Below, in pieces: positions 1-64,000 of a stretch of DNA of 64,000 bases. The number at the start of each line of letters is the position of its first letter. Position 1 is the stretch's first letter. The position numbers were made by a program, and so were the translations under genes. The notes under the pieces were generated by a model. The model saw only the letters and a list, made by a program, of their open reading frames with translations, did no database searches and had not been told where the DNA came from. The DNA is from a virus, in the IMG/VR virus record IMGVR_UViG_3300042541_002760; one strand, written 5' to 3'.

Positions 1-442
1 CTGATGTGAGGCTGTCATGATCTAATACCGTTATTCCATTTCGAGTATGTCTAATAAGACTAGTCTGCAATCCTGCCACTCCATCAACTCCGACATTTCC
101 GCCGAGGCCGCCAGCACCAACAGATAAAACTAATAAATCTCCTGCTTGCATATCAAAATTATTAAAAGCACATCCCAAAAAGGTTCCTGTATTTGGTTGC
201 CCACCATACATTGTATATCGCGCATATCCACCACCTCCACCGCCTCCACCGCCATAGTAGTTTGTGGGTCTAGTACCAACACTGTGTCCTCCCGCACCAC
301 CTCCACCACCTCCCCACAATTCAACAGAAAGATATGAGGTACCTGCGGGAATTGAATATGATTGAGTTCCTCCCGTGGTGAACTGATTGGTTGCAAGAAG
401 TTGATAACTTCTGCCCTGTGCACCTCTTGCTGCTCCAATCAT
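1..442 (-). CDS. Glycine-rich tail/adhesin-like protein (3' end runs off window; not in supplied ORF track)
   Basis: ATG at 442 overlaps the TGA of the upstream fibre gene (ATGA). Manual translation MIGAARGAQGRSYQLLATNQFTTGGTQSYSIPAGTSYLSVELWGGGGGGAGG...YYGGGGGGGGYARY stays open to the window edge. Confidence 0.8.
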   Translation of the reverse strand, partial: MIGAARGAQGRSYQLLATNQFTTGGTQSYSIPAGTSYLSVELWGGGGGGAGGHSVGTRPTNYYGGGGGGGGGYARYTMYGGQPNTGTFLGCAFNNFDMQAGDLLVLSVGAGGLGGNVGVDGVAGLQTSLIRHTRNGITVLDHDSLTS

Positions 443-3400
443 AAGAAGTTCAACCCTCCAACGAATCCATAGATTGTTGTTCCTGCATCAGGAGTGATAA
501 AGGAGATAACATCAATTCCTGTTGTTGACAATGTTGGTTTCACTCCTCCTGGCCACTTGATTCTTCCTTCCCATGTTGTTGTATTTCCCGTCATGCTTCC
601 ACCATTAGTGACAAGCAGAGTTACATTTCCTGCTCCTGTTGCGGGTGCTCCCATGAAGTAAATTGCAGTTGTGCCCGTTGCTCCTGTGCCTATTCCTGTG
701 AGAGTTTGCACCTGACCATTTGCAAAATTAATACCAACATTACGCAAAGTTCCATTTGAATATATGGATTCGTTGACAATCTTTGCGCCATAGATTGTGG
801 TTGTATTTGAAGCAGTACTACCAAGAGTTGTATTTTGACTAACCGTCAAACTATTAAATGATGCTGTTGGGCCACTAACACCATTTGTTCCATGCAACTT
901 TCCATAAATTGTTGCATCTATAGTTCCAGTTGTTCCAATAGTAATTGTATTAGAACCGCCACCTACTGTGTTATTACCAATGACAATCTGATTGGTTTGT
1001 GCATCAGCAGATGATCTTGCTCTCCAACCAATGAAGATAGAATCATTTGCAGTATTCAATTTATTGGTAATAACACTTGTGCCAGTCGCACCCTTCCATC
1101 GCCCTGCCTGATATCCAATCGCAGTATTTCTTTCAGCAGAACCTGTGGTTGCAATCGACTTGAGTGCTTCGTTACCAATTGCAGTATTTTGTTGCCCTTC
1201 ATCATTTGTAAAGAGTGCCTGATATCCAATTCCAATATTATTAGATGTGAAATTAGTACTCAGTGCCTGATATCCAATTGCAAGATTCGAACTTCCATTG
1301 GCATTGCTGAGTAATGACTCTCCACCTATCGAAACATTATAACTTCCATCTACAAGAGACTGTGATGAATTTGAACCGATGGCAACATTATTAGATGCGG
1401 TTGATATTGTGGTTATAGCGTTAGATCCCAATGCCACATTGTTGATTCCTCCACCCGTACAAGAATGAAGTGCATTGAATCCAAATGCAACCGAATATGA
1501 ATTAGTACCAATTTCCATGGCACCGCTTCCAACAGCAGTATTGAACAGTCCTCCTGAATTTCCTGATAGTGCGCCTTTGCCAATTCCAAGATTGCTCGCA
1601 ACATTTCCAGCACCCAATCCAATATTCACTCCGTTGACTTTGATGTCATTTGCAAAGGTTGCACCACTTGCAGAAAGACCTGCACTTGCAGTCAGTAATT
1701 CACTAAAAGATCCAATACCATTAAATACATGTCCTTGGGTTGCACTATGTGTTATGGTTTGGGTAGTATCATCGACAATGATTTGTGTGCCATCATTATT
1801 TCCATCATCGCCAACAGTAACAACAGCACCAAACAAATTTAGAATTCCGTTTCCACCAATAGCACTTACATCAAGAGTGTCGTTTCCATAACTTAATATT
1901 TCGCTATTACCCTTTCCTGCATTTATCTTCAATCCTCTGTTTGACAAACCAAATGTATGATCAACAGCAGCACCAAATGTAGAGCCAGCCGCAACAACCA
2001 GATAATCTGTAGTAATAGTGGATGCACTAATACCTGCACTTGCAGTCAGTAGTCTAGAGAATGAGCCTGTAGCACCACTAAAGTTTCCACCGAAGGTTGC
2101 ACCGCTCAGTACATTCAGATTGGAAATCGTAACATTATCGCGAAGACCAATAACGATGTTTGGACATGTATTGAGAACTTCAATCTCTGACGCTGACCCC
2201 GTTATTACAACTGCTGCTGTGCATCCATTGAGAGATGCAACCGCAGTGACTGCCCCTGTTAGCCCATTGAAAGACCTGACCGTATTGGTTTCAATGTATG
2301 CATATGCACTTGCACCCTTAACAAGTCCTTCTTGTCCTGCTGCAACATTACCGAGGACAACACCGATCTCAAGCGAAAGATTATCATCAAATGTCTTTTT
2401 TGTGGCATTTGTTAATTGTCCCAATGTTGAACTTGTTATCAGTCCAAAATTTTCGGCAAAGAAGTTTTGAATGGATGCTCTTTTTGCCTTGACAGATCCT
2501 GTTTCATCTCCGTCATATATCAAGACAAAGTTTGTTTTTTTGCTGGTATAGGTGCCTGTATATGCAGTGAGATTTGCTGGATCGAAGAACAGACTTGTAG
2601 CAACATCATCTCCTGATACTCCTGCACTTAATCCACTACCAGGTGCGGCAAAGAACGAACCACGAAGTCTTACCAATCCATATTTGGGATCAACGGTGAA
2701 GAACGCATTATCGAAGTATCCAACTCCTGTCAGACCATGTTCCCATGATTCCTCATAGTTTCCTTGCTGCCCTGAGGCGACATAACCAGGCATCCCTTCA
2801 GGAATACCAGCAGTGCTAACACGAACACTAGATGTAAGCCTTGCAGTTAATTTTTTGTTGTTGGTTGCCGCTATATAACCACCCGTCCAAATTGCACCAG
2901 ATGTTGATCCTGCCCCAACAAGTACAGACGAATCACCCCATACAGTATCGCCTGTTGCACCAACCGATGCATTAGCACCAATCGTGATTACATTATTACC
3001 AACACCACCGCGAGTGAGTGTGACACCAGATCCTGCGGTGAGGGACACTTGTCCAACAATAGCAGTAGTATTGTTGTTGCCGAATGCAATTCCTGTAACA
3101 CCTGTATTGTTAACAGTAATACTTGACCCAAGAGAAGGGGTTCCACTTACGGAAATCCCACTTCCACTGTTTACTGTAATGCTACTATTAGCAAGTTGTG
3201 TGTTAGATATACCGCTCGACTTGATCGTTGTATGTCCTGTTATACTAACTGCAAACGATGAACTATCAAATGATGCAACACCCGTAACACCTGTAGTTGC
3301 AATACGAGCATCGATGAGATGAGTTCCTGCAACAGCACTTCGAACACTTACGGCTGCATTGTTCCCTTCACCTGTGATAGTAATTGCACTTGTATTACCA

Positions 3401-6186
3401 TTAACACTCGGTACTCCTCCCGATCCACTTGTAAATGTAATTGTATTTCCTAAGACAGTTATTGCAGATCCTGTTAGATTGATCTTTCCTGTAAGACCAG
3501 CATCAAGACCAAATCCAATTCCTGTAACACCCGTATTTGCAATGGTTCCACTAGAAGCAATGGTAATCTGATTACCACTACGAGTGAGTGTGACATTAGA
3601 TCCTGCCGTGATAGATACTTGTCCAACAATAGCAGTAGTGTTATTAGCACCGAATGCAATTCCTGTAACACCACCACCCACACTGCTACTAGACGCAATC
3701 GTAACTTGATTGCCAACAACAGTCATTGTGACATTCGATCCGCTTGTCAGTGACACATTACCAGTAAGAGTTGCATTGCCAAATGCAATTTGATTTACAA
3801 TGTTCGATGCTTTTATCGTTGGTGCAAAGACATTTCCTGCAAATGTTGTTCCTGGATTAGCCGCCAGTGCGGCGACTTGTTGGATATCACCAGAAATAAC
3901 AAGTCCAGTAGCGTTGGGGGCGGAGGGACTTGGGAAGATAGAAACATTTTGTATTTCCTTGCCTATCACAATTCCGTTAGTGGATATTATATAGTCCGAT
4001 ACATTAATGATATTTGCAGTCAATCCATTCGTAGAAATACCGCCTAGTGCTGTTAGACCATTATTGAATCTAGCAAGACCTGTAGTTGTCAAACCACTAT
4101 TAAAGGTAGCAAGACCATTAAAGACTGCTGTAGTTGCAGTGAGTCCTGTAGTATGAATACCACCTAGTGATGTCAGACCATTGGTGAACCATACTAATCC
4201 CGATGCACTCAATCCACCTGTTGATGTAAGACCTGTGGTCTGAATACCACCATTGAATGTTTGTGTCCCTGTATTAGTAGTGTTACCATCAACAGTTAGG
4301 TTGCCTGTAAATCGACCATTGGTTGCAGTGAGTCCTCTAGTGTGAATACCACCTAGTGCTGTTAGACCATTAATAAAGGTAGCAAGACCTGTAGTTGTCA
4401 GACCACTACTAAATGTAGCAAGACCAGATGCACTTAAGCCACTACTGAATGTAGCAAGACCATTAAAGACTGCTGTGGTTGCAGTGAGTCCAATCGTATG
4501 AATACCACCTAGTGCTGTTAGACCATTATTGAATCTAGCAAGACCTGTAGTTGTCAAACCACTATTAAAGGTAGCAAGACCATTAAAGACTGCTGTAGTT
4601 GCAGTGAGTCCTGTAGTATGAATACCACCTAGTGATGTCAGACCATTACTAAATGTAGCAAGACCAGATGCACTTAAGCCACTTGAGAATACTGAGACAC
4701 CTGAGAATGTAACACCCCCCGAAAAAGATGCAACAACCTTACCATCTGTAACTGTAAAGTGCCCTGGATGAAATGATGCAACACCTGTAAGACTTGTAGT
4801 TGCAATACGAGTATCAAATACTACATCAACACCATCTCCGTTGAAGTCTTGAGTTGCTACAGTGCGAATAGAACCCGATCCTGTGAGAGTTAAGTTGCCT
4901 CCCAAAGTAACATCAGCCTTGCCACCAATATTCCCCTGTACACCAAAAAAAGTGCTGGGATTTTTTAATGTTACTACACCTGTTGCTCCAACATTGAAGG
5001 ATACTGAACTAAACGAGGCAACACCCGTAATACCTGTGTTGGTTGCAATACGAGCATCAATACGATTAATTCCTGCAACACTACTTCGAACAACTACAGC
5101 AGCATTGTTTCCTGCGCCTGTAATCGATATATCTCCTGTTGCACCATTGACGGTAGACACTCCATACTTACCAAGATCGTCTGTGGTCTCTACAAGATTC
5201 TTCCACTGAGACCAAATATATGTTCCTGTTGCACCACCTGATGTTCCTGTTCCACCACGAAGGATATATCCCGTGCGAACATATTTGTCAAATGTCGTTT
5301 CATATGATCCGCTTGCTGCGGGTACACCACCAAGACCAGATGGTGATTGGACATTATCAATCCATGTTCCATACTGTATGAGTGTTCTAAATGGAGTACC
5401 GATTTGAGTATCAACAAGTCCCAATGCTTGAAAATTTACATTTATATTTTCAACAAGAAGTGCTCGTTCCAATCCAGTGCAAACTGCTGTCTGTGGGGTA
5501 TCTCCTGGTGCATTTTTATAACATAGTGGAGGTACACCGCCAAGATTTCCCAAATATTGCCCAATGAGATTTCCTTGACCTGTGCTTGAATATGCTTTTG
5601 CAAGGAACATTCCTGCGCCTGTGATGGAATCTATATCGAGAACAGTTCTGACACTAGTGTTGCCTTCTTGATATGCATTTGCAGGGAGTAGTTCTGCAAC
5701 CTTTCCACCAACCCGATTGGCATAATCTATGCTTGAAGCAATAGTTTTTGTAAAATCTACTAGTCCTGCAACACCCGAAGATGGAGTTAAATTATATGCA
5801 TCAGGATTTCTATAAAGACCCCATCCTGCATTACCATTTCCAATTGAAACACGCCCATTGAAAGTTACACCGCTGTCATATCCTGAAAAAATTGCATTGC
5901 CCGTGATATTGAGTGTATGTCCCGTGATATCAGGATTTAAAGATACCTCAAAGAGAGTTGCTGTTGGGCCATTTGAATCAGCCTGAACATTAATACCATT
6001 TCCTGCATTAACAGTAAATTGTGGTGTATAGAAAACTGAATTGAATGTTAAATATCCACCGCTTGACAGACCAACAAAGAGTCTTTGATCTCTAAGGTTG
6101 ACTGCAAGTTCACCTGAAGTTAATCCAGATGGAGTTGCACCTACTGCTTCAGTTCTGTGTATTTGTATTTGACTTTCGCGAGCCAT
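439..6186 (-). CDS. Long tail fibre/appendage protein, 1915 aa
   Basis: N-terminal fibre motif (IQIHRT...TPSGLTSGELAVNLRDQRLFVG); internal ARIAT..TGVASF and GLTATFN repeats; NxAIGYQAL YadA-like head repeats; C-terminal IKWPGGVKPTLSTTGIDVISF fibre motif. Confidence 0.8.
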   Translation of the reverse strand: MARESQIQIHRTEAVGATPSGLTSGELAVNLRDQRLFVGLSSGGYLTFNSVFYTPQFTVNAGNGINVQADSNGPTATLFEVSLNPDITGHTLNITGNAIFSGYDSGVTFNGRVSIGNGNAGWGLYRNPDAYNLTPSSGVAGLVDFTKTIASSIDYANRVGGKVAELLPANAYQEGNTSVRTVLDIDSITGAGMFLAKAYSSTGQGNLIGQYLGNLGGVPPLCYKNAPGDTPQTAVCTGLERALLVENINVNFQALGLVDTQIGTPFRTLIQYGTWIDNVQSPSGLGGVPAASGSYETTFDKYVRTGYILRGGTGTSGGATGTYIWSQWKNLVETTDDLGKYGVSTVNGATGDISITGAGNNAAVVVRSSVAGINRIDARIATNTGITGVASFSSVSFNVGATGVVTLKNPSTFFGVQGNIGGKADVTLGGNLTLTGSGSIRTVATQDFNGDGVDVVFDTRIATTSLTGVASFHPGHFTVTDGKVVASFSGGVTFSGVSVFSSGLSASGLATFSNGLTSLGGIHTTGLTATTAVFNGLATFNSGLTTTGLARFNNGLTALGGIHTIGLTATTAVFNGLATFSSGLSASGLATFSSGLTTTGLATFINGLTALGGIHTRGLTATNGRFTGNLTVDGNTTNTGTQTFNGGIQTTGLTSTGGLSASGLVWFTNGLTSLGGIHTTGLTATTAVFNGLATFNSGLTTTGLARFNNGLTALGGISTNGLTANIINVSDYIISTNGIVIGKEIQNVSIFPSPSAPNATGLVISGDIQQVAALAANPGTTFAGNVFAPTIKASNIVNQIAFGNATLTGNVSLTSGSNVTMTVVGNQVTIASSSSVGGGVTGIAFGANNTTAIVGQVSITAGSNVTLTRSGNQITIASSGTIANTGVTGIGFGLDAGLTGKINLTGSAITVLGNTITFTSGSGGVPSVNGNTSAITITGEGNNAAVSVRSAVAGTHLIDARIATTGVTGVASFDSSSFAVSITGHTTIKSSGISNTQLANSSITVNSGSGISVSGTPSLGSSITVNNTGVTGIAFGNNNTTAIVGQVSLTAGSGVTLTRGGVGNNVITIGANASVGATGDTVWGDSSVLVGAGSTSGAIWTGGYIAATNNKKLTARLTSSVRVSTAGIPEGMPGYVASGQQGNYEESWEHGLTGVGYFDNAFFTVDPKYGLVRLRGSFFAAPGSGLSAGVSGDDVATSLFFDPANLTAYTGTYTSKKTNFVLIYDGDETGSVKAKRASIQNFFAENFGLITSSTLGQLTNATKKTFDDNLSLEIGVVLGNVAAGQEGLVKGASAYAYIETNTVRSFNGLTGAVTAVASLNGCTAAVVITGSASEIEVLNTCPNIVIGLRDNVTISNLNVLSGATFGGNFSGATGSFSRLLTASAGISASTITTDYLVVAAGSTFGAAVDHTFGLSNRGLKINAGKGNSEILSYGNDTLDVSAIGGNGILNLFGAVVTVGDDGNNDGTQIIVDDTTQTITHSATQGHVFNGIGSFSELLTASAGLSASGATFANDIKVNGVNIGLGAGNVASNLGIGKGALSGNSGGLFNTAVGSGAMEIGTNSYSVAFGFNALHSCTGGGINNVALGSNAITTISTASNNVAIGSNSSQSLVDGSYNVSIGGESLLSNANGSSNLAIGYQALSTNFTSNNIGIGYQALFTNDEGQQNTAIGNEALKSIATTGSAERNTAIGYQAGRWKGATGTSVITNKLNTANDSIFIGWRARSSADAQTNQIVIGNNTVGGGSNTITIGTTGTIDATIYGKLHGTNGVSGPTASFNSLTVSQNTTLGSTASNTTTIYGAKIVNESIYSNGTLRNVGINFANGQVQTLTGIGTGATGTTAIYFMGAPATGAGNVTLLVTNGGSMTGNTTTWEGRIKWPGGVKPTLSTTGIDVISFITPDAGTTIYGFVGGLNFL
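4040..4700. repeat. Tandem intragenic repeats (GLTATTAVFNGLATFNSGLTTT-type) shared with the 680-aa paralog at ~6650-6990
   Basis: Near-identical DNA units such as gtagcaagaccattaaagactgctgtagttgcagtgagtcctgtagtatgaataccacctagtg recur several times. Confidence 0.85.
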
Positions 6187-6255
6187 AGTTTAGTTCACCA
6201 CATTATATAGATATGAAATTTCATGCCAATTCTTCAGTCGAATTTGAATGTAAAA

Positions 6256-8298
6256 TTAGAATGTGCCTCCATCAAGTTTTACAACAAGTGTTGCTATGGT
6301 GTATCCCGCTCCACCTGCATTAATGGTTGCTAGAGGTTCAATTCCTCCTGTAAGTCCCGTGAAGAATTTGTATCTACCACCATCACTTGCATCTCGAAAC
6401 AATCCTGTATGTCTTTTATCCCCTTGTAAACCATCGGTGAAATATTGTCCAAAGAATCCAATATCTTGACTATCGGCGTTATTTCCTGTTCCCAATTTAA
6501 TCAGGGGATCTTCTATTATAATGGTTTCTACATTCGCAGTAATTACTGTACCATCGACAGTTAGATTTCCCGTAACTGTTACATCATTTGTAAAGGTTGC
6601 ATTAGTAAATCTTGCATTATTTGCAAATATGGTATTCGCAGTAATGCCTGTTGCACTTAAGCCACTTGAGAATACTGAGGTACCACTGAATGTAACACCT
6701 CCACCACTTGCAAAGGATGCATTGGTTCCTACGATATTAAATGCAGTCAATCCTCTAGTATGAATACCACCTGGTGCAGTGAGACCATTACTAAAGGTAG
6801 CAAGACCTGTAGTTGTGAGACCACTATTGAATGTAGCAAGACCATTGAAGACTGCTGTAGTTGCTGTCAATCCTGTAGTATGAATACCACCTGGTGCAGT
6901 AAGACCATTGGTGAAATATACTAATCCCGATGCACTTAAGCCATTTGTTGCTGTGAGACCTGTGGTTTGTATTCCACCATTAAATGTCTGTGTTTGTGTC
7001 CATGTATTCAATGCAGATGTGGTTGCACCGCCACCACTAGTTGCAATGGTAACTTGATTGCCAACGACAGTCATTGTGACATTCGATCCGCTTGTCAGCG
7101 ACACATTACCAGTAAGAGTTGCATTGCCAAATGCAATTGATGTAACACCTGCATTTGTAATGGTTGCTTGGTTGTTGGATCTAGATACAGAAATACTATT
7201 TCCTGCTACAACTGTGTCTCCTGTAACGGAAAAAGACCCTGTGAGACTTACATGACCCGAAAGACCAAGTGCAAAGTGTCTTGGATCAAACGAGGCAACA
7301 CCCGTAAGTGATGCAGTTGCAATTCTTGGTACAAAAGTTATAGTGGCGTTGTTTAAATCATTTACTGCTCTAATTGCCCCACCATCACCCGTAATGTTAA
7401 GAAACGCGCCATTAAGACTAGCACCTGATGTAAGCCCATTGAGAGAATACAAACCACTGCTGCTTATCCTTAAATATGGGTTTGTCTGTGTTGGTACATC
7501 ACCATATCCTGCACTTACATTGATATTATAACCATCGCCCTGAATTTGTATGCCTTTTTGATACCAATCAGCCGTGACTCCGCTTCCCTGTACACTCAGT
7601 GACCGAACACCCGTATTCTGAATCTGTATGTTTCCTGTGGTGCCACTTAAGTAAATACCATTAGTTCCTATGTTACCATAGGTGACTGTTCCTGATGTTA
7701 TACCCGTAACACCCGCATTTGTAATAGTTGCTTGATTGTTAGATCTAGATACAGAAATACTATTTCCTGCTACAACAGTGTCGCCTGTAACGGAAAAAGA
7801 CCCTGTGAGACTTACATGTCCCGATGCACCCAAGGCAAAGTGTCTTGGATCAAACGAAGCAACTCCTGTAAGACTGCTAGTTGCAATACGCGCATCAATG
7901 ATATGAGTATCTACAGCAGTCCTTCGAACAACTACGGCTGCATTGTTCCCTGCACCTGTGATGGTAATTATGCCAGTATCGCCATTGACTGAAACGACTT
8001 CACCCTTTGTTCCTGCTATAGTATCGACATAGTTTTTGATTGCGTTTGATGTGGAAAGAGTATTGTTGGCATCTTGTCCATTTCCCCACAAATCTGTCCC
8101 ACCATTACCAATATTACCAAGCGACTCTCCTGTGATCGATGCGCCAATCCATACGGACTCAACAGTCGCCCCACCTCCTGTACCTCCAACAAATAGTTTT
8201 CGACTTGCTCCTGCAAATCCAAATTCACCAAAGGTAAGACCAGTTGGCGTGTCGGCAGATAGAGAACGGAGAATTGTAATTATACTTTCGCGTGCCAT
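6256..8298 (-). CDS. Tail fibre/appendage paralog, 680 aa
   Basis: MARESIITILRS...LTFGE N-terminus and same repeat modules as the 1915-aa gene; IEDPLIKLG..N..D..DIG motif; C-terminal DGGTF. Confidence 0.75.
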   Translation of the reverse strand: MARESIITILRSLSADTPTGLTFGEFGFAGASRKLFVGGTGGGATVESVWIGASITGESLGNIGNGGTDLWGNGQDANNTLSTSNAIKNYVDTIAGTKGEVVSVNGDTGIITITGAGNNAAVVVRRTAVDTHIIDARIATSSLTGVASFDPRHFALGASGHVSLTGSFSVTGDTVVAGNSISVSRSNNQATITNAGVTGITSGTVTYGNIGTNGIYLSGTTGNIQIQNTGVRSLSVQGSGVTADWYQKGIQIQGDGYNINVSAGYGDVPTQTNPYLRISSSGLYSLNGLTSGASLNGAFLNITGDGGAIRAVNDLNNATITFVPRIATASLTGVASFDPRHFALGLSGHVSLTGSFSVTGDTVVAGNSISVSRSNNQATITNAGVTSIAFGNATLTGNVSLTSGSNVTMTVVGNQVTIATSGGGATTSALNTWTQTQTFNGGIQTTGLTATNGLSASGLVYFTNGLTAPGGIHTTGLTATTAVFNGLATFNSGLTTTGLATFSNGLTAPGGIHTRGLTAFNIVGTNASFASGGGVTFSGTSVFSSGLSATGITANTIFANNARFTNATFTNDVTVTGNLTVDGTVITANVETIIIEDPLIKLGTGNNADSQDIGFFGQYFTDGLQGDKRHTGLFRDASDGGRYKFFTGLTGGIEPLATINAGGAGYTIATLVVKLDGGTF

Positions 8299-8319
8299 AT
8301 GTTAAGTTCCTTGTGTTTC

Positions 8320-8327
8320 TATTTATA
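8320..8327 (-). promoter_or_regulatory. T4-type late promoter TATAAATA
   Basis: Exact T4 late consensus upstream of an SD (AAGGA) and the ATG at 8298. Confidence 0.7.
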
Positions 8328-8344
8328 CTGTTAATGCAATATCT

Positions 8345-8851
8345 TTAAAATGTTCCACCATCAGTCACTTCCCGAGGAGTTTTCCCCTGCAAGGTCTTGG
8401 CATTCACTTCGAGCAAAAGAGAGCCATCAAGTGCAGGTAATGCTCCTGTTAGCCCTTCGGCCCATTTGCTGCTTGGCCCCAATACAATAAGATTTTTTGT
8501 CTTGATTCCTGTTTTTATCTGAACATGCCCCGTCAATGTGACATTGAAAAAGTCGTAATCAAATGATGCGACTCCCGAATGCCCCGAGGCAGCGATTCTT
8601 GCGGTAAAAAACCCATTATCTCTTCCTACAACGGCACCGCCATCGCCTGTGAGGGTAACTCCCCCAACAAGACCATTGACGCTTGTGACCCCTGAAGATT
8701 GGTTTCCGAATACAATCAGAGACCCGTTTGTTCCACCAATAAACAGTTTCCCATCGACTAGGTTGGCTGCAAGTTCACCCGCCGTGAGGGATGCAGGGAT
8801 TGCACCTGCCGTAAGGGATCTGTATATGCGAATAGTTTCTTGTCGTGCCAT
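8345..8851 (-). CDS. Short fibre-family paralog, 168 aa
   Basis: MARQETIRIYRS...LTAGELAANLVDGKLFIG; ARIAA..SGVASF module; ends DGGTF like the 680-aa paralog. Confidence 0.7.
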   Translation of the reverse strand: MARQETIRIYRSLTAGAIPASLTAGELAANLVDGKLFIGGTNGSLIVFGNQSSGVTSVNGLVGGVTLTGDGGAVVGRDNGFFTARIAASGHSGVASFDYDFFNVTLTGHVQIKTGIKTKNLIVLGPSSKWAEGLTGALPALDGSLLLEVNAKTLQGKTPREVTDGGTF

Positions 8852-8889
8852 CGTAAACCCATGGAAGGGTAGTTTACGAGGTATTTAGG
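8849..8889 (-). repeat. 41-bp late promoter + hairpin leader, copy 1
   Basis: 39/41 identical to 19393-19433; minus strand CCTAAATACCT-CGTAAAC...GTTTACG-ATG. Confidence 0.9.
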
Positions 8890-8967
8890 AGGAAACTAGA
8901 TAGGTAAAAGAATGAAATTGGGATGCCTACCCCGCCCAAATATCTTTACATTTTTAAATATCAAACA

Positions 8968-9108
8968 TCATCCAATGCTGATTCGTTCAGGTAAAGCCAA
9001 TCTCAACTCAAACCAAGACCCATCTGGTTCCAACTTAGAGATCGTTCCAATCTCTTGTATTGGCATATCAAGAAAAAAGTATGCGCTATAGAAAATGATA
9101 TCATCCAT
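8968..9108 (-). CDS. Small hypothetical protein, 46 aa (below ORF-track cutoff)
   Basis: ATG 1 nt after the upstream TAA; MDDIIFYSAYFFLDMPIQEIGTISKLEPDGSWFELRLALPERISIG*. Confidence 0.5.
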   Translation of the reverse strand: MDDIIFYSAYFFLDMPIQEIGTISKLEPDGSWFELRLALPERISIG

Positions 9109-9109
9109 A

Positions 9110-11548
9110 TTATGCCTGTGTAAGAAGTGCGCGAACGGTTACTCCACTATATCCAAAACTAGTTGCTGTGTAGCGAATATAATTGCCTACTGTATCCTGT
9201 GCCGCATTCCAAGAACTCCAATTAGTTCCATCTGTCGAATACTGCCATGTACCGTAGGAGGACAGAGTGACAGTATCATTCAATAGTTCATTGTTGTTGC
9301 TTGCATCATACAAACGAATTCTCATATTTGGGATATTTGATCCCCATGCAGCAACCTGTTTCCATGCGAATATCTTGCTTGCCGTAGAAGATTTTGACAG
9401 AGACGGCTGATAATGTGAATCCTGATTGGAGTCCTCATACAAACAAGCAATAGAGTATATGCGAGTGGGAACGCAGAGTTCGCCCATAATGTCAAACGCA
9501 ATCTTGAACTGAATGTAATCAGATACAGCAGCGGCTTCCAAATCCGCTCCTATAGCAATTTCTGTCCATGCACCACTATTATCGTCTATGCCACTTGTGC
9601 GATACCACATCTTGTAGGACTCAACGGGGAATCCGAGTCCGTATTCTCCTGCATATTCCATATGGTCAACATAGGCATGATAAAGTTTAGTGGCATTTGT
9701 AGTTGCAAGTTTAGGAGTGATGACTGCCTGACGGGTCGTTGACTCGTAGTACGCATCCGCAATGAAGGGGAAGACATACAGCCAATTCGATCCCGATGTC
9801 ACGGTTGAGGGTACGACGAACATCCAACCGTCTTCTGTCCACAGGGTAATTGTTGCTTGCGGAAACAGACCATCACTTGCTCCCGAGGGCGTTGTGGTCA
9901 ACTTCAATCTGTTCAAGTTGGCTCCGACCAACTTTTCAAACTGCGATCCATCCGTGACATACGGGGTCACATAGACTCCGAATCGTCCACTTGTAGTTGC
10001 CACGAACAATCGGTCGAGTGATGTCGAATAGTCAACCTGTGACATGGTTTGCAAAGCGGTATATGTGACGCTTCCGCCTGGTGGGACTTCGAGCATCGCA
10101 TCGGCTAGCCAACTCGTGTTTCCCGCCGTCAGGGTCGCCACGGGACATCGGTAGACCCTAGAGGTTGTCGTGAAGTAGAGGCTCTTTGATCCCAAAGCCG
10201 CACCGTGGTTCACGCTGAAGACTCTTCCGCTGTTGATCTGTGAAATGGTTCCCGTGGTCGCAACGCTTCCCGTCTTGAGGACGAATGCACTCACGCTTGT
10301 TCCGCTTGCAGGACCGCCCGTGAGCGCACCGACAGTCAATGCCGCCCGAATGTTGTACTTCACGATGATTGCATTTGCCGTAGTCGTTGTCGCATTCACG
10401 GAATACAGATCATGGTTCGTTGCGCTTCGCCCGTCATCGTCCACCGCAATTGTGGCAAGGACATTTCGGGCGGCGGAATGCACGGTATGGGTTCCCGTGC
10501 CCGCACCGCTGATGCTTTGTATCGAACCGTTCAGCGTGGTCGAGAGGGAGAATTGGTTCGTGCCGAGGTTCGTGCCGATGACATAGTAGACCGTGGCGGT
10601 AGACAAGCCCGTTGGGAGCGTGGTGGTGGTGGTGAACTGCACGGGGTCACCGACATTCAGTCCGTGGCTGCTCAACGACAGGATGTTCGTGGTGCTGTAG
10701 GTCACCGTCGCCGTCGCCGTGCCGAGCGTTCCCACCGCATCGGTGAGGAGATACGAGGCACGGACATTGTCCGTCGTGGTCGCTTCGGTGATCGTGGTTC
10801 CGCCGCTTGCGAATGTGCTGTGATTGAGTCCCTTGATGAGGTGAATACCGCCGTTGAGCAAGGTGGCATTCGTCACCGCAAGGGCTATGCGAATTTCTTC
10901 AATCACATACGATGTACCTCCACTCAGATTTACGGGTGCGCTAATTGTCAGAGAGGTATCACTTGCAATCGCAGTAATCTCATACCATGTGGTGACTGCG
11001 GTTGGGTCTGTGGTTCCAAATCCAATTCTTGCTCCAACTGCAATACGGTCGGTGGTGAACTGTGTGCTTGACCCTGTGATGGTGGTGGAAGAGCCACTTG
11101 TGGAAACTGTTCCCGATGTATGCTCATACACGATTCCACGAATCGAACGGACATTCTTGTTTCCTGATACCGTGGTTCCTGATAGCGTTATGAATCCCTT
11201 GAATGTCAGGGTCGATGTGCTTGAGTTGAACTCCGTGAGGGCGACTGTCCTCGTGGCGGCGGCGGTTGCGTTGGAAGCGGTGAACACCCAATAGATGTTG
11301 TCCGACCACTTGTACACATAGGGCATGAACTGCGATCCCGAGGTGAAGACTTCGGCGATGTTCACAATGGCTGATGGCTTTGAAGAAATATATTTGTCTT
11401 CTGGGTTTGCTCCCGTGGCTTGGCGAATAAGCGAGGAAAGCATGGTCTTGGTGGAATCATAACCACCCGCAGTTATACCAACGGCAGGAATTCCTCCTGT
11501 AAATCCTATAGTGTTCCCCGTAAAATGATGATCTACTGCTGCTTTCAT
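9110..11548 (-). CDS. Virion structural protein (Thr/Ser-rich beta protein), 812 aa
   Basis: [21 protein letters not shown] and [13 protein letters not shown]...LPTGLS...YYV motifs typical of phage virion proteins; ATGA overlap with the collagen gene. Confidence 0.65.
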
Positions 11549-13797
11549 GTGATTCTCCTAATCTTTATGAACAATCCTACGCTTTGTATATCTGTATTAC
11601 TATTTATTACGAAATCAATCATGTCACCCGCACTCATTCCCGACCATGCGGTGATGCCTGTGTTTGAAGCCTTGAATTGACCGCTAAGGCTTGGGTAGTC
11701 TGATCCAACAATTGTTGTAGTTGATGGATAATTGGCAAATGATGATTTCTTCACATCAAACTGTATCGAACCTGTTTGACCCGCAACGACATACCATTCC
11801 AATGCTTGGCAATCATAGGGAATTAAACGATATCCTTTTTTTCCTATTGATATATTATCAGGAGTAGAATCTATGAATACAGAAAGAACATCCTCGCTTG
11901 GCCCTGTTGCACCCTGTGATCCTGTTGCACCTGTGACACCTTGAGAACCTGTAATACCCTGAGAACCTGTTACACCTTGAATGCCTTGAGATCCTGTAGC
12001 ACCCGTAGCACCTGTGACACCTTGAATGCCTTGAGATCCTGTAGCACCCGTAGCACCTGTGACACCTTGAATGCCTTGAGATCCTGTAGCACCCGTAGCA
12101 CCTTGTGCACCAACGGAACCTGCACTAATGGTTGTCTTTACATAAGAAACATCTTCTCCCTCATAGGAAGTAATAACATTAAAACTAGCAGAACCGCTTA
12201 CTCTAGCAGCATAAACTTTAAAAACTAATCTATCTGTTGTTAAAAACGAGAAAGCAGAAGCATATGCAACAGTCCATCTAATTTCTGCTTTGGTTTGATT
12301 AGAAAACTGTTCAGAATACCCATTTCTGAGTAGAGTTTCTGTTCCTGATAGATCTCTTTTCCACAATTGAAAATTTAATCTTGCAATACAGTTTACATTA
12401 TCGTCTTGATATGCATGAATGATTCTCTCTGCAATGCCTGTAGGAAGAGATCCTACTCCTGGTTCGCCTACATCAGTTATAAATGATGCAATGAAAACAT
12501 CACTAGTACCACTAACAGCGGTGGTAATACTTGTAATTGCATTAGGTGATGGAGATGTAACTGCTTTTTTGTATCCTACAACATCAGCAGTTACTCCTGC
12601 CCAAAGATAATAGATTCTACCAGCATTTCCACCTGCGATTCCTTGAGGACCTGTAGCACCTGTTGCACCCTGAGATCCTGTAGCACCAGTAGCACCAGTG
12701 GAACCTGTGATACCATTAGAACCTGTTGCACCTTGAGAACCTGTTGCTCCTGTGACACCTTGAATGCCTTGAGAACCTGTTGCACCTGTAACACCTTGAG
12801 AACCTGTAGCACCTGTGACACCTTGAATACCCTGTTCACCTGTGACACCTTGAATACCCTGTTCACCTGTAGCACCCGTGACACCTTGAATGCCTTGAGA
12901 ACCTGTTGCACCTGTAACACCTTGAGAACCTGTAGCACCTGTGACACCTTGAATACCTTGAGAACCTGTTGCACCTGTTGCACCTGTGACACCTTGAATA
13001 CCTTGAGAACCTGTTGCACCTGTTGCACCTGTGACACCTTGAATGCCCTGTTCACCTGTAGAACCTGTGACACCTTGAATGCCCTGAGAACCTGTTGCAC
13101 CTGTGACACCTTGAATACCTTGAGAACCTGTTGCACCTGTTGCACCTGTGACACCTTGAATGCCCTGAGATCCTGTTGCACCTGTGACACCTTGAATACC
13201 TTGAGAACCTGTTTCACCCTGTGATCCCGTGACACCTTGAATGCCCTGAGAACCTGTGGCTCCTGTGACACCTTGAATTCCTTGAGAACCTGTAGCACCC
13301 TGTGATCCTGTTACACCTTGAGATCCCGTTGTACCTGTGATGCCTTGAATGCCTTGAGATCCCGTTGCACCTGTGACACCTTGAATGCCTTGAGATCCTG
13401 TTGCACCTGTTGCACCTGTGACACCTTGAGAACCTGTAGCACCTGTGACACCTTGAATGCCTTGAGATCCTGTTGCACCTGTGACACCTTGAGGACCTGT
13501 TGCACCTGTTGCACCTTGAATGCCTTGAGATCCTGTTGCACCCTGTGATCCTGTTGCACCCTGAATGCCTTGAGATCCTGTTGCACCCTGAGAACCTGTG
13601 GCTCCCACGGATCCTGTAACACCTTGAGATCCTGTTGCACCTGTAATACCCTGAATGCCTTGAGAACCTGGCGCACCCGTGGCACCATATGTACTTGAAG
13701 TATAGACATCCCATGCAATACCGTTCCATTGCCAAGAACGAACACCATTTGTGTACATTTCATTCAGTGCTGGTGATGGAGGAAAATCTAATGGCAT
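11545..13797 (-). CDS. Collagen-like fibre protein, 750 aa
   Basis: Long G-X-Y tracts ([12 protein letters not shown]); N-terminal [18 protein letters not shown] module. Confidence 0.85.
12640..13690. repeat. Collagen (G-X-Y)n coding repeat built from 9-nt units
   Basis: Recurring acctgtgac/accttgaat/gccttgaga/acctgttgc units; same units at 11900-12110, 16470-16960 and 17090-17710. Confidence 0.95.
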
Positions 13798-13815
13798 GTG
13801 TTAATTACTTAACAA

Positions 13816-14118
13816 TCAAACATCAGTCGATCCAACAAACTCACCATTCGGAATGGACTTTGTAAAGGTATATGCAGATTTTACCTCATTCATTCCCTCA
13901 GCATCAATGACAGCAGGTGCAAACCACACATCAAAATCAAACACAGTGATGGTTCTTTCATCAAGAGGAATCTTATTGTCTATTCTCGCTTGTTCGGAAA
14001 CATATCCATCCAAAATAACTGTACCTGTCTTGGCGGTATGATTCAGATTCAGAGTACGAATCTTCCAATATTGCGAATAGGTTCCTGTAGGATGTTGAAT
14101 AATTTGTTGTAGTGCCAT
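13816..14118 (-). CDS. Hypothetical protein, 100 aa (tail-fibre associated)
   Basis: Coupled ORF in fibre operon; YWKI...GYVSEQAR pattern. Confidence 0.6.
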   Translation of the reverse strand: MALQQIIQHPTGTYSQYWKIRTLNLNHTAKTGTVILDGYVSEQARIDNKIPLDERTITVFDFDVWFAPAVIDAEGMNEVKSAYTFTKSIPNGEFVGSTDV

Positions 14119-14438
14119 TATGTTGACTCCAATACTGATACGATGATATCAAGTCCCGCAGTTAATCCTGCTGTAACTTTGAGTGTATCTCCTGTTACGA
14201 GTGGAATTGGTGCATCAAGTGCTTGGTATGTTGCTTGAATTGGAACTGCTGCTGCACGAACAATGTAGTACCCTGTTGCTCCCTTGAACAACTGAACAGA
14301 TACACTATTGGCTAGTGTGGTGTTACTGTTGGCAACATGAATAGCATTCACTATTGCAGTTCCTGTGATTCCTGCATAGATTACGGTGGCTGCTGTGACA
14401 CCGACTGAAGTTGCGTAATTTGTGTATATGTCTGGCAT
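14118..14438 (-). CDS. Small virion structural protein, 106 aa
   Basis: TAIVNAIHVAN...L.TGDTLKV...DIIVSVLE pattern of small T4-like structural proteins; TAAATA and SD upstream. Confidence 0.6.
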   Translation of the reverse strand: MPDIYTNYATSVGVTAATVIYAGITGTAIVNAIHVANSNTTLANSVSVQLFKGATGYYIVRAAAVPIQATYQALDAPIPLVTGDTLKVTAGLTAGLDIIVSVLEST

Positions 14439-14462
14439 TAGTATTTCCTTTGATATTTATGC

Positions 14463-15503
14463 TTATGGTGCGGAGGATTTGTACGGGTGATCATTAGGAA
14501 GACTTGCTTGTAATCCCCATTTATGTGCAAGGTAACCTTCAACTTGTTGTCTTTCGACAGTATCCCAAGAATAATTCGATATAATAATTTCTGCCATCTT
14601 GCCATTGTAGAATAGACCAGGATATTGACCCAAAATAAATGCTGCGCCTAATGAAGGAGTATCACCCAGACCACCATTATTTGTAAAAGTACTGTTGAGG
14701 GTTCCTGCCACATGGGCAGTTCCAGCACCCAATCCTGTCTTGATTAGTGTAAAGAAAGTTCCAGTATTAATTACGAAGAATGATCCTCCAGAATATGTTC
14801 TGTAGTTGGATGTAGTATCTCCCCAATACAATCCTCCATCACTTTTGATTTCAACCAAGAATTCCCAACTACCTTCTGGCACATAAAGCAAAACTTCTTG
14901 ACCGCTGATTGTATCTGGCTTTACTGCCCATGCCATGCTATAAGTATTGTCTCCCGATAATTCTGAATGTAATGGTGTTGTTCCTCCACTTATCGTCATT
15001 GAATCGTCTGAACCATCCCAATCAATGAGTCCTAATGAGTTCATTCCACTAGAAATATATGTTGGTTGATTTGCTCCATTCGCTTGTGTTGCGTGTCTTT
15101 CGTTTCCACTCTTGTCGTTCCATTGAGAAACAGTAGTGTCATTAAGGATGATTGTACTAGAGTCTGCTGCGTCTAACCAACAAGCAGTAGAAGTAAGATT
15201 GGCAGGTGTCCACCCAACACTAACAGTATTAATAAACGCTCCCAAATCTCTCTCTATGAAATGCTTCAACATCGGAATGGTTCCTGCCTTTGTACGGCGT
15301 TGATCGGTTGTTCCGTTGTAACCAGAGTTTAATCCAAATCCCCGTTTAGGAATTAGAAGATTCTGCTTTGCCCAGATATTACTTTTTTGTATTCCTGTTT
15401 CTTGACGCACACCAACCCATGAAGAACCATCCCATGCCCACACCTTTCCTTCGTAGGTGTATTCTTGGTTTACTGACGGAGATGTTGGAAATTGTATTGG
15501 CAT
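14463..15503 (-). CDS. LamG/concanavalin-like lectin domain virion protein (start re-assigned to MPIQFPTSP)
   Basis: WTPA..WLDAAD...VSQWNDKSG.HATQ..QP.Y...ERQQVEGYLAHKWGL..LP.DHPYK motifs. Confidence 0.65.
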   Translation of the reverse strand: MPIQFPTSPSVNQEYTYEGKVWAWDGSSWVGVRQETGIQKSNIWAKQNLLIPKRGFGLNSGYNGTTDQRRTKAGTIPMLKHFIERDLGAFINTVSVGWTPANLTSTACWLDAADSSTIILNDTTVSQWNDKSGNERHATQANGANQPTYISSGMNSLGLIDWDGSDDSMTISGGTTPLHSELSGDNTYSMAWAVKPDTISGQEVLLYVPEGSWEFLVEIKSDGGLYWGDTTSNYRTYSGGSFFVINTGTFFTLIKTGLGAGTAHVAGTLNSTFTNNGGLGDTPSLGAAFILGQYPGLFYNGKMAEIIISNYSWDTVERQQVEGYLAHKWGLQASLPNDHPYKSSAP

Positions 15504-15508
15504 GGGGG

Positions 15509-16387
15509 TTATGGTGCTAAGTTTTTGTATGGGTGATCCGAGGGAAGACTTGAAGTAAGTCCCCATTTCCATGCAAGGTAGCCTTCAATAAGTTGTCTTG
15601 TGGTGGTATCTGTAGTTTGTACCATTATCACTTCACCAAACACAAGATTTGACTGTCTCGCAGTACCAAATTGTTTTGCTAATGCATAACCAATATTAGT
15701 ATTGTTTGGTGTGGAAATAGTATTAGTTGTGCCTTCTATTGTACCATTTCTCCATACACCCCATCCTGTAGTATTACTTTGAAATGACATTATATTACCA
15801 ACATTATTAGAGTATACAGTTCCGCTACTCAAATCATAATTACCAGTTCCAGGTGCTTGGTAATATGGATACGAAGCACCAAAATTATTAGTGTTTTTAA
15901 TAAAATGTATGGATCCTATTTCTGTTTTTCCTGCATTAAGACAACCAATTGTTGGTCTATAAGTATCAGTACCAGTCCCTGCACCACTTCTTGAAAACAC
16001 CCAATACACTCCATGTGTTTGATTTTGTTGTGCCGTAGTTGCAATCTCTAATGTATCATCAACACCATCAAATAATACTCCTGGTAACGAACCAGGAAAA
16101 GCAGTGGCAGAATACGATGGTTGTAATGATCCAGTGGCTTGTATAGCATTAACTCCACCACCTTTTCTATCAGCCCATGAGGAAACTCCTGTTGAAATTA
16201 TAATAGTTGAAGATACAGAAGCATCCAACCAAAAAACAGTAGAAATTTGTGCAGGTGTCCAGAAAACACTACCAAACAATCCCAAATTTCTCTCCATGTT
16301 GTGCTTCAACATAGGAATAGTTCCTGCCTTTGTACGGCGTTGATCTGTGTTGCCACAGTATCCTGAATTGAGTCGCCATCTTCTCAT
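15509..16387 (-). CDS. LamG-like lectin domain virion protein, paralog (start MRRWRL)
   Basis: Same [23 protein letters not shown] motifs; ATGA overlap with the collagen gene stop. Confidence 0.65.
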
Positions 16388-19300
16388 GATAAGAACCACC
16401 CTCTCTTGAAGTCTACGATGTATTGAACTGCACCTGTGAGTCCATTGACGGAGATTACATAATCACCAACTGGTCCTGTAGCACCTGTGACACCTTGAGG
16501 ACCTGTTGCACCTGTAGCACCATTTGTTCCATTAGCACCAGTAGCACCTGTGACACCTTGAATTCCTTGAGATCCTGTTGCACCTGTGACACCTTGAATG
16601 CCTTGAATGCCCTGTTCACCTGTGACACCTTGAATTCCTTGAGATCCTGTGGCTCCTGTGACACCTGTGACACCTTGAATGCCTTGAGAACCTGTTGCAC
16701 CTGTAGCACCTGTGACACCTTGAATGCCTTGAGAACCTGTTGCACCTGTAACACCTTGAATGCCTTGAATACCTTGAGATCCTGTAGCACCTGTAACACC
16801 TTGAATGCCTTGAATACCTTGAGATCCTGTAGCACCTGTAACACCTTGAATGCCCTGTTCACCTGTAGCACCTGTGACACCTTGAATGCCCTGTGATCCC
16901 GTTGCACCTGTTGCACCATTCGTACCACTTGTTCCATTAGCACCTGTTGCTCCTTGAGGGCCAAAAGGTTCAACCCAATAGGAAGATGTTCCGTCTGTAA
17001 TATAAACAAATATATTTCCGCTTGTGGTGTTGAACCACATATCACCGTATGTGGCTCCTGCTGGTGCTGTGGTTGATGAGGTGAAACTTATTGCACCTGT
17101 TGCACCTGTGACACCTTGAATGCCCTGAGATCCTGTTGCACCTGTGACACCTGTGACACCTTGAATGCCCTGTTCACCTGTAGCACCTGTGACACCTTGA
17201 ATGCCCTGAGATCCTGTTGCACCTGTGACACCTGTGACACCTTGAATGCCCTGTTCACCTGTAGCACCTGTGACACCTTGAATGCCCTGAGATCCTGTTG
17301 CACCTGTTGCACCTGTGACACCTTGAATGCCCTGAGATCCTGTTGCACCTGTGACACCTGTGACACCTTGAATGCCCTGTTCACCTGTAGCACCTGTGAC
17401 ACCTTGAATGCCCTGTTCACCTGTAGAACCTGTGACACCTTGAATGCCTTGGGAACCTGTGACACCTTGAATGCCCTGTTCACCTGTAGCACCTGTGACA
17501 CCTTGAATACCTTGAGAACCTGTTGCACCTGTGACACCTTGAATACCTTGAGAACCTGTTGCACCTGTTACACCCTGTGATCCCGTAACACCTTGAGATC
17601 CCGTTGTACCTGTGATGCCTTGAATTCCTTGAGATCCTGTTGCACCCGCGACACCTTGAGAACCTGTTGCACCCTGTGATCCTGTAACACCTTGAGAACC
17701 TGTTGCACCAATTAATCCCGTATAGGTTGGCTGAATCCATTGATCGCTATTGCCATCATTAATATAAACATATTCAATACCACTATTGGAAGAAACCCAA
17801 CGATCACCTTGTGTAGCCCCATTGGGTGCAGTCAAACCATATGTGAAGGTATTAGCAGCAGTATATTGTTCGGTATTGTTTTTGAATTTGATATAGGATG
17901 AAATATTCCCATTACCATTTAAATTTAATGCACCAGGAACATTTAAATTGCTGCCATCAAATGTAAAATATTGAGTTGCTGCAAGATCAGTTACATCATC
18001 ATTTGCAAATTGAATTGATCCTGCTTGTGCTTTCAGTGAGAGATGGTTTGTGATCGTTACTTCGCCCGTACCGCCCGTAGGACTAATATCGATTCCGACT
18101 CCCGCAATAATTCTACTTATTGCTCCAACGCCAACGCCACCACCTGTTCCACCGCCACCCGTATTAGTAATGGTTAATGTGTTACTAGATGGATCTGTGG
18201 TTAGGTTAATACCCGACCCTGCAACAAATGTCAGGGTTTCTTTGTCATATTGAACAGCCGTTAATCCCGATTGCCCCGAGACAGATATGAATTTAAATGC
18301 TTCGCCAAGACCACCACCACCGTCATATAGTATTGGTGTGGTTGGAGTAATCTTTGAAAGATCAATCGATAGATGCTGCCGCTGTTTGTCAAGTTTCAGT
18401 GGATACTGAACCGAAAGCAGTCCTGCATCTCCCTTGTCGCCTTTATCTCCCTTGTCTCCCTTGTCTCCCTGATGTCCCTGTCCCCCGTCCTTTCCATCAA
18501 TGCCATTGGCACCTACAAGCCCGCTCTCTCCTGCCACTCCTTGAATTCCCTGAGTGCCTCGTTCGCCTTGGTCTCCCTTATCTCCCTTGTCTCCTCTATC
18601 GCCCTTCTCGCCTCTTTCTCCGTCTTTTCCATCCGATCCTCGTTCGCCTTGGTCTCCCTTATCTCCTTTGGCACCCTGAAGTCCTTGTGAACCGATATCT
18701 CCCCGTTCACCCTTCTCTCCTTTTTCCCCTTGAAGACCTGGAACTCCTCGTTCGCCTTGGGAGCCTTGTGATCCCGCTGCTCCCTCTTCGCCCTTCTCAC
18801 CCTGATCGCCTTTTTCGCCTTTTTCGCCATCGGTGCCCCTTTCGCCTTGAGTGCCAGGTGATCCGTGTTCGCCTTGTTCGCCTTGTTCGCCCTGATCGCC
18901 TTTTTCGCCTTGATCACCCTTTTCGCCCTGTTCGCCTTGATCACCCTGATCGCCTTTATTTCCCTTGTTGCCACGAATACCAGGAATTCCATCTTCACCT
19001 CGAAGACCTTGAATTCCTTGATTTCCCTGTTCACCACGAACAACTTCGGTAATGATTTTTTTGATTGGCTTTTCTGTAGGCTGTACGAAAACATCTTCAG
19101 TTAAAGATTCAACAAGAACGAATGAGTTGTCGAGCACATCCCGACCACCCTTAAGAATGATTGGGTTACCATCGGCATCAAAGAAAAATGCTTCTCCGAT
19201 TCCCTTATATGTGTATGTTTTCCCACCAACACAGGCTGTTGCAGGGGCATATGTAAATATAGATCCCGCATCATAATCCATGAGGGGAGTAACGAGTTTT

Positions 19301-19395
19301 ACCTGTGTTCCTACGGGAATGCCTGATGTCAGTCGAATAAATTCAACGGGTTCATCATCACTGGAATTGAGATAGTCGTTAAATCTATTTGTCAT
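16384..19395 (-). CDS. Collagen-like fibre protein, 1003 aa
   Basis: Charged GEK/GDQ collagen tract (18420-19030) plus two GAT/GIQ/GVT tracts; two GDxW...G..YVY..DG..W modules; C-terminal [11 protein letters not shown]. Confidence 0.85.
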
Positions 19396-19433
19396 CGTAA
19401 ACCCATAGAAGGGCAGTTTACGAGGTATTTAGG
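19393..19433 (-). repeat. 41-bp late promoter + hairpin leader, copy 2
   Basis: 39/41 identical to 8849-8889. Confidence 0.9.
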
Positions 19434-19439
19434 GTCAAC

Positions 19440-20120
19440 CTAAACGGCTGTAAGTGCCTTCCATGAGACAGGAAAGAGACCTTTAAGTATTCTTCCAATA
19501 GCATTTGAATACTCTCGAACTTCCCACTGTGCATGAGGATCGGATCGAAGTTTGCAGACCCTAGAATATGCAGCAAGACTTCCCGTCCACCACCACTCAG
19601 TATATGTTCCTTGTGGTAATACAAATCGTGCTTGCTCGGGAGCGATTCCCTGATCGATCAAAAGGTTGTAACAATTAATCGCCTTATGAATGCTTTCATA
19701 GTATGCATTATCTAAAGTTTCCCATTTCGATACATCTTCAACAAAGCCTTCACTTCCTTGCTTTGCATTTTGAGTTGGCTTTGTGCGCCACAATGGTTTG
19801 TAAACTTCAGGTGCATCCGTAACATAACGGCGAGAGACTTCGTTTTCTACGAATCCCTGTTTGTGCTTGAAGAGTTGTGTGCGTATGGAGATTGGTGCTT
19901 TGATTCGCAGAGTGATCTGTGGATGTGCAAAGGGAGTCCAATGATTGTGTTTTGCAAGATATGAGATCAGTTTCTCATCCTTATCAACAAACTCCATACT
20001 CTCTTTATGAAATGAAACACGAGCAGCATTAACTACCGTGAGATCACTACCCATGTGCGAAACATATTGAACAAAGCCAATTCCGTCAAGAACGGAAGTG
20101 GATACTTCATTTTCTACCAT
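19440..20120 (-). CDS. thyX: FAD-dependent thymidylate synthase
   Basis: VVNAARVSF, HWTPF, QLFKHK..F.ENEVSRRY, EQARFVLP, HAQWEVR motifs. Confidence 0.95.
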   Translation of the reverse strand: MVENEVSTSVLDGIGFVQYVSHMGSDLTVVNAARVSFHKESMEFVDKDEKLISYLAKHNHWTPFAHPQITLRIKAPISIRTQLFKHKQGFVENEVSRRYVTDAPEVYKPLWRTKPTQNAKQGSEGFVEDVSKWETLDNAYYESIHKAINCYNLLIDQGIAPEQARFVLPQGTYTEWWWTGSLAAYSRVCKLRSDPHAQWEVREYSNAIGRILKGLFPVSWKALTAV

Positions 20121-20126
20121 ACTTTT

Positions 20127-20375
20127 TTACTCCTCAGTGGAATCTTCAGATGCTTTTTCTGCATTGACCGCTGCACGAACTTCAGGGCGAAGTGAATCAA
20201 TTCGATCACTTACTTTGTGATAAAGAGATGCAAAGATTGCATCCTTTGCTTCACTTGCCTTGCCATCCATTACAAGATCAATGATGGTGGGAAAATCTCC
20301 AACCACACCATTATCTGTATCGTCTTCCATATCAACATCGTCCATGCTCAGATCAGGTTCTTCTTCATTATTCAT
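20127..20375 (-). CDS. Acidic small protein, possibly a prohead core protein
   Basis: CTAAATA + GGAGG SD before ATG 20375; IIDLVMDGKASEAKDAI..L..KVSDRID. Confidence 0.55.
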   Translation of the reverse strand: MNNEEEPDLSMDDVDMEDDTDNGVVGDFPTIIDLVMDGKASEAKDAIFASLYHKVSDRIDSLRPEVRAAVNAEKASEDSTEE

Positions 20376-20391
20376 ATTCAATCCTCCGTTG

Positions 20392-21420
20392 TTATTTAGC
20401 CCACTTGTTGAGTGCAATATGTCCTGCCAATCCCGAATGTGAATTTCTCATGATGTCATGCAGTATTGTGGTCTTTCCGTGTCCTGCCAACACCATATCA
20501 TTGATATCTTTTAGCCCACGAAAACGATCAGACCATACACAAACTCTATGCCCATTTTCCAATAAGCGTCCCATGGTTTCTACAACCTGCTTATTTCGAG
20601 GTTCATTGTCAAGTGCATATATCAGTTCTGAATTCTTTAGTTCTGTGGGAATGTTTGTAGCATCCGAAAGCCCAATCATCGCAACAGCATTATCAAGAAA
20701 CATACTGTCGATAGGCCCTTCGACCACAATGATTGGTTTTTTGATATTGCATTTATCAAGACCGAACCACATCTTGGCAGCATCCCTGTCTGCTTTTACG
20801 GTGATGTATCGAAGAGTATTTCGATTTGGATTTTTACTTCCAATGATTCTGCCTTGTGCACCAACTACTCTTCCATCAATATCCAAGATGGGGATGACAA
20901 TTCGTTCGTCTTCTCCTGCCTCGACAAGAGGATCAATGTTCTTTGCCCACTCACCATAGTTGTCTGAGTAGTATAGGCGACTCATATTCTCCGTTGACAA
21001 CTGTCTATTGATAGCCCATGCAACAGCAGGGTGTTTTTTGGGCAAGGTATCAAGTCGCGGTATAAGGCTGAGAACTTTGTCTTCGGCTTTATGTGGAACA
21101 GGAACTACTTCTATTTGCTTTGGTGTGCGTCCATAGATAATTCCCGTTTCCTTCAACACCTCAAACACATACTGCTTGTACAGATTTACATCAAGCGTTT
21201 TGAGAAGCCAACTGATTGTTGCACTGTAGTCACAGTTGTGGCATTTGCATGAGAATGCCCCCTTCTTCTCATAGATGTAGAAGCGAGTCTTGCTCTTGCT
21301 CTTGGTGCTGTCGCCACAGATGGGACAACGACAGACTGCAAGGCTTGACTTCTTCCACTGAAAGCGATCTAGTCGAGGAGACAGCAGATTAATATATTTG
21401 GTGTCGATGTGAATCGGCAT
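20392..21420 (-). CDS. gp61: DNA primase (T4 gp61-like)
   Basis: CRCPICGDS.KSKSKTR...CHNC zinc finger; TOPRIM VEGPIDSMFL, DNEPRN, KDINDM. Confidence 0.95.
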   Translation of the reverse strand: MPIHIDTKYINLLSPRLDRFQWKKSSLAVCRCPICGDSTKSKSKTRFYIYEKKGAFSCKCHNCDYSATISWLLKTLDVNLYKQYVFEVLKETGIIYGRTPKQIEVVPVPHKAEDKVLSLIPRLDTLPKKHPAVAWAINRQLSTENMSRLYYSDNYGEWAKNIDPLVEAGEDERIVIPILDIDGRVVGAQGRIIGSKNPNRNTLRYITVKADRDAAKMWFGLDKCNIKKPIIVVEGPIDSMFLDNAVAMIGLSDATNIPTELKNSELIYALDNEPRNKQVVETMGRLLENGHRVCVWSDRFRGLKDINDMVLAGHGKTTILHDIMRNSHSGLAGHIALNKWAK

Positions 21421-21431
21421 GGATTGTTGCT

Positions 21432-21460
21432 ATTGTACGAGAATACTACGATTTCGTCAA
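21432..21460 (-). promoter_or_regulatory. Sigma70-type promoter for primase
   Basis: TTGACG-17 nt-TACAAT. Confidence 0.75.
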
Positions 21461-21573
21461 TGCCCAAAGTTATATAATTATATAACTATCGGACTAAAAA
21501 TATGAAGCAGTAAATTATTTTATCAATCTTGAATATTCGCGAGCAAAAAACGAATCGGTCGCATAGATAGCGA

Positions 21574-22158
21574 TTACAGTTTTCGCTTAAGGTCTTTGGT
21601 CTTTTTTATGTTGCGGCGAATGTACATCATTCCACGCCGACCTGGAGGTTCTTGTCCTGGAGATGCTCCCGCAATATTTCCACCACCAACAGAGTTTACA
21701 GGGGCATCTTCTTTTTGTAGATGTTCAAGGGTGAATACAACATTTTCAAATTTGTATATTGGATGTCCGAGAAATTCGTCACATGGCAACAGTTCGTTTT
21801 CTAAATGAACTCTTTTACCATGAATGATATATGTACCTGCTTTGATTGCTTTGGCATCAACACCCTCTTTGAGAGTTGCATATGTAAGACCTCGAATGTC
21901 TAACTCATGAAGGATAAGGGATTCAACCAATCCTTGAGTTGCATCATCACAATACTTTCGCAATTTATATCCACAGAGAGCAGCATCATATGGCACATAC
22001 GATTTCTGTGAGTATGTGAATGGTTCTATGCCCTCAATGATTTTTCGAAAGTTGGATACCAAAGTCTGAAATCTGTTTGGTTTCTTTGACTCTTCTGTGT
22101 TCAAAGTACAGGTCATCAGGTCTTTAAATTGATTTGTAATGAGAGTATCGATATTCAT
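21574..22158 (-). CDS. Hypothetical protein, 194 aa
   Basis: C-terminal EDAPVNSVGGGNIAG motif seen in T4-like late proteins. Confidence 0.6.
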   Translation of the reverse strand: MNIDTLITNQFKDLMTCTLNTEESKKPNRFQTLVSNFRKIIEGIEPFTYSQKSYVPYDAALCGYKLRKYCDDATQGLVESLILHELDIRGLTYATLKEGVDAKAIKAGTYIIHGKRVHLENELLPCDEFLGHPIYKFENVVFTLEHLQKEDAPVNSVGGGNIAGASPGQEPPGRRGMMYIRRNIKKTKDLKRKL

Positions 22159-22550
22159 CAGATTTTCCGAAGACGAGTTATGATTTCAGTGTCCATTACA
22201 ATCTTGACTATGTCAACTTCAAGTGAAAATTTTGGTTGAGTGTCCGAAAGATACCCTAGAAATACTAGGAATGTTTTAAGTATGTAGTGAAGATCCATGT
22301 CGATCTTGAAGAATAGGAGTCGCGTCCCTGCTTCAATGCCGAAGACATTACAGAAGGTGATGAGATGATTGAGAATTAAGCGTTCTCGAAGGACAGTGTC
22401 CTTCTTGTATCTGCGAAAAAGTCTCTTTAGATATACGATACGCGCAAGGTCTTCTTCAAACTCTTTAATCCCCATGCAGTGCGGATTGTCATAATTTCGC
22501 ATTGCATATCGGACATAATTCTCATTGGTCAGGCTGTCGCCTTTCATCAT
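22158..22550 (-). CDS. Conserved T4-like hypothetical protein
   Basis: LT.EN...YAM.NYDNPHC....EF.EDL.R..YLKRL..RY......ERLILNH motif of cyanophage-type T4s. Confidence 0.75.
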   Translation of the reverse strand: MMKGDSLTNENYVRYAMRNYDNPHCMGIKEFEEDLARIVYLKRLFRRYKKDTVLRERLILNHLITFCNVFGIEAGTRLLFFKIDMDLHYILKTFLVFLGYLSDTQPKFSLEVDIVKIVMDTEIITRLRKI

Positions 22551-22565
22551 AAAGAGCCATGGCGA

Positions 22566-23057
22566 TTAGCCGTTAGGAACAATCATTGCATGTACTTGGG
22601 TAAGACCACTTGGAAGTTTATGTGTTTCGACACGAAGAGCAAGACCATGACCAAGGAGATGAGTAATTCCATCATCCTTTGTATATCCATATACAGATCC
22701 ATCAGCACGAAGAGTTCCACCAAAACGAACGAGTGGAATAATTTCTTCGGTCTGTGTTGACAATCTCATAGCACAGTCTTTGGTCATTGTGAAATCAAGA
22801 CCGATCATTTGAAGTCTACCCTGTGCCTGTTTCAAGGCAGACACAGGGTCGATGTATGGCTTTGCAGAAAGTGCACCCAAGTAGGTATTGATGCGAGTGA
22901 TTGCAACAGGACTCAATGAAGACAGATTATAATTGCCATCGAGAGAATTGTCACCATCCTGTGGGCCAACACGCCCAACACTTCCAGATGCATCATATGC
23001 ACTTTGGTGGGGTGCATTTTCATTAATTGTTTTTCTCAGTTGCTTATAAGACTTCAT
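22566..23057 (-). CDS. Hypothetical protein with capsid-targeting-like N-terminus
   Basis: Begins MKSYKQLRKTINE; SD AGGA. Confidence 0.65.
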   Translation of the reverse strand: MKSYKQLRKTINENAPHQSAYDASGSVGRVGPQDGDNSLDGNYNLSSLSPVAITRINTYLGALSAKPYIDPVSALKQAQGRLQMIGLDFTMTKDCAMRLSTQTEEIIPLVRFGGTLRADGSVYGYTKDDGITHLLGHGLALRVETHKLPSGLTQVHAMIVPNG

Positions 23058-23069
23058 GTTGAGTTCCTA

Positions 23070-24011
23070 TTAGTTACTCTTGTTATAGTTGAGATAGTAA
23101 TAACTGCTCATCGCATTTACTGCACTCGTGGTAAGACCAGGATTTTGGTCGAAGTAAACTCTAAAGGAGGTGAATGCACTTGCACCAACTGCACCTCCGA
23201 GAGAATCCTGTGCCTTGAGATTGATGGTCTTAATGCCCGATGCAGTAGATCCTGCAACCACAAGAACTGCAATATTGTCATATCGATAAGGAACAAGATC
23301 ATCATCGGTGCTTGTTGCTCCGAAGAATGTTGTTACAACGGCGGTTGGGACTTTGGTGGTATCGTTAATATCTGTTGCACCTGTATACAACTGACATCCT
23401 GCGTTTGTGCCCGACAACCCAATTGTAAGGGTATTTGTGAAGTTTGCATCATTGACAGCAACCTTGATATATGCAGTGACTCCTGTCAGACCACCAAGCG
23501 AAGATACACCATACTTGTTAACACCATATTGGAATCCAATTCCACCCGCACGACCTGGAGTCAGTCCTGCACCACCAAATGCTCCACCTGCCATGGTAGC
23601 AATATAGTTGAAGAATGAATGGGAAACTCCTGCATCACCTAGATTGGCTCCACCTGTTGCACTATCACCGTTGAATGGGCATGAAAAGTAAGGTGCATAG
23701 TTTGGAAGATCGCTTCCCGATGTCGCGCCTTGACCCCATGAAAACCCTGTTGGGCCTGTTCTTGGAGTAAAAATTGCCGATGTTTTATCATCAACAGGCA
23801 TTGCTACCAAAAGTTCAGTAATTACAGTACCGTTGGTATATGCAGTGATTGTTGACGAGGAAGAAGATACTCCTGTCGCACCATATGCAAAAAACGAACC
23901 CATAAGAGGCATTTCCCATCCACGGACGGTACGGGTGCAAAGTCTCTTCTGAATCTTATTCAGCCATGTTGGCTTTGATTCTTCTCTGTCGTTATTTTTC
24001 CAAGTTGCCAT
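23070..24011 (-). CDS. Thr-Gly-rich probable virion protein, 313 aa
   Basis: MATW.NND...SKPTWL N-terminus; many xTG motifs; late promoter at 24036. Confidence 0.6.
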   Translation of the reverse strand: MATWKNNDREESKPTWLNKIQKRLCTRTVRGWEMPLMGSFFAYGATGVSSSSSTITAYTNGTVITELLVAMPVDDKTSAIFTPRTGPTGFSWGQGATSGSDLPNYAPYFSCPFNGDSATGGANLGDAGVSHSFFNYIATMAGGAFGGAGLTPGRAGGIGFQYGVNKYGVSSLGGLTGVTAYIKVAVNDANFTNTLTIGLSGTNAGCQLYTGATDINDTTKVPTAVVTTFFGATSTDDDLVPYRYDNIAVLVVAGSTASGIKTINLKAQDSLGGAVGASAFTSFRVYFDQNPGLTTSAVNAMSSYYYLNYNKSN

Positions 24012-24038
24012 TTCGGTATATCTCCTCTGTGTTTCTAT

Positions 24039-24338
24039 TTAGTTCTTTGCGGGATCGATAGTTTTTTTGCCATTTGTGTCAATATGAGTCTGTACAGCCT
24101 TGGCAAAATTGTTGGCTTCCTCAGTCGTTCCACGGCAGTTGCACTCGCGAATTGCTTCATTGAAGTGCTTAACAAGAACATTTCGTTGTTCTTCAAGAAC
24201 CGTTTGTTCGACAACTTTAATTGCTGCCTCTTTTGCCTTGTCATTGAGACAAGGATTGATTTCAACATCGTTACGATGCTCTTCTAAGAATTTTGTAATA
24301 TCGGCAACGATTTTGGAATTGAATGGATTGTTAAACAT
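24039..24338 (-). CDS. Hypothetical late protein, 99 aa
   Basis: TATAAATA at 24361-24368 and SD AGGAG. Confidence 0.65.
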   Translation of the reverse strand: MFNNPFNSKIVADITKFLEEHRNDVEINPCLNDKAKEAAIKVVEQTVLEEQRNVLVKHFNEAIRECNCRGTTEEANNFAKAVQTHIDTNGKKTIDPAKN

Positions 24339-24411
24339 GGTCTCTCCTGTGGATACTTGTTATTTATAGATCACGATCATCCGCTTCATATGCTTTCTTT
24401 GATATGTTGCA

Positions 24412-27400
24412 TTATGATCCCTTTTCGGGGTTGTGTCCCCATACCTTAAGTGCTAACAATTTACGAGTAGGTTTTTTGTCTTCGTCTCTCAAAGGCCCTT
24501 TTGCGCCTTTCATTCGATTGATGAAATTGACTTGCTTCCCTGCCCATTTCCAATCATTATCAGACCATTTTTCCATGGGGGTATCTAGCATTCGAATGAT
24601 TGCACGGGCAGAATCTCGACCTGTACTAATTTTACCACCGTCTGCACCTGCCTTACCTGCCTCCTTGCGGGACAGTCCTGCCTCAGTTCCGTCATCAGAA
24701 TCAAGGAATGTATCAATCTCCTTGCCCGACATATTTACAAGTTTTTGCCATTCCTTATAGAGATCCGACATCTCCTCTTCAGAAGTATCTTCCTTTACGG
24801 ACACACAATTAGGAACTTTTTTCCCATTCTTCATCTTCATTCCCAATTGTTTAAACCCTACCCAACAAGGCTTATCTTCTTCAATTTCTTTCCGCTCGCC
24901 AGGGGTGTCATGCTTGTAGGTTTTTACAATCTTATCGGTGCCGATGAGTAACGGGCCTCTCTTACTCATAGAAGTCCATTTCAACACATTGTTGATTTTC
25001 TTAGCCTCATCAAGCCATGTCTCAGACGGCTCTACATCTTCTCCATGCATCTTCCATGCAGTCGCATAGAACACTTCCTTCCACCGCTTACCATATTGTT
25101 TTCGGAATGATGCTTTGGTTTTTTCATCCTTTGAGAAACTTCGTGCAGCACCTTTGGGTGGGCTAACTTCAAGTAAAAAGAATTCGAAGTCTTCGTTGAT
25201 ATCAGTCTTAGGCTGATTCGAACCCAACTCAGAATTGCGAATCTCTTTGAGGAATTCAATATAGGTTCGTGCTAGATATGCCCCATCCTGCATATTGCGG
25301 GTCAGGCAGCGTTCTTCATATGCAATAGAAAGGCGAATCTTATTGTTGTTTGTTGTATCGCTCTGATCGATCTTCGCAAGGCGTTCGAATGCATCGTCCT
25401 GTTCGTATCGATTGTTTAACTCTTTTAACTGTCCGTTTTTTGTGAGTTTTTCATAAAGTGTATTGCTATTAAGATTGACATGTTCTTCTTTTTTCGTTTG
25501 ATTCTGTGGGTATATTGCCTCCGCAGGATCAACCAACATTCCTGTCTTGCTCAGGAATTGCAGACCGAGAAGGACTTTGGTGGACATATGGTTGCGATCA
25601 CCAATTGAGAATTTGATGTTTGGGTATTTCTTTCCATGGAATTCAATGTCCATGAAGATAACAAGTCGCTTCTTCTCCCCAATACCACTCTTGACAATAA
25701 TTCGACTGACGATTTTCTTGGTAATCTTTTTACCATTCGACAGTTTGAAGGTAACCGTGTGGTTTCCATTGTCTTTGATGTCTTCGCCATGAATCATATT
25801 GTAGCCACTGTTGCCTGTATCGACCTTGGCTTCATATTCGACTCCATCAATCTTAACTGTTTCACGAACAGTGAGGTTGGAGAACAGTTTCCAATTGGAT
25901 TTGTTGAGAATATATTCAACAAAATCTTCGACCAACTCTTTGCCCTCGACATTGTTCTTGCCCTTGCCGTCTTCATAATAGCGGTAGTAGATATTACCAC
26001 TGCCTGGGCTTGCATTCATTTCAATGATGTATGGCTTACCATCATTGATTACATGATCAACTCCGACATAGTAGCACTTGCTAACCCGAGCGGCTTCCTC
26101 CACCAACTTGATTTCTTCATCAGAGAGTTGGAATGCACCACCCTTTGAACCTCGGGCAATGTTTGTGCGGAAATCCTTAGGAGCCTTATCCCGCTTTGCA
26201 CAGGCAAAAATTTTACCATTCAGGCAGATGCTGCGAACATCATTCTTGAAATCAGGCAGGAATTCCTGCATAATGATTTCGGCATTGTATTTCCATAGAG
26301 TTTGTAGAACAGACTTCAGGCTTTCCATGCTTTCAATCTTGGACACGCCGATGCCTTCAGCCCCCGTAAGAGTCTTTACGATGACGGGGAACTTACCACC
26401 AATTTCCTTAACGGCAGTTTCAATATTGCTTTCGTCTGCAACAAATGTTGTGCGTGGGTGTGGGAGATTGTGTTTCTTGAGAGCAATTGCAGTTTCTAGT
26501 TTGTTTGCACAGAGTTCCATTCCTCCACGCTCATTGATCATGAACACTCCATTGTTCTGCAAGATGGTCATGATAGCAACACCGATATCACTATTCATCA
26601 CACCACCACGAACAACTGCTACTGTGTCGCTTGGGATAACAGTGATATCTTTACCTTCACCGTCATAATTCTTGATAGTGATTTTCTTCGAAGTAACATT
26701 TGAAATTTCTACTTGTGCTTTAGAAGTCTTCACTGCATAGAATTCAATTTTGCGCTTCTTGCAGATTTCCTGCATCTTTTCGATTGTATCGGATAGATCT
26801 TTTTCCGAAGAAGTTAGTGCAAGGATTGTTACCTTGTCACTTGGGTTTACAGCCTCTGAGATATATGACTCCCCAAGACTCAATCCCTTACGAACATCGC
26901 TGTACATCTTCTTCTTGGTGGCATTATCCTTACCTGGAACGCCCGTGGCAAACTTTTTAAAGTCTCCATCGAAAGCAGCAGATCTCATCTTGGAAGCAGA
27001 CATTCCCTCAACACCTTGAGAGTCATCATCCCGTGCCTCACCCGCCTGAACTACTTCGAATTTTTCAAATGAATATACACGCTTCTTAGGATCACGATCT
27101 GCAACCTTGCCCTTATACTTGGCAATGTTTTTAAAGTTTTCGACTTGGTCACTTCCCGCAACCATGATGATGTTCTTATATCCCAATGAGCACACATATA
27201 GAACGGCAGTATACGGATCCTTTGCCATTCCTACAGGAAAGTTGCCCTTAGGAAAAAACTTCTTAAGGTATGCAACCTTTTGCTTATGTGATAGGGGGTT
27301 CTTCTTTGAGTCTTGTGTTTCAGATGCAAATATGAAATGATCTGCATTGTGCTTCTGCGCTTCGGAAACAATCTTGTCTACCAAGACACCGTGACCGATG

Positions 27401-27483
27401 GTCGGGGGGTTCATTCTGCCGAAAGCAATAACTGCTGTGTCTTTTTTTGCTTCGTCAATTCGATGTAAGAAACGCTCTATCAC
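24412..27483 (-). CDS. Multidomain protein: HIGH-type nucleotidyltransferase + RimK-like ATP-grasp + retropepsin-like (RimB/ATP-dependent Zn protease family) + DUF3140-like C-terminus
   Basis: FGRMNPPTIGH...MSASKMR; NKLET..PVIVKT..GAEGIGV...QEFL..DVR...FRTNIARG...GVD...IIEMNASPG; AKVDTG...LLG..FL; KLVNMS.KEI..FL.SD...GRDSARAI...LKVWGHNP. Confidence 0.8.
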   Translation of the reverse strand: MIERFLHRIDEAKKDTAVIAFGRMNPPTIGHGVLVDKIVSEAQKHNADHFIFASETQDSKKNPLSHKQKVAYLKKFFPKGNFPVGMAKDPYTAVLYVCSLGYKNIIMVAGSDQVENFKNIAKYKGKVADRDPKKRVYSFEKFEVVQAGEARDDDSQGVEGMSASKMRSAAFDGDFKKFATGVPGKDNATKKKMYSDVRKGLSLGESYISEAVNPSDKVTILALTSSEKDLSDTIEKMQEICKKRKIEFYAVKTSKAQVEISNVTSKKITIKNYDGEGKDITVIPSDTVAVVRGGVMNSDIGVAIMTILQNNGVFMINERGGMELCANKLETAIALKKHNLPHPRTTFVADESNIETAVKEIGGKFPVIVKTLTGAEGIGVSKIESMESLKSVLQTLWKYNAEIIMQEFLPDFKNDVRSICLNGKIFACAKRDKAPKDFRTNIARGSKGGAFQLSDEEIKLVEEAARVSKCYYVGVDHVINDGKPYIIEMNASPGSGNIYYRYYEDGKGKNNVEGKELVEDFVEYILNKSNWKLFSNLTVRETVKIDGVEYEAKVDTGNSGYNMIHGEDIKDNGNHTVTFKLSNGKKITKKIVSRIIVKSGIGEKKRLVIFMDIEFHGKKYPNIKFSIGDRNHMSTKVLLGLQFLSKTGMLVDPAEAIYPQNQTKKEEHVNLNSNTLYEKLTKNGQLKELNNRYEQDDAFERLAKIDQSDTTNNNKIRLSIAYEERCLTRNMQDGAYLARTYIEFLKEIRNSELGSNQPKTDINEDFEFFLLEVSPPKGAARSFSKDEKTKASFRKQYGKRWKEVFYATAWKMHGEDVEPSETWLDEAKKINNVLKWTSMSKRGPLLIGTDKIVKTYKHDTPGERKEIEEDKPCWVGFKQLGMKMKNGKKVPNCVSVKEDTSEEEMSDLYKEWQKLVNMSGKEIDTFLDSDDGTEAGLSRKEAGKAGADGGKISTGRDSARAIIRMLDTPMEKWSDNDWKWAGKQVNFINRMKGAKGPLRDEDKKPTRKLLALKVWGHNPEKGS

Positions 27484-28679
27484 GAGTTTACCTTCCTGTT
27501 TTGTCTACTAAATCGTAGTCGATTTACCAATTTAGTGACTCTTCCTGAACGAGAAACCACAATACCCTCAGGATCTGTTGGAGAAATCCCGTTGTCATCC
27601 ACGAAGAAATGCCCGAAACTAGACAGCATATAGAACTTACCGAGCAAAATTTCTTTTGCTTTGGCGATAAGATTATGTAGTTCAAACATAGAATTGAACT
27701 GTGATTCGTATGCATCAACAAAGGCAAGCAACTTGTTCAGTATATCTCTTTTGCCCTGCTTGCCTTTTTCTGTCTTTAGTTTTTCAATGTCCTTGTTTAA
27801 CTTGGTTTCCAAATTCAACTTAAGACCACGGGCAGAAAATTGTGAAAGACCGCCATTAATGGTGGCATTTATATATGGAAGGATGTATTCAACTAACTGT
27901 GCATTGGAAAGAAGAACCTTCAGGAACGGCGATACCTTTTTTGATTTTCCTTCACAGTCTTTGATCATGCCCATAAGTTTGCCATATTCATCAGGCTTGA
28001 GAAGTGCAGCCGTGATGTCATATATGTTGGGGTCAGTGAACCACACATTTGCATTCTTTTTCAGGGTACTAGCATCAAAGTTGAAGGAGACAGCAGATAA
28101 CTCCTGCATCGTTTTTCCACTATAGACGGTATGAAAAGCAATTCCAAGTTTTGCAGAGGAAACCGATTTCCCAATGGCACTGTCCTTTTCAATTGCATAC
28201 ATGATCGTATTGGGAGCAAAAGTAATATATTCTTTTCCATCAATCGTCTGTGATTTTTTGGAATCCATCGTAAACATCAAGTCGCCCTGCAATACTCCCT
28301 TGATGCCAAGTCCTGGCAGATACTTTAAGCACTCGATCAATTTTGCGGCAAGATCGGAAATCGACACACCTTTCCGTATTTCTGCTTCGGTGTGATATGC
28401 AGAGACAGTTTTGCTAAATGCTCCCTTGGTAGCAACAAAAAACTTATTGTTTTCGGGATTAATCCCACACACAATAGCAGGTTTCCCATCCCATTTGGTG
28501 GAGAGTCCTAAAGAAGTCGAGCCTGTTTTCAGGCTTTCTGTAATATCTTTGAGGAATGCAATAGCCAACTTTAAGCCTTTTTCACCCTCAAGAAGCATCA
28601 GATCTTCTATATGGTCTAGATGCTTATTTCGAACTACTTCTTCGGAAAGAACTCTGTTTGCTTGTTTGAATGACAGCAT
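27480..28679 (-). CDS. Conserved T4-like hypothetical protein (nucleotidyltransferase-associated)
   Basis: NKHLDHIED, TKWDGKPAIVCG, FFVATKG, QGDLMFT, PNTI.Y, PEG.V...KLVNRL.FS..N motifs; own late promoter at 28698. Confidence 0.75.
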   Translation of the reverse strand: MLSFKQANRVLSEEVVRNKHLDHIEDLMLLEGEKGLKLAIAFLKDITESLKTGSTSLGLSTKWDGKPAIVCGINPENNKFFVATKGAFSKTVSAYHTEAEIRKGVSISDLAAKLIECLKYLPGLGIKGVLQGDLMFTMDSKKSQTIDGKEYITFAPNTIMYAIEKDSAIGKSVSSAKLGIAFHTVYSGKTMQELSAVSFNFDASTLKKNANVWFTDPNIYDITAALLKPDEYGKLMGMIKDCEGKSKKVSPFLKVLLSNAQLVEYILPYINATINGGLSQFSARGLKLNLETKLNKDIEKLKTEKGKQGKRDILNKLLAFVDAYESQFNSMFELHNLIAKAKEILLGKFYMLSSFGHFFVDDNGISPTDPEGIVVSRSGRVTKLVNRLRFSRQNRKVNS

Positions 28680-28716
28680 ATTTGCTCCGTGCGAAGTTAT
28701 TTAGGCATATTTGTAA

Positions 28717-28791
28717 TGGGCGGGATGGGAGTCGAACCCACATGAGCGCACTTATAAGGTGCGACCTTTTACCACTATCAGGCACCCGCCC
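28717..28791 (-). tRNA. tRNA-Ile(UAU)
   Basis: GGGCGGG/CCCGCCC acceptor, CGCAC-CT TAT AA-GTGCG anticodon arm, GTGGG-TTCGACT-CCCAT T arm, A73. Confidence 0.9.
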
Positions 28792-28796
28792 GTGAA

Positions 28797-30233
28797 TTAA
28801 GACCAATCACCCATAGAGGGCTTCTTTCCCTTCTTGTAGCCATACCCCCCGCCACCCTTGTTTGGAGAGTCAAAGCCATTGTCTGTGTTCTCATCCTCTG
28901 CATCAGCAGAATGATTCCCCTGAATCAACTGTTGCTGTGATTCATCAACATCAAACAACTTCATCTTCGAACGATCTATCCCAATCACAAACTTACGATT
29001 GGCAGCAACATCATTGTAACGGTTCTTCAATTGCTTGACCATGACCTGACCGACTGCATCCAATTGTTCGGTTGCAATCAGAGCAAACATAAAGTCCGCA
29101 GTGGCAGGTAGCCCGAATGATTCCGAGGTATCGGTCAATTCGACATCCGTATTGCCAAAGCCTGAACGGTTCGTCTGTGTTGCAGTAAAGATTGGCACCT
29201 TCATCTCAACTGCAAGACCACGAAGTTCCTCTGCAATTGCCTTGATATAGGTATACGAATTGACATTTGCTCCTGGCTTAAACCGAGTCGAAGCACAGAT
29301 ATTGAGATAGTCAATGAAGATGATGTCGGGCTTAAAGTTCTTCTTCAGGCGCAGTTCATCAAGCAGATGCCGAAAATGGTTGGCATTCGCTGCGGCAGTG
29401 GGATATTCCTTGATCAGGAGTTTCCCCGTGATTCCCATAGTCACCTTGGACAGACGCTTGGCATAGATATCGATGGGCAACTTCTTTAGTTCATCCATTG
29501 AAATATCCATAAGATTGGCATCGATTCGCTCTGCGATTCTTTCCTCTGCCATCTCGCAGGTGATGTATAGGACATTCTTGCTCTGTGTTAGGCAGTTGGC
29601 AGCATGATGACACATGAACAGGCTCTTGCCCACTCCTGTGCCCGCGAGGATCACATTGAGAGTCTTGTCGGGAACACCTCCTGCCGTGATTCGATTGAAG
29701 AAGTCGAGATCGAAAGGAGTCTTCTGTTCTACTCGATGATAGAACTCATAACGCTGCTCGGCATCATCAATGAAATCGTGTCCGATATGTTCATCAAAAG
29801 AAACGCTCAGTGCCGATGTTAGGATTTCGGGAATGGCATTCTTTGATCTTCCATTGGCTTTCTTCTCATCAAGAAGTTCAATAGACTCCATGAGTGCATT
29901 GTAGACTGCCTTGTCCTTACAGAACTTCTCGGTCTGATCGATGAGCCATGCCTCATCAGGTTCATCGATAGTCTTTTCGAGAGAATCCACGAGTTTAACA
30001 CACTCGTCAAATTCTCCCTGTGACAGCCCATCCTGCTGATTGAGGATGATATTCAGTGCTTCGCGGGTAGGGGCAATGTTATACTTGCCGATAAACTCAG
30101 AGACTGTCTTGAACAATCTCTTCTCACAGGTGTCATGAAAGTACTCTTCTCGCAGGAAGGGTTGCACTCTACGGGTGAAATCTGCACGGTGCAACAGGCT
30201 TCGCAGGATAATGAGTTCGATCTTATCTGTCAT
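28797..30233 (-). CDS. gp41: Replicative DNA helicase (T4 gp41-like)
   Basis: LAGTGVGKSLFMCH, EMAEERIAERIDANL, DYLNIC, TATQTNRSG, SESFGLPATAD, KQLKNRY. Confidence 0.97.
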   Translation of the reverse strand: MTDKIELIILRSLLHRADFTRRVQPFLREEYFHDTCEKRLFKTVSEFIGKYNIAPTREALNIILNQQDGLSQGEFDECVKLVDSLEKTIDEPDEAWLIDQTEKFCKDKAVYNALMESIELLDEKKANGRSKNAIPEILTSALSVSFDEHIGHDFIDDAEQRYEFYHRVEQKTPFDLDFFNRITAGGVPDKTLNVILAGTGVGKSLFMCHHAANCLTQSKNVLYITCEMAEERIAERIDANLMDISMDELKKLPIDIYAKRLSKVTMGITGKLLIKEYPTAAANANHFRHLLDELRLKKNFKPDIIFIDYLNICASTRFKPGANVNSYTYIKAIAEELRGLAVEMKVPIFTATQTNRSGFGNTDVELTDTSESFGLPATADFMFALIATEQLDAVGQVMVKQLKNRYNDVAANRKFVIGIDRSKMKLFDVDESQQQLIQGNHSADAEDENTDNGFDSPNKGGGGYGYKKGKKPSMGDWS

Positions 30234-30243
30234 AGGTTCTCAT

Positions 30244-30282
30244 AGTATAGCACAAATGCCGAGGTTTTGCAAGGCATTATAG
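30244..30282 (-). promoter_or_regulatory. Sigma70-type promoter for helicase
   Basis: TTGCAA-17 nt-TATACT with extended TG. Confidence 0.7.
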
Positions 30283-30299
30283 AGATGAAAACAAATAAA

Positions 30300-30929
30300 T
30301 CATTTGCTTTGTTTCTTGTGAACAACCAACAGGTCATCATATCGATTCTTGACCTTGCGAAGATCAACTATCTCTGACGAGGGAATCAACTTATTCAGAT
30401 ATTGTGCCTCAGATTCTGTTTGGACATCTTCAATGACATACAGCCCATCTTTGTTCAGAAAGTCCTCTAAGATCAAGAAACTTGCTATCTGATGGGCAAA
30501 TTGATGAGACCCATCATCAATAATGATATCGTACTTTCCCAAAAGATGATCAGTTACCCTTGGTAAGGTAGCATCCAATTGTAGTATTCGAATTTGATTA
30601 TCAGCCGAAGCCGCCTGTTTGACTTTCACCTGCAAGGTACTTAGGTCAATGTCGATGCCCGTAATCTCCGCATTTGGAAAGTACTCTCGCCACATAAGAA
30701 GGGAGATACCGCCCTGCACCCCAATCTCCAATAAACGAATTGGTTTATCTCTGATAGAAGAAAACAGGGATTCGTAGTAGTCTATGTACGAGTGAAGGGT
30801 TCCCTTGTCTGAGTTCTGAAGATCGTGATGGTTTGGATGGCAAATACTTTGATAGTAAAGAGTTCTATAGATCTGATCGAGTGTGCTTTGCATTTTTGTT
30901 CCTTGATTAATAGGTGTCATGTGATTCAT
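30300..30929 (-). CDS. Class I SAM-dependent (sugar O-)methyltransferase
   Basis: SDKGT.HSY...Y, LLEIGVQGG.SL.MW..YFP, GIDID, DIIIDDGSH, YVIEDV. Confidence 0.85.
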   Translation of the reverse strand: MNHMTPINQGTKMQSTLDQIYRTLYYQSICHPNHHDLQNSDKGTLHSYIDYYESLFSSIRDKPIRLLEIGVQGGISLLMWREYFPNAEITGIDIDLSTLQVKVKQAASADNQIRILQLDATLPRVTDHLLGKYDIIIDDGSHQFAHQIASFLILEDFLNKDGLYVIEDVQTESEAQYLNKLIPSSEIVDLRKVKNRYDDLLVVHKKQSK

Positions 30930-30957
30930 TTGTTATGGTCTTTCTATAAAATTTTTG

Positions 30958-31506
30958 TCAATAGTCTGCGTCTGTTAATGGTTTGCCTTGCATGTCTTTG
31001 ACAGACAACAAGGGATCGATGCCTTCAAGTTTCCAATCAATACCAATAAGAGGATCGTTCCATGCGATGCAACGCTCAAATTGTGGTGCAAAGAAATTTG
31101 TGGTCTTGTAAAGGAATTCTGCGGTTTCACTGAGAACTAAAAATCCATGTGCAAATCCTGGTGGGATCCACAGTTGCTTTTTGTTCTGCGCGGAAAGAAT
31201 TTCGCCTACCCACTTGCCAAATGTGGGAGATGACTTACGGATATCCACCGCAACATCAAACACCTCTCCTTGCGACACACGCACTAACTTTCCTTGTGGT
31301 TGTTGCTTAGTTTGGTAGTGCAGTCCGCGCAACACGCCCTTTGCAGAGCGTGAATGATTGTCCTGTACAAATTGAGGTGCGGATTGACCAAGTGCTTGTT
31401 CAAATACACGCTCGTTGAAACTTTCGTAGAAGAATCCCCGAGAATCTTCAAATACCTTGGGCGTGAAGCAAATCACATCTGGAATTGTCAATTTTTGTAC
31501 TTGCAT
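30958..31506 (-). CDS. rmlC: dTDP-4-dehydrorhamnose 3,5-epimerase
   Basis: DSRGFFYESF, FVQDNHSRS.KGVLRGLHYQ, PQGKLVRV, DVAVDIR, WIPPGFAHGF; start re-assigned to MQVQKL. Confidence 0.95.
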   Translation of the reverse strand: MQVQKLTIPDVICFTPKVFEDSRGFFYESFNERVFEQALGQSAPQFVQDNHSRSAKGVLRGLHYQTKQQPQGKLVRVSQGEVFDVAVDIRKSSPTFGKWVGEILSAQNKKQLWIPPGFAHGFLVLSETAEFLYKTTNFFAPQFERCIAWNDPLIGIDWKLEGIDPLLSVKDMQGKPLTDADY

Positions 31507-31510
31507 TATA

Positions 31511-32404
31511 TTAATTCCACCATTTGAATAGTCCTTTTGTTTGCTTTGCAGTCCACCCAAACTTATTAATCTTGTCTGTGCTGAGAGAATATCTAAGATC
31601 CTGTCCCCATCTATTGTCAACAAACTGTATTCCTTCTTTCCCCTTTCCGAAAGACTCTAGTAGGTCAAGGGCAACTTCTAAATTGGTCATGTGGTTGTTT
31701 GCGCCAATGTTGAAGACATCGTTCTTTGCGCCACCCTGAATGAGTGTGTAAATTGCAGACACATTGTCCTTTACATAGATCCAATCTCGCACATAAGAGC
31801 CATCTCCATGAAGCGGAATCTTCTTGTTGGTATGAATGCATTCGAGGCTCTTGGGAATCAGTTTTTCAGAATACTGTCGTTCTCCATAATTATTTGAACT
31901 ACGAGTGATTAAATAATTCATACCATATGTTCGATGATAGCCCAAGACAAACATCTCAGCAGCAGCCTTCGATGCAGAGTAAGGATTACTTGGAGTCAGT
32001 TTATCAGACTCTTGGAATGCGCCCTCAGATCGGTCTCCGTAAACCTCATCGGTGCTGATCTGAACAAACAGCGGTCTCTCATGGCTCGGCTTGCCACGAA
32101 GAATCTCAAGTAGATTGTGAACACCAACAACATTACTTTTCAAGAATGGTGTTGTGTCATTGATGGAGTTGTCTACATGAGTCTCAGCAGCAAAATTGAT
32201 CAACACATCACATGATGGGAGATGTGTGATATCGCAGATGTTTTCCGATACATGCTTGTAGTTTGGATTGTCATCAAATGGCAAAACTTCATTTGCACAA
32301 TATGTCATGCAGTCATAGTCGATAATAGAGTCACCATTTTTAAGTGCCAACTCGACAAAATGACTGCCAATAAATCCTCTTCCACCCGTCACAATGAGTT
32401 TCAT
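31511..32404 (-). CDS. rmlB: dTDP-glucose 4,6-dehydratase
   Basis: VTGGRGFIGSHF, FAAETHVDNSI, STDEVYG, PYSASKA, NNYG..Q..EKLIP, RDWIYV. Confidence 0.93.
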   Translation of the reverse strand: MKLIVTGGRGFIGSHFVELALKNGDSIIDYDCMTYCANEVLPFDDNPNYKHVSENICDITHLPSCDVLINFAAETHVDNSINDTTPFLKSNVVGVHNLLEILRGKPSHERPLFVQISTDEVYGDRSEGAFQESDKLTPSNPYSASKAAAEMFVLGYHRTYGMNYLITRSSNNYGERQYSEKLIPKSLECIHTNKKIPLHGDGSYVRDWIYVKDNVSAIYTLIQGGAKNDVFNIGANNHMTNLEVALDLLESFGKGKEGIQFVDNRWGQDLRYSLSTDKINKFGWTAKQTKGLFKWWN

Positions 32405-32414
32405 AATATACCTT

Positions 32415-33245
32415 TCAAAGGGAATTCAAAATACGATCAACTGCTTGCAGTGTATTTATGGATGGAGTATATCCATATGAAAGCAATTTGTCATTATTCA
32501 AACATACAGCAACATACTGCACTACTTTGTGGGAAGCAGGGGTTTCAACCGACTGAATTTCAGAAGTAGATCCCATCTTTTCTTTACTGTATTTGACAAG
32601 TTCCCCTATAGTTACAGGTTGTCTATTGCTGATGTTGACTATTGTGTTTGTTGGTGAGTTGTTGATGCATAAGTGAATAGCCCTACAGGCATCATCCACA
32701 TGCATATAGTCTCTGATGTTTGATCCTTCATCATATAACCTGACAGGCTCATTCTTCTTGAGCAATCCCATCATGTGTTGCAGTGCGTTTTTCTTTGTGG
32801 ATACGCCCCTATCGCCTTCTCCAATGATGTTTGTCATTCGAAGGATTCTGTATTTGAGGTTATATGTATCACAGTAACACATGAGCATTTGTTCTGCTGC
32901 TCGTTTGGTGATTGAATAAAATCCTCTTGGATCGGGATAATCAGATTCCTTGGTGTCCATTGTGGAGTTCATACCATATACAAACCAAGAACTGATAAAA
33001 TTAAAAACTCCATTGGGATTGTTTAATCGAAACGCTTCTAATACATCGATCAATTTGTTGAGGTTTGTATCGATGTCTAGATGTGGTTTTTCAAAAATAT
33101 AGTAGTTGTGTGCTGTGCTGATGAAGTACAAAACATCAGCACTCATGGGATTGTTCTGTTCCCGATCAATTGCAATTGATTCTGTTGGATACATATCCAC
33201 GAATCTACTTCCGATAAAGCCCGATGATCCATATACTGAAAACAT
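32415..33245 (-). CDS. NAD-dependent nucleotide-sugar epimerase/dehydratase
   Basis: GSSGFIG, SSWFVYG, YSITK, RDYMHVDD. Confidence 0.85.
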   Translation of the reverse strand: MFSVYGSSGFIGSRFVDMYPTESIAIDREQNNPMSADVLYFISTAHNYYIFEKPHLDIDTNLNKLIDVLEAFRLNNPNGVFNFISSWFVYGMNSTMDTKESDYPDPRGFYSITKRAAEQMLMCYCDTYNLKYRILRMTNIIGEGDRGVSTKKNALQHMMGLLKKNEPVRLYDEGSNIRDYMHVDDACRAIHLCINNSPTNTIVNISNRQPVTIGELVKYSKEKMGSTSEIQSVETPASHKVVQYVAVCLNNDKLLSYGYTPSINTLQAVDRILNSL

Positions 33246-33258
33246 GATTGCCTTCCTC

Positions 33259-34050
33259 TTATAACTTATCGATGTTGTTTCTGAACCAAGTTTCGCCTGG
33301 ATACATGTCGGGAGTATCCATTCCTTCTCTCATTTTTTGAGGAGAATTTCCATATACTCCGCATGCATTATTGGTTCCATTAGGATCAATATCCATCTTT
33401 TGACCAAATTGAAACTCTTTATTGTATGCACTATATTTGGTTCCACTATGAGTTCTTGTATTCTTTCCAGGTTGACAATCGTTGTCGGTGTTACTCAATA
33501 ACTTCGGAGTACCAAAGTTTCTCATATGGCGATTGAATTTTCTCTGAAATCTCCACATCCAATCCCCATCCTCTTCTCCAAATCCAATAAGTCTCTCGTC
33601 AAAATATCCAACACGATTCTTGTCTGTCACATCCTTACGATAGATGCAGAAGTGACCCCAATGCGTATTAATTCGAAATGATTCATCCCCCAAATTATGA
33701 TTGTGTTCTAATATCTTTTCAAAGTCATCAAAGAACCCATCCGTAAACGATATATCATCACTCAATACCAAGGTATAGTCGTTACTTGTATAATTGATTG
33801 ATGTGTTCCACATGAACGAACATCCACGCATGAAAGGGGACATCACTAAAAAAGTGTTGGGGAAATTTGAGACATACTGCGTCATTCCCTTTCGATAATT
33901 TTCATCAAATTGCTGATTGTGCTGCCCATTGACAAAGATAACTTTTTCAATATTTGGTCTTTGGCGATGAGCATTTGCAAGAAGAGCCTTGAAGTATGAA
34001 TCAAAACGATATTGATATGTTTGAATTGTGATACTGTATGATGGAATCAT
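33259..34050 (-). CDS. GT-A fold glycosyltransferase
   Basis: WN..I....NDY.LVLSDD; VGYFDER..GFGEEDGD. Confidence 0.7.
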   Translation of the reverse strand: MIPSYSITIQTYQYRFDSYFKALLANAHRQRPNIEKVIFVNGQHNQQFDENYRKGMTQYVSNFPNTFLVMSPFMRGCSFMWNTSINYTSNDYTLVLSDDISFTDGFFDDFEKILEHNHNLGDESFRINTHWGHFCIYRKDVTDKNRVGYFDERLIGFGEEDGDWMWRFQRKFNRHMRNFGTPKLLSNTDNDCQPGKNTRTHSGTKYSAYNKEFQFGQKMDIDPNGTNNACGVYGNSPQKMREGMDTPDMYPGETWFRNNIDKL

Positions 34051-34060
34051 TGTTTATACC

Positions 34061-34786
34061 TTAAATTTTTGTTTGACTGAGAATTTCAATAGCCTGATCT
34101 AAATTGATGTGTCGTTTTCCGTGAAAGCCAAATACTTTTGTTATATCGTTTGGCCCGTCTTCAAGGACAGTTTCCAGTGAAAATTGTTTTGCAAGATTAT
34201 ATGGTGCAAAGGTACATCCATGTTGCTTTAAAAAGTGGCGAATCTCATAACAAATATACCCATCTTCATGGAATGAAGCATTTTTTGAAATTCTATCACG
34301 AATTTTAGCAGGATGTTCAATTTTGTCCATGATAAATTGTGCCAATTTCATTAGTTTTGCAGATCTAATACAGAACCCTCCATTTCCCCCCTCTACTTGA
34401 TTGTTGTAGTATTGGTGTGGATATGTGTTTGCTTCTAATCCCCATGGTGCACCAATATAATCAAAATTTAGAAATTCAGGTTTCCAAAGATGCAAGTTGA
34501 TAGGAAATCCATCGTCATGAATAATCATTGCAAAATCTGTAGTCACATGATTTGGCATAATATCAATTACAACTCCACTATATTCTGCTAAATTCAGAAT
34601 TGGGTCTGTGTGGATGTAATCGGCAAACCCTTCACATTTAGGATCTATATGAGAAAAATACTTAATCCCTCCACCAAATTCAATTTTATCTTTGAAGGTT
34701 TCAAAAATTTTGATATGGTTATCTCTACGATTACCCTCAAGAGTTCCATCAAAGCAGACAGCAGTTACGGTAGGTAGTTTAAGCAT
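34061..34786 (-). CDS. DUF5672-like putative glycosyltransferase
   Basis: DDGF......W..EFL.FDYIGAPW, GNGGF.IRS.KL, ED, A.QFS.E, FGFH. Confidence 0.75.
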   Translation of the reverse strand: MLKLPTVTAVCFDGTLEGNRRDNHIKIFETFKDKIEFGGGIKYFSHIDPKCEGFADYIHTDPILNLAEYSGVVIDIMPNHVTTDFAMIIHDDGFPINLHLWKPEFLNFDYIGAPWGLEANTYPHQYYNNQVEGGNGGFCIRSAKLMKLAQFIMDKIEHPAKIRDRISKNASFHEDGYICYEIRHFLKQHGCTFAPYNLAKQFSLETVLEDGPNDITKVFGFHGKRHINLDQAIEILSQTKI

Positions 34787-35715
34787 TATTGATACTCCAA
34801 AGTTGTATATGAAACATTTTGTTCTTCAGACAATTTATTTTTCCAAGCAGCAAGATCGTGTTTGGGTAGATTTGGATCATCAAATACTTTATAAGGAACA
34901 TCGGGATTCATGCATCGAATGACCGCAGAAACTCCACTTCTTCCAAGCACTTGACCATTACACATTGAAAGGATATTCATTTCCCTAACAATATCATATA
35001 GAAGTTTTAATCCAATTGGAAGATTTCTGTGATGATGTAGCGACAAATTGCTTTCACTTCTTTTAACATCCCGAAGGAAAACCAATTTATCTCCAAAAAC
35101 TTGGATTGCTTTGGTTAAGTAACTTGATTCATCAGTCATTAGAAAAATTCGGTCATAATTTTTATCAATCATATAGGTTTTGATTTGTTCTATACGATCT
35201 TCCAGTGATACTGCTTTTCCATGATTCGTTGAATCTGTTCCTCTCAGATGAACGCCAAGAACATTTCCAACCATAACATATTCTTTGTCCTTTTGTATTT
35301 GCTCTTTCATTTCAGCAGACAAAGGCAAAAAGTCTTTGATAATTGGATTGAATTTTCTTGCCCATTTGTCTGAAATAAACAGAGTCTTGTCATCACACAC
35401 TTGCATATATGTAAAAAAAGGAAAAGAATGGGGCAAACTAACAAAAACTGAGTGCTTGCGAGAATGATTAAATTTAACATCTTTGAAAGAATCATCACCA
35501 AAAACTCTTTGCCATGGATCTTCAGATCCATCTAGATACAATGACAATATTCCACGCCGATCAAATTGAAAATCAATTTCATGTCGAACACAATACTCTA
35601 CCAATCCGATAAGGTGGATTAATGTAGATCCAAAGCCAATTGGAGAGTTCTGAAAAACGATTGACTGTATTGAATGGGGGGTGATATAGGAAGTTTTAAA
35701 GGTAGAATTTGTCAT
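34786..35715 (-). CDS. NodZ/O-fucosyltransferase-like GT-B protein
   Basis: GFGS, LGVHLRGTD, IFLMTD, LS.C...L..SGVS motifs. Confidence 0.75.
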   Translation of the reverse strand: MTNSTFKTSYITPHSIQSIVFQNSPIGFGSTLIHLIGLVEYCVRHEIDFQFDRRGILSLYLDGSEDPWQRVFGDDSFKDVKFNHSRKHSVFVSLPHSFPFFTYMQVCDDKTLFISDKWARKFNPIIKDFLPLSAEMKEQIQKDKEYVMVGNVLGVHLRGTDSTNHGKAVSLEDRIEQIKTYMIDKNYDRIFLMTDESSYLTKAIQVFGDKLVFLRDVKRSESNLSLHHHRNLPIGLKLLYDIVREMNILSMCNGQVLGRSGVSAVIRCMNPDVPYKVFDDPNLPKHDLAAWKNKLSEEQNVSYTTLEYQ

Positions 35716-35780
35716 GGTTTTGGGTTCTATGATGTCGGGCTGAGATTAAATCTTTATGGGGTTAAGTTTGTGATATGATA

Positions 35781-36557
35781 TCATAGATGTGTCAATTCCC
35801 CTAAAGGAAATTCAACAAGTTCAATACCCGACAATGCAATCCATGTGCCGTAGTATCGTTCCATGAGACCTCCTGCAAGACGATGCTTTCGTTCAGGATC
35901 AAATTGATCTAAGTTGTTTTTGTCAGCAGCCCATATTACAAATTCCATCATCTTCATGAAATTTACGGTACTGATAACAAAAGCCGAACACAGTGCAATA
36001 GATTTGTTCCTAGTGAAGTCTATATATTTATGGTTCGTTCCATAGAACTTATTATAGTCTGCAATCATTGGGAAATAACAGAGGGGATCTCCTCGAAGTT
36101 TTTGTGGATTTGAAAAATCCATTGCAATGTGATTTGAATTAATTTCAGTAGCCAAATCAATTGGGGCAAAACATACAACCTTTTCGTCTCCTATTTGTTC
36201 TAGATTTTCTTGTAGGTGGGCAAGGAGATTCTCTCCCTTTCTAGAAGTGCATGTATGGTCATATTGTAAAAATCCAACCCAACGACTACCGTTTAGATAG
36301 TTTGGATTTTTCTTAAGGGTATGGTATAGAGAGATCAAAAATTCAGACTCTGCCCAATGCTTCCCCTTATTCACAAACCCAGACATATTACAACACTCAA
36401 TAACTCCTTCACGAATCTTTGGTGATGTTATTTGTGTGGGCATATCGCCAACTTTGACAAAGGTATATGCTACCTCGTTCCCTAGATATTGCTCTTCGTG
36501 TAGGCGAGAATGAAATACGACAAAGAGGGAGCAGTTTTTATTATTTTCAGAGTTCAA
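35781..36557 (-). CDS. Hypothetical glycan-locus protein (possible glycosyltransferase)
   Basis: FVVFH, W.ESE, VGFLQYD, R..G.MER; position within the GT island. Confidence 0.55.
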   Translation of the reverse strand: MNSENNKNCSLFVVFHSRLHEEQYLGNEVAYTFVKVGDMPTQITSPKIREGVIECCNMSGFVNKGKHWAESEFLISLYHTLKKNPNYLNGSRWVGFLQYDHTCTSRKGENLLAHLQENLEQIGDEKVVCFAPIDLATEINSNHIAMDFSNPQKLRGDPLCYFPMIADYNKFYGTNHKYIDFTRNKSIALCSAFVISTVNFMKMMEFVIWAADKNNLDQFDPERKHRLAGGLMERYYGTWIALSGIELVEFPLGELTHL

Positions 36558-36685
36558 TGTTTTTAATTCCTTTATTTCGTATTACAACAATTGCTTCAGC
36601 AGTATCAGTCATATCAGGCTTGCTATCATTTATCACAATAGATGGTTTCATACGATCCCCATGGCTTTTCTACTTTATTAATCAA
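36547..36685 (-). pseudogene. Deletion scar: cupin N-terminus next to a HAD-like C-terminus
   Basis: TTG-INKVEKPWGSYETIYCDK* (mannose-6-P isomerase-like KPWG.Y) overlapping a second frame IVINDSKPDMTDTAEAIVVIRNKGIKNIEL*. Confidence 0.5.
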
Positions 36686-37308
36686 TGGTTACTCCAAGGA
36701 GCAGTTACTGATGTGGTAGTACTTGACCATCTGTATATGTGCAGAGGCTTTGGGATTGTAAACTGTGTTTTTACTTTTGGCATAACAGAAGCAATAAAGT
36801 TTGCATCCTCACCAAACGATGAATCTCCAAAATCAATAGATCTTAATAGATTAACATTCCAAGCGCACCATATCCACGGTGGACGGCGGCATGGGATAAA
36901 ATTCCCACTTTTGTCTCTTGGTGTTGTTGGTAATTGGTCAAAAGGATTAATCGGTGCATCAATATCTGTGGTAACAAGATACTCCACATTCTCAATAAAT
37001 GCTTGTTGATTGTAGCAAATAACATCAACATTACTGTTTGCTACAATCGCAGATGTCACATCGTCAATATAACTTGGGGCAAAATCATCATCGTCATCCA
37101 GGAAAGTACAAAACTTTCCTCTCGATATATCTAAGAGTTTCTTTCTTTTGCTTGCAATACTCATGCTCCTATTATCAAGAAGTGAAATTACCTCTACATC
37201 TTTACGAGAACCAATCTGCGTCATTAGGCGAGAAAATAATGGCTCTAGATTCATACGAATACGAGAAGGGATAGATGGGATTGCAATTGTCAGTATAATG
37301 TCACTCAT
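36682..37308 (-). CDS. Glycosyltransferase family 2
   Basis: LTIAIPS, DN..MSI..KR..LL...RGKF..FLDDDD, GED. Confidence 0.85.
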   Translation of the reverse strand: MSDIILTIAIPSIPSRIRMNLEPLFSRLMTQIGSRKDVEVISLLDNRSMSIASKRKKLLDISRGKFCTFLDDDDDFAPSYIDDVTSAIVANSNVDVICYNQQAFIENVEYLVTTDIDAPINPFDQLPTTPRDKSGNFIPCRRPPWIWCAWNVNLLRSIDFGDSSFGEDANFIASVMPKVKTQFTIPKPLHIYRWSSTTTSVTAPWSNH

Positions 37309-37330
37309 TTATTTAATCCATTTCTTTTTG

Positions 37331-38506
37331 TTATTGCTTGTGATTTGTTGTGATAGAGTTTATGATAGAACATGTTAAATGAATATCTTCCTTGGTAATA
37401 TCTGCGTTATTTGGAAGGTATATCCCGTGATCATGGATTCTGTCTGCAAATGGATATTCAAAAAGAGGATTTCCAAATTTTTCATAAAAGAATGGTTGAC
37501 GGTATATATTTCCTGCAATAAGAGGTCTACATTCCACAAGATTACTTGTCAATAGATTGACAATCTCGGATGAATGAGAATGGATGATTGGATATGCAAA
37601 ATTGGAAACAAATTCAAATTTGCTAATATCTATTTTCCACTCATCATTCACAATTAGACTATCATATAACTTTAGATTCTCCCAACGAGTATTGCAAAAT
37701 CTGTCAAGTTTTTTAAGTTGCAATCTTCCGATATATGCTTGTAGATCTGTGGATCGCAGATTGAATCCAGGATAATAGAATGTGTATAAGTTTCTAAAGT
37801 CATCTATGCCATATTTTAGTTGTAGATTTTTTCGGGATACCTCATCTAAATCTCTAGACCAACCATGAGAGCGAATGCTCTTAAAGATGCTGTACAACTC
37901 ATAGTCATCCGTGCAGATGAAGCCACCCTCAATCGTGGAGAAGTGGTGACCATAATAGGTGCTGAACGATGAAGCCAAACCGATGGCACCAGTCTTCTTC
38001 CCACACACGGTCGTACCCACGCTCTCGCACGAGTCCTCCAACAGGATGACACCGTACTTGGTGCAGATCTCCTGTAGCCGCTTCATGTCGTTGGGAAAGC
38101 CTAATGCATGCACAACCATCAGGGCGGCAGGGTTGTCTCGCTTGCAGATCTCCTCGAACTTCTCGGTGTCGATTCCTAGATTGCTATCCGAATCGCAGAG
38201 GATTGGCTCAAGACCTAATTGAATGGCTGGTGCAACGGTAGTGACCCAAGACAGGCATGGGAACACAACCTTCTTGTTCTTCAGCCTGTTCGAAAGAATG
38301 AGACCGTAGAAGATCGCTAGGTTAGCCGAAGAGCCTGAGTTGACGAAGACGGAATACTTGCAGCCAAGCCAATGACTCCATTCCTGTTCAAACTCGACTG
38401 TGTTGATCCCTTTAGTCAGGCGGGGATTGGTGTGTAGCCATGCAATCAGAGACGAGATATCGTCCTGACCAATCGTGTCCCCAACCAAGGTGATTGGCTG
38501 CTTCAT
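37331..38506 (-). CDS. DegT/DnrJ-family PLP enzyme, ColD-like 3-dehydratase
   Basis: FVNSGSSANL, EDSCES.G, SFSTYYGHHFSTIEGG (His at the usual Lys position), RSHGW, GFNLR; start MKQPI. Confidence 0.85.
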   Translation of the reverse strand: MKQPITLVGDTIGQDDISSLIAWLHTNPRLTKGINTVEFEQEWSHWLGCKYSVFVNSGSSANLAIFYGLILSNRLKNKKVVFPCLSWVTTVAPAIQLGLEPILCDSDSNLGIDTEKFEEICKRDNPAALMVVHALGFPNDMKRLQEICTKYGVILLEDSCESVGTTVCGKKTGAIGLASSFSTYYGHHFSTIEGGFICTDDYELYSIFKSIRSHGWSRDLDEVSRKNLQLKYGIDDFRNLYTFYYPGFNLRSTDLQAYIGRLQLKKLDRFCNTRWENLKLYDSLIVNDEWKIDISKFEFVSNFAYPIIHSHSSEIVNLLTSNLVECRPLIAGNIYRQPFFYEKFGNPLFEYPFADRIHDHGIYLPNNADITKEDIHLTCSIINSITTNHKQ

Positions 38507-38510
38507 CGAT

Positions 38511-38873
38511 TCAGTTCCCCCTGTAGATCTTGACGGAATCCTCAACGAGGCTCTTGCCCTTCACGATTGACTCATCGATCATGCGGTTGATTGCCTGAAT
38601 GTACTGAGGACGCTTCTGCTTGAAACAGATGTCGATCTTGCGCTTGAGGGCGGCAACCTCTTCATCGGTCTTGGCGACACCAACCATGTCCTCTAGCAGC
38701 CATGTGCGGATATGGAGGATGCACAGTTTCTCGATCACCTCACCCATGTTGTCTGTGGCGACCAAGTTGTCGGGGAGATCGGGGAGAGTTCTTTTGGAAA
38801 GGGTCTCACGAACCTTCTCGATGATTTTGTTTTCGATTTCGTTTGCGATTGATTGGGTGTTCATAGTGTTCAT
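38511..38873 (-). CDS. Hypothetical protein (DUF4254-like)
   Basis: EKLCILHIRTWLLED...LKRKID...R...IQAI. Confidence 0.55.
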   Translation of the reverse strand: MNTMNTQSIANEIENKIIEKVRETLSKRTLPDLPDNLVATDNMGEVIEKLCILHIRTWLLEDMVGVAKTDEEVAALKRKIDICFKQKRPQYIQAINRMIDESIVKGKSLVEDSVKIYRGN

Positions 38874-39685
38874 CCTTTGATTTCGGCAAGTTCCCTTGTG
38901 ATGATGTTGAAAAGTTTCCTCTCATCGTACTCGGGAACATGAGTAGAGGAGTAGAAGATGTTAGAGCGATAGATCGATAGCGAATTGTACTCTTGTTTCA
39001 CCATGCTGTCAAACCTCATCCCAAAGAATTCGTACAGTCTTCTGATGAAGTCACCAATGTGAACCAAGCGTCCCGAACCAATGATCAGATCCTTACCCTG
39101 CTCCGTGTAGTACATACTTGCATGCACGACCATCTCAGGGTGCAGGAGTTCCCTGTAGTAGTCGATGTCCCCAACGGTGATCTTCTCGCCAGTGAGGATC
39201 GACTTGAACACTTTGCCGAAGAGATACTGATCACCTCTGTGGATGCTGTTGAAGTTGAATGGGTATGCAATCGAAACCTTTGGATACTTCTCTTTGTTCT
39301 GCAACTCTCGGGTGATTACACACTTTGAATTGGTGTAGTGGTTGCTGTGGAAATCGAAAGGCAAATCTAAACATATTTCCCCGTTACATTTATTCCACAA
39401 TTCCGCAGTTGAATAATATATGATTTTATCACTAACATTAGTGAGGCATTGAATAACTTCTTCAACCAAATTCTTGTTAATATTCCAAAATAAATTTTCA
39501 ACAGAATCTTCTTTTGAATTGGCAAGATATGTTCGCTGTTCTGCAAAACATAGAAACACAGTTCCCCATCTTTGTTTTGATAGTTCATCTAGGTTTAAGT
39601 TTCTAGATGAAATTTTTACAAATTCATTGGGAAAATACTGTGATAATTGAGAGGTTTTACCAATGACTAATGAAGGTAAACTCAT
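38870..39685 (-). CDS. SDR-type nucleotide-sugar reductase/epimerase
   Basis: Start MSLPSLVIGKTSQL; YST.E.W, YTNSK (YxxxK), RELLHP, IGSG. Confidence 0.7.
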   Translation of the reverse strand: MSLPSLVIGKTSQLSQYFPNEFVKISSRNLNLDELSKQRWGTVFLCFAEQRTYLANSKEDSVENLFWNINKNLVEEVIQCLTNVSDKIIYYSTAELWNKCNGEICLDLPFDFHSNHYTNSKCVITRELQNKEKYPKVSIAYPFNFNSIHRGDQYLFGKVFKSILTGEKITVGDIDYYRELLHPEMVVHASMYYTEQGKDLIIGSGRLVHIGDFIRRLYEFFGMRFDSMVKQEYNSLSIYRSNIFYSSTHVPEYDERKLFNIITRELAEIKG

Positions 39686-39686
39686 A

Positions 39687-40568
39687 TCAATATTCCACAG
39701 GTTTAGAGAACTGATGATTCTGAATGGCAGATGTAATAATATCCAGCATGTGGGAATGATCATTACTGTGTAATATGTTTGTACTGTTTTCAAACCACCA
39801 AGCATCATTAACATTGTTACAAAAGCAAATAAATTGTTTAGAGTGTGCCGTATTTTTTGTGATTGAAAAAACATAAGGCCCTGAAGACCTACCAACGATT
39901 ACATCGCATTTGGTTCCAATATACGATATCTCATTCATATCAAAGTCTATGGTTGGATCTTTAATGATATCTTGAGCATAAACGATGTTGTCTTTTTTTA
40001 GTATTTCTTCGAGATTGTTTTTGTTTGAAATTATGAAAGTGATATCGGCAAAACGACATGCCAATTGCTCAATCATAGAATTCATAGGATCATTTGGTGC
40101 TTGTGAAGAAGCAACTTTATTGTTGCATAGTAGGACATGTCTCTGTGTGTTGTTTGAGAAATATTTTTGAATATTTTCTATTGAATATTTGCTGTAGTTT
40201 ATCGTGGGAATATAGTGTGTTATTGGTTTGATTTTATCTGCAATACCAAGACCACGATATACCTTTTTCATTACCTCATAGTAAGATGGAAAATTACATC
40301 CATAAAATGGGGAGCAATGGTTTCCTTTGTCATCCCATGAAAATTGTCCTATCCATGCGTTGATTTTTAGATCTGGAGATGTTGGAAGTACATTTAAATC
40401 GGAAATGGTTTTTAAGTTCTCAATATCTGATAGAATTTTTGGATTGTTTCTATGATAATAGTAATAATCATTGTCCCCAAGAATCTGCATCATATCCATA
40501 ACATATGGTCTTGACATGTGAATGTCGCCATTGTGCAATTCATTATAAAACAGTATTGTCTTCTTCAT
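39687..40568 (-). CDS. Hypothetical GT-B-like glycan-locus protein
   Basis: HNGDIH.SR; DMNEISY...CDVIVGRSSGP. Confidence 0.55.
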   Translation of the reverse strand: MKKTILFYNELHNGDIHMSRPYVMDMMQILGDNDYYYYHRNNPKILSDIENLKTISDLNVLPTSPDLKINAWIGQFSWDDKGNHCSPFYGCNFPSYYEVMKKVYRGLGIADKIKPITHYIPTINYSKYSIENIQKYFSNNTQRHVLLCNNKVASSQAPNDPMNSMIEQLACRFADITFIISNKNNLEEILKKDNIVYAQDIIKDPTIDFDMNEISYIGTKCDVIVGRSSGPYVFSITKNTAHSKQFICFCNNVNDAWWFENSTNILHSNDHSHMLDIITSAIQNHQFSKPVEY

Positions 40569-40574
40569 TGTCGA

Positions 40575-41180
40575 TTATCTCACTACTTGGTTGTTGTGGG
40601 TTTCTTCAAAAGTCTTGCGGCAAACATAGTTGTATATCACTCCCTCAATCCATTCTTCTGTTTTCAGAAATGGACGAATGCCCATGGAGAAGACTCTATC
40701 CTCTCCACTGTTTAAAGCAGGGAACTTCACCTGCATGGCAATGCTTCTTCGGACGGCATTCAGGTGGTTGGGAGGGCGGTAATAGACCTTCCCTTCATGA
40801 TCATCTATCCAACGGTCATAGCGCAAGGAATGGATGAACGGGCGACTGTAGCCGTCTGAGAAGACAATCCTGCCCGTGAGTGAGGCACAGTCGGGATTGC
40901 GCGATACTGCTTTGATAATCTTTTCCACATAGTCAGGACTCACAGTATCATCATCATCCACAAAGGAAACATACTCGCCCATGCTCTGTAGCAGTAGCAT
41001 ATTTCGCTTCTGTCCAATGCTCATCTGCCGATCATCGCAAAGAGATAGAATCTCTACTTGACGATTACCGACCTGTTTTGCAATGTCTGCTTTCAGAACA
41101 TCCAATGAGTTCTTTCGTTCATTCAGACTTGGAATAAGAATGGATAGTTTATGGGTTGGTCGCCAAGGCATGGTTAACAA
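40575..41180 (-). CDS. Glycosyltransferase family 2
   Basis: LSILIPS, MSIGQKRN.LL...GEYVSFVDDDD, RPPNH, GED; paralog of 36682-37308. Confidence 0.85.
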   Translation of the reverse strand: MLTMPWRPTHKLSILIPSLNERKNSLDVLKADIAKQVGNRQVEILSLCDDRQMSIGQKRNMLLLQSMGEYVSFVDDDDTVSPDYVEKIIKAVSRNPDCASLTGRIVFSDGYSRPFIHSLRYDRWIDDHEGKVYYRPPNHLNAVRRSIAMQVKFPALNSGEDRVFSMGIRPFLKTEEWIEGVIYNYVCRKTFEETHNNQVVR

Positions 41181-41880
41181 TCTCCTCGTGTTTCAGGTCA
41201 AAGTTACGGGCTTTTCGCTCGTTATAGATGGGCTGATCATATGCATACATCTCGGGGGATTCATTCCGAGCATGGACTGCATCGGGAGCGGTTGCTCCTA
41301 CCCATTGGTGCTGAATGATTACTTGATCGATGTAGGTGACTCTGCCTAGGAGTCTTGCTACATCGGTGAATTCGTTATCACAGAACACAGACTTGTATCC
41401 TGGATAGTACAAGTATCCAAATCGTTCAAAGTATCTTCGTCCCAAGATAGACAGGGTAATGAGTCTGTCTTGTCCCGAAAACCCGTCATTGAAGTGAAGA
41501 ACTCCGTCTGTGTCGGGAAAATGCTTTGCCATATTGTTGGCAATGATCTCATCATAGCCACCCAACACGGGGATCATATCGTCAGATGCAAGCAGAATGA
41601 CATCAGGGTTCAATGCACGAACCTTGTCCATATTGGCATTGATTGCTGAAATCTTTCCTGTGGACTTACCACAGATGGGATGAATTCGACCATCTAGTTG
41701 CGAGTTCAATCGATTGAAGAGAGAAAACATATTCTCATTGTTCATTGTCGGATCATCATAGTCATATGAGATGACGAATTGAACATCATGCATTCCCGAT
41801 AGAAAATTAATGTACTTGTCAAGAACTCCCACAAACTTTTGTGGTCTACCTCTTGTTGGGAATTTAATAACCATTCTCAT
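41149..41880 (-). CDS. Glycosyltransferase family 2-like
   Basis: KFPTRGRP, KI.AIN, ILLASDDMIP, Y.S.FCDNE, I.HQ. Confidence 0.8.
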   Translation of the reverse strand: MRMVIKFPTRGRPQKFVGVLDKYINFLSGMHDVQFVISYDYDDPTMNNENMFSLFNRLNSQLDGRIHPICGKSTGKISAINANMDKVRALNPDVILLASDDMIPVLGGYDEIIANNMAKHFPDTDGVLHFNDGFSGQDRLITLSILGRRYFERFGYLYYPGYKSVFCDNEFTDVARLLGRVTYIDQVIIQHQWVGATAPDAVHARNESPEMYAYDQPIYNERKARNFDLKHEEIVNHALATNP

Positions 41881-42401
41881 TCTTCGGTCTCCTTCTTGGA
41901 ATCGCCTTCATCGAGATCCACAAATTCAACAACTGCATTCCCCGAGTAGTCGGAGGCATATTGTTTGGCACGATTATACAGGGAAGTGTCTACTTCTTTA
42001 ACATATCTCATGAAGTTGAGTGCAAAATTTTGAATTGCTTCGTCAACGAGTTCCTGCTCTTCCTCTGTCATATCGTCATCATTGTCGATATTGGGATCCT
42101 CGTCTCCATAGTCTCGTTCATTACTCTCCGAAAGTGGCAAATCACATTCCTCTGCCAATTCAGACAGACCACATCGAAAGAGCATGGCAGGAGTTCCATC
42201 GCCAACCCATGCACCAATAGAATTGTGTTCGATCCACTCGACTGCTTCGTCCTCTTCCATGCCGTCTCTCTCCATGAGAATGTCCATGCAACGACCATAG
42301 TCATAGATTGCAATAGGAATCGATTGACCGCATCTACGGAGGATGCCGAGGAAAGCCTTTTCAAATCCATCAAAAAGCATTGTCTTGTCTTCTTCGCTCA
42401 T
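41877..42401 (-). CDS. Conserved hypothetical phage protein
   Basis: DGF..AF.G......AIYD...C..IL..RDGM..DEA.EW...N..GAWVGDGTP motif plus acidic linker. Confidence 0.7.
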   Translation of the reverse strand: MSEEDKTMLFDGFEKAFLGILRRCGQSIPIAIYDYGRCMDILMERDGMEEDEAVEWIEHNSIGAWVGDGTPAMLFRCGLSELAEECDLPLSESNERDYGDEDPNIDNDDDMTEEEQELVDEAIQNFALNFMRYVKEVDTSLYNRAKQYASDYSGNAVVEFVDLDEGDSKKETEE

Positions 42402-42402
42402 G

Positions 42403-43458
42403 TTATACCTTCGCAGTTGGAGTTACTTCTGAAGCCTCTTCTTCAATATCGTTTCCATAACAGAATTCCTTCTTCACAGCCTCCTCAAGTTTTACCATAA
42501 CATCGGCGGTAAAGAACTTTTCAGGATTCTTAAGAATCTGATTCTCAAACACAGTCTTCCCACTTCCAACATCAATCTTTGTACTGACCTTGGTAAAGAT
42601 ACCGTGCTTGATAGCAATGTCGAGCAGCCCATAATACTCATTCAATCCCGTGTCATAGTTCAACTGTACATCCACGGTCTTGTCCTGCTTGGTTTTACGG
42701 CTCTTGTATGTCTTGCAGTGAATAATACTTCCTACAACTTCATTGTCTACCTTATCCTTCTTCTTGCTCAGGTAGATGATTGTGGAAGCGGCATACTTCA
42801 AGCCACCACCACCGCCCATTTCCTTTGTTGGGAAATACGAACCCACAACATCATAAGTGTGGTTGGTCATTACGAGAGGAACACAGGCATGTCCCAACTT
42901 GATGGTAAGCACACGGAAGGTAGCCTTGACTGCCTGTGCCCGTGTCATGTCTCGCGTGTCTTTCCCTGCCGCCGTATCGGTCATCTCTTTGGTTGTGCTT
43001 AACATTCCCAATGAGTCCAATACAACAAGCATAGGAGGACGATCATCCTTATTAGTTTCGAGATACTTATCTACGGATGAGATGCACTGTTGGCGAAACT
43101 CTTCTACCGTAGCAACGGGCAGTACTGCCACTCGCGTACCATCCACGCCACGACTTTCGAGCAAATCACTCGTAACTGCTTGCTCTGAATCGAAATACAG
43201 CACCATTGCTTTAGGATTGCTTGCAAGAAACTCTCGCACAATGTTCATGGCAAAGTATGTCTTGCCTGTGGCTTGTTCTCCTGCAAGTGCCACGATCTTG
43301 TTGTTTGGGATGCCGCCATAAAGCGATCCACTCAACAGAGCATTGAATGCATATGCTCCCGTGGAGATATAAGACTCGGTGTCGCTCCCTTCAATTCCAT
43401 CGGATGCGATGCCACCATAGATGTTACCAGACGCTTTAAGAATATCTTTCAGATTCAT
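42403..43458 (-). CDS. uvsX: RecA-like recombinase UvsX
   Basis: STG.Y.FNALLSGS..GG.P, AGEQATGKT, FDSE, LDSLGMLST, DMTRA, MGGGGGLKYAAS. Confidence 0.95.
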   Translation of the reverse strand: MNLKDILKASGNIYGGIASDGIEGSDTESYISTGAYAFNALLSGSLYGGIPNNKIVALAGEQATGKTYFAMNIVREFLASNPKAMVLYFDSEQAVTSDLLESRGVDGTRVAVLPVATVEEFRQQCISSVDKYLETNKDDRPPMLVVLDSLGMLSTTKEMTDTAAGKDTRDMTRAQAVKATFRVLTIKLGHACVPLVMTNHTYDVVGSYFPTKEMGGGGGLKYAASTIIYLSKKKDKVDNEVVGSIIHCKTYKSRKTKQDKTVDVQLNYDTGLNEYYGLLDIAIKHGIFTKVSTKIDVGSGKTVFENQILKNPEKFFTADVMVKLEEAVKKEFCYGNDIEEEASEVTPTAKV

Positions 43459-43491
43459 TATGTATACCTCACTTGGTTGATTTGGCTTATC

Positions 43492-44265
43492 TTACACTAA
43501 TCCATCAGGCTTGTCAAATATATCTGCTCCATATTTGCAGAGTGTTTCAAAGGTTTCGTATGTGTATCCTGCTTCGTTTAGAGTCTTTAGTACCTGTTCA
43601 AGTTCTTCATGCGTGATGTGCCCATGAGCATGTGTGCCTGTATGTGCAGCAGTATCTATTGGTCGAATATCGTGAAATATAATACTGATGCCCTTAAGTG
43701 CTTTAGCAGTTTCTCGCAATCCTTGTAGGACTCTATTGAGTTGTCCTGCACGAATTAGGTGTTCTCGTGGATTCTCATCCTTATCCAATCTGCTCGGACT
43801 AAAGTACATTCGATTGCCTAGGTAGAAATGGCTTTCATTCCCAGGTCGCACATAGCAAAACATCGGGATTATTGCAGAGTAAAGAGTGTCATCAAAGTGC
43901 GAATATGGAAATGCAAAATGAGTTGGTTTAAACCCTGCTCCTGCCATGTCTTCCATTGCAGGAAGAACCTCGTCATCGATATATTTTTCAATGTTATATC
44001 TTCTAGAATATACAATCGCATCTCTGTGATTTTTGCCGTGACATCCGATTACATGCCCGTCTGAACGAAGATCTCGCAGCATCTGCAACTCATCATTTGA
44101 TAGTAAATGAAATGAGTCAACATAGAATACAACTTTTGCACCATACTTTTTAAAGAGATCGCGAAGAGAATACCATGCAGAAATTGAGTGATCATCGAAG
44201 CAAAGATGTGCATGTGGATACTTCACTGTTTCTTTGGGTTCGAAAGATTTGAATGCTTGTGTCAT
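43492..44265 (-). CDS. Polysaccharide deacetylase (NodB/CE4-like)
   Basis: LCFDD, GH.IGCHG.NH, FAFPY, IIFHD; own CTAAATA promoter. Confidence 0.8.
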   Translation of the reverse strand: MTQAFKSFEPKETVKYPHAHLCFDDHSISAWYSLRDLFKKYGAKVVFYVDSFHLLSNDELQMLRDLRSDGHVIGCHGKNHRDAIVYSRRYNIEKYIDDEVLPAMEDMAGAGFKPTHFAFPYSHFDDTLYSAIIPMFCYVRPGNESHFYLGNRMYFSPSRLDKDENPREHLIRAGQLNRVLQGLRETAKALKGISIIFHDIRPIDTAAHTGTHAHGHITHEELEQVLKTLNEAGYTYETFETLCKYGADIFDKPDGLV

Positions 44266-44280
44266 ACTGCGATATTTAGG

Positions 44281-46818
44281 TTATGAAAACAAACTCTCCA
44301 ACGAACTTTGCTCTTTTACTTTCCATCCGATAGAATTCAGAATGGTGGTGAGTGGCTCGATGAATGCCTTATCGAATTGTGTCTCTCTGTCGATGAAGGA
44401 ATCCAACCCGAATTCTTCAGGCAAGACAAGAACAAACGAGACAACTCTGTCGCGAATTGGATTTGGTTCCTTAAGATATACATACTTTACCTTTTCACCA
44501 TCGCGAATCTTTGGGTACTTCTTTGTCAGTGACTTCTGTTTGATTGCATGGTTATAGATCAGTGCACCCTTAACTGCAATTGGGGTTGCCTTCTTATAGA
44601 TCCTTGCGGCATCGGTATAGTTGTCCATCCCATTGCAGCCACGGGGGAATGCGATCTGTGCCACAGGCAATGTCATAAACTCCTCATAGAATTTCTCTAC
44701 GAAAGATCGCATTGCACCTTCGTCTTCGGTCATGATCAGTCGAATAGATTCCTTCAGGCGAATCCGAACAATCTGTGGGGTTGAGGATCGAGCAGTTTCG
44801 ATTCCCATGATCTTAAGATCGGGATCGGTCATGTAGACATTCTCTTCCCCAAGATGAACCGAAAGCATATACCGCTTCTTCGCAGTCCATATTCCCTTTG
44901 CCGCAATTCCTTCTCGCTTCATCGACATCTTGTCTGCATATGCATTCATTCGCAATGCAAGTTGAGAATACCACTTGTTGATCTTTGGCAGCAATACTTC
45001 ATTACATGCTTTGTCTAGGAATTCAATCGTCTCCTTAGTTCCCTTCTTGCCGAGGGTCTTTGTGACTAGACCACTGAGTCGAAGATATACGGAATCGGTA
45101 TCCGAAGCAATCACACAGTCTTCACCGACAGTTCCACATGCCTTGTTCAAGAAGAGATTCAGATTGTTTTCTGCCCACCGAATGGACAACTGTCCTGATA
45201 CCGTAATTGCTTCTGCCATGCTCAGGTTGTAGTAACGACAGTACTCATTGCCCAATGCACCGAAGGCAGAATTCAATTGCACCTTACGAACCAATTGGAA
45301 GTTGTGGTACTTTGATACTTCCTTCTTCTTCAATTCGACCATATCAGCATCTGCATTTATATTTACCTTCAACCACCCCTTGGCATCAAGCATTCGCTTC
45401 TTGTACTCTTTCCGCTGTGCATACATGGTATCCATCAGTTCGGGAAGAAACCCTCGAATGTCTTTTCGATACATCGTGCCATTGGCAGCAACGGCAAGGT
45501 TTTTACTCTTGACCATCGACAGGAATCCTTCCAATGCAGGATCGCTTCCCACCTGAAGTAGGCTATCGACAGAGATATTCGGAATTCTTTCAGACACAAG
45601 CGTTTCGGGACTGATGTTGTACTGCATGATCAGATGGGGATATAGACTATCCAAGTCCAAAGAAACTACCCATTCATGCACACCAACCTGTGGATCTTTT
45701 ACATATGCCCCTTCGAACTTATCCGACTTACTAGAATTGATTTTTGAGGGAATTGCAATTTGCTTGGTTCGAAGATAGTTGTATATGATGCTGTCCCACA
45801 TTCGTACCTGTGAAAACACATCAGCAAAATTACCCCGTGCGCTATAGGCAAGAGCCTGAGAGAGTTCGATCAGTCGCAACTTGTCTTCCAACTGCGACAC
45901 CAACAGCGTATCTTTGATATTGTATTCGATGAACCTCTGAAAGTCTTTGTGGTACAAGTCGTTTAGTGTTCCGACATCGGCATAATTTGCCTTGCCCTCG
46001 CCCAACTCTACCATGGCAATATGCTGCAAGCCATAGGACTCACGAGTGACAAAGGTGAATTTCTTGTACATATCGATGTAGTCAAGAACAGTAATTCCAC
46101 TGAAGTCATAGACCCAATTCTCGCGATTCATAACAACTACCTTGCGCTCTCGCACTTCTGCCCATGGAGATAGTCGCTTTGCTGCTTTGCTTCCAATCAG
46201 TCTTTCCATTCGGCGATACAGGTATGGCATATCAAACATATTGATGTTCCACCCCGTAATGATATCGGGATCGAGAATCTCCCATACATCAAGGAATTCT
46301 CTGAGCATGGATTTCTCATCAGTATGGCAATAGCAATGCACACCTTCAATACTAAACTGACCAAGACCAAAGGTGTGTGTCTTGCCGTTCTGATAAAGTG
46401 TAATGGCATTGACCCGCTCACATGGATCATCAGGAGTGGAAAACCCATTCTCGGTCTCTACTTCAATGTCGATATACAAGACTCGAATAGTCGAGGAGTC
46501 GTATTCAAGTTCGCCTTCACTTCCATAAGTGTCTGCAATGAACTGATACTGTGCATCGATATCGCCATATACAGTAAACCCTTCGACATCGGAATACTTC
46601 TTGACGAATTCCCTCGCCTCAAACATATTCTCAAAGTCAATAGGCTCAACTCTCTTCCCATCAATCGTAGACCAAGAGGTTGTCTTTTCCTTTTTCGTTG
46701 GAACAAAAAGAGTAGGGCGAAAGGTAAGAGACTCATGCACTCGTTTGCCATGTTTGTCATAGCCTCTGTGCATGAGTCTCCCGCCCTTAGTGACCACATT
46801 GGTATAGAACTGCGTCAT
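44281..46818 (-). CDS. gp43: Family B DNA polymerase (T4 gp43-like)
   Basis: DIEVE exo I, TGWN..FD, DLDSLYPHLIMQYNISPET, K..LNSAFGALG, SDTDSVY, KKRY. Confidence 0.98.
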   Translation of the reverse strand: MTQFYTNVVTKGGRLMHRGYDKHGKRVHESLTFRPTLFVPTKKEKTTSWSTIDGKRVEPIDFENMFEAREFVKKYSDVEGFTVYGDIDAQYQFIADTYGSEGELEYDSSTIRVLYIDIEVETENGFSTPDDPCERVNAITLYQNGKTHTFGLGQFSIEGVHCYCHTDEKSMLREFLDVWEILDPDIITGWNINMFDMPYLYRRMERLIGSKAAKRLSPWAEVRERKVVVMNRENWVYDFSGITVLDYIDMYKKFTFVTRESYGLQHIAMVELGEGKANYADVGTLNDLYHKDFQRFIEYNIKDTLLVSQLEDKLRLIELSQALAYSARGNFADVFSQVRMWDSIIYNYLRTKQIAIPSKINSSKSDKFEGAYVKDPQVGVHEWVVSLDLDSLYPHLIMQYNISPETLVSERIPNISVDSLLQVGSDPALEGFLSMVKSKNLAVAANGTMYRKDIRGFLPELMDTMYAQRKEYKKRMLDAKGWLKVNINADADMVELKKKEVSKYHNFQLVRKVQLNSAFGALGNEYCRYYNLSMAEAITVSGQLSIRWAENNLNLFLNKACGTVGEDCVIASDTDSVYLRLSGLVTKTLGKKGTKETIEFLDKACNEVLLPKINKWYSQLALRMNAYADKMSMKREGIAAKGIWTAKKRYMLSVHLGEENVYMTDPDLKIMGIETARSSTPQIVRIRLKESIRLIMTEDEGAMRSFVEKFYEEFMTLPVAQIAFPRGCNGMDNYTDAARIYKKATPIAVKGALIYNHAIKQKSLTKKYPKIRDGEKVKYVYLKEPNPIRDRVVSFVLVLPEEFGLDSFIDRETQFDKAFIEPLTTILNSIGWKVKEQSSLESLFS

Positions 46819-47741
46819 GTGCCTCTTTGCTTTGGATATTCGGGCGTTTTGTTTCTCTCTACAAACTTCTTCCGAAGTTTTTTGGTTTCTGCTTTGGTAG
46901 CACCAAGTACATAAGCATACTTGTGTTTTGATGGAAAGTCAACTGGAACTGATTGAGATTGTTTTTTCTTGCTAAAGTCTCGAAGCATCTGTTCGATGAC
47001 AGGAGACATATTTTCCCATAGCATTTTTTGATCATTACTCCAACTCTTGTCCCATGCAATTCCAAGTTCCTTGGCATACTTCTTATATGCACTGCGAACT
47101 CTAAAGAAGCGGTCAGACACAATTCTGCCCGTGTATGGATTGATATATCGAGTAGTTGTTCCCGACTTCTTGCCCAAGTAATAGAAGTTGCAAGCCTGAT
47201 AGATGGTACCGATTTCCTTCGCAGTTGGATCGGAGTAGGCAGTAAACAATCTATATGGGGTGTTCTTTACCATCCATTGGATTGTCCACATGAGAAAAGA
47301 ACTCGCAAGATTCTTTGGACTCCATGAAATACAAGCACCGCGACTGATAAGTCGCTCAATGGTTTGGGTATCATCTCCTAGCAATTTTGAAAATGCATTA
47401 GGCATATTCATAAGGATAACTCCCACCATGATTTCTCTGCCCATCAGCCCCTGATTGGGATCATGATAGAATGCACCAAACCAATGTGTTGTGTACTGAG
47501 ACAGATTTCCTAGCCATTCATGTCGCTGAATGAATTCCGTAGCGTCTTGCCGCTCTAGGTATCCTGTCAAAGGCTTAAAATAGATATCAGTTACTTTAAT
47601 AGAGTTGATCTGCTCAGGGTCGATCCCACTCTCGACAATATCCTCTTGGAGGTTGTTGACCCGAATGTCATACTGCCAACAATGATCTTTGTCATAGTTC
47701 TTAGCGCGTTCAATGATATCGATGGCAGATCGCTTACTCAT
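46815..47741 (-). CDS. Mom-like GNAT-fold DNA modification protein
   Basis: FI.RHEWLG, RG.C..WSPKNLAS, L.TAYSDP...EIGTIYQACNF.YLG, C-terminal KHKY resemble the Mom-family (SYAD...G.IYQA.N) signature. Confidence 0.7.
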   Translation of the reverse strand: MSKRSAIDIIERAKNYDKDHCWQYDIRVNNLQEDIVESGIDPEQINSIKVTDIYFKPLTGYLERQDATEFIQRHEWLGNLSQYTTHWFGAFYHDPNQGLMGREIMVGVILMNMPNAFSKLLGDDTQTIERLISRGACISWSPKNLASSFLMWTIQWMVKNTPYRLFTAYSDPTAKEIGTIYQACNFYYLGKKSGTTTRYINPYTGRIVSDRFFRVRSAYKKYAKELGIAWDKSWSNDQKMLWENMSPVIEQMLRDFSKKKQSQSVPVDFPSKHKYAYVLGATKAETKKLRKKFVERNKTPEYPKQRGT

Positions 47742-48739
47742 TTCATAATATCCGTCAGGCTTGATTGTGCATGTTCAGCAACCGATTCTTCAATGTGTTT
47801 CTGTGAGATTCTTTGAGTTGCTAGTTTAGGATCACCCTTGCAAAACACAAGAACATTCTGATGAGTTTTTGCAAACTTTCTTGATGCTTCAAACTGTTGT
47901 GTTACTCGCATCGCAGCAGAGGCAACAGGAGTAGCAAGGATAGCCTCATTGTAGAAGCGTACTCCTGCATCCTCGAATGCACTTACTGTTTGTCCAACAA
48001 AGTTTCGATAAAATCCCTTGGGGCAACGGTAATCTCCTACCACGAAACAGGCAAACCGATTCATTCGTAAACGATCACATGCAAGACGAATGATATTCTT
48101 ATATGCAGTCAGGAATGAATCATTGTTCATTGCAGACAAATCGCGTGGATCTTCTGAATACTGTTCGAGATCTCCATAGGGAGGACAACTAAAAATGAAA
48201 TCAGAATCGGGGCTTAATTTCAATTCCCTCTCGGAATCTCCGTTCACCCAAACAATCGGAGCACTGAGTTCTTCTAGTAGCGAAGCCTGTTCCTGATTAG
48301 ATTTAATTTGTGGTTGACTTAAGTCACAACCCCAATATCTTCGATTGAGATAAGAGGCAACAACACCACGAACCATTCCACCCGCAAAGGGATCGACAAC
48401 CTGATCGCCTTCTTTGGTGAACCACCGATACGCCAACTCACACAACACGGGATCAAATACCGATGTGTTGCTTTCGATGGAGTCAACCACCTCCCCTTCC
48501 TTCTGACGATAGTAGTCAATAGAGTCTACTTTGTCACCATAGAGAAGTTTATCGCCCCTGCCAAGTTCCCCTTTGATTCCTCGCTTGAGCCATGCCTTCT
48601 TCCTCTTCTGCCAAGAACCATCCCGTGCAGACAGGATGGTGAATGGGGGCACAATAAACTTACGAGCAACCTTTGATTGAGTTTCCTCTTCAATGTTCTC
48701 ACCAAACATATTACGCCCAAAGGGAGAAAAGTCACTCAT
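47738..48739 (-). CDS. Amino-DNA methyltransferase-like protein
   Basis: DPFAGG..RG motif I, SCPPY motif IV, SVFDPVLCE, HQNVLVF.KG. Confidence 0.8.
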   Translation of the reverse strand: MSDFSPFGRNMFGENIEEETQSKVARKFIVPPFTILSARDGSWQKRKKAWLKRGIKGELGRGDKLLYGDKVDSIDYYRQKEGEVVDSIESNTSVFDPVLCELAYRWFTKEGDQVVDPFAGGMVRGVVASYLNRRYWGCDLSQPQIKSNQEQASLLEELSAPIVWVNGDSERELKLSPDSDFIFSCPPYGDLEQYSEDPRDLSAMNNDSFLTAYKNIIRLACDRLRMNRFACFVVGDYRCPKGFYRNFVGQTVSAFEDAGVRFYNEAILATPVASAAMRVTQQFEASRKFAKTHQNVLVFCKGDPKLATQRISQKHIEESVAEHAQSSLTDIMK

Positions 48740-49131
48740 GTAATATCCCCGTATCCCACTCCACGAATAAAGAAATTCTCTTCATGTTGCTCGAACCCAA
48801 AGCATTCTCGTGCGTAGTCGAGAATGATGTTCTTATCAAACTTGTTGCATGAGTATACATCAAGCGTAATGAATCGCTTAGGTTCCATTGAGTGAATCTG
48901 AATGCCACTCTCAATGAGTGGAACCCAACCACTTACCCCTGCCTTGTCGGGATAAATCTCCGATCCATTTTTAGTTGGGCCGTGCATGACAACGGGTTGC
49001 GACATACGAGTCATGCCGATCTTGTCTACTACTCGCTCAAGAAAGCGGTAGTGAAGTTCTAAGTCATCGGCTGCACCGATGCGACAGTTGTACATATCAA
49101 GGTAATACGAATATCCGAATGGCTTGCTCAT
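48736..49131 (-). CDS. speD: S-adenosylmethionine decarboxylase proenzyme-like
   Basis: GVSG...LIES.I.IH......TLDVYSC..FD pyruvoyl-enzyme signature. Confidence 0.8.
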   Translation of the reverse strand: MSKPFGYSYYLDMYNCRIGAADDLELHYRFLERVVDKIGMTRMSQPVVMHGPTKNGSEIYPDKAGVSGWVPLIESGIQIHSMEPKRFITLDVYSCNKFDKNIILDYARECFGFEQHEENFFIRGVGYGDIT

Positions 49132-49430
49132 GTTTCATCTCTTTCTATGGCTAGAATGTTGTCTTGGTGCACTATATCACATGCAGCATATCCCCGTCCA
49201 CCATTTTTTGTAAGATCCCACAGAACTCTATCACCGACTTTGATGTCTTCGGTTACTTTGTCTCCGACACAAATAACAACACTCCAAATGTTTGGGTTGT
49301 TAAGTTTTTCAGTATAGATGATTCCTGCCGAAGTTTTCTTTTGCTGTCCAAGACCTTTAGTCTGAACAGATACCCATTTACCAATAGTCCGCAATTGTTT
49401 CATCACAATTCCTTTTTGATTTTGTTCCAA
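49128..49430 (-). CDS. GroES/gp31-like co-chaperonin
   Basis: KKTSAGII, V..VG......IKVGDRVL, ILAI. Confidence 0.75.
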   Translation of the reverse strand: MEQNQKGIVMKQLRTIGKWVSVQTKGLGQQKKTSAGIIYTEKLNNPNIWSVVICVGDKVTEDIKVGDRVLWDLTKNGGRGYAACDIVHQDNILAIERDET

Positions 49431-49861
49431 TACTTTGTAGTATTATTCCATGCCTTGATTTCAGATTTCAATTTGCTATTCTGTTTCTTCAAGATGTTAC
49501 ACCCGCCGTTGTGAATTCGTGCAAGTTGCTCAATATCTGAATTATTACTTCCGTATCGGTGGAGGTAGGCACAGACAACTCTTCGGGCATAGTCAGGATC
49601 GAAGCAGTCTTTGTATGTCCCGCCGAGGGTTTTGTCATAGTTAACGGCATCTGTCCAATACGAGCGGTGAATCTGATATAGTCCAATTGCATCGCCCCTG
49701 TCCCCAATAGCCTTTGGGTCACCCCTCGACTCCACCCTAGCCATGGCAGGGAGCAGTTGCTTGATGTTTGCGTCAAGGACTCCATTGGACTTACTATTGG
49801 GCAGGGGGAACAGGAGGGTCATAGAGAGGATGACCGTTGAGATTGCTGCTTGGCAGAGCAT
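49403..49861 (-). CDS. Lysozyme/transglycosylase-like protein with N-terminal hydrophobic segment
   Basis: A...VES.G...AIGD.G.AIG.YQI...YW.DA...ARIHNGG...T..YW.K (i-type/destabilase-like). Confidence 0.75.
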   Translation of the reverse strand: MLCQAAISTVILSMTLLFPLPNSKSNGVLDANIKQLLPAMARVESRGDPKAIGDRGDAIGLYQIHRSYWTDAVNYDKTLGGTYKDCFDPDYARRVVCAYLHRYGSNNSDIEQLARIHNGGCNILKKQNSKLKSEIKAWNNTTKYWNKIKKEL

Positions 49862-50183
49862 TGTGCTTTTCCTTCTTGGATTGAAGATATGAATAGAAAA
49901 GAACGGAATAGTTAATCAGATCAAGACAGGTGTCTTCTACAGACTCGTCTTTCACTTCGAGCGTTCCCGACTCCACAAAGGAGGATAGTCTCGACATCTT
50001 ATCTGTCATTCGAACAAGCATTCCCGATTCTGTTTGACAAATGCCCATCGATTCACAACGGGTGAAGTTTGCAAATGGTTCATCTCCTCCCTTCCCCGCA
50101 TAGTCGTTGTTTTTTCGTTGCATCAAACTATATGATTTCTCGCATAGTGATTTGTGAGAAGCAAGCAATTCATTACGATCCAT
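49794..50183 (-). CDS. Nucleotide-modification-associated domain 1 (DUF1599-like)
   Basis: RKN.DYA.....FANF...G.LVRM.DK.SRL.....VKDES.EDT..DL.NY. Confidence 0.7.
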   Translation of the reverse strand: MDRNELLASHKSLCEKSYSLMQRKNNDYAGKGGDEPFANFTRCESMGICQTESGMLVRMTDKMSRLSSFVESGTLEVKDESVEDTCLDLINYSVLFYSYLQSKKEKHNALPSSNLNGHPLYDPPVPPAQ

Positions 50184-50185
50184 AA

Positions 50186-50734
50186 TTAATCCTTTCCTGT
50201 TGAGCCAAAACCACCAATGCGATCTGTCTTCCTATTAACTTCATCGGCTAATTGGACGATATGTGTTGATTTTTTTTCCACAATTTCTCCTTGGCAAATG
50301 CGATCACCATGAGTTATGCGGACATTTGTTTTACTTGTGTTGGTTACGGGAACCATGAGTTGTAGGGTATAGTCTGAGTCGATAACCCCTTCGCAATTAG
50401 AAAGCATAAGACCGCCCTTGAGGGCTAGTCCTGAACGCATATGCAATCGAACAGAGAATCCCTTAGGAATGTCAAGTACAAGTTGGGTTGGAAGTAATGC
50501 ACGATCACCTGGATATAGAAGGATTGAAGCATTTCCAACGCCATCTAGATCCTCAGTAAATGCCATGCTCTTGCATGAAACATTGTATTCCGACCAAGTA
50601 TCAACTTCTCGTTTGCCTGGTGGAAGACAGACCTGAACATCAAAGCATGCAGAATCCTCCGTTGCATATGCAGGGAGGAATGCCTGTGGATGAAGTTTGT
50701 AACAGCCTAGAGTGACAGTGCTGGAGTTACTCAT
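50186..50734 (-). CDS. dut: dUTPase
   Basis: AT..SACFD, RSGLA.K, N.EGVIDSDY, GDRICQ, R.GGFGSTG. Confidence 0.95.
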   Translation of the reverse strand: MSNSSTVTLGCYKLHPQAFLPAYATEDSACFDVQVCLPPGKREVDTWSEYNVSCKSMAFTEDLDGVGNASILLYPGDRALLPTQLVLDIPKGFSVRLHMRSGLALKGGLMLSNCEGVIDSDYTLQLMVPVTNTSKTNVRITHGDRICQGEIVEKKSTHIVQLADEVNRKTDRIGGFGSTGKD

Positions 50735-50760
50735 AATATAAACCTCGATTGTATCCGTCT

Positions 50761-50789
50761 ATCTTACTCTAGATCAGGGTCGCTGTCAA
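50761..50789 (-). promoter_or_regulatory. Sigma70-type promoter for the dut-to-gp43 operon
   Basis: TTGACA-17 nt-TAAGAT. Confidence 0.65.
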
Positions 50790-51198
50790 GGGGCTTCTTT
50801 CGAATCCCTATGCGGTACTTGGGAATCAGTTCCCATTCTTTTTTCTGACCAAATGGAAGTATCTTGAAATGTGAAATGGAACACACAGGATCCTTGGTGA
50901 CCTCGGGATTTACGATCTTTACTAATCCCCATTGCTCCAATAAGTTTGCAATCGTATTACGGCGGCTTTTGTCGGAGTCACTGAAGTCTGCCTCCAATCC
51001 ATCAAGCAGGAACAATTCCTTGAAATGAATGACATAGTACTTGCCTCTCTTGTGGAGAATATGACAAGACTGATATAATTTCTTTTCTGTCTTTGAAGAG
51101 ATTCCAATGCGAGTCAGCGTCTCCTTAACCTTTAAGAAGTTATCGGCAGAGGGGAGGGTGATCTCAACAAGGGTGCTTACGATGGTTTCTATGTCCAC
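50764..51198 (-). CDS. regA: Translational repressor RegA
   Basis: FLKVKETLTRIGI, LYQSCHILHKRGKYY..HFKELF.LDG, RRNTIA.LL..WGL, W.L.PKY.IG. Confidence 0.97.
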   Translation of the reverse strand: MDIETIVSTLVEITLPSADNFLKVKETLTRIGISSKTEKKLYQSCHILHKRGKYYVIHFKELFLLDGLEADFSDSDKSRRNTIANLLEQWGLVKIVNPEVTKDPVCSISHFKILPFGQKKEWELIPKYRIGIRKKPLDSDPDLE

Positions 51199-51230
51199 GA
51201 TTCAATGCTTTCCATAAAACAAGACTGCTG

Positions 51231-51626
51231 TTATTTAGCATTTGAACCGCCCTTGCTTTTCATGATACTTTCCAACTTTTCCTTTGGCAGCAGTCGAAGA
51301 TATTCCATGGCTCGTTTTCGACCAACCATATAGACCAACATGATTGCCTCAATAGCAGTCTCGTCAGATTCTTCAGGCTTGATCCACTTATCAAATCTTT
51401 TTCGCTTGCGTATGGAATGATACAGGTAGTCATACTGCATGCGCTTGTCTGACATTGGCATACAGTTCATTTCATTGGCATACAGGATTGTATCGGGGGA
51501 AAAAGAAAGACCTCGATTGATCATGAATGGAATATAGTCCTTCTCTGCATCAGGACTCATCGCCATCATATTTCCCGACTTCTCGTTGATGCTCTTGATA
51601 TAGTCAAACGGATTCAGTTTGCTCAT
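51231..51626 (-). CDS. gp62: Clamp loader small subunit
   Basis: PFDY..SIN, Y.PFMINR.LS..PDT...ANEMN, QYDY....RKRKRF.KW. Confidence 0.92.
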   Translation of the reverse strand: MSKLNPFDYIKSINEKSGNMMAMSPDAEKDYIPFMINRGLSFSPDTILYANEMNCMPMSDKRMQYDYLYHSIRKRKRFDKWIKPEESDETAIEAIMLVYMVGRKRAMEYLRLLPKEKLESIMKSKGGSNAK

Positions 51627-52372
51627 GATAGATCCAATTCATCGATGTTAATATCGTCAGACTTTATGCTTATGATGAGGCGCATTGGGAGGTAGATCCA
51701 CATTCTTTTTTTCATGTCATATACGGAGTGCAATAGAAACTGATCATATGCATTCGTGCCATGATACCGATCAATCAGAGGTGCTTCAATATATTCCTGC
51801 CCGATTACACAGATTCTGTGGTTGATCTTTGTTTTAATTCTTTTGCCATTCATATCCTCATACTCAATGTCAAGATGACTAGGATATATCTTTTCCAATA
51901 CCAAATCGAGCCATTCAGCAAGCACGGAATCTGTCATCCCTGTGATGTCGAAGTAAGTACCAAGACCACCATTGCCCGTATCTTCGCTGTGCTTTTTTGC
52001 AACTTTCATTGCAAAATAGGAATTTCGTTCGCGAAGAAATGTCTGTCTTGCACTTTCACATTCCTTTATGAAATCGCGATATCCATATTTTTGCTCAAGT
52101 CGCTTATTGATTTTGGAAACCTTGTCCAATTCAGAATCCGAAATAACACTGGACATCATTACAATTTTTTCCAATGGGTTTATGAGTTCACCCAAAGAAG
52201 CAGATCTAAGAGCATTGAATTCATCCCAAAACTTTGGATTGACTTCAGTTGTCATTGAAGTCTTGAATTCTGCAATATAGTTTTCGATGTTATATCTCTT
52301 TCCGATTTCATGAATCGTAATAGAGAGATCATTGAGGCTACTAACTACCATAAGACCGCCTCCTTTCGACAT
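51623..52372 (-). CDS. Hypothetical protein inserted between genes 44 and 62
   Basis: 249-aa ORF; CTAAATA upstream; AGGAGG before the second Met. Confidence 0.65.
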   Translation of the reverse strand: MSKGGGLMVVSSLNDLSITIHEIGKRYNIENYIAEFKTSMTTEVNPKFWDEFNALRSASLGELINPLEKIVMMSSVISDSELDKVSKINKRLEQKYGYRDFIKECESARQTFLRERNSYFAMKVAKKHSEDTGNGGLGTYFDITGMTDSVLAEWLDLVLEKIYPSHLDIEYEDMNGKRIKTKINHRICVIGQEYIEAPLIDRYHGTNAYDQFLLHSVYDMKKRMWIYLPMRLIISIKSDDINIDELDLS

Positions 52373-52378
52373 CTCTAT

Positions 52379-53311
52379 TTAGGTTTTAAATGTACACTCC
52401 GATGCCAACATAATGCAACAGGCGGCAAGATTGATCTCCTGATCGGCGGCAAATGCTGCTTTGTGCTGATAGTCCGAAAGAACGAGAACTGCCTGTGGGA
52501 TTGCCGTTGGCTGCAAGGAATCGAGGAGTGTTTCATATATCTTACGAAATATATGAGCAGTATCCCGATCACTATTGTCAACAACCCACCTACGAATATC
52601 AGGAAAGTTCTTTGCCTTTAATGCTTTGATCAGTGTCTCTGCACCAATATCAGCAGTAACAAGAATTCCTGTATCGATAGAACCTGATACAGAGTATCTC
52701 TGAATCTCATTGAGGACTCTGCGGAAATCGGGGAAATAGCGAATGATGAGTTCTGCAAGAACCCGTTCATCATATTGCACAGACTCCTTGTCGAGGATAT
52801 CTTTTGTCCTCGACAAAAACTGTTTCGCCATCTTTGGTTTTTCTTTTGCAGGAATCTTGAAATCAATAGTCGTACATCTTGAATGAAGTGGCTCAATGAT
52901 GCGATGCTTGAAATTACAAGTCAGTATGAAACGACAATTTGAAGAAAACTCTTCAATGAATCCTCGCAGTGCTGGTTGTGTAGATTGAGGATTGAGATAA
53001 TCTGCTTCATCGAGAATAACAACTTTAGCACTACCACTCAATGAAACTGCTGATGCAAATTGACGAATTCTAGTACGAAGTGTATCAATACCTCCATCTT
53101 CAGATGCATTGATAAACATCATATCGCGACCCAATTCATCACAGAGGGCACGGGCTACGGTTGTCTTTCCGCATCCCGCACCCCCTGAAAGAATCATGTT
53201 CGGAATATCACCCGACTTTACAATGTCTTGAAATGTATCGGACAGAGACTCAGGAAGTACACAGTCCGACACCTTGCGGGGTCTGTATTTCTCTACGAGA
53301 AGATCATTCAT
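52379..53311 (-). CDS. gp44: Clamp loader large subunit
   Basis: VEKYRP, G.AGCGKTT, ILDEADYL, QPALRGFIEEFS, HSRC, FPDFRR. Confidence 0.96.
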   Translation of the reverse strand: MNDLLVEKYRPRKVSDCVLPESLSDTFQDIVKSGDIPNMILSGGAGCGKTTVARALCDELGRDMMFINASEDGGIDTLRTRIRQFASAVSLSGSAKVVILDEADYLNPQSTQPALRGFIEEFSSNCRFILTCNFKHRIIEPLHSRCTTIDFKIPAKEKPKMAKQFLSRTKDILDKESVQYDERVLAELIIRYFPDFRRVLNEIQRYSVSGSIDTGILVTADIGAETLIKALKAKNFPDIRRWVVDNSDRDTAHIFRKIYETLLDSLQPTAIPQAVLVLSDYQHKAAFAADQEINLAACCIMLASECTFKT

Positions 53312-53313
53312 AA

Positions 53314-54015
53314 TTAAGCCTTGGAAGAAGTGGTACTGTCGGATTCCATTGCAACCCAATATACTACTGAACTAGAAGAACTACTAAACTTAGCAACTCG
53401 CTTTTCGGCAAGTTGAACCTTGTAGTCTCCATGAATCATCTTGAGATTCTCGACCTTAAACCAAAACTTGAAATCAACGCCCTGTGAATTTTCTCCCACT
53501 ACAAGACTCCAACTGTGTGCAGTCGGATCCTTCTTGTCACAGATGCGAACACAGATACCATCATCACATGACTGAACACACATATCAGGTGCTTGAAGTA
53601 CTGATGCTGCCTTAAGAATTGCTCCAAGATCGTTTGCATTCAGATTGAAAGATACAAACTCCTTTGGCATATTGATCTTCTTGTCTGCCTTTGTCAGTAG
53701 ACTTGGATCGCTGTAATAGTACTTGACCGATGCCTTCGAACCCGCAGAACTAATAGTCACATAGTTAGTATCAAACTCGAAGGTCGGATCCTTGAAGAGA
53801 CTGATCGTTGACAAAAACTTTGCCATGTCCCAAATACCAAACTCAACATCAAACTCTTCTGCAATGGTTGCCTCTGCAAGAATTGTCATTGATGGAGATA
53901 CAGTAGAAAGCGCATTGCCTTGCTTCACATGAAGATTGCTATTGATTGATGCAAAATTCTTGAGGATGTTGATTGTATCTGCGGAAAGACTGATGGTATT
54001 CACGGTTGTACTCAT
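53314..54015 (-). CDS. gp45: Sliding clamp
   Basis: LS..TI.ILKNFASIN, FGIWD...FL, F...NLK...GDY.V, Y.VAME. Confidence 0.93.
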   Translation of the reverse strand: MSTTVNTISLSADTINILKNFASINSNLHVKQGNALSTVSPSMTILAEATIAEEFDVEFGIWDMAKFLSTISLFKDPTFEFDTNYVTISSAGSKASVKYYYSDPSLLTKADKKINMPKEFVSFNLNANDLGAILKAASVLQAPDMCVQSCDDGICVRICDKKDPTAHSWSLVVGENSQGVDFKFWFKVENLKMIHGDYKVQLAEKRVAKFSSSSSSVVYWVAMESDSTTSSKA

Positions 54016-54051
54016 ATTGTATAAGCCTCCTTGGCTTTGGTTGTTTGGTTA

Positions 54052-54079
54052 ATCATACAGTGCAGATGCTGAATGTCAA
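54052..54079 (-). promoter_or_regulatory. Sigma70-type promoter for gene 45
   Basis: TTGACA-16 nt-TATGAT. Confidence 0.65.
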
Positions 54080-54792
54080 GTGGGGAAAAGAGATAACTGT
54101 CCAATTTTCTCTAGATCATCTAGTATTGTTTTGATCTTGACGATATATAAAAGTTTTGCATATGGATTCATTCGAACAACGATGCCAATACAATTTCCTG
54201 TCTTGGTATCAAAGATTCCACCACCACTTGATCCATGTGTGCCCGCACATGTGACCGCAAAATGTTTATCTTTATTCCAACTTACTGTGCGGTTTGGGTT
54301 TGCAACTATGCCTTCCGATATCGTGTTCTCCTCTCCGAGAGGAGAACCGACTGCATAGACTTCGTCTCCGACCTGTGGGGATGAGTGCACGAAGGTTGTT
54401 CCACCAAAAATGCATCTCGTATCCCCCACAAGCCGAAGTATTGCCCAATCTGAATCGGTCTCATATGCGACCACATCTGCTGTCCATGTTTGTGTCTGTG
54501 TTTCATCATCTATATCAATTTGTTCAACAATATACAATCCTTTTCCTTCACCTATAACATGCGCGGCGGTCAGTACAAAAACATTCCCATCCTTCTCATA
54601 CAAGACACCCGATCCGATTGATTGTGATCCATCAACAAAAGCAGTGATCTCGACAGAGCGTTTAACGACTGACTCTGCGATGGTTTTTATATTTGCCTGT
54701 GTCGAGGGGATATCCTCTCGATGAACAGCACCTAGTATGATTGCTGCGGCAAGTGCGAAACTAAAAATCTTGTTTCCCATGGTCACCTCCAT
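54076..54792 (-). CDS. Trypsin-like serine protease with signal/anchor
   Basis: GSG, LTAAHV, D.AIL, G.P.G, GSSGGG triad motifs; hydrophobic N-terminus. Confidence 0.88.
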   Translation of the reverse strand: MEVTMGNKIFSFALAAAIILGAVHREDIPSTQANIKTIAESVVKRSVEITAFVDGSQSIGSGVLYEKDGNVFVLTAAHVIGEGKGLYIVEQIDIDDETQTQTWTADVVAYETDSDWAILRLVGDTRCIFGGTTFVHSSPQVGDEVYAVGSPLGEENTISEGIVANPNRTVSWNKDKHFAVTCAGTHGSSGGGIFDTKTGNCIGIVVRMNPYAKLLYIVKIKTILDDLEKIGQLSLFPT

Positions 54793-54844
54793 GAGGGGTA
54801 TTGCCCAAAGATTATTTATCGTTTGCTACATTTTGATAAGTAAG

Positions 54845-54919
54845 TGACCCCAAGGGGATTTGAACCCCTGTTACCTCCGTGAAAGGGAGGTGTCCTAGAC
54901 CAGGCTAGACGATGGGGCC
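54845..54919 (-). tRNA. tRNA-Glu(UUC)
   Basis: GGCCCCA/TGGGGTC acceptor, CCTCC-CT TTC AC-GGAGG, AGGGG-TTCAAAT-CCCCT. Confidence 0.95.
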
Positions 54920-54920
54920 A

Positions 54921-54950
54921 AAAGAAATGGGGGGAGAAAACTCCCCCCAA
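54921..54950 (-). terminator. Intrinsic terminator-like hairpin
   Basis: Minus strand TGGGGGGAG-TTTT-CTCCCCCCA followed by TTTCTTT. Confidence 0.6.
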
Positions 54951-54975
54951 AGTAGTTGCATCATGTGGGTGGCGG

Positions 54976-55281
54976 TTACCGACTCTTCTTGGTTTCTAGT
55001 TCGGACATTCGATCTTCCATGTCTCCGATGTGTCTCCAAATTTCCTGCTGCCGTTCGCGTTCGTTGTATTCAACAATGGCGTTTGTCATGCGTTCTTTGG
55101 CAGAGACAACAGCATTTCCTGCGAGGTTAACAATTGCTCCCACACCAAACAGATAGAGTGCCATAGGCATCTTACCATCAAACACACACCATACTGCACT
55201 TGCAGTTGCGGCAAGCCCAACGACAATCAGAATGTTGCCAAGATCAATGTTCTCAAGCAGTCCTTTTTCTTTTCTAATCAT
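54976..55281 (-). CDS. Small two-TM membrane protein (start MIRKEKG)
   Basis: Two hydrophobic helices plus coiled-coil tail; AAGGA SD; TTGACT-16 nt-TAGACT upstream. Confidence 0.6.
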   Translation of the reverse strand: MIRKEKGLLENIDLGNILIVVGLAATASAVWCVFDGKMPMALYLFGVGAIVNLAGNAVVSAKERMTNAIVEYNERERQQEIWRHIGDMEDRMSELETKKSR

Positions 55282-55376
55282 ATCAAAGTTCCTTTCATGG
55301 AATGGAGTATACGGCACCAGAACGGTGCTTAACGGAATTAGTCTACCCGAACTCCTACTTAAGTCAATCAAATTTT

Positions 55377-55781
55377 TCATATTATTGTCAACGAGCAATA
55401 CACTCTATTGGGAGTTCCCTTGTAGTATCCAAATATGAGGAGATGACGGCGACCCGATTTTCCACCACGAATGATTGTGCCGTATTTAATAATACGATTT
55501 CCATTCGTTCGTTGCCATCCATTACTTGTGGCGAATGAAGTAATTCCACTCTTCATAGAAGTATCAACAGACCCCTTGAAGAGATATCCCTTAATTGACC
55601 CACCCCATACATTGGACTCTTTCATCTTGCCAACCAATGTAATAATATCAGAATACCCTCTGCTATCAGACTTTCCGTCCTTGCCTAACTTAGCAGCAAG
55701 GAGAGCCTTTACATCACTAGCAGGAGCGCATGTTCGAGTGCGACATGCAACTACACGGGCATTGTTGCGAGGTGTAGCCAT
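55377..55781 (-). CDS. Hypothetical basic protein, 134 aa
   Basis: Coupled ORF (TAATG). Confidence 0.55.
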   Translation of the reverse strand: MATPRNNARVVACRTRTCAPASDVKALLAAKLGKDGKSDSRGYSDIITLVGKMKESNVWGGSIKGYLFKGSVDTSMKSGITSFATSNGWQRTNGNRIIKYGTIIRGGKSGRRHLLIFGYYKGTPNRVYCSLTII

Positions 55782-56188
55782 TAGTTAATCTTGCTTGCCT
55801 TCGCCTTTTTTGCCTTACTAATCTTGGTTTTTGTTGCGGGCATTTCCATAAGTTGTTCTGCTTCTGCAAATCCCTTTATGTAATATGCGCTCAGTTTTCC
55901 CGAGCGATTTTTACCATCTACATCGGTGAGAATTTTAAGCATATTGGATGCAGACATTACATGATCTGCCAATCGCTGCAATTCGGTTTTCATGAACTTG
56001 AAGCGATGTGAATATGGAAGAGTTCCTGCACCCCGAAATACTATAATCGGCTCATCGGGATCCGTAATATCGATACTGTTCAAAGAAACCATTCCCGAAA
56101 TTGCAGGGATGATTGTTATATCTTTGGGCTGCTCTGTTAGCATCTTTTTGATATCATTAACAAGTGGATTGTTGAATGTGTCTTTCAT
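55781..56188 (-). CDS. Hypothetical late protein, 135 aa
   Basis: TATAAATA 8 nt before ATG; N-terminus ...IKKMLTE. Confidence 0.6.
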   Translation of the reverse strand: MKDTFNNPLVNDIKKMLTEQPKDITIIPAISGMVSLNSIDITDPDEPIIVFRGAGTLPYSHRFKFMKTELQRLADHVMSASNMLKILTDVDGKNRSGKLSAYYIKGFAEAEQLMEMPATKTKISKAKKAKASKIN

Positions 56189-56199
56189 AGTAATCGTAT

Positions 56200-56796
56200 T
56201 TATACTTCGTCATCTAACAGAACAATATCGTATTCCATCGTAATGGCACAATCCTCACAGAGAGTCTTATACCACCCCCCTGCGCCCTTCCCACTTCGAC
56301 AGAGCGTTCCTAGCGAACCACAGACCTCACAGACAGTTCCTGAGAGTTGCTCTGTCATATCAACCAATCCCCGAATTCGATCATTCCCGCCCTCATAGTA
56401 AAATCGCAGGGTTCCAAACTTTTCCTTCATTTGCAATACCCGAAAAGAATTTGAACCCCCTTCTAAAAGGGATGGATCTCGCGCAATCTCATTATCAATC
56501 ATTCGAGCAAGATTGGCAACTAGAGTGTCCCATCCGTATCCAAACTCCCAGTGAACAGTCCCGACAGATCGCTCAGGATTGTCGGTCTTGGTGCCGCTTC
56601 CGAACACTCGGGGGTAGGACGCTTCAATTTCTTCTCTTCGCTTTTCTTGGGCGGCGGCGATTTCTCTGCATAGTTTTTTGACAGAGGCATCGACTCCTCC
56701 GTCTGTAGAGCCGTCTCGAAGTCCTGCTCCTCCCTGAAGCGAACTGTTTGATAGATTGTTTTCGATCCCGTCTTCTTGTGTAATTCGTTCAGCCAT
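56200..56796 (-). CDS. Conserved phage Zn-ribbon protein (true start uncertain)
   Basis: G.GW..LV, Q.KEKFGTLRFYY, CEVCG, GW.KTLC..C. Confidence 0.75.
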   Translation of the reverse strand: MAERITQEDGIENNLSNSSLQGGAGLRDGSTDGGVDASVKKLCREIAAAQEKRREEIEASYPRVFGSGTKTDNPERSVGTVHWEFGYGWDTLVANLARMIDNEIARDPSLLEGGSNSFRVLQMKEKFGTLRFYYEGGNDRIRGLVDMTEQLSGTVCEVCGSLGTLCRSGKGAGGWYKTLCEDCAITMEYDIVLLDDEV

Positions 56797-56921
56797 TTTG
56801 CATCCTTTTCTGCATTGTTTTCAGTATCATACACGGCAACAACTCTGCCATGATCATTTAGATATCCACAGTCCTCAGAACCGTGAAGAAGTTTTATTGC
56901 CCAGAGTTTTGGTTTCGCCAC
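56520..56921 (-). CDS. Hypothetical protein overlapping the next gene
   Basis: MAKPKLWAIKL...VVAVYDTE..AE..A..LN looks protein-like; overlaps 56200-56796 by 277 nt in another frame. Confidence 0.5.
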   Translation of the reverse strand: MAKPKLWAIKLLHGSEDCGYLNDHGRVVAVYDTENNAEKDAKWLNELHKKTGSKTIYQTVRFREEQDFETALQTEESMPLSKNYAEKSPPPKKSEEKKLKRPTPECSEAAPRPTILSDLSGLFTGSLDTDGTL

Positions 56922-57226
56922 TTCTTAGTCTCCTTAAGCCCACGCTTACTATAGTTTACAGAAACAAGAACACTTGCAGTTGGGCGTTCACTCTCATTGA
57001 TAGGAGTTGGGGTTGGGAATGGTTCGACAGAAACAATTTCTCCAATATCGAAAAACTGTTCACCTACCATATAGAACGGGCCGCCTTCGAAGTCGAACAT
57101 ATCTTCTCCTCCACGAGAAAATAAAGACTCACCCGTTATCTTGAAAACTCCCCTATCGGGATCGATCAAAACTACCGAACGAGGAACTCCGTATCTACTA
57201 TTGATTTTGAATGAATATTCTTCCAT
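56894..57226 (-). CDS. Hypothetical protein (start MEEYSF, leaderless)
   Basis: SRYG..R, DFEGGP motif; ATG 7 nt after TATACT. Confidence 0.6.
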   Translation of the reverse strand: MEEYSFKINSRYGVPRSVVLIDPDRGVFKITGESLFSRGGEDMFDFEGGPFYMVGEQFFDIGEIVSVEPFPTPTPINESERPTASVLVSVNYSKRGLKETKKWRNQNSGQ

Positions 57227-57233
57227 TTGATAC

Positions 57234-57262
57234 AGTATACTCCATGTTAGAGATTGTGTCAA
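57234..57262 (-). promoter_or_regulatory. Sigma70-type promoter
   Basis: TTGACA-17 nt-TATACT. Confidence 0.8.
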
Positions 57263-57465
57263 GTCAATTTTGTGATGTCAAATGTGCCGTTATGCTGCAT
57301 CAAAATTTGAGTTGATGTGTAGTGTCGAATAATACCACCTTCACATAGAACAACACACCACAAGTCATTGTCAAAAGTTCCACCACTAGTGACATAAAGT
57401 GCATATCCTTTTTTCTTGTCCGCTATTACAAGAACGGGAATTGGGTTTCTAAACTCTAGCATCAT
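57259..57465 (-). CDS. Small conserved phage protein
   Basis: MMLEFRNPIPV....GYA.YV..GG..DND.W.VVL..GG...H.....I....N.TF.I. Confidence 0.65.
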   Translation of the reverse strand: MMLEFRNPIPVLVIADKKKGYALYVTSGGTFDNDLWCVVLCEGGIIRHYTSTQILMQHNGTFDITKLT

Positions 57466-57467
57466 AA

Positions 57468-57539
57468 AGCCATCTATCGGATTTGAACCGATGACCTGTT
57501 CATTACAAGTGAACTGCACTACCTCTGTGCTAAGATGGC
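57468..57539 (-). tRNA. tRNA-Thr(UGU)
   Basis: GCCATCT/AGATGGC, GTTCA-CT TGT AA-TGAAC, ATCGG-TTCAAAT-CCGAT. Confidence 0.95.
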
Positions 57540-57544
57540 GGGAA

Positions 57545-57626
57545 TGGGAGAAGAGGGATTCGAACCCCCGAAGGCAATGCCATTTGATTTACAGTCAAAC
57601 CTCGTTGACCGCTTGAGTATTCTCCC
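57545..57626 (-). tRNA. tRNA-Tyr(GUA)
   Basis: GGGAGAA/TTCTCCC, TTTGA-CT GTA AA-TCAAA, long variable arm. Confidence 0.95.
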
Positions 57627-57630
57627 AAAA

Positions 57631-57702
57631 CTGGTTCGGAAGGACTCGAACCTTCAGCCGTCCCGTTAACAGCGGGATGCACTGCCATTGTGCTACGAAC
57701 CA
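57631..57702 (-). tRNA. tRNA-Asn(GUU)
   Basis: TGGTTCG/CGAACCA, TCCCG-CT GTT AA-CGGGA, G73. Confidence 0.95.
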
Positions 57703-57851
57703 AAATGTGATGCAGATTTCTAATTACCATAATACGACCACATCAAAACGCTACGAACGGCAAGTCTCTCATGACCCCGTGCCGATTCGGGGGATTTGCT
57801 TTACTCCACAAAAACCGTTCTTCGGAATTATAGTGCAGAGACAAGAGACAA

Positions 57852-57923
57852 AGCGAACGATGGGATTCGAACCCACGACCATCGGTTTGGAAAACCGAGA
57901 CTCTACCACTGAGTTACATTCGC
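57852..57923 (-). tRNA. tRNA-Gly(UCC)
   Basis: GCGAATG/CGTTCGC, TCGGT-TT TCC AA-ACCGA, U73. Confidence 0.95.
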
Positions 57924-57931
57924 ATACCTAA

Positions 57932-58284
57932 TGGAGTCGGGGGGAATCGAACCCCCGTGATGTCATGCTTACTGTGCTGCCTACTACGCTAATATCCATC
58001 ACTTTATTCAGACCCGCCGCTGATGGCGACTTAGCGGATCAGATTTGGAGCCTTTATTCTCGGTCTTTATTGGCACTCCCATTCCTAAAGACCCATCCTT
58101 TGTTTTACCCAATCATCCTAAAGGAGTCGGATGATCGAGTGCGTCAGGCTGCGAGAGCCAAACGGCGTGACTGCTTCTTATTAAATCTGGCAGTTGTTAT
58201 TTCCATACGAGTTTAAGAGCCTAGCATGGTTCCTCTTAGCGCATCACACATCAGTCTTCATGCATTCGATACCTGTTCGACCCC
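57932..58284 (-). ncRNA. ssrA: tmRNA, tag (A)ARFNKKQSRRLALAA*
   Basis: GGGGTCG/CGACTCC-A acceptor with G3-U70; T arm GGGGG-TTCGATT-CCCCC; 353 nt; resume codon GCC after ATAACAACT; tag ORF 58144-58191. Confidence 0.93.
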
Positions 58285-58306
58285 GAAGTAATTTACTACA
58301 TTGATG

Positions 58307-58334
58307 ATTGTATCATGTTCTCCCGATTTGTCAA
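58307..58334 (-). promoter_or_regulatory. Sigma70-type promoter for the tmRNA/tRNA cluster
   Basis: TTGACA-16 nt-TACAAT with TG extension. Confidence 0.75.
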
Positions 58335-58336
58335 GA

Positions 58337-58702
58337 TCATTTTAGACGAAGTAGATACTTTGTTCTGTTTAGTGAACCGACCATCTCGTCTCGAATATTC
58401 AAAAGATCAGTATCCTCAGGCTTAACGATTGTTGGGAGATCCTTCATCATATATGCAATTGCACTATCAATGATTGCAACACATCCATTGTTATCTTTAT
58501 AATTTGCCACAGTCAGTTTGTAATCACCCTTGGCGGTTGGAACTCCATTGCGACCTGAGAAGGTCTCGACAAAGGTGTCAATGCTACCATCAAGACTTTC
58601 ATATAACTTGCCCAAAGCCTTATGCTCGGCATATGACTTGGTCTGCCAATGGAGAACTTTGAGTTGTGCCTGAAGGGTGAGTAGGGTAGTGATAATGTTC
58701 AT
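58337..58702 (-). CDS. Dps/ferritin-like protein
   Basis: HWQT.SYAEHKALG.LY..L....D.FVE...RDE.....N...YLL. Confidence 0.75.
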   Translation of the reverse strand: MNIITTLLTLQAQLKVLHWQTKSYAEHKALGKLYESLDGSIDTFVETFSGRNGVPTAKGDYKLTVANYKDNNGCVAIIDSAIAYMMKDLPTIVKPEDTDLLNIRDEMVGSLNRTKYLLRLK

Positions 58703-58710
58703 GTCCTTAT

Positions 58711-58953
58711 TTAGTCTTCCGAAGCATCTTCTGTCAGGTACTGCTCAACATCCTGCTTCATCTTCTGAATATCTTGCTTTGCTTCTTCGAGAATCTTTAC
58801 AGATGCTTCCCGATATCCAACACCGTATTCGCTCCAATAGACGGAGTCATCGGTAGTAGCACAGCCCCATGCCTCAGGACATGCCTTGGGCTTCCCCCCA
58901 TACCGATCAGCCCATCCATCGCGATATCCCTTGCCTGGAATATAGTTACTCAT
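58711..58953 (-). CDS. Hypothetical protein, 80 aa
   Basis: GY.DGW.D...G / Y..GY pattern; ATGA overlap. Confidence 0.55.
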   Translation of the reverse strand: MSNYIPGKGYRDGWADRYGGKPKACPEAWGCATTDDSVYWSEYGVGYREASVKILEEAKQDIQKMKQDVEQYLTEDASED

Positions 58954-59327
58954 GTGGTCTTTCCTTTCTTTTTATTTCGAATTTGGCGGGTAACCTGAAT
59001 ACACCCGTTCCTTACTCGAATGTCAAGAGGAGTGCCTACTCGAAGTTTTAACTTGCGACATACCTCAGGAGGAATGCGAATGTAACACTTCTTCTCACTT
59101 ATTTCTTTTCCCGTAGTTTCATCCAAGTCAAAGAACATAGATTCTTCAATCGGAACTATCCATGAAGTGGGAGGCTTTTCATTTCTTTTTTGCTTGGGTT
59201 GTACATCAGGAGGCGCAATATTTTTGATAGGCTGCTTCCCAAAGATATCGTCAAAGTTCTTATCAAACTGAGTCTTATCGATTGGGCGATATACATCTCC
59301 CTTACCAGCACCGTTATTACCTTGCAT
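58950..59327 (-). CDS. Hypothetical protein with C-terminal AbrB/MazE-like domain
   Basis: GAGKGD..RP.D...F..N.D.IF N-terminus; YIRIPPEVCRKLKLRVGTPLDI swapped-hairpin pattern. Confidence 0.6.
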   Translation of the reverse strand: MQGNNGAGKGDVYRPIDKTQFDKNFDDIFGKQPIKNIAPPDVQPKQKRNEKPPTSWIVPIEESMFFDLDETTGKEISEKKCYIRIPPEVCRKLKLRVGTPLDIRVRNGCIQVTRQIRNKKKGKTT

Positions 59328-59346
59328 AATAATTCCTTTCATTCAG

Positions 59347-59419
59347 TGACGAAGGTGGGAGTCGAACCCACACTTTGTTGATTTTAAGTCAACTGTCTCT
59401 GCCTTTGGACTACTTCGCC
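59347..59419 (-). tRNA. tRNA-Leu(UAA), short variable arm
   Basis: GGCGAAG/CTTCGTC, GTTGA-CT TAA AA-TCAAC, 5-nt variable loop, A73. Confidence 0.9.
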
Positions 59420-59425
59420 ATTATA

Positions 59426-59953
59426 TTAATAACCAAGTTTTTTCAGAGTAGCAATTGTGTCGGCGGTATTCTTATGTAAGATTCCAATACCACCTGCTTT
59501 CGTCCATTCAGCAATATTAAGTTTCCAATCATCAATCAGTATATTGGGCACACCATTTGCAACAGCAAATTTTTCCTTGTCTCTTCGTATAACAATATGA
59601 TTCATTGCGGGTTTGGGATCGAGGTGCTTGTCGATCCAACGAATCTTATCTTGCTTCGAGTCAGGTTGCCATGTATTCGTATGTGCAGATAAGATGTTTG
59701 GATTGTGCTTGGAGATATATCTCCACAACACTTTCCCATCTGCTGTCCATGGAAGTTCTGCAAATAGGTGTGGATGTTCTTTATCAATTTTAGACTTAAG
59801 TGGATCTACGATACTGTCAAAATTTCTATTCGACAATCCCGAAATCTTATACAACTTTGAGATGCCACCAATGATGTCTACAAGAACACCATCCATGTCA
59901 CAGTAAATCTGTCCAAGGGATGCTTCTTTGATATGATGCGTGAATGATTTCAT
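59426..59953 (-). CDS. HAD-family 5'(3')-nucleotidase (start MKSFTHHIKE)
   Basis: IYCDMDGVLVD, ILS, K..W, ILIDD...NI.EW..AGGIGI.H. Confidence 0.88.
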   Translation of the reverse strand: MKSFTHHIKEASLGQIYCDMDGVLVDIIGGISKLYKISGLSNRNFDSIVDPLKSKIDKEHPHLFAELPWTADGKVLWRYISKHNPNILSAHTNTWQPDSKQDKIRWIDKHLDPKPAMNHIVIRRDKEKFAVANGVPNILIDDWKLNIAEWTKAGGIGILHKNTADTIATLKKLGY

Positions 59954-59985
59954 GTCATCCATATTTAGTCTCCTACAGTATCGAA

Positions 59986-60058
59986 TGCTCTCGGTGGGAC
60001 TCGAACCCACGACCAATTGATTAAAAGTCAACTGCGCTACCAACTGCGCTACAAGAGC
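59986..60058 (-). tRNA. tRNA-Lys(UUU)
   Basis: GCTCTTG/CGAGAGC, GTTGA-CT TTT AA-TCAAT. Confidence 0.95.
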
Positions 60059-60063
60059 GAAAG

Positions 60064-60137
60064 CGTCCTTGGGTGGACTCGAACCACCGACCTACAGATT
60101 AGAAATCTGTTACTCTATCCAACTGAGTTACAAGGAC
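60064..60137 (-). tRNA. tRNA-Arg(UCU)
   Basis: GTCCTTG/CAAGGAC, ACAGA-TT TCT AA-TCTGT, A20. Confidence 0.95.
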
Positions 60138-60142
60138 AAGAA

Positions 60143-60286
60143 AGCACGGTGAGGGACTTGAACCCATCGAAACAGCAAGGTTGAGATTACGACTCTCGGC
60201 TTACCCCATTACTGGGAACCCCACTAACTTCTTCTTCAGATATCGCTGATCAGTCGATGTACCTAGTACGCCTTACGATACCGTGC
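60143..60286 (-). ncRNA. 144-nt tRNA-like RNA of unknown function
   Basis: Perfect GCACGGT/ACCGTGC acceptor, T-loop GGG-TTCAAGT-CCC, internal stems ATCGA/TCGAT and CAGCGA/TTGCTG, no anticodon arm. Confidence 0.7.
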
Positions 60287-60294
60287 AGATGACC

Positions 60295-60630
60295 TTATCG
60301 TTTTTGTTCTGTTGGTTGGTCTTCCTGTTCCCATCTAATAATATTAGAAAGGTTGAAAGAACGAAATGCATTCTTTTCGAGATCCCATACAGAAACATTC
60401 AGAGGGGTACGGGGACGAGCGGCTGTTGAGTTAGTCCTAGGAATTGCTACTAGGTCAGGTTCGGGGAAAGTAGGCAGGTACTGTGCCTGTAGGGTGCATC
60501 GCATGGTTCGTTCTGTGCTATCACTCTTGGTGAATACCACAGAACAAATGCCCTCTCGCAAGGCTGTAAGGATTTGGTTGCGAAGGAGTTGAAGTTCCGA
60601 AGAAAGGACAGTAGGGGCTGCGTTGCTCAT
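60295..60630 (-). CDS. WYL-like/SH3-barrel protein (T4-like conserved)
   Basis: V.FTK.D..ER.M.CTL....P......VWDLEK..FRSF....I. Confidence 0.75.
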   Translation of the reverse strand: MSNAAPTVLSSELQLLRNQILTALREGICSVVFTKSDSTERTMRCTLQAQYLPTFPEPDLVAIPRTNSTAARPRTPLNVSVWDLEKNAFRSFNLSNIIRWEQEDQPTEQKR

Positions 60631-60637
60631 AGTGTAT

Positions 60638-60665
60638 ATTCTACCAATTAAAAATTAAAAGTCAA
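60638..60665 (-). promoter_or_regulatory. Sigma70-type promoter (leaderless transcript)
   Basis: TTGACT-16 nt-TAGAAT, ATG 7 nt downstream. Confidence 0.65.
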
Positions 60666-61249
60666 GTCGGATTTGAAAGTCTCGAAAGAATATATTGCGA
60701 ATACGATTCGATCCATGTCTTCTGTACGGCATACGACTCAAAGACAAATGGCTTGCCTTTCATTCGCGAATAGAATTGATTGATTTTCATTGGCTTGAAT
60801 TCGCCAACTGAAATTTCTTTTCCAAGACCAGGAAATTCTACATCATTCCCTTCCTCGTCCTTTGCCTGTGTTCCAATAAGGGACGCATTTTTATTATCGA
60901 ATGGTTTATATAGAACGGAGTCCTGATTAAATTTGGCACCCATCTTCTTCAAGAATCCCTTGAGGTTACCACCATCAGAACCTTTGTTACCGATAACAAG
61001 GTATGATCGCTCCTTGACATCCTTTGATTTTTCAGAACCAAAGCCCTCAATGTAATGTCCTTCGAGACGATAGAATCCAAAGCCGCCTGTGCGAATTTGT
61101 GATTCTAACTGACCACTGCGGGACATGTTTTCACTCTTAGAGTATCGACCACGAAACGCGGAAATGATTCCGACATTGCGCTCTTCGGTATGCTGATACA
61201 ATCGAGAAAGCGATGCTTCAGTCAGATCATATGTGGTGTGATTATCCAT
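60662..61249 (-). CDS. Conserved T4-like hypothetical protein
   Basis: LTEASLSR...H.....GIISAFR.....EN..R...L...IR..GFG....G.Y.E......E.S..V......L......KFNQDSVL. Confidence 0.7.
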   Translation of the reverse strand: MDNHTTYDLTEASLSRLYQHTEERNVGIISAFRGRYSKSENMSRSGQLESQIRTGGFGFYRLEGHYIEGFGSEKSKDVKERSYLVIGNKGSDGGNLKGFLKKMGAKFNQDSVLYKPFDNKNASLIGTQAKDEEGNDVEFPGLGKEISVGEFKPMKINQFYSRMKGKPFVFESYAVQKTWIESYSQYILSRLSNPT

Positions 61250-61788
61250 CAGTCTCCTGTTTCACGAAAGGGATCCCCATCAGGAGGAGGTGGAAAATCT
61301 TGCCACTCTCCCTCTAGATCGCCACCAAAATTAACGGGGTCGATATGAGATTCAGATTCATCTTCCTCAACATCTCTTGCATGAGTGTCTTCCCCAAAAT
61401 CCACAAAGCCATCCTTTGAGTGATGATAGTTACTGATATCGTTCATCAACTGATTGAGTAGATTTTGAAGATCTTCGTTGATCTCCACAAACTTGTGCTG
61501 TGAATTTTTGGTAGGATCAGCCAACATCCCAAGTTCTTTCTTGGTCGGTGGTCGAATAGCACCTGTGGTATTGAAAATCATATTGCGATGAGCAATGAGA
61601 ATTTTCCGCATGTCCTTACGAATGTTTGCAAGTTCTTGTAGTTGAACAACACCCGAATCTTTTCCTGTCTTTTCAATCACATGAAGAGAGATCTCCAAGA
61701 TGCGGAAATATTCCATCAGTCCTTGCTGTTCACGAAGAAGGGCTGCGTTTTGTGCGATAAGAGATTTGAGTAGGCGTGGCTTTAGCAT
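61249..61788 (-). CDS. Hypothetical protein, 179 aa
   Basis: TTGACA-17 nt-TAGTAT promoter 6 nt upstream; acidic C-terminus. Confidence 0.6.
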   Translation of the reverse strand: MLKPRLLKSLIAQNAALLREQQGLMEYFRILEISLHVIEKTGKDSGVVQLQELANIRKDMRKILIAHRNMIFNTTGAIRPPTKKELGMLADPTKNSQHKFVEINEDLQNLLNQLMNDISNYHHSKDGFVDFGEDTHARDVEEDESESHIDPVNFGGDLEGEWQDFPPPPDGDPFRETGD

Positions 61789-61819
61789 TTCTTAATACTA
61801 CCTCAAACAGGGGTGCTTG

Positions 61820-62881
61820 TCAAGTGGAAATTCCTATAGCCTTCAAAGTTGTTGGATGAACCTGTTTTCCTCCACTTTTGGCTATGTTCCTGAGAACATC
61901 ATGTAATGTTCTTTCAGCCGTGTCAGTAGGGGTTGGTGCATAACTCTTGATGTAGTCAACAATTGAAACAAGAGCCTCGCGATTGATCTCTCTGCTTCCT
62001 GCATTCTTCACACGGAAATATTTAAAATCCATGATAGCAACGCCATCAATCGTTCGGTCAAGCCTGATAGTTTTTCCTCTATTCGGGCCTGACTTGTATG
62101 TGTATTCTCCACCCTTTTGAAGTTCAATCGTATTGTTCTTTCCACCCATTATAACAGCAACATCACCATTGATTCCGAGTTGAGGATAAGACGAGAATAG
62201 AATATCTTTCATCGTACCTGCTGCGCCTCGATGTGTCTGAAACAGAATCTCAGATGCAACAACTCTTTCGCGAGTCAGGTTTTGCTGTAGTGCAATCTTA
62301 TAATCAGTGAGAATCCATACGATGTGAATATTTTCTGGTTTATATCCCGCCAATTTTAGCCAATGCAACATTCCCTCATCACCCTTCAAGGTACTCGTAA
62401 GTGCTCCCATGTCTTTGAGAGTAGCATCAAACATAACATTTGGAAGTACACTTCGAGTTTTATCGGTGAAGAAGTAAGCAAGTTTTTTGTGTTCTGCTTT
62501 CATTCCCTTCACTAACATATGAAGTCTCCCTGTATCGTCAGGATTTAAAAGATCGAGATCCTGTAGAACAGGAACCATATCTTTGAGGCTTTGTGATTTT
62601 GGCAATCCTGTTTTACTGTTGATGAGATTGTCTCTCATCTTTAGAAGCATGTCTTTGATATCATCGGGATTGAAAATTTTAAATTTCTCTCCCTGCATGA
62701 GATTCGTTGCGGCAAATGATTTGCCTGAGCCAGCACCACCTGCAAGAATAACAGCCTGACCATAGTTGGCACCCTTACCCACAATAAGCAACTTCTCTTC
62801 GAGGTACTTATTAAGTTCCTCATAGAATGTTATATTCTGCTCATGATCGTATTCGTTTCGTAATTGGAAAAAGGTTTTCAT
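61820..62881 (-). CDS. P-loop kinase (zeta-toxin/AAA_33-like) with capsid-targeting-like N-terminus
   Basis: AVILAGGAGSGKS, NPDD, FDAT, AL.QN..RERVV; begins MKTFFQLRNE; TATAAATA upstream. Confidence 0.75.
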   Translation of the reverse strand: MKTFFQLRNEYDHEQNITFYEELNKYLEEKLLIVGKGANYGQAVILAGGAGSGKSFAATNLMQGEKFKIFNPDDIKDMLLKMRDNLINSKTGLPKSQSLKDMVPVLQDLDLLNPDDTGRLHMLVKGMKAEHKKLAYFFTDKTRSVLPNVMFDATLKDMGALTSTLKGDEGMLHWLKLAGYKPENIHIVWILTDYKIALQQNLTRERVVASEILFQTHRGAAGTMKDILFSSYPQLGINGDVAVIMGGKNNTIELQKGGEYTYKSGPNRGKTIRLDRTIDGVAIMDFKYFRVKNAGSREINREALVSIVDYIKSYAPTPTDTAERTLHDVLRNIAKSGGKQVHPTTLKAIGIST

Positions 62882-62892
62882 ATGTCTCCTAT

Positions 62893-63078
62893 TTATAGTC
62901 TTGTCATTATGATGTTTGATTTTTGCGCCGAGTGTGGGGCTATAACAGTATCATTGGGAATCGCCTTGGTCTTACTCTTGCTATACTTTTTCTTGGAGTT
63001 TGCAGCAAGAAGATAGTCTGCCATTCCCTTTTGGAATTGAAACCAATCTTTACCTTTTTGAATGATATCTTCTTTCAT
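62893..63078 (-). CDS. Small hypothetical protein, 61 aa
   Basis: ATGA overlap with the upstream gene. Confidence 0.5.
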   Translation of the reverse strand: MKEDIIQKGKDWFQFQKGMADYLLAANSKKKYSKSKTKAIPNDTVIAPHSAQKSNIIMTRL

Positions 63079-64000
63079 ACGGGCAACTTAGGATCGGGAC
63101 TCATAAAGTTTTGCTTCTTCATCGCGGTGAGCATTACCATCTTTTTCATCTTACCGTCCCACTCAAGAGTGAATGGCATATTAAGACTTTTGCCGACATC
63201 CAATATGATTGCCTTCCAATCGGCAGGATGTGAGTAAATCTTTTGTGCATACTTCGCATAAGTTTTTCGAAAGGCATCTTGAATTTCTGCGATGCTGACA
63301 TTGCTGCCATATCCACGACTTCCATTCATTCGTTCAAAAAAATGTTTGGTGAACTTGATATCGAGTTTAGCAGCAACAAACATATTATCAAGAACACTCT
63401 CTAGTCGCTTGAGATCATTCCACGAAACCATAGGAACATTTGTTGCGACACTTTGTCGCGATAACTGTCGGTTGCCTTGATAGTGTCCCGTTGTCGGACG
63501 ATCAGTTACGATTCCCTCTTCTACATTTTCTTTGAGTGCAGATAAAAGACTTGAACTGATTTGTCTATTTCGCTTACCAATTTGTCTTTTGCTTGAGATG
63601 GTAGTTTCTTCAAGGCGTTCATCAAGATCCCATGGGCCATAATGACGAGTCGAAGTTAACTTCTTCTTCATCTCTTGATATGTGTAGACTTTATATGTAC
63701 CTGTTTCCTTTGGCTTAACCTGCCCCATCGCATAATATACTCTTTTGTCCATACGGATATCTCGTCCGTTTGATTTGTCAATAACCGTATCTCCGTTCTC
63801 AACCCACGCATGAGGGAATCGCATTCCCATACAAGTACCCTGACCCCAAACAAGTGCATGGACGAGAACCGCACCTTTCATATTCTTTTCCTGTTCCCCA
63901 AAGAAAGCAGAATGGCATCGCATCATATAGTTTGCTGCGGCATCCATACAATCGCCATCGCCATCGTATCTTTCATTGAGATATATGTTAAAGGTCTTCA
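63075..64000 (-). CDS. Two-domain protein: papain/transglutaminase-like (C-H-D) + FTKHFFER domain; start lies 1 nt beyond the window
   Basis: Frame extends to the edge as (M)KTFNIYLNERYDGDGDCMDAA; GDC...HAWVE...VID triad. Confidence 0.65.
   Translation of the reverse strand, partial: KTFNIYLNERYDGDGDCMDAAANYMMRCHSAFFGEQEKNMKGAVLVHALVWGQGTCMGMRFPHAWVENGDTVIDKSNGRDIRMDKRVYYAMGQVKPKETGTYKVYTYQEMKKKLTSTRHYGPWDLDERLEETTISSKRQIGKRNRQISSSLLSALKENVEEGIVTDRPTTGHYQGNRQLSRQSVATNVPMVSWNDLKRLESVLDNMFVAAKLDIKFTKHFFERMNGSRGYGSNVSIAEIQDAFRKTYAKYAQKIYSHPADWKAIILDVGKSLNMPFTLEWDGKMKKMVMLTAMKKQNFMSPDPKLPV

What the first reader, a model, noticed from the sequence alone, without database searches (positions are those of the whole stretch)
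24412..27483. Nucleotidyltransferase-RimK-protease-DUF3140 polyprotein with Glu sites between domains
One ORF fuses a HIGH nucleotidyltransferase, a complete RimK-like ATP-grasp ligase, a DTG retropepsin-like domain, a CW.G.KQ.GMK.K.GK.VPNCV motif and a DUF3140-like domain. Linkers carry gp21-like sites (LGESYISE, DINE, FLLE, WLDE, IEE). Known: RimK glutamylates ribosomal protein S6, and Pseudomonas RimB is a related poly-Glu protease. Inference: a capsid-processed polyprotein delivers a glutamylation writer/eraser pair that may modify host ribosomes at infection.
Basis: partly seen in the sequence, partly recalled or inferred. Interest (0 to 1): 0.75.

Follow-up and report, generated by a model that had tools for sequence, protein, structure and literature searches.

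The report
Phage head-cargo polyprotein with RimK/RimB
An uncultured marine T4-like phage joins a nucleotidyltransferase, a glutamate-adding ligase, a poly-glutamate-type protease and a DUF3140 module in one 1023-residue late protein whose leader and linker motifs suggest it is packed into the phage head, cut up and injected, although no cleavage or packaging has been observed for it.

Summary
The ORF (24412-27483, minus strand, 1023 aa) is real and the domain calls hold. It has a phage "cytidyltransferase" HIGH-type nucleotidyltransferase, a RimK ATP-grasp ligase, a PF05618 RimB-like retropepsin with DTG, and DUF3140. It is not a misassembly: more than 100 protein clusters at 44-100% identity keep the architecture and gene order.

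The gene lies among replication genes. However, it is translationally coupled to a DUF6267 gene that sits behind a T4-late-type box.

The capsid-cargo reading is partly supported, indirectly:
- The family starts with a T4 capsid-targeting-like leader.
- Conserved [LI]-x-E motifs sit in the flexible linkers at E11, E205/E210, E764 and E869.
- In cyanophage S-CREM2, 5 of 6 ORFs with this leader, including a homologue of the N-domain, were found in virions by mass spectrometry.
- The DUF3140 module recurs in giant "polyvalent" phage proteins.

Several points are not shown: cleavage, packaging, the S6 target, and a gp21 protease on this 65%-complete fragment. FLLE and WLDE are poorly conserved. 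The CW..PNCV motif is a lineage-specific insertion. This orthologue lacks the poly-Glu run that 28 of 66 relatives carry.

The scan found orthologues on other DNA before, with the same reading. I class it as a new variant of known kinds.

The parts
28698..28704 (-). T4-late-promoter-like box CTAAATA, 18 nt upstream of the DUF6267 ATG
   Evidence: [ACT]TAAATA boxes are strand-biased (54 against 18). 26 of 54 lie 8-39 nt before an ORF start, against 4.5 expected. ATAAATA sits at the same place in two distant relatives.
27480..28679 (-). DUF6267 gene (399 aa), upstream partner. Its TGA stop overlaps the GTG start of the polyprotein.
   Evidence: PF19782 303 bits and phrog_455. The DUF6267-polyprotein overlap is conserved at 48-55% identity. 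Its N-terminus MLSFKQANRVLSEE is leader-like.
24412..27483 (-). Whole 1023-aa polyprotein ORF, including the stop codon
   Evidence: More than 100 clusters share the architecture.
27451..27483 (-). Leader, aa 1-11 (M/V)IERFLHRIDE, followed by AKK. Candidate capsid-targeting sequence with an I-x-E site.
   Evidence: Family N-termini. T4 ipII/ipIII start MKTYQEFIAE. pLDDT is below 50. [LI]-x-E here is conserved in 46/65.
26869..27450 (-). HIGH-type nucleotidyltransferase domain, aa 12-205
   Evidence: phrog_3041 E 2e-52. Invariant PPTxGH and GMSASKMR motifs. 31% identical (E 5e-21) to the virion-detected S-CREM2 gp154.
26854..26877 (-). Junction LGESYISE, aa 203-210, with two overlapping [LI]-x-E motifs
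   Evidence: E205 64/66 and E210 46/66. aa 206-215 have pLDDT below 50. [LIV]-x-E directly follows the domain end in many unrelated fusions of this nucleotidyltransferase.
25894..26838 (-). RimK-type ATP-grasp ligase, aa 216-530
   Evidence: TIGR00768 146.8 bits, above the 143.4 cut-off. PDB RimK chains at E 1e-19 to 1e-24. DFRTN and E488-x-N490 are invariant.
25516..25872 (-). RimB-like retropepsin domain, aa 538-656, with DTG at 555-557
   Evidence: PF05618 32.4 bits, above the cut-off of 27. D555, T556 and G557 are invariant. All-beta model.
24979..25461 (-). Helical variable region, aa 675-835, containing the conserved T-D-I-N-E-D-F-E site (E764, nt 25192-25203)
   Evidence: helices; aa 756-772 have pLDDT below 50. 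(51/66). No PDB fold match.
24877..24885 (-). I-E-E site, aa 867-869, inside the conserved TPGER.R[LI].E motif before DUF3140
   Evidence: 51/66. It lies in the aa 833-900 segment with pLDDT below 50.
24787..24867 (-). Lineage-specific insertion carrying CWVGFKQLGMKMKNGKKVPNCV, aa 873-899
   Evidence: Absent from most relatives. Found in 16 of the 361 proteins fetched up to then. Weak hits to unknown-function PHROGs.
24424..24783 (-). DUF3140 module, aa 901-1020, ending WGHNPE
   Evidence: PF11338 31.5 bits, above the cut-off of 25. 413 50%-identity clusters at E below 1e-10, mostly inside large multidomain proteins, several with ART-PolyVal.

Best explanation
The ORF encodes a polyvalent head-cargo protein of a T4-like marine phage.

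Proposed sequence of events:
1. It is transcribed late, together with the upstream DUF6267 gene, and translated by coupling (inferred).
2. Its roughly 11-residue N-terminal leader, related to the T4 capsid-targeting sequence, takes it into the prohead core (inferred).
3. A gp21-type prohead protease, which cuts after Glu in [LI]-x-E, removes the leader. It probably also cuts the exposed linkers at E205/E210, E764 and E869 (inferred).
4. This would release three products: the nucleotidyltransferase, the RimK-retropepsin unit, and the C-terminal DUF3140 module. The first two also exist as separate leader-tagged phage genes; DUF3140 also occurs alone.
5. The pieces are ejected with the DNA and act early in the host (inferred). 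RimK would add alpha-linked Glu to acidic C-termini or make poly-Glu. The retropepsin would trim Glu runs. The nucleotidyltransferase would adenylylate or cytidylylate a small molecule.

Shown: the architecture, the catalytic motifs, the conservation, the motif placement, and virion detection of homologues. Inferred: everything concerning packaging, cleavage, injection and targets.
For: Architecture and conservation:
- The domains are confirmed.
- More than 100 clusters keep the four-domain order.
- Synteny and the DUF6267 overlap are kept at 48-55% identity.

Late expression:
- A CTAAATA box lies 18 nt before the operon's first ATG.
- Such boxes are strand-biased, and 26 of 54 precede ORF starts, against 4.5 expected.
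- The box is conserved in relatives.

Leader:
- T4 ipII/ipIII start MKTYQEFIAE and ipI starts MKTFKEF. In T4 the DNA pattern hits four real gene starts, three of which are the internal proteins.
- Polyprotein relatives start M-x-x-F-x-x-H/Q-[LI]-x-E-A-KK.
- The nucleotidyltransferase family (5523 hits) mostly starts MKTYQRFMTE, MKRFTQFVE or MKTLKRFISE, whatever its C-terminal cargo.
- Stand-alone phage RimK-retropepsins often do the same.
- At least 11 genes of this genome start MK[TS][FY]x[EQ], against about 0.04 expected by my rough estimate.

Experimental link:
- In S-CREM2, 5 of 6 strict-leader ORFs are in the published virion proteome (Fisher P = 0.003).
- These include gp154, a homologue of this N-domain (PMC10665884).
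- S-CREM2 and Mosig both encode an S77 gp21 protease.
- YerA41's RimK-retropepsin is recorded as particle-associated.

Sites:
- Conserved [LI]-x-E is specific to linkers: 5 columns for E, against 0-2 for any other residue.
- All of these sites lie in or at the edge of segments with pLDDT below 50.
- T4 Alt is cut at ITE-6 and LTE-619 (PMC5694885).

DUF3140:
- It recurs in giant proteins with ART-PolyVal, a methylase and a topoisomerase.
Against: - No proteomic or biochemical data exist for this protein or this phage.
- The 147.5-kb fragment (65% complete) has no detectable gp20, gp21, gp22 or gp23. The protease is therefore assumed, not seen.
- This ORF's own leader (VIERFLHRIDE) is a degenerate form that fails the strict regular expression I used on S-CREM2. 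One clade (MKTFSEATKNA) lacks the [LI]-x-E.
- The total [LI]-x-E count is not above chance (P = 0.07). Two equally conserved sites lie in the ATP-grasp core.
- The gene sits among replication genes.
- Leader-like N-termini also occur on an HNH-endonuclease-like ORF here and on T4 gp61.1.
- Virion mass-spectrometry lists can contain contaminants. The S-CREM2 authors say so themselves, gp154 had only 3 peptides, and YerA41's list includes ribonucleotide reductase.
- Stand-alone DUF3140 proteins rarely carry the leader (1 of 23).
Confidence: 0.5

Rival explanations
1. It is a cytoplasmic, non-virion multifunctional enzyme made during infection. In this reading it is an auxiliary metabolic or host-takeover gene, as Monier et al. 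proposed for phage RimK in 2008. The N-terminal peptide would be just a helix of the nucleotidyltransferase domain, and the linker [LI]-x-E motifs would be kept for structural reasons. The protein would stay intact.
For: - It is located between the DnaB-like helicase, primase and ThyX genes.
- Mosig's RimK gene lies between regA and gp43.
- The raw [LI]-x-E count is not significant.
- Members without a leader exist (MADKTTVFAF and similar).
- Virion mass-spectrometry hits may be abundant contaminants (caveat of the authors of PMC10665884).
Against: - The late-type box lies upstream.
- The leader is shared by unrelated proteins and tracks virion detection in S-CREM2 (P = 0.003).
- Only Glu is conserved after [LI]-x in otherwise variable, flexible linkers.
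- The DUF3140 module is typical of polyvalent proteins.
Confidence: 0.28
2. It is a self-processing polyprotein. The embedded RimB-like retropepsin, rather than the prohead protease, cuts the chain. In relatives it would cut at a built-in Glu5-7 run about 17-20 residues after the protease domain, freeing the C-terminal modules and leaving a Glu-ended RimK-protease unit.
For: - Pseudomonas RimB cleaves internal runs of 5-6 or more contiguous Glu, and bacterial RimBK hybrids are active (PMC11957791).
- 28 of 66 relatives carry E5-E7 just after the domain.
- The DTG motif is invariant.
Against: - This orthologue has only KKEEH there, so the site is missing, as it is in 38 of 66 relatives.
- The conserved linker motifs are [LI]-x-E, not Glu runs.
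- The same leader and site occur on many proteins that have no retropepsin.
Confidence: 0.12
3. The ligase-protease pair works on phage material rather than host ribosomes. It might make and size poly-alpha-glutamate as an internal polyanion, or glutamylate phage internal proteins, inside or on the way to the head.
For: - RimK makes free poly-alpha-Glu and RimB stimulates this (PMC11957791).
- Built-in Glu runs occur in relatives.
- T4 heads are known to retain acidic peptides (my own knowledge, not checked here).
Against: There is no direct evidence. No conserved C-terminal Glu-Glu acceptor was identified in neighbouring phage proteins. The family's C-terminus ends variably: E, EK, EKK or EKGS.
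Confidence: 0.08

Closest known systems
T4 internal proteins IPI-III and Alt (capsid-targeting sequence plus gp21 processing, ejected with the DNA)
   Same: - A short N-terminal leader of the same pattern: MK-x-[FY]-x-x-[FY]-[LI]-x-E followed by Ala or Lys.
- Cleavage-type [LI]-x-E motifs.
- An enzyme cargo, as with Alt.
- Genes scattered outside the head module.
   Different: - It is far larger and multi-enzymatic.
- The leader here is degenerate.
- Internal cuts between domains are only predicted.
- Neither the protease nor packaging has been seen for this phage.
Polyvalent proteins of phages and conjugative elements (Iyer et al. 2017, PMC5512222)
   Same: - Several unrelated enzymatic domains plus an embedded peptidase in one phage polypeptide.
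- Predicted delivery with the DNA.
- It shares the DUF3140 module with ART-PolyVal-containing giants.
   Different: - That paper does not mention RimK or retropepsin, and its only mention of nucleotidyltransferases concerns the Pol-beta superfamily, not HIGH-type enzymes.
- The typical MuF, metallopeptidase and ART modules are absent here.
- Targeting would be by a T4-type leader.
Pseudomonas RimABK system and bacterial RimBK hybrids (PMC7343187, PMC11957791)
   Same: A RimK-family ligase (TIGR00768, above cut-off) is joined to a PF05618 retropepsin with a catalytic DTG. Hybrids of the two domains are known and proteolytically active.
   Different: - The domain order is RimK then protease.
- It scores far below the RimB and RimK equivalog cut-offs (23.5 against 200; 70 against 331).
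- There is no RimA.
- It is phage-encoded, with extra domains.
- The substrate is unknown.
Phage RimK with a C-terminal DUF785/PF05618 domain in GOS T4-like contigs (Monier, Claverie and Ogata 2008, PMC2530865); Pelagibacter phage Mosig gp5
   Same: The same RimK-PF05618 unit, in marine T4-like phages, next to replication genes.
   Different: Those are about 460-aa stand-alone genes. Here the unit is embedded between a nucleotidyltransferase and DUF3140. The leader and site logic was not described there.
Cyanophage 'cytidyltransferase'/NMNAT-like virion proteins (S-CREM2 gp154; PMC10665884)
   Same: A homologous domain (31% identity, E 5e-21) with the same leader (MKNFSSFLTE). It was detected in virions by mass spectrometry.
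   Different: gp154 is a 286-aa protein with a different short C-terminal extension. The paper does not mention a capsid-targeting sequence.

Membership tests
RimK family alpha-L-glutamate ligase (TIGR00768 / PF08443) | Profile score above the curated cut-off | tested here: met
   TIGR00768 146.8 bits against 143.4. PF08443 103.1 bits against 21.
RimK family alpha-L-glutamate ligase (TIGR00768 / PF08443) | ATP-grasp catalytic and Mg-binding residues (Lys in the VIVKT strand, DFRxN, E-x-N) | tested here: met
   K370, D437-F438-R439-T440-N441, E488 and N490 are invariant in 66 relatives. The identification of these as the catalytic positions rests on my own knowledge.
RimK family alpha-L-glutamate ligase (TIGR00768 / PF08443) | Orthology to the S6--glutamate ligase (equivalog NF007764), and S6 as substrate | tested here: not met
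   70.4 bits against a cut-off of 331. The substrate cannot be tested with these tools.
RimB-like retropepsin (PF05618; NF052261) | Pfam score above the gathering threshold, and a catalytic D-T/S-G | tested here: met
   32.4 bits against 27. D555-T556-G557 are invariant.
RimB-like retropepsin (PF05618; NF052261) | RimB equivalog score, and poly-Glu endopeptidase activity | tested here: not met
   NF052261 scores 23.5 bits against 200. Activity cannot be tested here.
HIGH-signature nucleotidyltransferase (PF01467 CTP_transf_like; NMNAT/PPAT-like) | (H/T)xGH motif and [IM]S[AS][ST]xxR motif | tested here: met
   PPT-x-G-H (aa 26-31) and M161-S-A-S-K-M-R167 are invariant or nearly so.
HIGH-signature nucleotidyltransferase (PF01467 CTP_transf_like; NMNAT/PPAT-like) | Curated profile score, or a specific relation to NMNAT | tested here: inconclusive
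   PF01467 scores 18.6 bits, below 21. A profile search of the PDB gave only PPAT at E 0.3-0.5. phrog_3041 scores E 2e-52. 'NMNAT' is annotation only.
DUF3140 (PF11338) | Profile score above the cut-off | tested here: met
   31.5 bits against 25. The structure match to a bacterial DUF3140 model has TM 0.84 by target.
T4-type capsid-targeted internal protein | N-terminal leader of about 10 aa resembling MKTYQEFIAE and ending in [LI]-x-E | tested here: inconclusive
   This ORF has (M)IERFLHRIDE-A, which keeps F, I-x-E and A but not K2, T3 or E6. Most relatives fit better.
T4-type capsid-targeted internal protein | A gp21 (S77) prohead protease and a scaffold core in the same genome | tested here: not met
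   None on the 147.5-kb, 65%-complete fragment. It is present in Mosig and S-CREM2. Absence here most likely reflects the missing third of the genome.
T4-type capsid-targeted internal protein | Physical presence in the virion with the leader removed | not testable with these tools
   Only homologues were seen in virions (S-CREM2 gp154, YerA41 gp066).
Polyvalent proteins (Iyer et al. 2017) | Two or more unrelated effector or enzyme domains in one phage or plasmid polypeptide, often with a peptidase | tested here: met
   Three enzymes, one of them a peptidase, plus DUF3140. DUF3140 co-occurs with ART-PolyVal in proteins of 1467-2557 aa.
Polyvalent proteins (Iyer et al. 2017) | Delivery into the recipient cell with the DNA | not testable with these tools
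   Inference only.

The most novel reading that the evidence does not exclude
Marine T4-like phages may use a conserved T4-type targeting-and-cleavage code: an MK.F..F[LI].E leader and [LI]-x-E linkers. With it they would load interchangeable enzyme cargos into the head on a nucleotidyltransferase 'carrier' module. The cargos seen include RimK/RimB, zeta-toxin-like kinases and sigma-like domains. In this protein the code would deliver a glutamylation writer/eraser pair that remodels host ribosomal S6, or other acidic C-termini, within moments of DNA injection. That would be a virion-borne translational takeover device.
Probability: 0.15. Interest if true: 0.85.

Novelty: new variant of a known kind. 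Interest (0 to 1): 0.62.

Why it matters
If the reading is right, the T4 internal-protein system, with its capsid-targeting leader and gp21 trimming, is not a peculiarity of coliphages. It would be a general cargo-loading code of the abundant oceanic T4-like phages, and the leader could be used to read their injected effector sets directly from sequence.

It would also give the first case of a protein-glutamylation writer/eraser pair delivered by a virion. That makes testable an idea raised in 2008, that phage RimK modifies the host translation apparatus.

The finding also gives DUF3140 a context, as a module of polyvalent injected proteins. It offers a natural polyprotein scaffold for packaging foreign enzymes into T4-like heads.

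Tried and rejected
- Misassembly or chimera: rejected. Near-identical proteins occur on many independent contigs, and more than 100 diverged clusters share the architecture.
- Close DNA relatives among cultured phages: none. By protein search, no cultured phage covers 80% or more of the ORF.
- Head genes on the genome fragment: nothing found. I tried PF03420 and PF07068, and tblastn with T4 gp18-24 and with ORFs flanking the Mosig and S-CREM2 gp21.
- IMG/VR loci carrying the gene are all short, 30 kb or less, so no complete relative could be searched for the protease.
- PDB sequence search of the nucleotidyltransferase domain: no hit. A profile search gave only marginal PPAT hits.
- PDB search of the C-terminal 369 aa: only a weak low-complexity-like match to a tape-measure protein, E 4e-4.
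- Foldseek of the C-terminal model against the PDB: nothing at E 0.001 or better.
- LysW-like acceptor tail idea for the C-terminal WGHNPE: dropped. The Atlas match shows the fold is shared with bacterial DUF3140. From memory, unchecked, bacterial DUF3140 proteins carry the same WGH[DN]P motif. The family's C-termini also vary.
- DUF6267 as a ligase-like enzyme: I noticed a KWDG motif by eye, but there was no PDB sequence support, so I left it as a note.
- Literature terms 'cytitidyltransferase' and 'DUF3140' returned no papers.
- Stand-alone DUF3140 proteins: checked for leaders, and only 1 of 23 has one. That module gives no support for targeting on its own.


Full report
**The object.** The window is a one-strand phage region. 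On the minus strand, 24412-27483 is a single 1023-codon ORF. Its GTG start overlaps the TGA of the upstream gene (GTGA) and follows AGGAAGG. Orthologues start at the same place with ATG.

**Domains.**
- aa 11-210: the phage 'cytidyltransferase' family (phrog_3041, E 2e-52). Pfam CTP_transf_like is just below its cut-off.
- aa 233-497: RimK (TIGR00768 146.8 bits against 143.4). The best PDB hits are RimK chains at 1e-19 to 1e-24.
- aa 540-656: PF05618, the RimB-like retropepsin (32.4 bits against 27).
- aa 911-1006: DUF3140 (31.5 bits against 25).

In a 66-sequence alignment the signature residues of all three enzymes are invariant. These are PPTxGH and GMSASKMR in the nucleotidyltransferase, K370, DFRTN and E488-x-N490 in the ligase, and D555-T-G in the protease. 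The domains therefore look catalytically competent.

**Is the fusion real?** Yes. The 5.8-billion-protein search returned more than 100 clusters, 950-1330 aa and 44-100% identical, with the same domain order, on contigs up to 182 kb. In two relatives at 48-55% identity the neighbourhood is the same: DnaB-like helicase, then DUF6267, then the polyprotein with overlapping start, then DUF7207, a primase-sized gene and ThyX (compared).

RimK fused to PF05618 in marine T4-like phage contigs was already reported in 2008 (PMC2530865). It also exists as a stand-alone gene in Pelagibacter phage Mosig and in Yersinia phage YerA41.

**Context and timing.** The gene lies among replication genes, not in a head module. 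However, 18 nt before the ATG of the upstream, translationally coupled DUF6267 gene is CTAAATA, one base off the T4 late promoter core. In the genome fragment [ACT]TAAATA is strand-biased (54 against 18). 26 of the 54 boxes lie 8-39 nt before an ORF start, against 4.5 expected and a maximum of 12 in 500 randomisations. ATAAATA sits at the same place in both distant relatives. Late co-expression is therefore likely, though inferred.

**The leader.** T4 ipII and ipIII begin MKTYQEFIAE-A and ipI begins MKTFKEF. The corresponding DNA pattern hits only four true gene starts in T4, three of them the internal proteins.

Polyprotein relatives begin MKKFTQIIAEAPK, MKNFAQHLTEAPKK, MIERFSQHLNEAKKK and similar. 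This ORF has the weaker VIERFLHRIDEAKK. One clade (MKTFSEATKNA) lacks the [LI]-x-E.

The nucleotidyltransferase domain is a very large family (5523 hits). It occurs alone or fused to unrelated C-terminal parts, including zeta-toxin/AAA_33 kinases, a sigma-70 region 4 and DUF5824. Most members start MKTYQRFMTE, MKRFTQFVE or MKTLKRFISE, and many have [LIV]-x-E directly after the domain end, VRKGM.

Many stand-alone phage RimK-retropepsins carry the same kind of leader, for example Mosig's MQVQPFKNYLEE-A.

This genome has at least 11 genes starting MK[TS][FY]x[EQ], including seven in a row. They are mostly orphans, like the hypervariable T4 internal-protein locus.

**An experimental anchor.** Cyanophage S-CREM2 (Kyanoviridae) has a published virion proteome (PMC10665884). 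I applied a strict leader pattern to its whole genome and got six ORFs. Five are in the virion list: ORF6 SAM hydrolase MKDFDSFLEE, ORF13, ORF14 kinase VKRFDAFLTE, ORF136, and ORF154 cytidylyltransferase MKNFSSFLTE. Overall 52 of 221 genes are in that list (Fisher P = 0.003).

ORF154 is homologous to the N-domain studied here (31% identity, E 5e-21). The paper notes frequent detection of such enzymes in cyanophage virions but does not mention a targeting sequence. S-CREM2 and Mosig both encode an S77 gp21 protease. YerA41's RimK-retropepsin is annotated as particle-associated, from a broad 63-protein mass-spectrometry list.

**The cleavage-site claim.** The raw count of [LI]-x-E in this protein is 15, against 10.2 +/- 2.9 in shuffles (P = 0.07), so the count alone means little. 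Conservation is more telling.

Seven sites are kept in about 70% or more of 66 relatives. Two are in the ATP-grasp core (E462, E488). Five are in linkers: E11, E205, E210, E764 and E869.

Within linker regions, columns where 60% or more of sequences have [LI]-x-X number five for X = Glu and 0-2 for each other residue.

In the AlphaFold model the low-confidence segments are 1-12, 206-215, 652-674, 756-772 and 833-900. The conserved linker sites fall in or at the edge of these segments.

The predicted pieces are the nucleotidyltransferase, RimK plus retropepsin, a helical module and DUF3140. The first two are units that exist as separate leader-tagged phage genes, and DUF3140 also occurs alone.

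FLLE (28/66) and WLDE (31/46) are not well conserved. T4 gp21 cuts after Glu in such motifs, for example in Alt at ITE-6 and LTE-619 (PMC5694885).

**The C-terminal half.** It is helical and has no PDB fold match. An exhaustive search with the DUF3140 part found 413 clusters at E below 1e-10. Their median length is 615 aa and they reach 2557 aa, with the module at any position. All but one of the six sampled giants combine it with ART-PolyVal; partners seen among them include an Eco57I-type methylase, a topoisomerase-I core and a beta-clamp. These are the 'polyvalent proteins' of Iyer et al. 2017. That paper does not mention RimK or retropepsins, and its only nucleotidyltransferases are Pol-beta-superfamily enzymes. 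A structure search also matched the module inside a prohead-protease/capsid fusion cluster. This is a weak lead.

**Self-processing.** Pseudomonas RimB cuts internal runs of 5-6 or more Glu, and RimBK hybrids are active (PMC11957791). 28 of 66 relatives carry E5-E7 about 17-20 residues after the protease domain. This orthologue has only KKEEH. Self-cleavage at poly-Glu may therefore occur in relatives but is unlikely here.

**What is missing.** The genome record is a 147.5-kb fragment judged 65% complete. It has no detectable portal, protease, scaffold or major capsid gene. Nothing shows packaging, cleavage, injection or a substrate for this protein. The S6 target is inference, and the ligase and protease score far below the S6-ligase and RimB equivalog cut-offs.

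**Verdict.** The main rival is an intact cytoplasmic enzyme. It is a new variant that combines three known themes: T4 internal-protein targeting, polyvalent proteins, and the RimK/RimB pair. The scan had already met orthologues of 1201 and 1237 aa in other genomes and read them the same way.

Noticed in passing
window 57932-58284 (-), and the tRNA cluster at 54844-60137: ARAGORN calls a phage-encoded tmRNA (tag peptide ARFNKKQSRRLALAA) inside a cluster of eight tRNA genes. A ninth, tRNA-Ile(TAT), sits at 28717-28791 just upstream of the DUF6267-polyprotein operon.
   Followed up: no
G000:C1:5430-9813 (outside the window; locus L036 2931-7314): Seven consecutive genes all start MK[TS][FY]x[EQ]..E. 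Most have no family match; one is HNH-like. This resembles the hypervariable internal-protein locus of T-even phages.
   Followed up: partly
window 27480-28679 (-): The DUF6267 protein has a K-W-D-G motif reminiscent of ligase or capping-enzyme motif I, and a leader-like N-terminus. There is no PDB sequence hit. In phrog_455 it is fused to the same nucleotidyltransferase domain.
   Followed up: partly
proteins P0136, P0235, P0197, P0160: The same leader-tagged nucleotidyltransferase domain is fused in other phages to zeta-toxin/AAA_33 kinases, a sigma-70 region-4 domain or DUF5824. It behaves like a promiscuous N-terminal carrier module.
   Followed up: partly
window 24361-24368 (-) and 24036-24042 (-): A perfect TATAAATA and a CTAAATA box lie just downstream of the ORF. 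They precede the 99-aa and 313-aa ORFs (24039-24338 and 23070-24011), which are therefore probably late genes.
   Followed up: no
T4 NC_000866 18966-19130 (gene 61.1): T4 gp61.1 (54 aa, hypothetical, next to the primase gene) starts with the same 18 nt as ipI (MKTFKE). It is a possible unrecognised capsid-targeted peptide.
   Followed up: no
loci L037 9012-9272, L038 8999-9259: In distant relatives a separate 86-aa DUF5824 gene directly follows the polyprotein. Other relatives carry a weak, sub-threshold DUF5824-like stretch inside the polyprotein. The module seems to move in and out of the chain.
   Followed up: no
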